From NCBI GenBank assembly GCA_964035545.1, contig CAXIUT010000265.1:1-18969 (forward strand): a stretch of 18,969 nucleotides of DNA, written 5' to 3'. This stretch comes from Bugula neritina (lineage: Eukaryota; Animalia; Bryozoa). Below are positions 1 to 18,969 of this stretch, piece by piece. The translations under genes and the position numbers were made by a program. The notes beneath the pieces were generated by a model. The model did no database searches. It was not told where the DNA came from and saw only the letters and a list, made by a program, of their open reading frames with translations. Each line of letters begins with the position of its first letter. Positions within the stretch are counted from its first letter, which is position 1.

Positions 1-63
1 CCCAACCCCAACCCCAACCCCAACCCCAACCCCAACCCCAACCCCAACCCCAACCCCAACCCC
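1..63 (+). repeat. Left telomere (CCCCAA)n
   Basis: Perfect C4A2 hexamer repeats at the start of the window; this is the Tetrahymena-type ciliate telomere. Confidence 0.98.
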
Positions 64-130
64 GAAATCATGAATCATGAAATCATGAATCATGAAATCA
101 TGAATCATGAAATCATGAATCATGAAATCA
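64..130 (+). repeat. Subtelomeric 15-bp tandem repeat (GAAATCATGAATCAT) x ~4.5
   Basis: Direct repeats abutting the telomere; they create the spurious MNHEI ORF. Confidence 0.9.
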
Positions 131-351
131 TTCAAAGACTTCATAAATCCAAACAAGACTATCAATACAAGATTATCTCTATATCGATGCAGGACTATCT
201 CTACATCGATGCAGGACTATTTATGGATAAAAGACTTTTCACTGAATCTGGTCATTGAAAGGTGATAAAGATATTTAGATAAACTGCAAATAGATATTAT
301 ATTTGAAGAGATGATTGAAATAAATAAATTTGATAGAATATTTAAACAAGA

Positions 352-789
352 TCAATGGATAATAGAGTTGATGGAATCTCTTATGAAGACAGAATGCTAT
401 ATTTTACTATTTCTACATAACTTTTTTAATTTATCCTTCCCACTGAAATCTTTAAACCAATCCACATTGATATTCTCTTTAGGCAATGCCACACTTACTG
501 GAGGCAACTTTTGACTATTCAAGAGTTTTGATTTCTTTGATCGATAAAACAACTTAGGTACTGCTTGGTTGCTGTCTACTCTTGACTTTCCTTTGAGTTT
601 ATCTTCACTTGCTGAGCGATGGAATGTAAACATGAGGGGATCTTTATCTGTGTGTTATTGTTTTTGGGAGTAGAGAGAAGACTATCTGTTTTATTTGGGA
701 ATGAAGAAATCAGAGGGAAGTTTGTTGGATAGAACTATTCTTGCTGCTGCTGTATTAAAGCGGCGCTAACTTTGATTCTTCTTTAGCAT
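352..789 (-). CDS. Hypothetical protein (~145 aa)
   Basis: ATG at 789 follows an AT-rich leader and is in frame with track ORF 397-633 when TAA/TAG are read as sense. First in-frame TGA is at 354-352. No homology recognised. Confidence 0.55.
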
Positions 790-981
790 TCTATTATGAT
801 TATAAAGAAGAATTTATTACTAGCTAGATAAAGTAAATTTGTTATTCATTCAGACAATTATAAAACAATCACATACCAACATTCATTTTATTAACCAATC
901 ACTGCTTTATCTTTGTTTTATTTATACTAGTTCAAAATAAATATAATTTCTAAATATGAAAATCACTATCAATGACTTCTA

Positions 982-2331
982 TCATATCATTATAAAAGAT
1001 GGGGTATTTATGGTTTGGGACTAATATTATAAGACATGTGGAGGGTAGAAACATCCCTTGTTGTTGTGTGGTGATAAAGTATGAACTTTTTTATTTGTTT
1101 ATAACTTGAATGACTCTATTATCTCCTCCACTTGATTATTACTATCAATTTTAATCATAATTGTTCCAGGAGGTCTTTATTTTAAGCCTTTTGCTATCTG
1201 AAATGGTAGTATAAAGTAGTTATTATTTGATTATGGAAGTGACAGTAGAGTACTTTTTAACTACTGCATTGAATCGACTGATAAAACATTAATATTTTTA
1301 AATTTTTTAAGTAAGTTTGTTAATTTTATGTTAGATAGGGCTTATACTATCACTGGTACTGTTTTATTTCTAAAATATTATACTAAATTTCTTAACTATT
1401 TTTATGTTTACAGGAAGGGGATGTTTTATTGGCAAAGATTGATGGTTGGATTGATTATTTTATTAAACAAAATGTATTTTTGTTGATTTTGTTGGTTATT
1501 TTATTATATTAATGGCCAATATGGCACTAGAGAGTATCCTGTTTATTTTATTGCCAAATTGATTTGATTATTAGCTTTACCTTTGAGTATTTAATAACTT
1601 TTATATGATTCCAACATATTCTATGCTATGTTTTTGGTCTATTACTGTTTGTTTATGATAATTATATTCTCAAATTTGTTTAGTTGATATTCTTTGTAGA
1701 AGTCGTTGTTCTAGATGAGAACAAGATCATATTTATTGATTTATTTCAAAGATTTTATGATACTAGCAGGCATATCTCTTCCTTCCTTCTTCATCAACTA
1801 CACATTTTTATTAGTCATATCTTAATATTCCCCACCGCCCCTAACCAAAACATCCAACGATCCTTTTGATTAACCTCCTCTCCCAACCAAGTAGTATCCT
1901 ACTGCTATTGTCAACATATTTACTCCTACATTTTCGTCAGGAATGATCAATACCTTCATATATGGACTAACCACACTTTATAGATAAGTGACTAGTGCTG
2001 GATATAAGATGCCTAGAGCTCTGACCATTTTAGTTTGGTAGGTGTTTTTATTTTTGCTAACTAGAACTTTCAAATGTGGATGTGTGGTTTGTATGTAGGT
2101 GTAGTTGGGATCTGAGTTGTCAAGGATGAGGTGTGAAGTTTAGTGTTTGAGGAAGATGTTTAGTGCTAAAGCAAATATCAATCCTATGATGACTGCTCCT
2201 ATGATTAAAATTCTGATGAGTTGTTTGTTTTTTTGTTATTTTCTTTGTTTTTTCCATTGAATGTCAAGATCTGAAAGCTAGTCAGTATTATGTTCGTCTG
2301 TAAATATTTTGAAATCTTTCTTTTTTGACAT
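982..2331 (-). CDS. Hypothetical single-pass (type II-like) membrane protein, 449 aa
   Basis: TGA-free frame from ATG 2331 to TGA 984-982. A basic N-terminus precedes the hydrophobic segment LIRILIIGAVIIGLIFALAL. No introns are needed. Confidence 0.75.
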
Positions 2332-2380
2332 ACTTATATTATTATTATAAAATTATAAAAAAAGAACTTAGAATACCTCA

Positions 2381-2438
2381 TTGATTAGTTAATTGATTGA
2401 TTGATTGATTGGTTAATTGATTGGTTAATTGATTGATT
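2381..2438. repeat. Degenerate (ATTG)n / TTAATTGATTGG simple repeat in intergenic or 3' UTR sequence
   Basis: ttgattagttaattgattgattgattgattggttaattgattggttaattgattgatt. Confidence 0.6.
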
Positions 2439-2459
2439 ATAATTACGGATGAATGAGAA

Positions 2460-3747
2460 TCACTGGTTGGTTGTGGTTGTGGTTGTTTTGACTGTTTTTG
2501 TAGTTGTAGTTGTTCCTGGTAGAGTTGTTGTGGTTGTTGATGTTGATGGCTGAGTCACAGTTGTTGTGCTTGGTTGAGTCACAGTTGTTGTCGTTGGTTG
2601 AGTTACTCCTGAAACAGTTGAAACTGGAGCTGTGTTGACTATTGGAACTGAAGCTGGTTGGACATTTGTGTTTGTTGTTGTTGCTGTTGTTGATGAGGGT
2701 ACAGTTGTTGGTTGAACTTCCACTGGTTGAATAGATGCTGGAGTCACACTCACTCCTGTAGTACCTGATGGAGTAGTAGTGGTAGTAGTTGATGTAGTTG
2801 AGGTAGTTGAGGTGGGTTGAGTTGTAGTGGTTGTTCCTGAAACTGGCACAGTGTTAGTATTAGTTGTTGATGTAGTAGTACCTGAAACTGGAACAGTATT
2901 AGTATTAGTAGTGGTTTCAGTTGTTGATGTAGTTGTTCCTGATACTGGTACAGTGTTGGTTGTCTCAGTGGTCGATGTAGTTGTTCCTGACACTGGGACA
3001 GTGTTTGTGTTAGTGTTAGTGTTGGTGTTGGTGTTTGTATTAGTAGTCTAAGTGGTTGAGGTGGTTGAAGTGGTGGAAGTGGTTGCTTCAGCAGCTGGAA
3101 CGCTAGCTGAAACATTAGCATTGGCATCAGCATCAACATTATTATTAATTCCTCCGATAACACCTAATCCCCAAAGTAATCCAAGAGTTAATAGGGCTAA
3201 TCCCAATAATCCGATTAATCCCCACACCCATTTGGGACAATGATCTTAAGCTGAGGCTTTAGCTGGTGCACTATATGAAGTATGAGCAACAGCTGGTTCA
3301 TGCACTGTAGTTCTTACTGGTTCTTGAGTTTTGACTGGTTCAACATAGGAAGTATGGACTGGTTCATGTCGTAATGATGAAGTTCTGACCTGCTTGACTT
3401 ATTAGTAAACTGGTTGAGGAGGTGGAACAGCCACTGGTTGTTACACTCTGAAATTAATAGATTATCTACCTATATGCATTGGAACTGGAAACAGCTTGAG
3501 TGGCATTACCGTGATTGAAACTGACTCTTGGAGGAGGAGCGTAAGAGGAAGAGGCTACATTATGAGTAGTGGAGGTGTATGCGGCTGGCGATGTGGACGT
3601 GTTGTAGGTGTTGTAGGAGGGTGAGGTGGTGGTGACGAAGGAGGGAGATGCGGCTTGGTAGTTGGATGATAGACTGTAATAGATGATGGTTTACGGTTGT
3701 CCGTATGAGGATTAGTTGTGGTTGAATCGAATTGATTGGTTGGCCAT
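2460..3747 (-). CDS. Thr-rich mucin-like single-pass membrane protein, 421 aa; join(3747..3470, 3447..2460)
   Basis: ATG at 3747. One 22-nt intron (GTAGATAATCTATTAATTTCAG, 3469-3448) restores the frame into track ORF 2460-2993. TM segment WVWGLIGLLGLALLTLGLLWGLGVIGG is followed by VPVSGTTTSTT repeats. TGA at 2462-2460. Confidence 0.85.
3448..3469 (-). other. 22-nt spliceosomal intron (GT-AG)
   Basis: GTAG...TTTCAG; its removal is required to keep the reading frame. Confidence 0.85.
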
Positions 3748-4090
3748 TGCTTTTCGAATAAATGAATAAAATATATTCAACTCAAATAAAGTCAAATTTA
3801 AAACTCTATCCAGTACTCATATCAAGAACCTTATTTTTAACATGATATATCTTCCAACTTCCTCTCTTGCTTATCACATTAACAACAAATATCACAATCA
3901 TTTGAAACAGCAAAGGCATTGATATCATAATCTCTAATGAATAAATTAAAAGCAGTTTAATGATTAGAAATAAACTATTTTTAATTTAATAATATTAATA
4001 TCATTTGAGTAGAGCTTTATATCTTTGACTAATTTATTAGTTTTAACTATTTGATTAATATCTTTGACTAATTTTAATTATAATTCAACA

Positions 4091-6229
4091 ATGATCGATT
4101 TGCACAACGAAATAGACTTCTCAAAGTAAAACCAATAAAACAACTAATACAAACATTTTTTAATCGAAGCTTGTAGAAAAGTAGAACAATAAGAAATATA
4201 ACATCTTAGAAAAATAAAAAAACCATAACTCGATGATTAACTTATGAACCAGTTTGTTGTTACTGGCATCCCAGTTGTAAAAAAATAAAAACAAGAACAA
4301 TTTGTTCACCTTTTCACCAACAAGCTGCTAGGCGCTAGAAATATAGGATAAAAAAATGGATTAATCAACTTGAATATGGGACTATAAAACAACATTGGCA
4401 ATCAAACTCTATATCTTACCTATCTAACTATAGCATAGGCTAAGGCAGCATTTAACAAACTGAATCATCTGAAATTTGATGCCAACCACAAAATGAGCTG
4501 CATCTGGGCCAATGATATTCGAACAATGATCGAAGAGGACTAGCCCTTAGATGTCTAGTTCAAGAAACCTGTCTTAGGAACTAATGAAGAAAAAAAGGAG
4601 CATAACTTGGATTAGTAGTTTCGAGGGCAGTTTTTAGTTAGAGAAGATAAGATGTTGTACTTGCAGTGGTTGGATCATCTGGATAAAAGCTCTAAAAGCG
4701 TTTTCAACTAAGAATACATTCAGTTGGGCTATTCTATTAGTAAGATGGTGTTTTCTCCAAGAGGAAGTTACTTGGCTGTCTGTTGTCAAGAGGGCACGCA
4801 TGTATACTATGGAAATGGACTGAAGTATAAGGGTTTATTGAAGCAGGTTAATGTAATTGATGCCAAGTTTTCTTATGATGAGAGGTATTTGGTGACATCT
4901 AACGGGAATAATAAAAAAAACAGATAAAATTTTATTTTGTGGGCTTTATAGGAATAAGTTAAAATAAAAAGTTTTAGAGCACACGGCAATCAATCTCTAT
5001 CATCATTTTAATTTTCATAAGATGGTCTTAATTTGGTTATTTCATCATTGAATGAGTTAAATTTTTATCAACTGTCAAGTGTTTAAAATTTGATAAAGCA
5101 AATAAGAGCGCCAGAGGAGTAGCAGCATATAATCAGGGCCAATTTTGTGCAGAAGACAGCTTGGTTGAAGAACAAGAATGAGATCATAGTGATGTGTTAC
5201 GAGCCTGATTACAATCCGATGAGTGCGTCGGCAACTCGCATATTTATATATAATGTTGAGAAGAGGACAGAGAAGAAGTGGAGGGCTTGGGGAGAACATG
5301 CTAAGAATGGGGAGATTTATGTGTCTGAGAAGGGGGAGTGGGTGGCGATATCTTTGAGAAAGTTTGTGAAGAAGGGACATTTTGCTACTGTTATTCAGAT
5401 AGGTAATTTGCTAAAGAGATAATAAACTTTATAGATAAGCAGTCTATAGTTGAAATAGGATGTCGGAAATATAAGTTTTGATGCGATTAACAATCGTTTG
5501 GGAGTGATTTATAAAGATTAGAGCGTGAAGATGATCAATGTGCGATATATAGTGTCTTTTTACGAGTTGTCGATAAGGAATAAATCGATAGAAATAGTGA
5601 AGATAGGAGAGATAGGTAACAATTTACAGAATCGAGTGGCATTGGCCAGTAATGGGGCCTTTTTTGCTTTATATAATATAACTTAAGAGAGTGCAGAGAG
5701 GGGAAGGTTTTCTTTGGGAATGATTACTAAAGAAGTAAAAGAAAAAGGAAAAAAAGTTATACATTTTTAGTTCACTAAACAAAATCTAATGGTTAATGGA
5801 ATGATCTTTTTCCATGTGTAAACATCAGGTAGATTTATACTACTGGGAACATAAAAAGGATATCAAGTTTGGAATTTCATCGGATAAATTGTCACCAAAG
5901 ACACTCTTCAAAAAAATATACGAGACGTACAATGGAGACCCAGAATGTTCAATCGATTGCCAGAACCAGAAGAAAAAGCAATGCACTAACAATAAAAAAA
6001 AATAAGATAAATTTATGCAATTAAAGATTATTAAATGACCCATGCTAACTAAGTTTAAGCTGCAAGGAGGAAACAGAAACGTAAGTAAGATTTTTTGATC
6101 TTTGTTGAAGAGAAAGAAAAATGGTTTAAAGGATTTGTAGAAAGGAGAGAGAAAATACTTGGATTTAAAGAGTTTTAAGTCAAGAAAGATAAGTATGTGG
6201 TCGAATAAGGATTTATCGATCTTTTGTGA
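4091..6229 (+). CDS. EIF3B: Eukaryotic translation initiation factor 3 subunit B (eIF3b/Prt1)-like, 712 aa
   Basis: Single frame from ATG 4091 to TGA 6227-6229 with TAR as sense. N-terminal RRM-like FVVTGIPVV, beta-propeller motifs FSPRGSYLAV and TSGRFILLG..GYQVWNFIG, and the C-terminal QWRPR motif typical of eIF3b. Confidence 0.85.
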
Positions 6230-7061
6230 TTCATTATTCTCATTAGTAACATCGAAATACTTCTTACTAATCATCATTATCATTAATCACAACTCATTAT
6301 TTAATTTTTTATTATGTTTATGGATCTTTAAACAGTTCAATAGACTAAAGTATTGACAATATTTAATTAATGATAAATTATTTTATCTTTCAAATTTAAT
6401 AAAACGGATGTTTTAGTATTCAATCTCTTCAACAATGTTCATTTTAACTACTGATATATTATTGATAGGTCTAGATAGGTCTTGTCTGTAAGAGTTTATA
6501 CTTCTTACGATATAATTCTTAATAATTCTTTTTATATTTTCATATTTGGGAAGGTTTATCTCTATCCAGATAATTATTGATCTTTAATCTAGCTTATAAT
6601 ACCTTGCTCATTTCAATCTACAACATCAAATTTGAAAGTATCTCGATTTATTAGGCATTTAGCTGCAGGGCAAGAGAGTATTCAGAGATATTGATTGATG
6701 GACTTGGTTAGGAAAGGGCATTAAATTAAATCAAATCTATACCAAAAGCTCTAGACAAGTCAAAATTGCACATAGTTATGATGATAAGTACTTATTCTCT
6801 TATTTTTCGATGATACTTATCTTTTCAATATTAAACAGTATTAAATTTTTGAGTTATTTTTCTAGAGCTTGGATAACAATGAGTTCAGAGTGTTTTGAAG
6901 TAAAGAGTAAAGTAAAATAAAGGTGTTTCATAAGATTGGTAGACTGTTTTTTTCTTCAAAGATTTTGAGCAATGAATCTATCAAAATATATAAATATATT
7001 GGTTTGATTTTTATTGAAAAGATAAATATTGTATGAATAAAATAATGAGATGATTTGATGA

Positions 7062-7988
7062 TCACTTTTGGGGAATAACGGCCATGTTGCAGATTCCGCA
7101 AGTTGATTTTCCACCAACAAGTCTAATGAATCCCTTTTCTCCCCAAGTAGCTCCCCAAGAGTTCTTGACCCACCAGTTGTCAGAGCTGACACCAACGAGG
7201 GTAACTCCGTGGTTAAGTCTGGTTCCGCAGTTGCTGAAAACTCCGGATTTGTAAGCTGACCAGTTGGAAGCATCAACAGCAACTGAGACGGGTTGGTTAG
7301 CAATTGAACTTGCCAATTTGTCGCAGCTCTTTATTTCAGTGTATCCTGAAACTTTGTAAGGTCCAGAATCCATCTTGCATGCTTGCTTGACAGCTTTGTA
7401 GGGGTAGTCATCTTCATGGACAATTCCCTTATCTTTAACGTATTTCAAAGCGTTGGTCATAAGACCTCCATTGCAGGCTTGGTTTCCGTATGATCCAGAG
7501 CAATCAACCAATTGGGATTCGGAGAAGCTTTCCAAAGATCCACCGTTAAGCTTGGAAAGACCTTCGAGACCTCCAGTGGTGGAGAAAGCCCAGCATGATC
7601 CGCATTGTCCTTGATTCTTGACTGGAGTGACGGCACCTTGAGAAACCCAATCAATATCGTTCATTTTAGCGCTTCCGGCATCAACGTTGCTGGCTTCACC
7701 GATGAATCCGAGGTATTGTGAAGAGAATTCTTCTTGAGTAAGGGCAGAGAACTGGTTAAGTCCTTGTTCGTAAGTTTGGGTCTTGTCGGCATTGTGAGCT
7801 TCGATTTTGGCGAAGTTTTCAAGGAAGACTCTTTCTCTGTAGGCATTTTCGAAGGTGGAGGTGTAGACAATTCCATGTCTGGCTTTCCAAGCATCGAACT
7901 CTGAGACTTTGTTGGAAGTCTGAGTGTTGAGGAGGAGGGCTGCAGCGCTGATAAAAGCGATGATGACAGCTAGTTGCTTTCCGTTCAT
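7062..7988 (-). CDS. Papain-family (C1A) cathepsin L-like cysteine protease precursor, 308 aa
   Basis: Signal peptide; I29-type prodomain (ERFNIN-like ENAYRERVFLENFAKIEAHN and GLNQF); catalytic motifs QGQCGSCWAF, NHGV and KNSWG. Confidence 0.97.
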   Translation of the reverse strand: MNGKQLAVIIAFISAAALLLNTQTSNKVSEFDAWKARHGIVYTSTFENAYRERVFLENFAKIEAHNADKTQTYEQGLNQFSALTQEEFSSQYLGFIGEASNVDAGSAKMNDIDWVSQGAVTPVKNQGQCGSCWAFSTTGGLEGLSKLNGGSLESFSESQLVDCSGSYGNQACNGGLMTNALKYVKDKGIVHEDDYPYKAVKQACKMDSGPYKVSGYTEIKSCDKLASSIANQPVSVAVDASNWSAYKSGVFSNCGTRLNHGVTLVGVSSDNWWVKNSWGATWGEKGFIRLVGGKSTCGICNMAVIPQK

Positions 7989-8616
7989 ATGAAATAAATG
8001 TTATCTCCCATAAATCAATGGTGCACATATATCTTGGAAGTAGGATTTTTTATTAATCTAGAATTTCAACTTATAAGTTAAAAATATTCAAATATCAATA
8101 TAATAAGCTTCCAGAAATTGATTCATTGAAACGCTAAAAAATCAATCTAACGACTTTAGTAGGTCTTTATAGTATTTTGGGTATTTATTTTTTATTTTGG
8201 AAACAAACTCTTCATAGAATAAGAAAATTTAACGGAAAGCTGAGAAGAATGAAACAATATTATTTAAAAACTTTCTTTAAAAACTTCTTTTTGATCATTG
8301 AAAAATTCAAAAGAGATAAGATAAAAAGTCGAAAAAAGATCTTGATCATATCGTTATGATTCGCAAGATGAGAAAGCTTATACTTCAAGTGAATTCATTG
8401 AAATAACAATCAAATATAACAATTATAGACTGATAAAATGTTCTTATTTTGTTTATTTGCTAATTTTTATTCAGTTTCTTTTCCATAAAAAAAGTTTACA
8501 AGAAAAGATTTTTTTCTTATGTTCAAATAATTGACTACTTATAAATAGATGATTAATTATCTTGATAAAATAAAAATCAATGATATTTTTTGATATATAT
8601 ATTGATCTCTTATAAT

Positions 8617-8695
8617 GGTTGGGGTTGGGGTTGGGGTTGGGGTTGGGGTTGGGGTTGGGGTTGGGGTTGGGGTTGGGGTTGGGGTTGGGGTTGGG
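8617..8695 (+). repeat. Internal telomere tract (GGGGTT)n, the right end of the 1-8695 mini-chromosome
   Basis: About 13 G4T2 repeats oriented as a right-hand telomere. Confidence 0.95.
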
Positions 8696-10432
8696 AATAG
8701 GGCGACAAAAAAATCACAATATTAGATGCCTTAATGTTTTAAAACAACCTAAGAAGTACTTTAGCATCCAGACTGGAAATAATATCGAACAGCAGAAGGA
8801 AAGAAATTTTACTATAATGCTATTACAAGAAAGTCATGCTGGCAACTACCCAATGAAGTCAAAGAATATCGAATTAAATTATAATAGAAGAGAAGGAAAG
8901 ATCGAGAATAGGGACGTGTTATAGAGTAGTAAGTATTATCTGAAGCTGAAGTTATTAGAAGGAAGCTGATGGCTTTGTTCAAGCAGAAACTTATTGGAGT
9001 GAATACAAAGTGGGATGCCTGTATGAAATTGTGTGAGGATGATGATAGATGGAAATTATTAAAGATAAGTGAAAAGAAGAAGCATTTTATTGATTATATA
9101 AATGAGTTGAAGAAGATAGGTGAGAAGTAGAAAAAGGCTAAAACTGAAGTGAATAAAATTCAATTTTTGAAGATGTTGAAATAGAATAAAAAATTGACTT
9201 CTGATTGCAAGATGCATAAAGTAGCTTATGATTTCATAGCAGATCCAAGATGGAGATTGCTTGATGATCATTAACGAGAAAATACATTTCAAAATTATAT
9301 GGATTAGTTACTTCAAAATTAAAAATAATAGGCCAATAAAGTCAAAAGATAAAATAGTTAAGCTTTCAGATTGATACTTTAAAAGGATAATATTAAGCAT
9401 AATTCAAGATGGGCAGATATCAGTAATTTCTATAAAGAAGAACCATCTTTTAAAGCTTTGCATCCTTATGATAGAATAAGTACCTTTTTGGATTATATTT
9501 TTTAATGCTAAAAACGATGGGAATAAGAACAAGCTAAAGAACGTAGATTACGTGAAAGAGTGAATCGAATTAACTATCGTAATCTTTTAAAATAAAAAAT
9601 ATCTACTGGAGATTTAAGTTACAAATCAAAATGGCGTGATTTTTTAGGAGATTTTAGAAATTAAAGAGCATTGATAGCCATGATGGACTCTTCTCAATTA
9701 GGTACCTCAGCACATTAAATATTTGAACATTTTATGTAAGATGTCCGTGAGAAGCATAAATTGATAAAAAGTTTAATAAAGCATCATTTTAAGAAAGTTA
9801 GCTTCAAAATGACTGAAACAGTTACAAGATAAGAGTTTATTTAAAAATTAAAAGATATGCCTTAGTACGTTTAACTTCCTGAACATATTAAAAATTATTT
9901 TTTTAACTATTTTTTGATGAAAATAAAAAATAAAAAATAGAATAAACAAGCTAGTGCTAAGAAGTCTTCTAAAAAGGAAAGAAAAATTATATTTAGAATT
10001 TTTTAACATCTACAAATCAAAGGATAACTTAAAAATAAGTATAGTATCGAAAGTCAAATGGATTATATTGAAAAAAATATGAAAGAAAGTGGCTTTTCAG
10101 TGACTCCTTAAACCATTTTTAAATATTATTTAGCTTTTCTTGAAAGTAATTAACAAGGTAGTAATCGAAAAGGATCAAAATAAAGATCTTCTGATAGTTC
10201 GAAAGAAGGAAAGTCTCGACATAAAAAGAGACATAAAGTCTAGGAGATAGAAGATACTAATGAATTGGCATCTTCTTTAAGAAAATTTACGATACCCTAG
10301 TTAGCTGAACTGAAGAAGCAGCAAATGAATTAATGCTAGGAGTAAGGAGAGATAAAAGATGATTCTGATGAAGTTAAAAAGAAAGTTAAGCATAAAAAGA
10401 AGAAGAGAAGTTCATCAAGTGATTCAGATTGA
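8696..10432 (+). CDS. PRP40: Prp40/PRPF40-like U1 snRNP-associated splicing factor (WW + FF domains), 5'-truncated
   Basis: The frame starts mid-WW1 (NRATKKSQYEMPE). WW2 is [26 protein letters not shown]. FF repeats include DDRWKLL, DPRWRLLDDHERENTF and GTSAHEIFEHF. The tail is K/S/E-rich with EEEGEI. TGA at 10430-10432. Confidence 0.9.
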
Positions 10433-10494
10433 TTAAAATTATGAAATATTTACTTAAATAAATATATAATTTTAAATATAATGACATAATCTTG

Positions 10495-10687
10495 ATAAAT
10501 ATAAAAGTAATAGGATACAAAATCACAAAGAAATTAGATGATGGTTAGGATTGTGAGAAGATCAGAAGATTCTAAGTTGAATATTCAATACGACTGAATC
10601 GTTGATTGAGTACTCATGCGTCTTCTAAAGATGACTTAGTTCGTACGCTAAGGTTATTTCATAGTATACTTCTAAGGTTATATGAGA
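10495..10687. repeat. Outer inverted repeat, left arm (shared 3' end of the micro-exon genes)
   Basis: Reverse complement of ~16026-16216 with only a few substitutions or indels. Confidence 0.9.
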
Positions 10688-12387
10688 TGATACGCATAGC
10701 GACTGAGATAAATGATTTTCATACTCTGGAGTAAATCAATGCTATACGACGGCATCGACTGACATTATTTGAAAGTTACGCTTTATCATTCAGTTTCATA
10801 CGGCTTTTTTAAAGGATCATTACACTAGGATAGAATAGGATATACAGCAGCAACTTGAATTAAAGAATAAATACTCTTAGTTATCGATATTTTACTCTCT
10901 GAATTGAATAAAATATTACCTTCACTGAGGTAAAAGAATTATTACTGGCTATGCTAGATATTTTGATACTCTTTATATTAAAAAACTTATACTTCTGAAT
11001 TTTATGACTTATACTAAGAGCATCAGCTATTTTTAAAAACTTTATACGGTTGCCTGTATTTTATTAACTTTGTACTCTTCATTAATAAAGAAAATACGTC
11101 GGCATCTAGGTTTAATAATTAAATACTCTTTAGTAAAAGGAATAATACGACTATTTTAATAAACAAATACGCTTCAATAGGATAGATGATACGGCTTCGA
11201 TCTTGATTAGATAAGAAATACGTCTTGATTAAGAATGTAGATACCAGCGTCCACTATAATAGAAAAGTCAGTACACTGAATAACTTAATAAATACAGCAC
11301 CAGCTATTACTAGACAATTTGATACCATTTCCAACTGAAAATTAAAAAGAAAATACTCTATAATAGATAAAGAAATACGTCCTCTGAAGTTAATAAGAAT
11401 ATACTGACTGAATGAAATTATTTTTACGCTTAATTATCTAAGATATACAGCTGAATAGTGAAATATTTTACTTTCTGAGATAAAATGTTTAATACTCTGG
11501 AATAAAAATAGTTGTACTCTCACTAATATTAGATATTTATTACTCTAGAATAATAAAAGCTTTACAACTACAATTATCTTATTAATACGCTTAAATTAAT
11601 AAAAATAAACGTTTTCAGTCTTAATAATCTTGTTCATACCTTTTCTGAAAGTAACAAAGTTCATACTCTTATATTAAAAGAAATAATACGACATCAGCTG
11701 TGATTAAATAACTTATACCAGCATCGGCTATAGTAAATATATTTATACACTAAATTGACTCAAATATACATCGTCTTCATAAAAAGATTAATACTCTAAA
11801 ATTATACATATTTTACGGCGAGATCTGCCTGAAAATTATTTTCAAAGTACGACTAATATTAAATCAAATCATACTCTTCATTAGTGGAATCATTACATCA
11901 CCTAAAATAAACTAAAATGTACTGTCTAAAATGAAAAATGTCATACCCTGCATTCAAATTAAATGTACAACTAGAGTTAGCTTATTTTATACACTTTGTA
12001 AATTAATAAAATACGGCAGCTTAAATAAAAAAGTCGATACCCTTAAGTAAAGGAATATTTACTTCTGACATTATGGGAAACTGTACCCTGAGATGAGAGA
12101 AATAATACATCTAAGGATGGGCTATGATATACCCTATGATAAAAAATGAGGTACAGCCTGAGTAGATAAAGATAGTACGGCTTCCTGGAATAGAAAAAAA
12201 ACTACTCCCTGGAGTAAAAGAAAGTATACGTCTGTTTAAATAAAGAAATTACTGTGAGCTTCTAAGTTTTAGATAAAAGATACTCTGAATAAAATCGATA
12301 TTACAAGGCTTTTTGAGAGAGATAATACCTCAATCCCATGGCGAGGGCGATAAGGACCAAAAGGGCGATAAGTTTGATGGATGACAT
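10614..12387 (-). CDS. Micro-exon gene B: 70 coding exons, 69 introns, secreted 106-aa protein
   Basis: Removing all ~20-22-nt GT..AG introns gives a stop-free 321-nt ORF: MSSIKLIALLVLIALAMGLSLKAHNGEAADEAAFDSDIADLANDSDAADVKKTENLMRKTLKDIGNAGALDADIEALNADSNPDALKTMKRIAASLDAVIAMQQDA*. Mean intron length is (1774-321)/69 = 21.1 nt. Confidence 0.88.
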
Positions 12388-13380
12388 AAGATTCAAAAGG
12401 AGGATAAATATATTCCAAAATAAGTGAAGAAATACTTGCTGAAAGATTATTGTCTGAGGTGTTAATTTCAACTCCTTATTTTTATCAGAGTTTATAAGAG
12501 CTCTTTTTGTGAGTTTCTAACTCTATCATCTTATACGTTAAGCTTAAACAATTGAACCAAAGAACTACACAGGCCAATAGCTTTCTTTTCATAAATGACT
12601 TGCATTTTATAAAGAACTTAACCATTATTGAGAAGAAAAAATCAATTAGAACCTTAAGAAAGACGGATAGACCTTCTCGAAGAGACTTATCTACTTTAGA
12701 CACCAAAACAAGCCTTCTGGTATTCAGATATTTGAAGATAAGTCTTTTGACTAAATGCTAAGTCACCGGAATATTTAGAAAAAACTTTTATTTTAACAAA
12801 AAGTAGTATTTTTTCTTTTAATATTCTTACTTTCTGTGTCTTTTAAAGACAGAAAAAAATTGTTAAATGATTTTTTCCCATTTTTTATTTGAAAACATCT
12901 ATTAAAGAATCTCTATTAAGAAAAAGAAAAAAATCATGAACGCGGTTAAGAATATTTCGATTTAAGGATACAAGAAAATTAGTATTATAGCTTTATTTAA
13001 AGATTATGAAGAGCTTAAAGTACTACTAGGTATTTTTTTTTTGTTTCAAAGATTCCAAAGATGACAAATAAATCGTAAAATAAAGTAAATTACTCTAATT
13101 ATTCTCTTTTAAGGATTACTTTAATGTTAAAATACTCTAAAAATGATTATTTATATATTTTTGTTTTAACATTTTTCTTTAAACTTCTCTTTTAAAGGCA
13201 CTTAAAACGAACTATGATTACGGTTCACTATATTCTAGCTTTAAAATACCTGTTAAACATAATTATTCAAAAATAAACAAGATTTTAATAGGCTAATGTC
13301 CTACTAGGTCAAGTTTTAGATATTCTAAAGTAACAAAAGTCATAAATCATAAAATAAAATGATAAAAATAGGGTTTTTTT
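12016..13380. repeat. Inner inverted repeat, left arm (1365 bp)
   Basis: Reverse complement of 13478-14842 (coordinate sum 26858, confirmed by the mirrored ORFs in the track). Spacer is 97 bp. Confidence 0.95.
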
Positions 13381-13477
13381 TGATCGAAATAAGAAGAGAA
13401 TTTCTTAATAGATGGTAATAGTTCAAAAATAAAAAGGAATACTTGATATTTATGGCATTTTAAATCCTTTTTACTTG

Positions 13478-14842
13478 AAAAAAACCCTATTTTTATCATT
13501 TTATTTTATGATTTATGACTTTTGTTACTTTAGAATATCTAAAACTTGACCTAGTAGGACATTAGCCTATTAAAATCTTGTTTATTTTTGAATAATTATG
13601 TTTAACAGGTATTTTAAAGCTAGAATATAGTGAACCGTAATCATAGTTCGTTTTAAGTGCCTTTAAAAGAGAAGTTTAAAGAAAAATGTTAAAACAAAAA
13701 TATATAAATAATCATTTTTAGAGTATTTTAACATTAAAGTAATCCTTAAAAGAGAATAATTAGAGTAATTTACTTTATTTTACGATTTATTTGTCATCTT
13801 TGGAATCTTTGAAACAAAAAAAAAATACCTAGTAGTACTTTAAGCTCTTCATAATCTTTAAATAAAGCTATAATACTAATTTTCTTGTATCCTTAAATCG
13901 AAATATTCTTAACCGCGTTCATGATTTTTTTCTTTTTCTTAATAGAGATTCTTTAATAGATGTTTTCAAATAAAAAATGGGAAAAAATCATTTAACAATT
14001 TTTTTCTGTCTTTAAAAGACACAGAAAGTAAGAATATTAAAAGAAAAAATACTACTTTTTGTTAAAATAAAAGTTTTTTCTAAATATTCCGGTGACTTAG
14101 CATTTAGTCAAAAGACTTATCTTCAAATATCTGAATACCAGAAGGCTTGTTTTGGTGTCTAAAGTAGATAAGTCTCTTCGAGAAGGTCTATCCGTCTTTC
14201 TTAAGGTTCTAATTGATTTTTTCTTCTCAATAATGGTTAAGTTCTTTATAAAATGCAAGTCATTTATGAAAAGAAAGCTATTGGCCTGTGTAGTTCTTTG
14301 GTTCAATTGTTTAAGCTTAACGTATAAGATGATAGAGTTAGAAACTCACAAAAAGAGCTCTTATAAACTCTGATAAAAATAAGGAGTTGAAATTAACACC
14401 TCAGACAATAATCTTTCAGCAAGTATTTCTTCACTTATTTTGGAATATATTTATCCTCCTTTTGAATCTTATGTCATCCATCAAACTTATCGCCCTTTTG
14501 GTCCTTATCGCCCTCGCCATGGGATTGAGGTATTATCTCTCTCAAAAAGCCTTGTAATATCGATTTTATTCAGAGTATCTTTTATCTAAAACTTAGAAGC
14601 TCACAGTAATTTCTTTATTTAAACAGACGTATACTTTCTTTTACTCCAGGGAGTAGTTTTTTTTCTATTCCAGGAAGCCGTACTATCTTTATCTACTCAG
14701 GCTGTACCTCATTTTTTATCATAGGGTATATCATAGCCCATCCTTAGATGTATTATTTCTCTCATCTCAGGGTACAGTTTCCCATAATGTCAGAAGTAAA
14801 TATTCCTTTACTTAAGGGTATCGACTTTTTTATTTAAGCTGC
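13478..14842. repeat. Inner inverted repeat, right arm (1365 bp)
   Basis: Mirror of 12016-13380. Contains ~990 bp of upstream DNA plus exons 1-13 of the micro-exon gene. Confidence 0.95.
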
Positions 14843-16099
14843 TGGTATATATCAAATAATTTTAGCCAGTATGAATTTAATAACCAAGATGTATGATATT
14901 TTTGATATTTAAGGGTATAAAATATGTTACTTTAGCCGGTATAATTTTTTATATTTTAGCCGGAGCCGTATGATTAGAATAATTGAAGGCAGCTCTCGGT
15001 ATGAGATCCTATAAAGCTAGCTGATGACGTATGATAGATGAGAAATTAGAGTATTGAAGGTTTGACTTAGATGCTGGTATTAATTAGATAAGAATAGATG
15101 GTATTATAAAAGTTATTTAGCCTAAGTATTAGTTATTTGAATATAGTGTACTAAAATAGTAATTGAAGTCGTTCTTTATTGACTAATTTCAGAGTTAAAA
15201 TAAACTTATTCAGAAGTATTTTATTTTCTACTAAGGGTTTTTTGTATTTTACTTAGTCGTAAATATCAAGTCTATTAAGTGTAAAACTATTGAAATTTTA
15301 GTTGACGAAACTGTTGATGCCGTAAAATTGTTAATTATTAAGAGTACTTAGTCAATAAAGATAGTCGTATTTATTAATTTAAACAAAGAGTATTCTATAT
15401 TTTATTTAGTTGCTGGCGTATTCTTTTAACAACAAAGGGTATATTATTATTTAGTTTTAGATTCTGACAAAGTATTTTTACTTCTAAGTGAGGCCGTATT
15501 TATATATCAAAAAAGAATGTATGATTAATTTTATTTAGGGTATATCTATTTTTGAGGAAGAAGTACTTATAAAATAACATCAGCTCGTCACAGTATATTT
15601 CAAAATAAGTCTAGGCTGTAACTTTATATTTATTTTAGAATGTGGACAGTATTGATTGATTTATCATAGCTGTCAGTATAAATTTATTGATTGAAGAGCG
15701 TATTAAATCAATCACAAAGCTGAAGTATTCATATTTCTATTAAGTTCCGTATTTGTTTTATCATATCAGTCCGTATTAAACCAATTATCTCAGAAAGTAT
15801 TCCCCTATTTACAGCAGAAAGTATAAATCATCTAAATGTAGTGAAAGTTTCATTTTGTTAATCAAGAGTATACTATCTTTAACCCAGAATGTATTAGTCT
15901 ATCTAATATAGTCGTCGTATATCATCTTTTAATTCAAGGGTATTGTCTTTGTCATTCAGCTGACCGTATTAAATCAATAACCCAGTCATCAGTATCAATC
16001 TTAGTCATCTTTAGAGGCTAGTAATTCTCATATAACCTTAGAAGTATACTATGAAATAACCTTAGCGTACGAACTAAGTCATCTTTAGAAGACGCATGA
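14471..16099 (+). CDS. Micro-exon gene A: 64 coding exons, 63 introns, secreted 102-aa protein
   Basis: Removing all ~20-23-nt GT..AG introns gives a 309-nt ORF: MSSIKLIALLVLIALAMGLSLKAHNGEAADEAAANAAGAAALADDNADA[TAA=E]FKVFDETVDAIIAGDSDKANELVTANVDTVKPEFLQKMKKFVADLIKAKQDA*. Mean intron length is (1629-309)/63 = 21.0 nt. Confidence 0.88.
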
Positions 16100-16216
16100 G
16101 TACTCAATCAACGATTCAGTCGTATTGAATATTCAACTTAGAACCTTCTGATCTTCTCACAATCCTAACCATCATCTAATTTCTTTGATTTTGTATCCTA
16201 TTATTTTTATATTTAT
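16026..16216. repeat. Outer inverted repeat, right arm
   Basis: Near-identical reverse complement of 10495-10687. Covers the last exons, the stop codon and the 3' UTR. Confidence 0.9.
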
Positions 16217-16303
16217 ATTAATTATCAATATCAATGATCAAATCTCTTAAAATAATAACAAAAAGATATGATTTAAAAAGAAATAAATAAGTAGAAAGTA
16301 AAA

Positions 16304-17593
16304 TCAATAGTATTTTTATTTTTTTTACATGAATGATTTGTCAGTAATAGTCCGATAGCTTGAAAATTTCCATCCTAGAAGCAAAGCGAGCCAGGCATAA
16401 AGAATCAATCTAACTACTTATACACTTAATAGTAGTAATTAATGACGACTTTCAGCTTAAACAAACTCGATCAGCATGATAAAAATTTGTACAAAAGCTA
16501 GATATAGAGTTCCAACAGAAGCTAAGTTATAAAAATACTTCCTAAGTTTAGTTTATTCTGGTTTTAAATGAACAATCGATCGAATTATTCCTATGATAAA
16601 CCATCCGAAAGCACACATTCGAAAGAAAAGCATTATATATGCTGGAATACCATCGAACATGTGGTATTTATCATAGGAACTATCAGTTAGCTTATTAAGT
16701 ACAGTGATGATAATGTATAGTATTACGAACATGGTAGCTACAGCAATAGACACTTCATAGTCTTCGTGGCGTTTGAAAGTAGTGGTCCAACCGAAAGACA
16801 TCACAACTAAGAGAACTATGGTAATTGAGTCTGAAAGTGAGTGTAGAAGAAGGTACATAACATCAAAAAAGTTATAGATTCTTCCATTGGTGAAGGCATA
16901 GATGATGTGTCCGCAATACATGAATGCTAATGAGAGTGTTCCAGTCCAGATACTTATTTTTAGCAGATATTTGGTCCAATTTTATTCCTCTTCTGGTTGT
17001 TTTTTTAACAGATAGAGTACTATGAGGTGTAGGATGAGAATGAGAGGTATGATCCAATCGTAGTAATGTTAGTTACCTGTGGAATGTTGGTTGTTGTTGA
17101 TGACATCGAGTTCTATTTCTATTTTGTTTTGTTTTCCGAATCCTGATCTGAGTAGAGATGATGAGCAATCTTTGAAGATGAAGTAGTAGGTTTATTTTTA
17201 TGTGATAGTGAAACTTGATTCTGTTACTGTTTGAAAGTTAGTATTTTTGTGAAGAGTGAAAGGTAATCTTAACTATTTTACTGTTTTTTATGCCTAAATT
17301 TATGGAGGATAAGTTTCTGAGTTGCATTTGTTTTAGAGTTAATATGACCAGAGATGACTTGGTACTGCTATGATTTCAAGGGAGTAGTACTATGCTTGTG
17401 ATGATTTGAGTAGGAGATTGATATAGAGGGAGAGATCTAGCTTTTATGGATGAAGAGTTGAACGACCGATGTAGTGCCATCCTTTATTATTTTTTAGTTT
17501 TGGGCTAGTGAGAGTGCTTTAGAAGATTTTAGAAGTGCTTAAAACTAGAAGATGCAAAAAGATTAATACTACTGAAAGATTTATGAGGTGCAT
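16304..17593 (-). CDS. GPR180/TMEM145-like (intimal-thickness receptor family) multi-pass membrane protein, 429 aa
   Basis: ATG 17593 is in frame with track ORF 16553-16921 and runs to TGA 16306-16304. It has a signal peptide, a lumenal domain (YYFIFKDC) and a multi-TM region with LLVVMSFGWT and YHMFDGIPAY motifs recalled for this family. Confidence 0.75.
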
Positions 17594-17662
17594 GATTGAT
17601 TCTATATTATAAATATCAATATTAAATTGAAGTATTAGAGAAACAACTATTTTAATTAATGT

Positions 17663-18878
17663 GATAATGATGATATAAAGTATTGATTGATTGAAGATAG
17701 ATAGTTGGTATATCTCTTAATAACTATATTATTTCTTGATACAACTGACAATACTGAATGATAATGATGATAAAAGTATTGATTGATTGAAGATAGATAG
17801 TTGGTATATCTCTTAATAACTATATTATTTCTTGATACAACTGACAATACTGAATGATAATGATGATAAAAGTATTGATTGATTGAAGATAGATAGTTGG
17901 TATATCTCTTAATAACTATATTATTTCTTGATACAACTGACAATACTGAATGATAATGATGATAAAAGTATTGATTGATTGAAGATAGATAGTTGGTATA
18001 TCTCTTAATAACTATATTATTTCTTGATACAACTGACAATACTGAATGATAATGATGATAAAAGTATTGATTGATTGAAGATAGATAGTTGGTATATCTC
18101 TTAATAACTATATTATTTCTTGATACAACTGACAATACTGAATGATAATGATGATAAAAGTATTGATTGATTGAAGATAGATAGTTGGTATATCTCTTAA
18201 TAACTATATTATTTCTTGATACAACTGACAATACTGAATGATAATGATGATAAAAGTATTGATTGATTGAAGATAGATAGTTGGTATATCTCTTAATAAC
18301 TATATTATTTCTTGATACAACTGACAATACTGAATGATAATGATGATAAAAGTATTGATTGATTGAAGATAGATAGTTGGTATATCTCTTAATAACTATA
18401 TTATTTCTTGATACAACTGACAATACTGAATGATAATGATGATAAAAGTATTGATTGATTGAAGATAGATAGTTGGTATATCTCTTAATAACTATATTAT
18501 TTCTTGATACAACTGACAATACTGAATGATAATGATGATAAAAGTATTGATTGATTGAAGATAGATAGTTGGTATATCTCTTAATAACTATATTATTTCT
18601 TGATACAACTGACAATACTGAATGATAATGATGATAAAAGTATTGATTGATTGAAGATAGATAGTTGGTATATCTCTTAATAACTATATTATTTCTTGAT
18701 ACAACTGACAATACTGAATGATAATGATGATAAAAGTATTGATTGATTGAAGATAGATAGTTGGTATATCTCTTAATAACTATATTATTTCTTGATACAA
18801 CTGACAATACTGAATGATAATGATGATAAAAGTATTGATTGATTGAAGATAGATAGTTGGTATATCTCTTAATAACTA
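17663..18878 (+). repeat. Subtelomeric 96-bp tandem array, ~12.7 near-identical copies
   Basis: Period is 96 (sequence lines 17701, 18181 and 18661 are identical). The array runs directly into the telomere. Confidence 0.97.
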
Positions 18879-18969
18879 GGGGTTGGGGTTGGGGTTGGGG
18901 TTGGGGTTGGGGTTGGGGTTGGGGTTGGGGTTGGGGTTGGGGTTGGGGTTGGGTGGGGTTGGGGTTGGG
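18879..18969 (+). repeat. Right telomere (GGGGTT)n
   Basis: G4T2 repeats to the end of the window. Confidence 0.98.

Follow-up and report, generated by a model that had tools for sequence, protein, structure and literature searches.

How can two neighbouring genes share identical promoters and first 13 exons and nearly identical 3′ ends, with no alignable DNA in between? The question is raised by a head-to-head pair of ciliate genes (A and B) in the window analysed here, a stretch of 18,969 nt (contig CAXIUT010000265.1 of assembly GCA_964035545.1), for which a first-pass annotation had proposed variable cassettes swapped between constant ends, as in a mating-type locus.

Architecture of the Locus

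The left half of the locus was compared by blastn with the right half in reverse complement. The inner arms (12016-13380 against 14842-13478) showed 100% identity over 1365 nt with no gaps, the repeat search and blastn being in agreement. The outer ends (10495-10687 against 16216-16026) were 97.9% identical over 193 nt, and their differences, two mismatches and one indel, were all located within the last exon. Between these blocks, the middles of A (10688-12015, about 1.3 kb) and B (14843-16025, about 1.2 kb) gave no blastn alignment, the sole match being one of 27 nt at chance level. The inner border of identity lies inside exon 14, where ctgc is followed by c in A and by tg in B, and the outer identity restarts within an intron. 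The first-pass annotation had described identical upstream DNA and first 13 exons and introns, some 190 bp of near-identical 3′ end, highly divergent middles, and borders inside exon 14 and inside an intron, and each of these features was recovered.

The ATG codons at 12387 (−) and 14471 (+) face outward. The left arm comprises exons 1–13 of gene A (12016-12387) and about 990 nt of upstream DNA, and the 3′ constant part at 10495..10687 contains an intron tail, the last two coding micro-exons, the exon with the stop codon, two post-stop introns and the terminal exon. Outside the genes the 3′ flanks are wholly different: one carries an FF-domain gene, the other a different gene and a 96-nt satellite. 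The features are listed in Table 1.

Table 1. Features of the gene pair, in positions of the window.
Feature	Position	Strand	Remarks
3′ constant part, gene A	10495..10687	−	98% identical to 16026-16216
Terminal-exon motif, gene A	10539..10558	−	also in B and in the C270 gene
Gene A, ATG to TGA	10614..12387	−	1774 nt, 82% intron; frame-blind parse
Neighbouring intron pair, tandem copies of each other	10648..10693	−	period 24 = 22-nt intron + 2-nt exon
Variable middle, gene A	10688..12015	−	~53 introns with micro-exons; unalignable to B
Left arm, perfect inverted repeat	12016..13380	.	1365 nt at 100%; X1 depth 50 = 2× flanks
Exon 1, gene A, hydrophobic signal-peptide-like N-terminus	12329..12387	−	mean hydropathy 2.74, residues 5-17
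Spacer, symmetry centre	13381..13477	.	97 nt, non-palindromic
Right arm, perfect inverted repeat	13478..14842	.	upstream DNA and gene B exons 1-13
Gene B, ATG to TGA	14471..16099	+	1629 nt, 81% intron; frame-blind parse
Exon 1, gene B (twin of A's)	14471..14529	+	59 nt
Variable middle, gene B	14843..16025	+	~47 introns with micro-exons; single copy in assembly
3′ constant part, gene B	16026..16216	+	98% match to the A end; X1 unitig 16026-16187, depth 39
Terminal-exon motif, gene B	16155..16174	+	twin of 10539..10558

Read Depth and Integrity of the Assembly

Depth and layout were checked with the short-read unitigs of the public run X1, which tile the locus exactly, reproduce every junction and carry no variants in the arms. 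The depth of the arm (50) was accounted for by that of the A-middle (unitig 10658-12045, depth 23.6) and that of the B-middle (unitig 14813-16055, depth 24.8). Since the arm depth equals the sum of both middles, the arms do not result from diverged paralogues having been collapsed in assembly, a possibility that the first-pass annotation had left standing, and since it is fully used by A and B any third middle lies below about 5%. The spacer unitig (13351-13507, depth 21.4) connects the arm with a reverse-complemented copy of itself. These short-read unitigs fit A-B molecules and A-A plus B-B isomers alike.

The same letters were found in X4 and X5, runs from two further studies. Of eight listed X4 contig pieces, all with 0 differences, four fall in the middle of A, and 15 of the 16 X4 contigs placed at the locus were at least 99% alike; the middle of B is seen in X4 as depth only. 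The X5 contigs showed 0 differences from the middle of A. The three studies may all contain one clone.

An inverted repeat of this kind would also arise from a long read that is chimeric or folded back, or from paralogues collapsed into identical arms. The contig does contain an internal telomere tract at 8617-8702, and so at least one odd join there, and the ciliate is a minor component of another organism's assembly. Against such an artefact stand the independent recovery of each junction in X1, the 2:1 depths, the single-copy spacer with the arm in both orientations alongside, and the letter-for-letter identity of low-depth contigs from two other studies, and we regard it as very improbable. 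The RNA-labelled run X12 yielded nothing from the locus; that run derives from the assembly's namesake organism and not from the ciliate, and is uninformative on expression. Searches of public runs turned up no RNA data set containing the ciliate.

Gene Structure and Micro-Exons

Gene models were obtained by frame-blind removal of GT..AG units, after which A and B both show an open frame between a common ATG and a common TGA. The parse gave 69 introns in a 321-nt CDS (106 aa) for gene A, and 63 introns in a 309-nt CDS (102 aa) for gene B. Unit length was 20–23 nt in both genes, all 136 units ended in AG and 131 of them started with GTA, and an A was present at position −7 in 52 of 71 introns of gene A and in 43 of 65 of gene B. 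The GC content was 25% in introns versus 48% in exons. The unit pattern occurred 50 times against 1.45 expected and was confined to the coding strands of these two genes. A first exon of 59 nt is followed by 69 (A) or 63 (B) exons of 1–20 nt, mostly 1–3 nt. One-nucleotide exons number 25 in gene A and 17 in gene B and provide the first base of a codon in every case; the introns sit almost exclusively in phases 0 and 1. In the HSP90 gene of the same ciliate (contig C241) the introns are of 20 nt and of the form GTA..TAG, and we infer that the units of A and B are likewise ordinary introns of this organism. Splicing of the units is supported indirectly by open frames, codon periodicity and a GC contrast, all of which appear only once these units are removed. 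No known RNA was found in the window by Rfam or tRNA scans.

In the two middles 22 intron positions are shared, against about 18 expected by chance, the expectation being an estimate. Several positions appear by eye to match in the better-aligned C-terminal part. Tandem duplication as a general origin of the introns was rejected, intron-to-intron similarity being at the background of 0.43 except in one adjacent pair (10648..10693, similarity 0.71).

With one intron per about 4.7 coding nucleotides, A and B are quite likely among the most intron-dense protein-coding genes seen in any organism, with a fragmented layout that is old and maintained, one-base exons that can be spliced and partners that are co-expressed. 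The constant and variable parts form a natural experiment, in which introns are identical where they would have been overwritten and every intron sequence is replaced elsewhere. Since the hyper-fragmented layout and the phase-0/phase-1 rule are kept in both diverged middles, the layout, if truly spliced, would be old and maintained and no recent accident. A gene could then remain about 82% intron, with one-letter exons, over the long term. Fixed-length, intron-defined splicing would cope with any exon length down to one base, so that exon length would set no lower bound on splicing in this ciliate. The genes bear on intron recognition (intron definition with a length ruler), on intron multiplication, and on why genes of this kind wholly escape gene finders and homology searches. 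Driven from the mirror-image promoter arms, two partner proteins would be co-expressed at the same level, and identical promoters in a head-to-head pair offer a simple test of co-expression and of possible pairing of the products.

Predicted Proteins

Both predicted products (106 and 102 aa) are acidic and Ala-rich, and their mature parts contain no cysteine and are probably helical. The N-terminal signal is the sole hydrophobic stretch, no membrane span being present past it in either product, and both are predicted to be secreted. The two proteins differ most in their mature parts; in composition and codon periodicity they are alike, and their middles show weak similarity at the protein level (z = 2.0). 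Judged from the same ATG and TGA frames, the shared composition and codon periodicity and the weakly similar middles, A and B are homologous throughout, and not common ends around unrelated inserts.

Origin of the Identity Pattern

Recent homogenisation, or recent copying of the ends, is required by the identity of introns and of about 1 kb of upstream DNA, which lies beyond the reach of selection at the protein level. The first-pass annotation had offered homogenisation or cassette swapping: the identical introns bear out the copying of the ends, and swappable cassettes are not supported, given the lack of extra copies described below. The account that we favour, and hold to be rather probable, is an old head-to-head duplication in which the promoter-proximal 1.37 kb and the last 190 nt were homogenised by arm-to-arm gene conversion. 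The setting would be a telomere-capped macronuclear minichromosome of a ciliate with the peritrich genetic code, on which an inverted duplication of a 2.9-kb unit (the gene and about 1 kb upstream) around the 97-nt spacer would have given divergently transcribed paralogues. The middles would have diverged until the introns were unalignable and the proteins retained only weak similarity. Gene conversion, by non-reciprocal recombination between the inverted copies, would have overwritten the last 190 nt and, in each arm, the inner 1365 nt with promoter, 5′ UTR, signal peptide, the first 33 codons and 13 introns. The sharp borders, one in an exon and the other in an intron, would mark where conversion tracts end. 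The outcome would be two distinct mature proteins with identical promoters and secretion signals and near-identical 3′ ends.

A recent duplication of the whole unit, followed by very fast divergence of the middles under diversifying selection or local hypermutation and by constraint on the ends, would fit secreted proteins, which are often quick to evolve and which differ here most in their mature parts. It is hardly credible in view of middle introns that are unalignable beside introns that are 100% identical, a contrast that protein selection cannot yield, and of borders without a mutational gradient.

The pattern of identical flanks, sharp borders and an old divergent core is also expected if an inverted duplication between homologues brought together two anciently diverged, idiomorph-like alleles of one locus, their flanks having been kept identical by free recombination in the population before capture. 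This is quite unlikely, as an additional, unobserved step is needed, the completely different 3′ flanks outside the genes indicate that A and B are not alleles now, and 0 differences in 1365 nt as against 3 in 193 nt suggest at least two homogenisation events of differing ages. As regards gene conversion itself, the 190-nt island of identity, 1.3 kb away from the main arms, demands a second, separate conversion tract.

A third alternative is cassette replacement or programmed choice, in which the constant ends serve as handles for recombination and the middles come from a larger pool, either family members or germline-limited cassettes, through ectopic conversion or during macronuclear development, to give self/non-self or variant surface proteins. 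The constant-variable-constant plan with borders that disregard exon and intron limits, the head-to-head arrangement and the predicted secreted products agree with this scheme; micronuclear DNA lies outside the sample, and one X1 contig departs from the locus at 14860, 18 nt past the arm border. No further copy of the arm, the 3′ end, the A-middle or the B-middle was detected across the 216-Mb assembly, so that neither handles nor middles occur elsewhere in it and the constant ends were not found joined to other middles on other contigs. As the ciliate is only partly represented in the assembly, the failure to find family members that share these ends carries little weight. Two small ORFs, of which one spans the spacer and the other the A border, had no exact match in other assemblies, and no related genome with this locus was found. 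The arm depth fully taken up by two middles, the identical letters in the runs of two other studies, the location of the whole promoter region in the constant part and products of about 100 aa with no cysteines and no membrane span besides the signal peptide also count against programmed choice, which we consider unlikely. The cassette-like pattern would find an ordinary explanation in an inverted duplicate whose ends evolve in concert, and an attractive mating-type account that lacks support would fall away.

Comparison with Known Systems

In the Tetrahymena thermophila MTA/MTB pair the centre (the intergenic region with the 5′ parts of the genes) is type-specific and the 3′ ends are constant; both genes encode large multi-pass membrane proteins, and a cassette array is present in the germline. 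The present locus resembles that pair in its head-to-head genes, its constant and specific segments and its sharp borders, but the geometry is reversed, the centre (12016-14842) being 100% identical and the gene bodies divergent; the products are of 106 and 102 aa and predicted to be secreted, and further cassettes were not found in the assembly. The analogy drawn in the first-pass annotation is not supported.

In the ampliconic palindromes of primate Y chromosomes and in plastid inverted repeats, identity is maintained by arm-to-arm gene conversion. Common to these and to A and B are inverted arms of about 100% identity that include non-coding DNA, a short unique spacer and abrupt ends. The arms here are of just 1.4 kb, hold the promoters and 5′ ends of two genes that have diverged elsewhere, are accompanied by a second island of identity 1.3 kb outward, and would belong to a polyploid ciliate macronuclear minichromosome.

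The micro-exon genes (MEGs) of Schistosoma also encode small secreted proteins from a normal signal-peptide first exon and a remaining CDS made mostly of micro-exons. Their micro-exons have lengths of 6–36 nt that are divisible by three, lie between long introns and serve in exon skipping, whereas those of A and B measure 1–20 nt, do not keep to multiples of three and lie between introns of 20–23 nt. A small predicted secreted protein with a conserved pre-pro part and a variable mature part recalls the Euplotes pheromone genes, but the cysteine-rich fold of those pheromones has no counterpart in the cysteine-free mature parts found here.

Isolated one-nucleotide exons between GT..AG introns, like those described above, have been reported as single cases in Arabidopsis (PMC4674806) and in Fusarium CYP621A (PMC12940212), unlike the 25 and 17 per 0.3-kb CDS in the present genes. 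Tiny introns of a narrow length range have been reported for peritrichs and for Paramecium (PMC13685798), with which the units of A and B, matching the ordinary introns of their host, agree. The top intron density in that ciliate survey was 2.87 introns per kb of CDS (PMC13685798), as compared with about 210 in these genes.

Terminal-Exon Motif and Search for Similar Genes

A scan of the assembly with a shorter unit pattern gave matches mostly in satellites of the main organism. The 39 metagenome loci with the 3′ motif were rejected as chance matches, none of them having a telomere or intron chains. In the 216-Mb assembly the terminal-exon motif gave three matches, versus none in the control, and its third carrier, besides A and B, is a micro-exon gene on contig C270, for which no unambiguous open frame was obtainable. 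Among 20 contigs examined (about 184 kb, 18 of them with telomere repeats), the intron chain was present in C270 only.

Layout of the mirrored gene pair

Comparison of the left half of the window with the reverse complement of the right half (blastn) bore out the constant-variable-constant layout reported in the first-pass annotation. The inner arms (12016-13380 and 14842-13478) showed 100% identity across 1365 nt on either side of a 97-nt spacer (13381-13477), which is the centre of symmetry, and the outer ends (10495-10687 and 16216-16026) showed 97.9% identity across 193 nt. Between arms and outer ends a single 27-nt match, at chance level, was found and otherwise no alignment. Identity broke off within exon 14 and started again within an intron, exactly as had been described. 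The duplicated unit (10495-13380), mirrored about the spacer, takes in the gene from its 3′ end together with roughly 1 kb of upstream DNA; homology is lost a few tens of bases or less from where the neighbouring genes end. The genes adjoining the pair are ordinary (Table).

Table. Features of the window, with depth in sequencing run X1 and predicted gene properties.
Feature	Position	Strand	X1 depth	Remarks
Gene for Thr/Pro-rich, mucin-like membrane protein	2463-3776	-		57-nt repeats; no Pfam match
Papain-family protease gene	7065-8000	-		neighbour
FF-domain, PRP40-like gene	about 8727-10429	+		neighbour
Gene A	10614-12387	-		predicted CDS 321 nt, 106 aa; 69 coding introns; 25 one-nucleotide exons
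Gene B	14471-16099	+		predicted CDS 309 nt, 102 aa; 63 coding introns; 17 one-nucleotide exons
A-middle	10658-12045		23.6	
Arm	12016-13380		50	
Spacer with 30 nt of arm per side	13351-13507		21.4	
B-middle	14813-16055		24.8	
3′ constant part	16026-16187		39	

The locus was covered piece by piece by contigs (unitigs) of X1, one of three public sequencing runs from three studies. In X1 the arm was present in two copies with zero variant letters, its depth equalled the sum of the depths of the A-middle and B-middle, and the spacer was joined to arm on both sides, in both orientations. An assembly artefact was ruled out by this unitig tiling and by the two variant-free arm copies; the identical arms are not the assembly collapse that had been envisaged in the first-pass annotation. 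Contigs at 2-5x depth were obtained from runs X4 and X5, of two other studies with other organism labels. X4 spanned parts of both middles with 0 differences in all listed pieces, the B-middle being seen as depth only, and X5 matched the A-middle with 0 differences. At position 15728, in an intron of gene B, X1 has C and the contig T, a difference due to an error in the assembly or to allelic variation.

Predicted gene structure

The genes were parsed by dynamic programming blind to reading frame, with removal of GTA...AG units. Each gene opens at its ATG (position 12387, minus strand, for A; 14471, plus strand, for B) with a 59-nt exon, after which comes a dense chain of 20-23-nt GTA...AG units spaced 1-20 nt apart. 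Removal of 71 units from gene A and 65 from gene B, two per gene falling after the stop codon, left an uninterrupted reading frame in both genes, starting at the ATG and closing at the same TGA within the common 3′ part. GC content was 48% in the exons vs 25% in the units, codon periodicity was strong in both middles (first positions 46-53% G, third positions 72-76% C+T), and A stood at position -7 in 52 of the 71 units of gene A and 43 of the 65 of gene B. In form the units match the introns of an HSP90 gene on another contig, C241. The pattern GTATN{14,16}AGN{1,3}GTA was observed 50 times in the window against 1.45 expected from shuffles, every match lying in genes A and B on their coding strands, and no unit chains were found elsewhere in the window. 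These features support the predicted partition into exons and units, and from the DNA sequence we infer that the units are spliced. The predicted introns are of phase 0 (32 in A, 27 in B) or phase 1 (36 and 35), with one of phase 2 per gene; with 130 of 132 in phases 0 and 1, each one-nucleotide exon would occupy a first codon position.

The predicted density is about 210 introns per kb of CDS, whereas the highest in a ciliate intron comparison, which also noted narrow intron-length ranges in three peritrichs, was 2.87 (PMC13685798). One-nucleotide exons have been published as single curiosities (PMC4674806, PMC12940212), and a literature search turned up neither micro-exon genes nor intron arrays for ciliates. 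The surprise for a specialist would be this gene structure rather than the cassette pattern.

The predicted A and B proteins have their first 33 and last 3 residues in common, and a hydrophobic, signal-like segment stands at the N-terminus of each. The remainder is acidic (D+E 18 in A and 17 in B vs K+R 9 in each), with about 21 alanines, zero cysteine and amphipathic helical stretches, and the middles are weakly alike (z = 2.0 vs shuffles).

On contig C270, positions 634-1150 contain a third, candidate micro-exon gene that starts with a signal-like exon, continues with at least 8 back-to-back 20-24-nt GTA..AG units and exons of 1-11 nt, and matches the pair in 3′ layout and motif.

Origin of the constant-variable-constant pattern

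Since the 1365-nt identity includes about 990 nt of non-coding DNA and 13 introns, it does not stem from selection on protein, and the complete loss of alignment in the adjacent introns does not stem from recent duplication. The simplest account, judged from the sequence, would be an old inverted duplication of the gene and about 1 kb upstream around the spacer, after which gene conversion from one copy to the other would have overwritten the inner arms and, separately, the last 190 nt. The 3′ parts differ in three places, every one of them within the terminal exon, and the 130 nt adjoining the middle are identical, which fits a second conversion tract nested in an older one. The terminal-exon motif of the pair also occurs in the unrelated micro-exon gene on C270 (3 occurrences in 216 Mb, 0 in the control), and some of the 3′ similarity may therefore also be under selection.

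Of the earlier interpretation, the homogenisation of the constant parts is supported, on the identical non-coding DNA and introns, and the reading as a swappable-cassette or mating-type locus is not. That middles are exchanged between constant ends appears improbable, although one X1 contig departs from the locus 18 nt beyond the arm border. No second copy of the constant parts or of the middles, and no constant end attached to a different middle, was found in the 216-Mb assembly, which holds the ciliate genome only in part. Each middle has single-copy depth in X1 and both together account for the arm depth, so that a third middle on the same arm would amount to a few per cent at most, and the letters were the same in three studies, possibly of one clone. 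The proposed analogy with the Tetrahymena MTA/MTB pair is countered by the layout, which is the reverse, and by the products, predicted to be tiny secreted proteins. The architecture is an inverted duplicate with concerted ends, within a micro-exon gene of extreme kind, and as such a variant of known things. Since A and B carry the same promoter, signal peptide and 3′ end, their differing mature proteins would be suited to equal co-expression.

Source ciliate and contig setting

The assembly (GCA_964035545.1) comprises 216 Mb in 321 contigs, of which the window is one entire 18,969-nt contig, C274. Its bulk is another eukaryote, with AGAGTAG-type satellites and, on megabase-size contigs (C2, C9), HSP90 genes with the standard code and long introns; the ciliate is represented by small telomere-capped contigs (C241, C260-C280). 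A third HSP90 gene, interrupted by 20-nt GTA..TAG introns and containing 28 TAA/TAG codons in frame, lies on C241, a gene-sized chromosome at least 3.5 kb long whose left end bears a C4A2 telomere. In alignment with other HSP90s the TAA/TAG of this gene most often stood opposite Glu (14/31), which supports a peritrich code. The window is therefore assigned to a passenger ciliate with a peritrich-type code. Identical ciliate DNA was found in runs of three studies under three organism labels, and the ciliate is therefore probably an epibiont or culture passenger.

The contig ends in C4A2 repeats on the left and G4T2 repeats on the right. An internal G4T2 telomere tract of 14 repeats lies at 8617-8702; positions 1-8702 look like a complete telomere-to-telomere minichromosome of 8.7 kb, and the sequence from 8703 on does not begin with C4A2 repeats. 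Most likely two macronuclear molecules are joined in this contig, or a chimeric read gave rise to it. The left telomere is abutted by a 15-nt unit in 4.5 copies (64-131) and the right one by a 96-nt unit in 12.7 copies at 99% identity (17662-18878).

What the first reader, a model, noticed from the sequence alone, without database searches (positions are those of the whole stretch)
10614..16099. Intron phase code: only phase 0 and 1 after intron 1, and every 1-nt exon is a first codon position
Seen: in my parse, only the shared first intron (AG|C) is phase 2. All other coding introns in both genes fall between codons or after the first base. Many codons are written as |N|NN| (|T|TC|, |A|AA|, |G|TC|, |C|TT|, |A|TC|). 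This near-total absence of phase 2 across more than 110 distinct introns is very unlikely by chance and independently supports the reading frame. Inference: intron gain or retention here is tied to codon structure. It may permit codon-level modular exchange or skipping, or reflect selection on the outcome of mis-splicing.
Basis: partly seen in the sequence, partly recalled or inferred. Interest (0 to 1): 0.8.

Follow-up and report, generated by a model that had tools for sequence, protein, structure and literature searches.

The report
Micro-intron arrays that avoid phase 2
Two small secreted-protein genes of a ciliate are cut by 63 and 69 tiny (20-23 nt) introns into exons as short as one base, RNA shows the introns are really spliced, and after the first intron every one lies between codons or after the first codon base, never after the second, which flanking bases and stop-codon quality control do not explain.

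Summary
A parse that used no reading-frame information gives 63 coding introns in the + strand gene and 69 in the - strand gene (20-23 nt, GTA..AG). Both reach the same shared TGA in frame. Phases are 27/35/1 and 32/36/1 for phase 0/1/2, and the single phase-2 intron is the shared first one. All 42 one-base exons are first codon positions.

RNA contigs from four public runs leave the genome exactly at the first donor. They continue with the predicted join of exons 2-10, and a 3' contig confirms the last four junctions.

None of 159 distinct phase-2 sites carries an intron, against 124 of 318 phase-0/1 sites (Fisher 8e-27). A flanking-base model predicts about 75 phase-2 introns. Stop-codon (NMD-type) policing is not supported.

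My best explanation, at moderate confidence, is inheritance. The array would have grown by in-frame duplication of a codon split 1+2, then lost introns mainly next to G. A codon-linked selective or generative rule is not excluded.

First-stage notes, which I did not check, report the same 1+2 rule on other DNA of this genome. I found no description of such arrays in the paper library.

The parts
14471..16099 (+).
   Evidence: Frame-blind parse. RNA contigs confirm introns 1-9 and 62-65.
10614..12387 (-).
   Evidence: Frame-blind parse. Its 5' and 3' ends are identical or 99% identical to the + strand gene. The 3' RNA contig of run X22 carries this gene's AAT variant.
14471..14529 (+). Exon 1 (mirror copy 12387-12329): 59 nt, a hydrophobic signal-peptide-like N-terminus with no intron
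   Evidence: Translation. 17.7 introns are expected at the array's occupancy and none is seen (P 9e-12). RNA contigs match it and stop matching at 14529.
14530..14549 (+). Shared first intron (mirror 12328-12309), 20 nt, the only phase-2 intron (AG|C)
   Evidence: Its junction is seen in RNA contigs of four runs.
14550..16088 (+). Micro-intron array of the + gene: introns 2-63, only phases 0 and 1, exons of 1-20 nt. Includes a saturated |N|NN| run at 15126-15301.
10625..12308 (-). Micro-intron array of the - gene: introns 2-69, only phases 0 and 1
14574..14574 (+). One-base exon A (first base of an AAA codon), confirmed in RNA
   Evidence: for the coordinates. loose-end consensus of run X21 (CCTT-A-AAGCTCACA...).
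14725..14725 (+). One-base exon G (first base of a GAT codon), confirmed in RNA
   Evidence...GCT-G-A
16100..16141 (+). Two 20-nt introns in the 3' UTR (16100-16119, 16122-16141; mirror 10613-10594, 10591-10572), separated by a 2-nt exon TC. The first starts right after the TGA. The exon length here would give 'phase 2' if the frame went on.
   Evidence: Both are spliced in RNA (run X22 loose end before 16145).
12003..14855 (.). Perfect palindrome (arms 12003-13380 and 13478-14855, 97-nt centre). It holds the two divergent promoter regions, both copies of exon 1 and the first 13 introns of each gene.
16026..16187 (.). Outer inverted repeat (with 10526-10687), 99% identical: the last introns, stop codon and 3' UTR of both genes. 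Between the inner and outer repeats the two genes are unalignable as DNA.

Best explanation
Shown: these are real spliceosomal-type micro-introns. They have GTA..AG ends, are 20-23 nt long and carry an A seven bases before the 3' end. They are spliced out of the mRNAs of two divergently transcribed paralogous genes for small acidic secreted proteins. Within the coding part after intron 1 they occupy only phases 0 and 1. This rule works at the level of codons, not of neighbouring bases. Inferred: the rule is most likely inherited rather than functional. The array would have grown by local, in-frame (multiple-of-3) tandem duplication of a founder module, one codon split as N | intron | NN | intron. 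Any duplication that keeps the reading frame also keeps the phase of every copied intron. An array built this way can therefore only ever contain the founder's two phases, however far the sequences later diverge. Later, introns were lost one by one, preferentially where a G flanks the splice site. There the G...G microhomology allows precise deletion, and the exons fused into the present 3-20 nt exons. A very strict intron-length ruler (20-23 nt) would let the spliceosome define each intron on its own, so that one-base exons are no obstacle.
For: Real introns: RNA contigs of four runs stop matching at 14529. In X21 they continue exactly with the predicted join of exons 2-10, and an X22 contig shows the last four junctions. 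A at -7 occurs in 84 of 117 introns, and introns are 24% G+C against 48% for exons. The rule is real and not base-driven. Points for inheritance follow. (1) The array has sharp edges: exon 1 has no intron where 17.7 are expected, and there are no candidates in the 5' UTR. (2) The phase-2 first intron, outside the array, is spliced and conserved in RNA variants from four runs, so phase 2 is not forbidden mechanically. (3) Phase-0 and phase-1 introns differ in sequence at +7 and -3 (P about 4e-4 each), whatever their length or neighbouring exon size. Phase can be predicted from intron sequence alone at 0.64 against 0.51 (P 0.013). This is as expected for two founder lineages. (4) Saturated |N|NN| runs of up to 7 micro-exons are present. 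(5) There is a trace of a 24-nt tandem duplication of intron plus 2-nt exon at 10648-10693. (6) G-flanked sites are occupied at 43/179 against 81/139 for the others (P 6e-10). Only 20/159 phase-2 sites are G-flanked, so phase-2 introns, had they existed, should have survived best. (7) Unverified first-stage notes report fully saturated 1/2-nt arrays and uniform-phase exon cassettes elsewhere in this genome.
Against: There is no significant sequence trace of duplication. Intron-to-intron similarity only modestly exceeds shuffles. The two partners of a doublet are not alike. The spliced CDS has no internal repeat beyond a codon-shuffled null. The class signature is weak and could reflect splicing context. 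The two paralogs differ at about 43 aligned intron positions, which needs many independent losses. The mature protein is not a simple repeat. If unrelated gene families in this genome obey the same rule, one frozen accident becomes implausible. The introns on the two sides of codon position 1 co-occur far more often than expected (odds ratio 12 and 3.7), which this model does not predict.
Confidence: 0.4

Rival explanations
1. Translation-linked selection. Introns arise at all three phases, but phase-2 introns in these arrays are purged because their mis-spliced or unspliced products are more harmful or less well policed.
For: The rule is codon-level and not explained by flanking bases. It holds through 130 coding junctions. 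The very first exon after the stop codon (TC, 2 nt after a codon boundary) has a length class never seen in 59 coding cases. The two paralogs differ at many intron positions yet both obey the rule. A survey reports that later introns of peritrich genes avoid phase 2 (PMC13685798).
Against: 65 of 71 21-nt introns give no premature TGA when retained, and 21 nt (a multiple of 3) is the commonest length. The phase-1 register has the fewest in-frame TGA (4 of 117 introns, against 20 and 15) and is still the most used. Frameshift outcomes of exon skipping or retention do not depend on phase. Isolating the wobble base (phases 0 and 2) would be the more robust layout. The phase-2 first intron is tolerated. 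The UTR evidence is a single case.
Confidence: 0.2
2. A codon-aware generative or functional system. The first codon base (1-nt exon) and the last two bases (2-nt exon) would be deliberately separate modules. Introns would be installed in pairs around codon position 1, and alternative joining would assemble new codons to diversify a secreted peptide.
For: Introns on both sides of codon position 1 co-occur strongly (odds ratio 12 for G-initial and 3.7 for other codons), while those on both sides of the 2-nt remainder do not. A hypervariable middle lies between homogenised gene ends. Several expressed sequence variants appear in RNA runs.
Against: The RNA contigs show complete, ordinary splicing, and their variants differ by in-frame substitutions, as paralogs or alleles do. 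No known process reads codons while placing introns. The narrow intron length argues against frequent skipping.
Confidence: 0.1
3. Artefact: the phase pattern comes from a biased or wrong parse, or the 'introns' are not spliced.
For: Only 13 of 136 junctions are directly seen in RNA. 22 introns have some alternative GT..AG.
Against: The parse used no frame information. Any junction error that is not a multiple of 3 would rotate all downstream phases and create phase-2 calls, and none is seen. Both genes end in frame at the shared stop. The chosen frame is the only one open: TGA counts per frame are 1 (the stop itself), 3, 8 and 1, 2, 11. G is the first base of about half of the codons in this frame. 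The RNA matches.
Confidence: 0.02

Closest known systems
Tiny spliceosomal introns of ciliates: Paramecium at 20-33 nt and peritrichs with similarly narrow lengths (PMC13685798); Stentor and Blepharisma at 15 nt
   Same: GT..AG ends, a very narrow length distribution, A+T-rich, and each intron presumably defined on its own.
   Different: Density is about one intron per 4 coding bases, against a few per gene. Exons go down to 1 nt. A multiple-of-3 length (21 nt) is the commonest, without premature stops, whereas 3n introns are reported as generally disfavoured in non-heterotrich ciliates. One phase is completely excluded.
Single-nucleotide exons reported as isolated cases: Arabidopsis (PMC4674806) and Fusarium CYP621A (PMC12940212)
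   Same: A 1-nt exon between two canonical introns, supported by RNA.
   Different: Those are single curiosities between ordinary-sized introns. Here there are 42 in two genes, always at codon position 1, between 20-23 nt introns.
General intron phase bias of eukaryotes (phase 0 > 1 > 2; proto-splice-site and exon-shuffling explanations). This is from my own knowledge. The ancestral ciliate figure of about 48% phase 0 is from PMC13685798.
   Same: Non-uniform use of the three phases, with phase 2 the rarest.
   Different: The known bias is mild, with phase 2 around a fifth to a third. Here it is 0 of 159 sites where a flanking-base model expects about 75.
Phase and premature-stop coupling of 15-nt introns in heterotrich ciliates (PMC13685798), and translational control of intron splicing in Paramecium (Jaillon et al. 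2008, as cited there)
   Same: Tiny introns whose phase and length distribution is shaped at the level of the codon.
   Different: There the disfavoured class is phase-1 3n introns, because they rarely create stops. Here phase 1 is the commonest, 3n introns dominate and almost none creates a stop.
Tandem exon-plus-intron duplication giving uniform-phase cassettes (symmetric exons). LRR cassettes with phase-1 introns are noted elsewhere in this genome (unverified notes).
   Same: Frame-preserving duplication passes on intron phase, which is the proposed source of the rule.
   Different: The module here would be a single codon with two introns, and no sequence similarity between copies is left.
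Recursive splicing at zero-length exons, and fungal twin introns (stwintrons). From my own knowledge.
   Same: Neighbouring introns removed by separate, consecutive splicing reactions with almost no exon between them.
   Different: Here a real exon of at least 1 nt is kept in the mRNA each time. No abutting AG|GT pair occurs in the parse.

Membership tests
Spliceosomal GT-AG tiny introns (ciliate type) | GT at the 5' end and AG at the 3' end | tested here: met
   All 136 parsed introns. 112 of 117 distinct coding introns start with GTA.
Spliceosomal GT-AG tiny introns (ciliate type) | Narrow length distribution | tested here: met
   Lengths of 20, 21, 22 and 23 nt only, with mode 21.
Spliceosomal GT-AG tiny introns (ciliate type) | Branch-site-like conserved A near the 3' end | tested here: met
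   A at position -7 in 84 of 117 introns. The branch point itself was not mapped.
Spliceosomal GT-AG tiny introns (ciliate type) | Absent from mature RNA | tested here: met
   13 junctions are seen spliced in RNA contigs. The other 123 are inferred.
Introns policed by premature stop codons (Paramecium / heterotrich model) | Under-representation of lengths divisible by 3 | tested here: not met
   21 nt is the commonest length: 71 of 134 introns.
Introns policed by premature stop codons (Paramecium / heterotrich model) | A retained 3n intron creates an in-frame stop | tested here: not met
   Only 6 of 71 21-nt introns contain an in-frame TGA.
Single-nucleotide exons | A 1-nt exon between two canonical introns, supported by RNA | tested here: met
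   Exons at 14574 (A), 14725 (G) and 16066 (C) lie inside RNA-confirmed joins. The other one-base exons are inferred.
Uniform-phase cassettes from tandem duplication | Restricted intron phases across the array | tested here: met
   Only phases 0 and 1.
Uniform-phase cassettes from tandem duplication | Detectable sequence similarity between repeat units | tested here: not met
   No significant intron, doublet or codon-level repeat. There is only one weak 24-nt trace and weak class signatures.
Recursive splicing / twin introns | A splice site regenerated at an AG|GT junction with a zero-length exon, or one intron nested in another | tested here: not met
   Every pair of neighbouring introns is separated by at least 1 exonic base that is kept in the RNA.
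Peritrich nuclear code (UAA/UAG = Glu) | TAA and TAG are sense codons and TGA is the only stop | tested here: met
   TGA-free reading frames of 432-724 codons carry 19-43 in-frame TAA/TAG.
Peritrich nuclear code (UAA/UAG = Glu) | TAA/TAG align with glutamate in conserved proteins | not tested
   Taken from an unverified first-stage note. It does not affect the phase result.

The most novel reading that the evidence does not exclude
The exclusion of phase 2 is an active, codon-linked rule of this lineage rather than a relic. Either micro-introns are generated or kept in pairs around the first codon base by a process coupled to the reading frame, or the 1+2 split is used to assemble or police codons at the RNA level. 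The excess of intron pairs flanking codon position 1, the failure of base context and of stop-codon policing to explain the rule, and the break of the rule right after the stop codon leave this open.
Probability: 0.2. Interest if true: 0.95.

Novelty: new variant of a known kind. Interest (0 to 1): 0.8.

Why it matters
Intron phase bias has been argued over for decades with weak statistical signals spread over whole genomes. Here two genes give an all-or-none signal: 0 of 159 sites against 124 of 318. The system is one where the spliceosome demonstrably joins one-base exons dozens of times per transcript.

If the rule is a relic of duplication, these arrays are the cleanest example yet that phase distributions can be frozen history. 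They also show how intron-saturated genes are born and decay, including intron loss that depends on a flanking G.

If the rule is selective or generative, it points to an unknown coupling between splicing and the reading frame.

Either way there is a practical consequence. Standard gene finders and read aligners cannot see such genes, so secreted-peptide families of this kind are probably missing from ciliate annotations.

Tried and rejected
1. Flanking-base explanation. A logistic model of bases -2..+2 and a (-1,+1) table, both trained on phase-0/1 sites, predict 75 and 85 introns at phase-2 sites. None is seen.

2. Stop-codon (NMD-type) policing. Rejected for the reasons.

3. Recent tandem duplication. 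Intron all-against-all comparison, doublet partners, in-frame self-comparison of the CDS and Tandem Repeats Finder give at most weak traces.

4. Coupling of intron length to neighbouring exon length. None found.

5. Parse ambiguity. Few alternatives exist and most have atypical lengths.

6. Looking for the spliced form or for relatives in public collections.
- The spliced-junction 21-mer found nothing in JGI metagenomes.
- An exon-1 20-mer gave one chance hit in a G+C-rich bacterial contig, L001.
- An exon-1 22-mer found nothing in GTDB genomes or IMG/VR.
- A generic three-intron pattern in IMG/VR gave 54 single chance hits in phage coding DNA, with no array.

7. Phases of ordinary introns in the same window. 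Not possible. The cathepsin L-like gene is a single uninterrupted ORF, and the other long reading frames show no frame breaks. Intron-model hits outside the arrays are few (38, of which 12 lie in the 96-bp repeat) and unverified.

8. Homology, family and structure searches of the two spliced proteins were left out.

9. Literature. No paper in the held library describes tandem one-base exons or micro-intron arrays in ciliates.


Full report
SETTING

The window is a complete small macronuclear chromosome of a ciliate. It has C4A2 repeats at 1-63 and G4T2 repeats at 18879-18969, and a further G4T2 tract at 8617-8702. TGA is the only stop. Reading frames of 432-724 codons are free of TGA yet carry 19-43 in-frame TAA/TAG. 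An unverified first-stage note says both codons mean glutamate, which is the peritrich code. I used that table for translation, and nothing below depends on it.

The finding spans two genes that are transcribed away from each other.
- They sit around a perfect 1378-nt palindrome (arms 12003-13380 and 13478-14855).
- An outer 162-nt inverted repeat (10526-10687 and 16026-16187) covers their 3' ends.
- Between these repeats the two genes cannot be aligned as DNA.

CHECK OF THE OBSERVATION

I parsed both strands with a dynamic program that knows only GT..AG ends, intron length and a per-base exon cost. It has no frame information.

- + strand gene: ATG at 14471, a 59-nt first exon, 63 coding introns, TGA ending at 16099.
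- - strand gene: ATG at 12387, 69 coding introns, TGA ending at 10614.
- All introns are 20-23 nt, with a mode of 21.
- Phases 0/1/2 are 27/35/1 and 32/36/1.
- The only phase-2 intron is the shared first one (AG|C).
- There are 117 distinct coding intron sequences.
- The 17 + 25 one-base exons are all codon position 1, and the 10 + 12 two-base exons are all positions 2-3. This follows automatically from the phase rule.

The parse is robust, for five reasons.
- 110 of 132 introns have no alternative GT..AG of 18-25 nt between their neighbours.
- Any junction error that is not a multiple of 3 would rotate every downstream phase, and no such rotation is seen.
- The two divergent middles both arrive in frame at the shared stop.
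- The chosen frame is the only open one. TGA counts per frame are 1 (the stop itself), 3, 8 and 1, 2, 11.
- The frame has the usual coding periodicity, with G as the first base of about half of the codons.

ARE THE INTRONS REAL?

Yes. No RNA run holds the genomic form. Several RNA-type runs hold part of exon 1. I laid four of them, from four studies, on 14300-17600; one is on record as RNA-Seq. Each gave a contig that matches exon 1 and stops matching exactly at 14529, the predicted first donor.

In run X21 the contig continues with CCTTAAAGCTCACAACGGAGAAGCCGCTGA. This is letter for letter the predicted join of exons 2 to 10 (CCTT, A, AAGCTCACA, AC, GGA, GAAGCC, GCT, G, A...). It spans nine introns and two one-base exons (one search gives the coordinates).

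The other three runs show variants that differ by in-frame substitutions only, as paralogs or alleles would.

A second X22 contig ends ...ACAAGACGCATGATCAAT before 16145. This confirms the last two coding introns and two further introns in the 3' UTR.

The contigs run on for 147 and 255 letters without matching anything else in the 3.3 kb. That is expected if the rest of the mRNA is made of exons of 20 nt or less.

The same runs give no cover of the introns or of the neighbouring gene, so they are not genomic DNA. Thirteen junctions are therefore shown directly, and the remaining 123 are inferred by the same rules.

The introns also have a conserved A seven bases before the 3' end (84/117). 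They are 24% G+C, against 48% for the exons.

IS IT MORE THAN CHANCE, AND IS IT A BASE-CONTEXT EFFECT?

- If phases were even and independent, the chance that 116 distinct introns all avoid phase 2 would be about 4e-21.
- Shuffling the order of the observed exon lengths gives 20-22 phase-2 junctions per gene on average, and never zero in 100,000 trials.
- At the level of sites in the mature mRNA, 0 of 159 distinct phase-2 sites carry an intron, against 124 of 318 phase-0/1 sites (Fisher 8e-27).
- The one clear base effect is avoidance of G next to the splice site: occupancy is 43/179 for G-flanked sites against 81/139 for the others (P 6e-10).
- Only 20 of 159 phase-2 sites are G-flanked, so a context model trained on phase-0/1 sites predicts about 75 introns there.

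The rule is therefore about codons, not about neighbouring bases.

WHAT ELSE THE ANATOMY SHOWS

(a) The array has sharp edges. Exon 1 has no intron where 17.7 would be expected at the array's occupancy (P 9e-12). The 5' UTR has no candidates.

(b) Straight after the TGA there are two more introns separated by a 2-nt exon. After a codon boundary, an exon length of 2 mod 3 is never seen among 59 coding cases, yet it is the first thing seen in the UTR. This is a single case.

(c) Premature-stop policing does not apply. 21 nt is the commonest length. 65 of 71 21-nt introns would read through to the normal stop if retained. The phase-1 register has the fewest in-frame TGA.

(d) Phase-0 and phase-1 introns differ in sequence. 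A at +7 is typical of phase 1, and A at -3 is typical of phase 0, each at P about 4e-4. This holds regardless of intron length or neighbouring exon size. Phase can be predicted from intron sequence alone at 0.64 against 0.51 for permuted labels (P 0.013).

(e) Introns on the two sides of codon position 1 co-occur much more than expected (odds ratio 12 in G-initial codons and 3.7 in the others). Introns on the two sides of the two-base remainder do not. The intron, one base, intron doublet is thus a preferred unit.

(f) Otherwise the introns are barely alike, doublet partners are not alike, and the spliced CDS has no significant internal repeat. One weak 24-nt tandem trace lies at 10648-10693.

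(g) The two proteins are 102 and 106 aa. Each has a hydrophobic N-terminus encoded by exon 1, and a mature part with pI about 4.3 that is rich in Ala and Asp. They share 56 identities over 110 aligned columns. In the divergent middle about 24 intron positions are shared and about 43 differ.

HOW IT MOST LIKELY WORKS

Shown:
- Each 20-23 nt intron is removed precisely, even with a single base of exon beside it.
- Placement obeys a codon-level rule.

Inferred, step 1. The very narrow length window lets each intron be defined on its own. Pairing a donor with the next intron's acceptor, about 43 nt away, would then be disfavoured, and one-base exons would be harmless.

Inferred, step 2. The phase rule is probably inherited. 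Any duplication inside a coding region that survives must add a multiple of 3 exonic bases, and it then copies each intron into the same phase. An array grown by such duplications from one codon split 1+2 can only contain phases 0 and 1.

This fits several observations:
- the sharp edges of the array;
- the tolerated phase-2 intron just outside it;
- the two intron classes;
- the saturated |N|NN| runs (up to seven micro-exons at 15126-15301);
- the notes of fully saturated arrays and uniform-phase cassettes elsewhere in the genome (unverified).

Inferred, step 3. The G effect fits later precise intron loss through G...G microhomology between exon and intron ends. Microhomology-mediated intron loss has been proposed in the literature; I cite this from my own knowledge. 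By that logic phase-2 introns would have been the most stable, so they most likely never existed.

I give this whole explanation about 0.4. No sequence trace of the duplications remains, the doublet excess is not predicted, and the same rule in unrelated families would strain a frozen accident.

RIVALS

- Translation-linked selection (0.2). It is favoured by the codon-level nature of the rule and by the break after the stop codon. It lacks any asymmetry that would single out phase 2.
- A codon-aware generative or diversifying system (0.1). It is favoured by the doublet excess and by the hypervariable middle between homogenised ends. The RNA contigs, however, show only full splicing.
- Artefact (0.02).
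- The remaining probability is for something I have not thought of.

COMPARISON WITH WHAT IS KNOWN

Tiny introns with narrow lengths are standard in Paramecium and in peritrichs, and 15-nt introns in heterotrichs (PMC13685798). Single one-base exons are published as isolated curiosities in Arabidopsis (PMC4674806) and Fusarium (PMC12940212). Mild phase bias is universal.

The 2026 survey reports roughly even phases in most non-heterotrich ciliates. It also says that in peritrichs later introns shift towards phase 1 and away from phase 2, which may be a genome-wide shadow of genes like these.

I found no paper describing tandem micro-intron arrays, serial one-base exons or the exclusion of a phase. 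That covers only the held library.

The same 1+2 rule was noted by first-stage readers on other DNA of this genome (s1-435088, s1-433999, s1-435032). I could not check those.

VERDICT

I rate it as a new variant of a known kind (spliceosomal introns and phase bias, taken to an extreme not described before), with interest 0.8.

Noticed in passing
window 8617-8702: An internal G4T2 telomere tract in the same orientation as the right-end telomere. It is followed by unique sequence with no C4A2 partner. This could be an alternative chromosome end (an 8.7-kb isoform) or an assembly join.
   Followed up: no
window 12003-14855 and 10526-10687 / 16026-16187: The two genes share 100% and 99% identical ends: promoter region, exon 1 and the first 13 introns at one end; the last introns, stop and 3' UTR at the other. 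Their middles are unalignable as DNA. This gives a conserved-ends, hypervariable-middle layout, like secreted peptide families under diversification or with cassette exchange.
   Followed up: partly
window 14530-16088 and 10625-12308: 21 nt, a multiple of 3, is the commonest intron length, and 65 of 71 such introns carry no in-frame TGA. This is the opposite of the 3n depletion reported for most non-heterotrich ciliates (PMC13685798).
   Followed up: partly
window 14550-16088 and 10625-12308: Introns avoid sites flanked by G: occupancy is 24% against 58%. This is the reverse of the usual AG|G and G|GT exon preferences and fits precise intron loss through G...G microhomology.
   Followed up: partly
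window 14550-16088 and 10625-12308: Introns on both sides of codon position 1 co-occur far more than expected (odds ratio 12 and 3.7). Introns on both sides of the 2-nt remainder do not. This is unexplained.
   Followed up: partly
window 16100-16141 (mirror 10572-10613): An intron begins immediately after the stop codon and a second follows 2 nt later. Both are spliced in RNA.
   Followed up: partly
window 17662-18878: A 96-bp subtelomeric tandem repeat with 12.7 nearly identical copies. There is also a 15-bp repeat at 64-131 next to the left telomere.
   Followed up: no
window 7065-7988 (- strand): An intron-free cathepsin L-like cysteine protease gene (Inhibitor_I29 plus Peptidase_C1, E 8e-59) with no TAA/TAG codons. 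It contrasts with the 132 coding introns in the two small genes on the same chromosome.
   Followed up: partly
window 2463-3776 (- strand): A Thr/Pro-rich, mucin-like reading frame with short tandem repeats and a hydrophobic segment. It was not characterised.
   Followed up: no

Follow-up and report, generated by a model that had tools for sequence, protein, structure and literature searches.

The window analysed here, a stretch of 18,969 bases, corresponds to one entire contig of a 216-Mb assembly and carries two hyper-fragmented genes, called gene A and gene B in this report, which are arranged head to head. Gene B is situated on the minus strand at 10572-12387, and its array was found at the location given in the initial annotation. 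The gene starts with a 59-nt first coding exon (12329..12387, minus strand) that contains the ATG and encodes a hydrophobic, signal-peptide-like N-terminus. This exon is followed by 69 GTA..AG introns of 20-22 nt interspersed with micro-exons of 1-12 nt (10625..12328, minus strand), a structure delineated by parse, shuffle, phase, consensus, and codon usage. The TGA stop codon (10614..10616, minus strand), the organism's only stop, comes next, and directly after it lie two 20-nt GTA..AG units placed 2 nt apart (10572..10613, minus strand). Within the array, a central cassette specific to gene B and without DNA similarity to gene A comprises 53 introns (10688..12015, minus strand). Gene A, the hyper-fragmented paralog (14471..16099, plus strand), has 63 introns in its CDS and encodes a product of 102 aa; its frame contains a single TAA, read as Glu. 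The two genes share an inverted repeat, whose left arm of 1365 nt (12016..13380) carries gene B from its upstream region through exon 1 to intron 13, while the right arm (13478..14842) contains the same elements for gene A. The arms are 100% identical and separated by a 97-nt spacer, and exon 1 has the same sequence in gene B as in gene A (14471-14529). At the other end of gene B, a 3' block (10495..10687, minus strand) that takes in the stop codon, the final coding introns before it, and the 3' UTR behind it is 98% identical to gene A 16026-16216. Elsewhere in the window, a cathepsin L gene with Peptidase_C1 and I29 domains is located at 7062-7988 on the minus strand.

When considering the origin of the contig, the genes on the large contigs of the assembly have multiple exons and use the standard code, so that these contigs look like the genome of an animal host, and genes on many small contigs contain in-frame TAA and TAG. 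The window is bounded by telomere repeats, (CCCCAA)n at the left contig end (1..63) and (GGGGTT)n at the right (18880..18969), and with telomeres at both ends it represents a complete 19-kb macronuclear (somatic) chromosome. The owner of this chromosome is a ciliate living alongside a marine animal and co-assembled with the animal genome. The HSP70 gene on one small contig had 14 in-frame TAA/TAG codons, 12 of which fell inside the pairwise alignment to another HSP70; eight of these 12 were opposite Glu, several of them in conserved motifs. TGA was the terminator of both the cathepsin L gene of the window and the small-contig HSP70 gene, and the single TGA encountered within an Hsp60 match lay inside a 21-nt intron. 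Since TAA and TAG aligned to Glu and TGA ended the genes, the code is of the peritrich type, with UAR as Glu and UGA as stop. It matches the peritrich nuclear code (NCBI table 30), in which UAA and UAG encode Glu and UGA is the sole stop, although such a code by itself does not prove that the organism is a peritrich. An additional use of UGA for Trp finds no support in the genes checked. Regarding its distribution, the cathepsin gene was present at 0.99-1.00 of its words in DNA runs labelled with three different organisms, and the weak RNA matches for its words corresponded to marine metatranscriptomes. RNA-labelled runs of the host species contained 0 genomic words, as expected if the gene is spliced or if the ciliate is missing there.

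The array becomes visible when the minus strand of 10300-12700 is read, where it forms an unbroken chain of GTA...AG segments of about 21 nt with 1-12 nt between them. A dynamic programming parse of this strand, blind to reading frame and given only GT..AG ends, a length of 19-25, and A+T content as inputs, resolved 10572-12387 into 72 exons and 71 introns. All 71 units begin with GT and finish with AG, and their lengths are restricted to 20 nt (15 introns), 21 nt (39), and 22 nt (17). Of the 1816 nt of the gene B span, 1493 are intronic. Exons were much shorter, 25 of them being 1 nt and 13 being 2 nt long, with the rest at 3-12 nt except for the 59-nt first exon. Sixty-nine introns precede the TGA and two follow it. 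The initial annotation had counted 69 introns, 70 coding exons, and 25 one-nucleotide exons, figures that were all reproduced by the frame-blind parse. The length of an intron showed no correlation with the length of the neighbouring exon. The two post-stop units, at 10613-10594 and 10591-10572, recur as the same pair in gene A and are probably 3'-UTR introns, as predicted from their sequence. A pair of introns immediately 3' of a stop codon is an unusual arrangement.

A strict count of GTA-N-AG units of 20-22 nt gave 69 in the gene B region, compared with 7.3 ± 2.3 units (maximum 14) in 300 dinucleotide-preserving shuffles and five on the opposite strand, and a chance origin of the array is thereby excluded. 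The array is likewise not a sequence repeat: Tandem Repeats Finder reported no repeats in it, and the mean intron-to-intron identity was 0.56 as against 0.54 in controls with shuffled interiors. A search of the window with Rfam returned no RNA family.

Joining exon 1, the micro-exons of the array, and the last coding exon produced a 321-nt CDS of 106 codons, with its ATG at 12387, its TGA at 10616-10614, and a predicted product of 106 aa. Its spliced frame contains zero internal TAA, TAG, or TGA, and in the spliced reading a second in-frame TGA occurs four codons past the first. This is the same 106-aa stop-free ORF, ending in QDA-TGA, that had been described previously. The initial annotation had regarded such a clean ORF as strong validation, and here its argument proved weaker than claimed. 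Because UGA is the sole stop, 28% of shuffles were TGA-free (1.2% were free of all three stops), and the openness of gene B alone is weak evidence; the weight is carried instead by the codon and phase tests. Using a codon table trained on this ciliate's own HSP70, cathepsin, and CCT genes, the codon log-likelihood of gene B was +66 bits in frame 0, compared with -77 and -93 in the other frames, with a z of 8.5 against shuffles. Gene A scored +60 in the same test.

The phases of the introns provided a second line of evidence. Among the 53 introns of the B cassette, phase 0 accounted for 24, phase 1 for 29, and phase 2 for none, an outcome with a probability of (2/3)^53, or about 5e-10, under random phases. 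Across the 117 distinct introns of genes A and B, the corresponding numbers were 51, 65, and 1, the lone phase-2 case being the first intron. Flanking-dinucleotide frequencies in phases 0 and 1 predicted approximately 83 phase-2 introns, and since only one of the 117 was observed, the scarcity of this phase is not explained by the flanking nucleotides. Every 1-nt exon corresponds to a first codon position, and phase-0 and phase-1 introns tended to surround the same first base (odds ratio 7.2, p = 1e-7). The parser was blind to frame, yet the introns it delivered follow the frame, which indicates that the reading frame is real. Gene B is thus protein-coding, as shown by its open frame, its organism-typical codon usage, and its frame-consistent structure. 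As for the predicted product, inspection of the N-terminus shows a hydrophobic stretch resembling a signal peptide, and the spliced protein is acidic (pI about 4.3), Cys-free, and rich in Ala and Asp. Beyond the putative signal peptide, the protein is probably helical and secreted, with a length of ~85 aa.

For comparison purposes, ordinary introns were taken from this ciliate's CCT and Hsp60 genes, which have 1-2 introns each. The seven introns examined were 20-21 nt long, started with GTA, and ended with TAG, and one of them was in phase 2. The consensus of the 117 distinct A and B introns comprised GTA in 96%, T at +4 in 70%, and A at -7 in 72%, and G never preceded the final AG. The array introns therefore belong to the same length class and share the same consensus as the ordinary ones, save for two features. 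Six of the seven ordinary introns measured 20 nt, whereas the mode of the gene B array is 21 nt (39 of 71), and the density is of another order, with 69 introns in 321 nt, or about 215 per kb of CDS, as against roughly one intron per kb in the ordinary genes of this organism, making gene B about 200 times denser. In 163 kb of small contigs sampled, the lengths of candidate GTA..AG introns formed no distinct peak, ordinary introns being too sparse for a histogram to reveal one.

Concerning evidence at the RNA level, an index of genomic words cannot detect the spliced mRNA since all 31-mers of the array include intron sequence, and contigs of public runs were aligned to 10350-16300. Run X23, whose RNA label is a guess, yielded a 194-nt contig with letters 1-58 on exon 1, while the remaining 136 letters matched nowhere on 10350-16300. 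Of these 136, the 30 visible letters are exactly positions 59-88 of the predicted mRNA and are absent from the genomic window. Nine of the predicted junctions fall within them, the exons involved measuring 4, 1, 9, 2, 3, 6, 3, 1, and 2 nt, and two of the nine junctions flank 1-nt exons. The verified part of this contig lies in a segment that A and B share at 100% identity, and the contig therefore does not tell the two genes apart. It differs from exon 1 at one position, and its run bears the label of another organism; the contig may derive from a different strain. No B-specific transcript was seen, run X27 had no contig on 10350-16300, and scans of metagenome contigs for spliced words of the shared 5' part and for the spliced 3' end across the two post-stop introns gave no match.

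At the DNA level, runs X3 and X4, which bear two other host labels, contained the unspliced array at 100% identity with zero joined forms, their contigs covering 10350-11231, 11343-11713, 11847-11997, and 12041-12784. These data bear on a reading in which the 21-nt units are internal eliminated sequences (IES) cut from DNA and limited to the germline, with the contig being part of a micronuclear genome. Short elements are indeed excised by the thousand from the coding DNA of ciliates, and the joined form occurs in a single public run with a merely guessed RNA label. Nevertheless, both contig ends are telomeric, hence those of a finished macronuclear chromosome, the two DNA runs show no joints, and the units, like ordinary introns, start with GTA, finish with AG, and contain an A resembling a branch point, whereas TA-bounded ends are lacking. 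We attach next to no probability to this reading, and a germline-limited identity in particular is largely refuted by the position of the units on a chromosome telomere-capped at both ends. Taken together, the telomere-capped chromosome, the unspliced DNA runs, and the spliced contig indicate that the units are removed from RNA and not from DNA, a removal seen for the first nine introns, common to A and B. The description of gene B as a hyper-fragmented, spliced coding gene is supported by the spliced contig, the codon usage, the phases, the ordinary introns, and the somatic chromosome, and we infer the splicing of the 53 B-specific introns.

It could be argued that gene B is a silent or decaying duplicate, that expression is confined to gene A or some other paralog, and that the array is a relic whose ends are kept intact by gene conversion within the palindrome. 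The X23 evidence, which does not separate A from B, is compatible with this, as are the homogenisation of the 5' 1365 nt and 3' 190 nt with gene A and an open frame that is not rare where there is one stop codon and 28% of shuffles are TGA-free. However, all 53 specific introns still begin with GTA and end with AG, measure 20-22 nt, and fall in phase 0 or phase 1, the frame is without TAA and TAG as well as TGA, and the codon usage equals that of gene A in quality. Moreover, the promoter region and the first exon are identical to those of gene A, and the sequence of gene B is identical in samples of two other hosts. A silent gene B is accordingly a very unlikely state of affairs, and we retain the reading of gene B as a spliced coding gene.

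The inverted repeat itself raises the question of whether the A/B pair is an assembly artefact, either a fold-back or a chimeric palindrome, in which case gene B would be no separate locus. Amplified low-input libraries can create palindromes, the repeat is perfect over 1365 nt, and its spacer of 97 nt is short. Nonetheless, beyond the arms the two sides differ wholly for ~1.3 kb and then reconverge at 98%, a pattern that a fold-back cannot yield, and independent short-read runs with two other host labels yielded contigs that match B-specific sequence, as well as the junction region 12041-12784, at 100% identity. We consider an artefact extremely improbable. Contigs from independent DNA runs break at the edges of the inverted-repeat spacer.

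Taking gene B as a locus of its own, its relationship to gene A is uneven along its length. No DNA similarity between A and B was found outside the shared end blocks, and the central parts of the two proteins align weakly (z 2.2, p 0.03). Intron positions coincided in 25 cases, compared with 17.7 expected (p = 0.005), a count that rests on this weak protein alignment, and the introns at the shared positions resembled each other at background level. The identity between B-unique introns and those of gene A ranged from 0.45 to 0.76, against a background of 0.55 ± 0.08, which fits the earlier statement that they share no obvious sequence. It had also been proposed that the fragmented state is maintained or regenerated while the coding sequence diverges. 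The shared positions favour inheritance with turnover, and this settles the matter only partly given the weak alignment (z 2.2). Provisionally, the simplest history suggested by these sequences would be an old fragmented ancestor, intron turnover with gain and loss, and a recent conversion of the ends.

We regard it as highly probable that gene B is a genuine nuclear coding gene with tiny introns, removed by splicing in successive rounds, and with a history of conversion between A and B. According to this model, a pre-mRNA of ~1.9 kb would be transcribed from one arm of the 1365-bp palindrome. The 69 coding-region introns, and probably the two post-stop ones, would be ordinary spliceosomal introns of the form GTA...A(-7)...AG and 20-22 nt in length, which would be removed through intron definition. 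Because the AG is often 1-2 nt from the next GTA, neighbouring introns would not be bound simultaneously; judging by known footprints, a complex on the 3' site and a U1-type complex on the 5' site could not be accommodated together at an AG-N-GTA junction. The introns would presumably leave in successive rounds, in a manner resembling recursive splicing. The resulting mRNA, of about 0.4 kb, would be translated into a 106-aa precursor composed of a signal peptide and a putatively secreted protein. Genes A and B would be diverged paralogs. Gene conversion in the inverted repeat would have homogenised their ends, whereas their fragmented middles would have been inherited and then altered by intron turnover.

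The phase rule points to a codon-registered gain of introns or to selection via the translation of incompletely spliced RNA. From there, it is conceivable, though we would bet against it, that a frame-aware process builds or maintains the array genes and that hyper-fragmentation is a functional device for secreted proteins and not a neutral intron runaway. Combinatorial isoforms and splicing-gated expression are examples of what such a frame-aware reading could comprise, and its variant based on translation-coupled selection would act on partly spliced RNAs, in a code where 3n introns can be read through. A retained 21-nt (3n) intron in a single-stop code would add seven residues in frame. A more specific proposal accepts the gene as real and makes its fragmentation the function itself, in the form of a combinatorial isoform generator for a secreted protein or of a timer or sensor of splicing capacity. 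The 21-nt mode of the array (39 of 71), as opposed to 20 nt in six of seven ordinary introns, agrees with this proposal, as do the 37 of 39 3n introns in gene B that add no stop if retained and the secreted-like product, which recalls schistosome micro-exon genes (PMC10526429). On the other hand, the sole RNA-like contig is fully spliced over its nine junctions, and by our estimate about five of the 39 introns would be expected to bear a TGA by composition, so that the two observed are not a significant depletion. This specific proposal seems improbable to us, and the reading of gene B as a nuclear gene whose tiny introns leave in successive rounds remains the preferred one.

If gene B is spliced as predicted, it would set a new lower limit for the spliceosome, with dozens of consecutive minimal introns and 1-nt exons, and its overlapping neighbour splice sites would exclude both exon definition and independent intron definition. 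The restriction to phases 0 and 1, together with 1-nt exons at first codon positions, offers a testable handle on intron gain and retention. As a second cassette with unrelated introns that obeys the same rules, gene B indicates that the pattern belongs to the system and not to one locus. Standard gene finders and RNA-seq aligners would miss genes of this kind, and a class of small secreted proteins would then probably be absent from ciliate annotations. Sampling of about 190 kb of other small contigs turned up no array exceeding 10 introns and a single mini-array (L018). Among the matches listed for the intron-unit pattern in the whole assembly, 22-24-bp satellites on the large host contigs predominate.

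A search of the literature for precedent found no description of such genes, and gene B was therefore compared with the systems that share some of its features. Tiny introns measure about 25 nt in Paramecium and 15-16 nt in Stentor and Blepharisma. Gene B resembles these ciliate introns in its GT..AG ends, narrow lengths, A-rich branch region near the 3' end, and intron definition, and it differs from ciliate genes with tiny introns in its ~215 introns per kb, its exons of mostly 1-3 nt, and the near absence of phase 2. Introners, which are transposon-like elements that seed many near-identical introns, have massive intron gain, local or genomic, in common with the array; an introner family was rejected, however, since the array introns are no more alike (0.56) than shuffled controls (0.54) and Tandem Repeats Finder detected nothing. 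Three peritrichs show narrow intron length distributions (PMC13685798), and the highest density in any surveyed ciliate is 2.87 introns per kb of CDS, approximately two orders of magnitude below that of gene B (PMC13685798). The later introns of peritrich genes avoid phase 2 (PMC13685798), and this published avoidance may be a trace of gene B-like genes in existing annotations.

Outside the ciliates, the micro-exon genes (MEGs) of Schistosoma have symmetric exons of 3-81 bp, in multiples of three, and long introns of up to 5 kb (PMC10526429). As in those genes, the coding region of gene B consists mostly of very short exons, the predicted proteins are small and putatively secreted, a candidate signal peptide (here recognised by inspection) is encoded in a longer first exon, and the paralogs have variable middles. 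Schistosoma and this ciliate are unrelated organisms. In contrast to the MEGs, exons of gene B go down to 1 nt and are mostly not multiples of three, and its introns are 20-22 nt; a schistosome-type MEG with symmetric exons and long introns was rejected on these grounds, 38 of the 72 exons being 1 or 2 nt long. A single 1-nt exon between two introns is spliced correctly in Arabidopsis (PMC4674806) and in CYP621A of Fusarium (PMC12940212), but there it is one exceptional exon per gene, whereas gene B has 25 in 106 codons. Likewise, at the ratchet points of Drosophila, juxtaposed 3' and 5' splice sites serve the recursive splicing of long introns (PMC8605326), and the AG-N-GTA junctions of gene B would impose a stepwise removal like that at AG|GT. 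Ratchet points operate in very long introns and leave no exon, while each step in gene B would take out an intron of minimal size and leave 1-12 coding nucleotides. Against this background, gene B is an extreme form of the tiny-intron, micro-exon architecture with an unexplained frame-aware rule.

The window, approximately 19 kb in length, is an entire macronuclear chromosome, bounded on the left by (CCCCAA)n telomere repeats (positions 1-63) and on the right by (GGGGTT)n repeats (18880-18969). The left telomere is adjoined by a short tandem repeat with units of the type GAAATCATGAATCAT (64-130). The subtelomeric region of the opposite end carries a minisatellite (17656-18807), in whose open frame a unit of about 31 amino acids is repeated at least 12 times. 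The remaining features include a Thr-rich, mucin-like open frame on the minus strand (2460-3780), a microsatellite in which G and T alternate, giving a run of Gly-Leu when read as codons (8619-8700), and, also on the minus strand, an intronless gene ending in TGA (7062-7988) that encodes a cathepsin L-like cysteine protease with an I29 propeptide and a Peptidase_C1 domain.

The source assembly is a mixture of an animal-like host, represented by large contigs with the standard code and long introns, and many small ciliate chromosomes, on whose contigs UAR is read as Glu. DNA runs whose labels name three different organisms contain the same ciliate sequence, with the cathepsin gene present at 0.99-1.00 of its words. 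Contigs from DNA runs under other host labels matched the micro-exon arrays of genes A and B perfectly up to certain points (10842, 11104, 11343, 14600, 15635, 15645, and 16153) and continued into unrelated sequence beyond them. These departures could correspond to further paralogs or mosaic alleles bearing other cassettes in those strains, or could merely be graph breaks at low coverage.

Directly 3′ of the stop codon, each of the two genes bears two extra 20-nt GTA..AG units separated by 2 nt, situated at 10572-10613 in gene B and at 16100-16141 in gene A. These pairs are probably 3′-UTR introns; if the coding frame were extended over the pair, the second unit would be in phase 2. Another candidate small micro-exon gene was located on the plus strand of contig C270 of the same assembly (L018, approximately 634-1120). 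Its exon 1 is signal-peptide-like and is followed by eight introns of 20-24 nt, between which lie exons of 4, 1, 9, 2, 1, 11, and 1 nt; after these come an exon of low complexity and a further five introns. The sole candidate chain found places an in-frame TGA directly after exon 1, which puts the parse, the start, or the integrity of this candidate gene in doubt.

In gene B, 37 of the 39 introns with a length divisible by three (3n) would read through in frame if retained, with UGA as the sole stop. The modal intron length in the arrays (10572-16141) is 21 nt (3n), whereas the introns examined in the ordinary CCT and Hsp60 genes (L028-L034, other pieces of the assembly) measured 20 nt (3n+2) in six of seven cases and 21 nt in one.

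Follow-up and report, generated by a model that had tools for sequence, protein, structure and literature searches.

Structure of the locus

The window, that is, the whole stretch of 18,969 nucleotides analyzed here, carries a gene at positions 14471–16141 of the forward strand (gene A) whose coding sequence (CDS) is interrupted about once in every five coding letters. We parsed this region by dynamic programming, using a score that considers intron length (20–23 nt being favoured), the third base and the AT content, and that ignores the reading frame. The frame-blind parse resolved gene A into 65 GT..AG blocks of 20–23 nt each, 63 of which lie in the CDS and two in the 3′ untranslated region (3′UTR). 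Twenty of these blocks are 20 nt long, 32 are 21 nt, 11 are 22 nt and two are 23 nt. When the blocks are removed, the spliced CDS is 309 nt long including the stop codon, and it encodes a protein of 102 amino acids (aa) with a signal peptide. The intronic share of the CDS span is 1320 of 1629 nt (81%), and the density is 63 introns per 0.309 kb of CDS, or approximately 204 per kb. The internal exons measure 1–20 nt: 17 consist of a single nucleotide, 11 of two and 13 of three, and the other sizes are 4, 5, 6, 8, 9, 10, 11 and 20 nt. About two-thirds of the exons have a length that is not divisible by three, and there are runs in which 1-nt exons alternate with 2-nt exons. The numbers of CDS introns and of single-nucleotide exons, the lengths of the CDS and the protein, and the intronic share are exactly those given in the original prediction. 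The coordinates of the features are listed in Table 1.

Two naive parses of gene A, one based on maximum coverage and the other on the shortest AG, both broke the open reading frame (ORF) and were dropped; in other words, the length window matters for the parse. Given that this length prior enters the score, the rule of taking the earliest AG from 20 nt onward as the acceptor is in part built in, and the open frame and the codon usage serve as independent checks.

Table 1. Features of gene A and of its paralog, in coordinates of the window
Feature	Position	Strand	Basis
Paralog gene B: 69 CDS introns and two 3′UTR introns, 25 1-nt exons, 106 aa	10572–12387	-	Frame-blind parse; stop ends at 10614
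5′ constant block, arm of a perfect 1365-bp inverted repeat	13478–14842	+	blastn, 100% over 1365 bp against gene B 13380–12016
Minimum gene A transcript	14466–16176	+	RNA-run contigs at both ends, which are common to gene B
Exon 1: ATG, signal peptide, 59 nt, phase 2 at its end	14471–14529	+	Parse; 5′ contigs
CDS intron array: 63 introns and 62 micro-exons (1–20 nt)	14530–16088	+	Parse, shuffles, RNA contigs at the ends
1-nt exons (17 in total), first part	14574, 14725, 14771, 14817, 14914, 15050, 15147, 15193, 15236	+	Frame-blind parse
1-nt exons, second part	15280, 15343, 15389, 15438, 15539, 15867, 15939, 16066	+	Frame-blind parse
1-nt exon ‘a’, RNA-verified	14574	+	Loose end past 14529, CCTT-A-AAGCTCACA; third A impossible from the flanking exons
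1-nt exon ‘g’, RNA-verified	14725	+	Loose end ...GCT-G-A; without the exon it would read GCTAT
Variable cassette of gene A	14843–16025	+	DNA without similarity to the gene B cassette, 12015–10688
Longest internal exon, 20 nt	15302–15321	+	Frame-blind parse
3′ constant block	16026–16216	+	97.9% identity to gene B 10687–10495
1-nt exon ‘c’, RNA-verified	16066	+	X22 loose end before 16145, A-C-AAGACGCATGA-TC-AAT
Last coding exon; TGA stop at 16097–16099	16089–16099	+	Parse; in the X22 contig
Two 20-nt 3′UTR introns (16100–16119 and 16122–16141) with the 2-nt exon ‘tc’ between them	16100–16141	+	Both gone in the X22 contig

Gene B, the paralog on the opposite strand, has a CDS of 321 nt, and the two genes are built from constant ends and a variable middle. 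The 5′ constant block contains the promoter region, exon 1 and the first 13 introns of gene A, and the genome has only two copies of it, namely the arms at gene A and gene B. The proteins encoded by the two cassettes show only a distant likeness. We also conducted a pattern census of the genome, which gives a lower bound, and arrays of the same type were found on further contigs of the assembly. The architecture had been described as locus-specific in the original prediction; the ordinary genes are indeed intron-poor, but gene B and several other genes share the architecture. As a separate observation, L018 carries a second candidate micro-exon gene. Searches of the window against Rfam and for tRNA genes found no match and no tRNA, respectively.

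Host genome and genetic code

The contig is a complete macronuclear minichromosome, capped at its ends by C4A2 and G4T2 telomeres. It belongs to a ciliate in which the UAR codons are reassigned, and the assembly took in a much larger host genome as well. A tRNA with the anticodon CUA was found at L004:3981–4052. Position 12 of the EF-hand loop is almost always Glu, and L007 carries, from about nt 1860, an EF-hand gene with a UAR codon at this position, at one site. The peritrich nuclear code, in which UAA and UAG are read as glutamate, is a candidate for the code used here. The ciliate is probably a peritrich.

Coding evidence and chance controls

We generated 1000 dinucleotide shuffles of the gene A body, in which the parse found a mean of 19.9 introns and a maximum of 29, compared with 65 in the real sequence. 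The intronic fraction in the same shuffles was 25% (maximum 38%), compared with 81% in gene A, and other 1671-nt stretches of the contig gave a median of 12 blocks with the same parse. Shuffled controls had been proposed together with the original prediction, and the block count withstands them, whereas a stop-free ORF is not significant by itself, because TGA is the only stop codon here and the shuffles contain such frames with a mean of 98 codons.

The exons and introns of gene A differ in GC content (48% vs 25%), and we further analyzed the codon usage, taking the cathepsin L gene as an independent reference. The middle cassette scored +0.40 bits per codon in the predicted frame, compared with −1.3 and −1.5 in the other two frames and approximately −1.6 in the introns. 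The codons had previously been noted as preferred-looking; their usage is the same as in the cathepsin L gene, in the predicted frame only. In addition, the frame-blind parse led to an open frame in both gene A and gene B, and the same TGA ends both.

RNA evidence for splicing

Contigs from RNA runs were placed on gene A at 14466–14529 and 16145–16176 only, and no contig of the runs X17, X21, X22 and X23 was found on 14548–16131. X22 is on record as RNA-Seq, and the other three runs were typed as RNA by guess. All five 5′ contigs, with those of these four runs from four studies among them, end their match to the genome exactly at the first donor, 14529, and the loose ends of the contigs were read over 30 letters each. 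Past 14529, the X21 contig continues as CCTTAAAGCTCACAACGGAGAAGCCGCTGA, in exact agreement with the predicted join of exons 2–10 (nine junctions), and it is identical to gene A over 50 nt of exon 1 and 30 spliced nt. The contigs from X17, X22 and X23 show the same join of exons 2–10 with variants that are in frame and consist of substitutions only. At the other end, the X22 3′ contig reads ACAAGACGCATGATCAAT before 16145, as predicted for a transcript from which introns 62 and 63 and the two 3′UTR introns are removed. In total, 13 of the 65 junctions (the first nine and the last four) were directly seen in RNA-run contigs. The search for the spliced sequence among transcripts, which the original prediction had called for, was therefore successful at these 13 junctions, and they include the 1-nt exons at 14574, 14725 and 16066.

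All 13 junctions fall in the parts of gene A that are common to gene B; given that both ends are shared, the contigs cannot separate the two genes. In X22, the 5′ contig is a variant and the 3′ contig includes a gene-B-like letter. Splicing of the gene A cassette itself is supported by codon usage and reading frame, with the RNA junctions lying at the shared ends only.

We also examined whether the joined and the uncut forms occur elsewhere. Uncut genomic 31-mers were present at 28–99% in the runs X1–X6, which come from three studies and whose type is off record. A 30-nt spliced word, with up to three mismatches allowed, had no match in the 216-Mb assembly, so that no intronless copy was found there, and metagenome scans with two spliced words gave 0 matches.

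Intron signals

The 119 unique introns of genes A and B share a set of signals. GTA stands at the 5′ end in 96% of them, a pyrimidine at position 13 (Y13) in 89% and an A at position 15 (A15) in 91%. In all 119, the acceptor used is the earliest AG at a distance of 20 nt or more from the GT, and 31 nearer AGs are skipped. GT..AG ends were found in 65 of 65 introns of gene A and in 71 of 71 of gene B; this is partly a matter of how the parse is constructed, and the RNA junctions agree with it. After intron 1 there are no phase 2 introns at all, and the 1-nt exons are always at codon position 1. The highest pairwise similarity between introns was at the level of shuffled introns, a comparison of introns by lag found nothing, and Tandem Repeats Finder found no array.

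Ordinary introns are sparse in this genome: a plain histogram of GTA..TAG lengths over 194 kb showed no intron peak, and a weight-matrix scan gave only a small excess at 20 nt. A frame-rescue test was therefore needed. Among the frame-rescuing 20-nt candidates on other minichromosomes (194 kb), 11 of 21 carried both Y13 and A15, compared with a background of 18%, the sample being small.

The A15 in its pyrimidine context resembles a branch point and may serve as one, at a constant spacing from the 5′ end. Given that all conserved signals (GTA, Y13/A15 and the first AG) lie inside the intron, pure intron definition with sequential splicing would be the favoured mode of removal.

Interpretation of the array

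Based on these results, we propose that gene A is an expressed protein-coding gene on a ciliate minichromosome, with 63 mini-introns of spliceosomal type in its CDS and two in its 3′UTR, all removed by RNA splicing. We estimate the probability of this reading at about 0.88. Each intron would hold its own signals, namely a GTA(T) start, Y13, A15 and the earliest AG at 20 nt or more from the GT, and exons as short as one nucleotide would be possible because such recognition needs nothing from the exon. The signals point to the spliceosome as the agent that removes the blocks, and the 52 introns beyond the 13 observed junctions are presumably removed as well. Since two spliceosomes cannot sit side by side on sites 1–3 nt apart, adjacent introns would be removed in several rounds. 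Splicing would thereby produce an mRNA of about 0.35 kb, and translation a 102-aa precursor that comprises the signal peptide and a mature protein of about 81 aa. The mature protein is predicted to be acidic, Cys-free, Ala/Asp-rich and probably helical, and it is likely to be secreted.

We considered the possibility that an intronless paralog or retrocopy, carried by the ciliate strains of X17–X23, gave rise to the spliced-like contigs, and that the window locus is a silent, insertion-riddled relative. Such an origin would fit the sequence variants in X17, X22 and X23, and it gains some room from the fact that three of the four runs were typed as RNA by guess alone and that the check for the joined form covered the assembly. 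However, the assembly is without an intronless copy, the X21 contig is identical to gene A over its exon 1 and spliced letters alike, and X22 is a recorded RNA-Seq run. None of the four runs has a contig on the intron-bearing 1.6 kb, where ciliate DNA would give one. Moreover, although the two cassettes have diverged, their micro-exons still preserve the reading frame and the codon usage, unlike a dead locus. We therefore regard this origin as highly improbable. There is likewise little to recommend excision from RNA by a non-spliceosomal route, such as an endonuclease–ligase or a guide-RNA-directed system. The agent is deduced here from sequence signals, and sites 1 nt apart are hard to square with the footprints of spliceosomal particles; on the other hand, the GT-AG ends are invariant, the introns carry the GTA consensus and the branch-like Y13/A15, and the same signature recurs in the ordinary 20-nt introns that other genes of the ciliate carry. 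Moreover, ciliates splice introns of 15–25 nt with a normal set of snRNAs, according to PMC9505925.

The idea that the blocks are germline-type internal eliminated sequences (IES) cut from DNA, with the window representing unprocessed germline DNA, takes its appeal from the thousands of short gene segments that ciliates remove. It is effectively refuted, because the blocks stand on a telomere-to-telomere minichromosome, which is the somatic form, because the uncut form occurs in runs of three studies with up to 99% of words whereas the cut form is absent from the assembly, and because the blocks end in GT..AG and not in TA..TA. A chance or non-coding pattern of AT-rich DNA, such as a decayed tandem repeat of about 22 nt, was also considered. 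With TGA as the sole stop codon long open frames do arise randomly, and true tandem repeats can imitate chains of introns, as at L011:6447–6559. This explanation is refuted by the shuffles, which never came near the real block count, and by the junctions observed in RNA; the introns are also no more alike than shuffled ones and form no array that Tandem Repeats Finder detects.

Comparison with known systems

A literature search found no description of such an architecture and no gene described with a comparable interruption density. Nevertheless, several known systems share individual features with our proposed reading of gene A as a spliced gene. As in the recursive splicing of animals, splice sites nearly abut, which implies stepwise removal from the same stretch of RNA. 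Recursive sites split one long intron without leaving any exon letters, whereas each unit of gene A leaves 1–20 coding letters and no zero-length exon (an AG directly followed by GT) occurs, the minimum being 1 nt. The local, burst-like excess of introns resembles that of introners and other intron families that spread by copy-and-paste. Copies of an introner resemble each other, whereas the introns of genes A and B share no more sequence than shuffled controls.

The micro-exon genes (MEGs) of schistosomes, reportedly treated by DeMarco et al. in 2010, offer a closer parallel in overall design: they encode small proteins for secretion, the first exon holds the signal peptide, and many tiny exons make up the rest. 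The members of the family are conserved at their ends, whereas the middle evolves fast. Their micro-exons are 6–36 nt long, are multiples of three that can be skipped in frame, and are parted by ordinary long introns; alternative use of them generates protein variation. In contrast, the exons of gene A are mostly not multiples of three and many are 1–2 nt, its introns are 20–23 nt, and it belongs to an unrelated lineage. PMC11166329 and PMC8673669 also mention MEGs. Lone single-nucleotide exons have been described from Arabidopsis (PMC4674806), from CYP621A of Fusarium (PMC12940212) and from the mitochondrial cox1 of placozoans (PMC5436844). In these cases, as in ours, one nucleotide is correctly joined between two introns; however, they are isolated and occur once per gene, whereas there are 17 such exons in gene A and 25 in gene B, strung together with 2-nt exons.

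Tiny introns are common to several ciliates: they measure about 25 nt in Paramecium and 15–16 nt in Nyctotherus, Stentor and Blepharisma, and fall in narrow ranges in peritrichs (PMC2633312, PMC9505925 and PMC13685798). The introns of gene A resemble them in their GT-AG ends, very narrow length range, branch-like A at a fixed position and apparent intron definition. The difference lies in the density and in the exons. The highest genome-wide density reported for a living ciliate is 2.87 introns per kb of CDS (PMC13685798), and the value for gene A is about 70 times this figure. In addition, exons of 1–3 nt are the rule in gene A and not the exception.

Implications

If our interpretation of gene A as a spliced gene is true, it would redefine what the splicing machinery can handle, with 65 excisions per 1.7-kb transcript and runs of 1-nt and 2-nt exons. 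The gene would be a natural substrate for studying the minimum spacing of splice sites and the order in which neighbouring introns are removed. It also introduces a question of accuracy, given that the yield would be the 63rd power of the per-intron efficiency. Furthermore, gene finders may miss part of the secreted proteome in these ciliates, since such genes have no recognizable ORF in the DNA and spliced aligners cannot place 1-nt exons.

The total absence of one intron phase may be a clue to how the introns multiplied. A speculative view, which we think rather doubtful at present, is that, in this ciliate lineage, a class of secreted-protein genes keeps its hyper-fragmented build as a functional architecture and not by accident, with modules that vary codon by codon and isoforms that carry 7-aa in-frame insertions. 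Under a maintained architecture of this kind, genes would grow by modules of ‘intron + 1 nt + intron + 2 nt’, and such growth would explain both the zero count of phase 2 introns after intron 1 and the 1-nt exons at codon position 1. Stop-free introns of 21 nt, a multiple of three (3n), would let incomplete splicing add 7 aa in frame and would thereby give combinatorial secreted isoforms. The most frequent intron length in gene A is this 3n length of 21 nt, whereas the ordinary candidates in the same genome peak at 20 nt; 3n introns are rare in most ciliates outside the heterotrichs, according to PMC13685798.

Structure and coding status of gene A

Gene A begins with a signal-peptide exon, downstream of which AT-rich GT..AG blocks alternate without a break with very short, GC-richer spacers. 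We parsed the locus by dynamic programming with a score based on block length, third base and AT content, and with the reading frame ignored. This frame-blind parse yielded 65 blocks of 20-23 nt each, and the joined spacers formed an open frame of 102 codons, with two of the blocks lying beyond its TGA in the 3'UTR. The counts of the original prediction (63 introns within a 309-nt CDS, 17 exons of one nucleotide, and 81% of the CDS span intronic) were reproduced exactly. Two cruder parses failed, which shows that the narrow range of block lengths belongs to the locus itself.

Features of the 19-kb minichromosome and of other contigs in the 216-Mb assembly
Feature	Contig	Position	Strand or end	Basis or remark
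Gene A	C274 (window)	14471-16141	+	Parse
Exon 1 of gene A, ATG and hydrophobic signal peptide, 59 nt	C274	From 14471, first donor at 14529	+	Sequence, parse
Stop codon (TGA) of gene A	C274	16097-16099	+	Parse
Gene B, head to head with gene A	C274	12387-10572	-	Parse
Perfect 1365-bp inverted repeat	C274	12016-14842		97-bp spacer, 13381-13477
C4A2 telomere repeats	C274	1-62	Left end	Sequence
Short subtelomeric repeat, GAAATCATGAATCAT	C274	64-120		Inward of left telomere
G4T2 telomere repeats	C274	18880-18969	Right end	Sequence
Internal run of ~13 G4T2 repeats	C274	8617-8695		Mid-minichromosome
Uninterrupted cathepsin L-type protease with I29 propeptide	C274	7062-7988	-	Neighbour gene
GPR180/TMEM145-like membrane protein	C274	16553-16921	-	Neighbour gene
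Second signal-peptide gene with mini-introns	C270 (L018)	~640-1120	+
tRNA with anticodon CUA	L004	3981-4052	-
EF-hand gene	L007	From about 1860	+	UAR codon at loop position 12
Five head-to-tail copies of a 22-23-nt unit	L011	6447-6559	+	GT start, AG end
1-nt, 2-nt, 1-nt exon triplet, ciliate type	C147	61501-61549	-
1-nt, 2-nt, 1-nt exon triplet, ciliate type	C209	13943-13994	-
Six such triplets	C305	18851-24122	+

Dinucleotide shuffles (n=1000) reached ~20 blocks and 25% coverage on average, with maxima of 29 and 38%, against 65 blocks and 81% in gene A, and other stretches of the same contig gave a median of 12 blocks. The shuffle control suggested in the original prediction therefore set gene A apart by its blocks, but not by its open frame, which is little proof by itself because TGA is the sole stop codon and long frames come up in shuffled sequences too. 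The coding status of gene A is supported by its composition. GC content is 48% in exons and 25% in introns, and the codons, which had been described as preferred-looking, follow the same choice as those of the cathepsin L gene, which lacks introns and lies on the same chromosome (GC3 of 0.47 in both). In the variable middles of gene A and its paralog, gene B, the codon score was positive in the predicted frame only (+0.40 and +0.62 bits per codon, respectively), with values of -1.1 to -1.7 in other frames and about -1.6 in introns. The predicted protein A consists of a signal peptide of ~21 aa followed by ~81 aa, and its mature form has a pI of ~4.4, 21 Ala, 17 Asp+Glu, no Cys, one Pro, and amphipathic-helix windows close to the C-terminus. 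An in-frame TAA is present; residue 49 is Glu if the peritrich code holds.

Removal of the blocks from RNA

A 2-kb query of the gene A region against public runs matched no RNA run, as expected if the mRNA and the intron-filled DNA have no 31-mer in common. With exon 1 alone as the query, RNA-type runs carried 2-3 of 9 sampled words. Contigs from four such runs of four studies (X17, X21, X22 and X23, of which X22 is the only one recorded as RNA-Seq) were placed on positions 14350-16300. In every case, the match of the exon 1 contigs ended exactly at the predicted first donor. The next 30 letters in X21 were CCTTAAAGCTCACAACGGAGAAGCCGCTGA, the predicted join of exons 2-10, which takes in two 1-nt exons (14574 and 14725). 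Of the two possible acceptors of intron 3, which lie 3 nt apart, the nearer AG is the one used. The joins in X17, X22 and X23 were substitution-only variants, all in frame, presumably representing paralogs or orthologs from related strains. A second X22 contig matched 16145-16176 and was immediately preceded by ACAAGACGCATGATCAAT, in which one letter agrees with gene B. This is the join predicted once introns 62 and 63 of the CDS and both introns of the 3'UTR are removed, and it contains the 1-nt exon at 16066 as well as the stop codon. None of the RNA contigs from the four runs lay on 14548-16131, and the X23 contig ran for 255 more letters past exon 1, against 250 predicted up to the stop. 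Loose contig ends were seen for 30 letters each, and the spliced sequence that had been predicted was thereby verified at 13 junctions, all inside the parts common to A and B.

We also considered the possibility that the blocks are sequences eliminated from the DNA. However, the contig carries telomere repeats of C4A2 and G4T2 at its left and right ends and is therefore a somatic molecule, namely a complete 19-kb macronuclear minichromosome. In addition, 28-99% of the uncut 31-mers were present in six public runs from three studies (X1-X6), and a 30-nt spliced word had no match in the 216-Mb assembly with up to 3 mismatches. These observations rule out DNA elimination. Given that the blocks are on a somatic minichromosome and the joined form is in RNA, they are kept in the expressed DNA and taken out of the RNA. 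The internal G4T2 run has the polarity of the right-end telomere, and may mark a site of alternative fragmentation or the point at which two molecules were joined.

We propose that the entire 1.7-kb unit is transcribed, and that a normal spliceosome would pick out each intron singly via internal signals (intron definition). Since spliceosomal particles have an RNA footprint far larger than the 1-3 nt between sites, adjacent introns would not be engaged together, and removal would proceed in several rounds, in any order that holds neighbours apart. The yield of correct mRNA would be the per-intron efficiency to the 63rd power, which implies either very high efficiency or many imperfect products. 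No gene like A came up in our literature search, which returned tiny introns in ciliates, micro-exon genes in schistosomes and single-nucleotide exons as isolated cases. We class gene A as an extreme form of spliceosomal mini-introns and micro-exon genes. Within this one gene the density reaches about 204 introns per kb of CDS, whereas the highest genome-wide value reported for a living ciliate is 2.87 (PMC13685798).

Source organism and genetic code

The assembly consists mostly of large satellite-rich chromosomes (C1-C9), plus many small telomere-capped contigs (C255-C275 were sampled), among which the window falls. The large chromosomes are those of another organism and the ciliate is a co-assembled associate, and the species label of the assembly may not fit the window. 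The 3' half of the tRNA with anticodon CUA has what we take to be a Glu-like look. Position 12 of an EF-hand loop is normally glutamate, and is a UAR codon in the gene on L007. The tRNA and this codon point to UAR as Glu, the peritrich code, and the in-frame TAA of gene A is further evidence for a ciliate that uses it. The source is likely, although not proven, to be a peritrich.

Intron anatomy and phase

Among the 119 unique introns of A and B, lengths of 20, 21, 22 and 23 nt occur in 31, 63, 23 and 2 introns, respectively. GTA occupies positions 1-3 in 96%, T position 4 in 70%, a pyrimidine position 13 in 89%, and A position 15 in 91%. The branch-like A is at a fixed distance from the 5' end of the intron, not from the 3' end, and the acceptor used is the first AG at least 20 nt from the GT in 119/119, with 31 nearer AGs passed over. 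The unit is ruler-like: GTA is followed by 11 letters and Y-N-A, and the intron ends with the first AG that comes 5 or more letters later. Because all signals sit within the intron, exons can be as short as 1 nt. Introns are sparse in the ordinary genes of 194 kb from other minichromosomes; frame-rescuing candidates there are most commonly 20 nt long (n=21), and 11 of these 21 have Y13 and A15, against a background of 18%. This suggests that gene A contains the normal intron type of the genome at an abnormal density. The introns were no more alike than shuffled introns at any spacing, and no tandem repeat was found in the array. Copy-and-paste has not occurred here recently. The L011 units look like a chain of introns but form a genuine tandem repeat, which makes L011 a helpful negative example.

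Of the introns that follow intron 1 (phase 2) in gene A, 27 are in phase 0, 35 in phase 1 and none in phase 2 (14530-16088); the corresponding numbers after the first intron of gene B are 32, 36 and none (12328-10625). Single-nucleotide exons are always first codon positions, and 2-nt exons always positions 2-3. Avoidance of one phase by 62 introns has a p of about 1e-11, assuming equal phases and independent neighbouring introns. A published survey notes that later introns of peritrichs run counter to the pattern of Tetrahymena (PMC13685798), which we read as phase 1 favoured and phase 2 avoided; this may echo genes like A. A length of 21 nt, divisible by three, is found in half of the gene A introns, and about 90% of the 21-nt introns (28/32 in A, 37/39 in B) would bring in no in-frame TGA if retained. 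This is contrary to the usual avoidance of such introns in ciliates, 3n introns being reported as rare in most ciliates outside heterotrichs (PMC13685798). The array may have grown long ago, through duplication of modules of a codon and its introns or through gain at two sites allowed in each codon, and its longer exons would be the product of later intron losses.

The paralog and related genes

Gene B has 69 CDS introns and 2 in the 3'UTR, 25 one-nucleotide exons, and a product of 106 aa. The arms of the inverted repeat carry the promoter region, exon 1 and the first 13 introns of both genes, and a 3' block of 193 bp is common to them with 97.9% identity. Sequence comparison detected no DNA similarity between their middles. 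Nevertheless, the proteins can be aligned (56 identities in 110 columns, including a common C-terminal amphipathic stretch), with 41 intron sites in common and 50 differing. The 5' block was found in the window contig only in a search of the assembly. Recent gene conversion may explain why, in the assembled sequence, a perfect repeat lies beside cassettes that have diverged completely.

The architecture had been considered locus-specific. This agrees with the scarcity of introns in ordinary genes, but not with its occurrence elsewhere. In the signal-peptide gene on C270, the first exon is directly followed by 8 or more mini-introns with 1-nt exons, and these by an acidic Ser/Ala-rich repeat. 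This structure is provisional, since in our parse a TGA falls into the frame that the ATG opens. The exon triplets on C147, C209 and C305 likewise point to further candidate hyper-fragmented genes.
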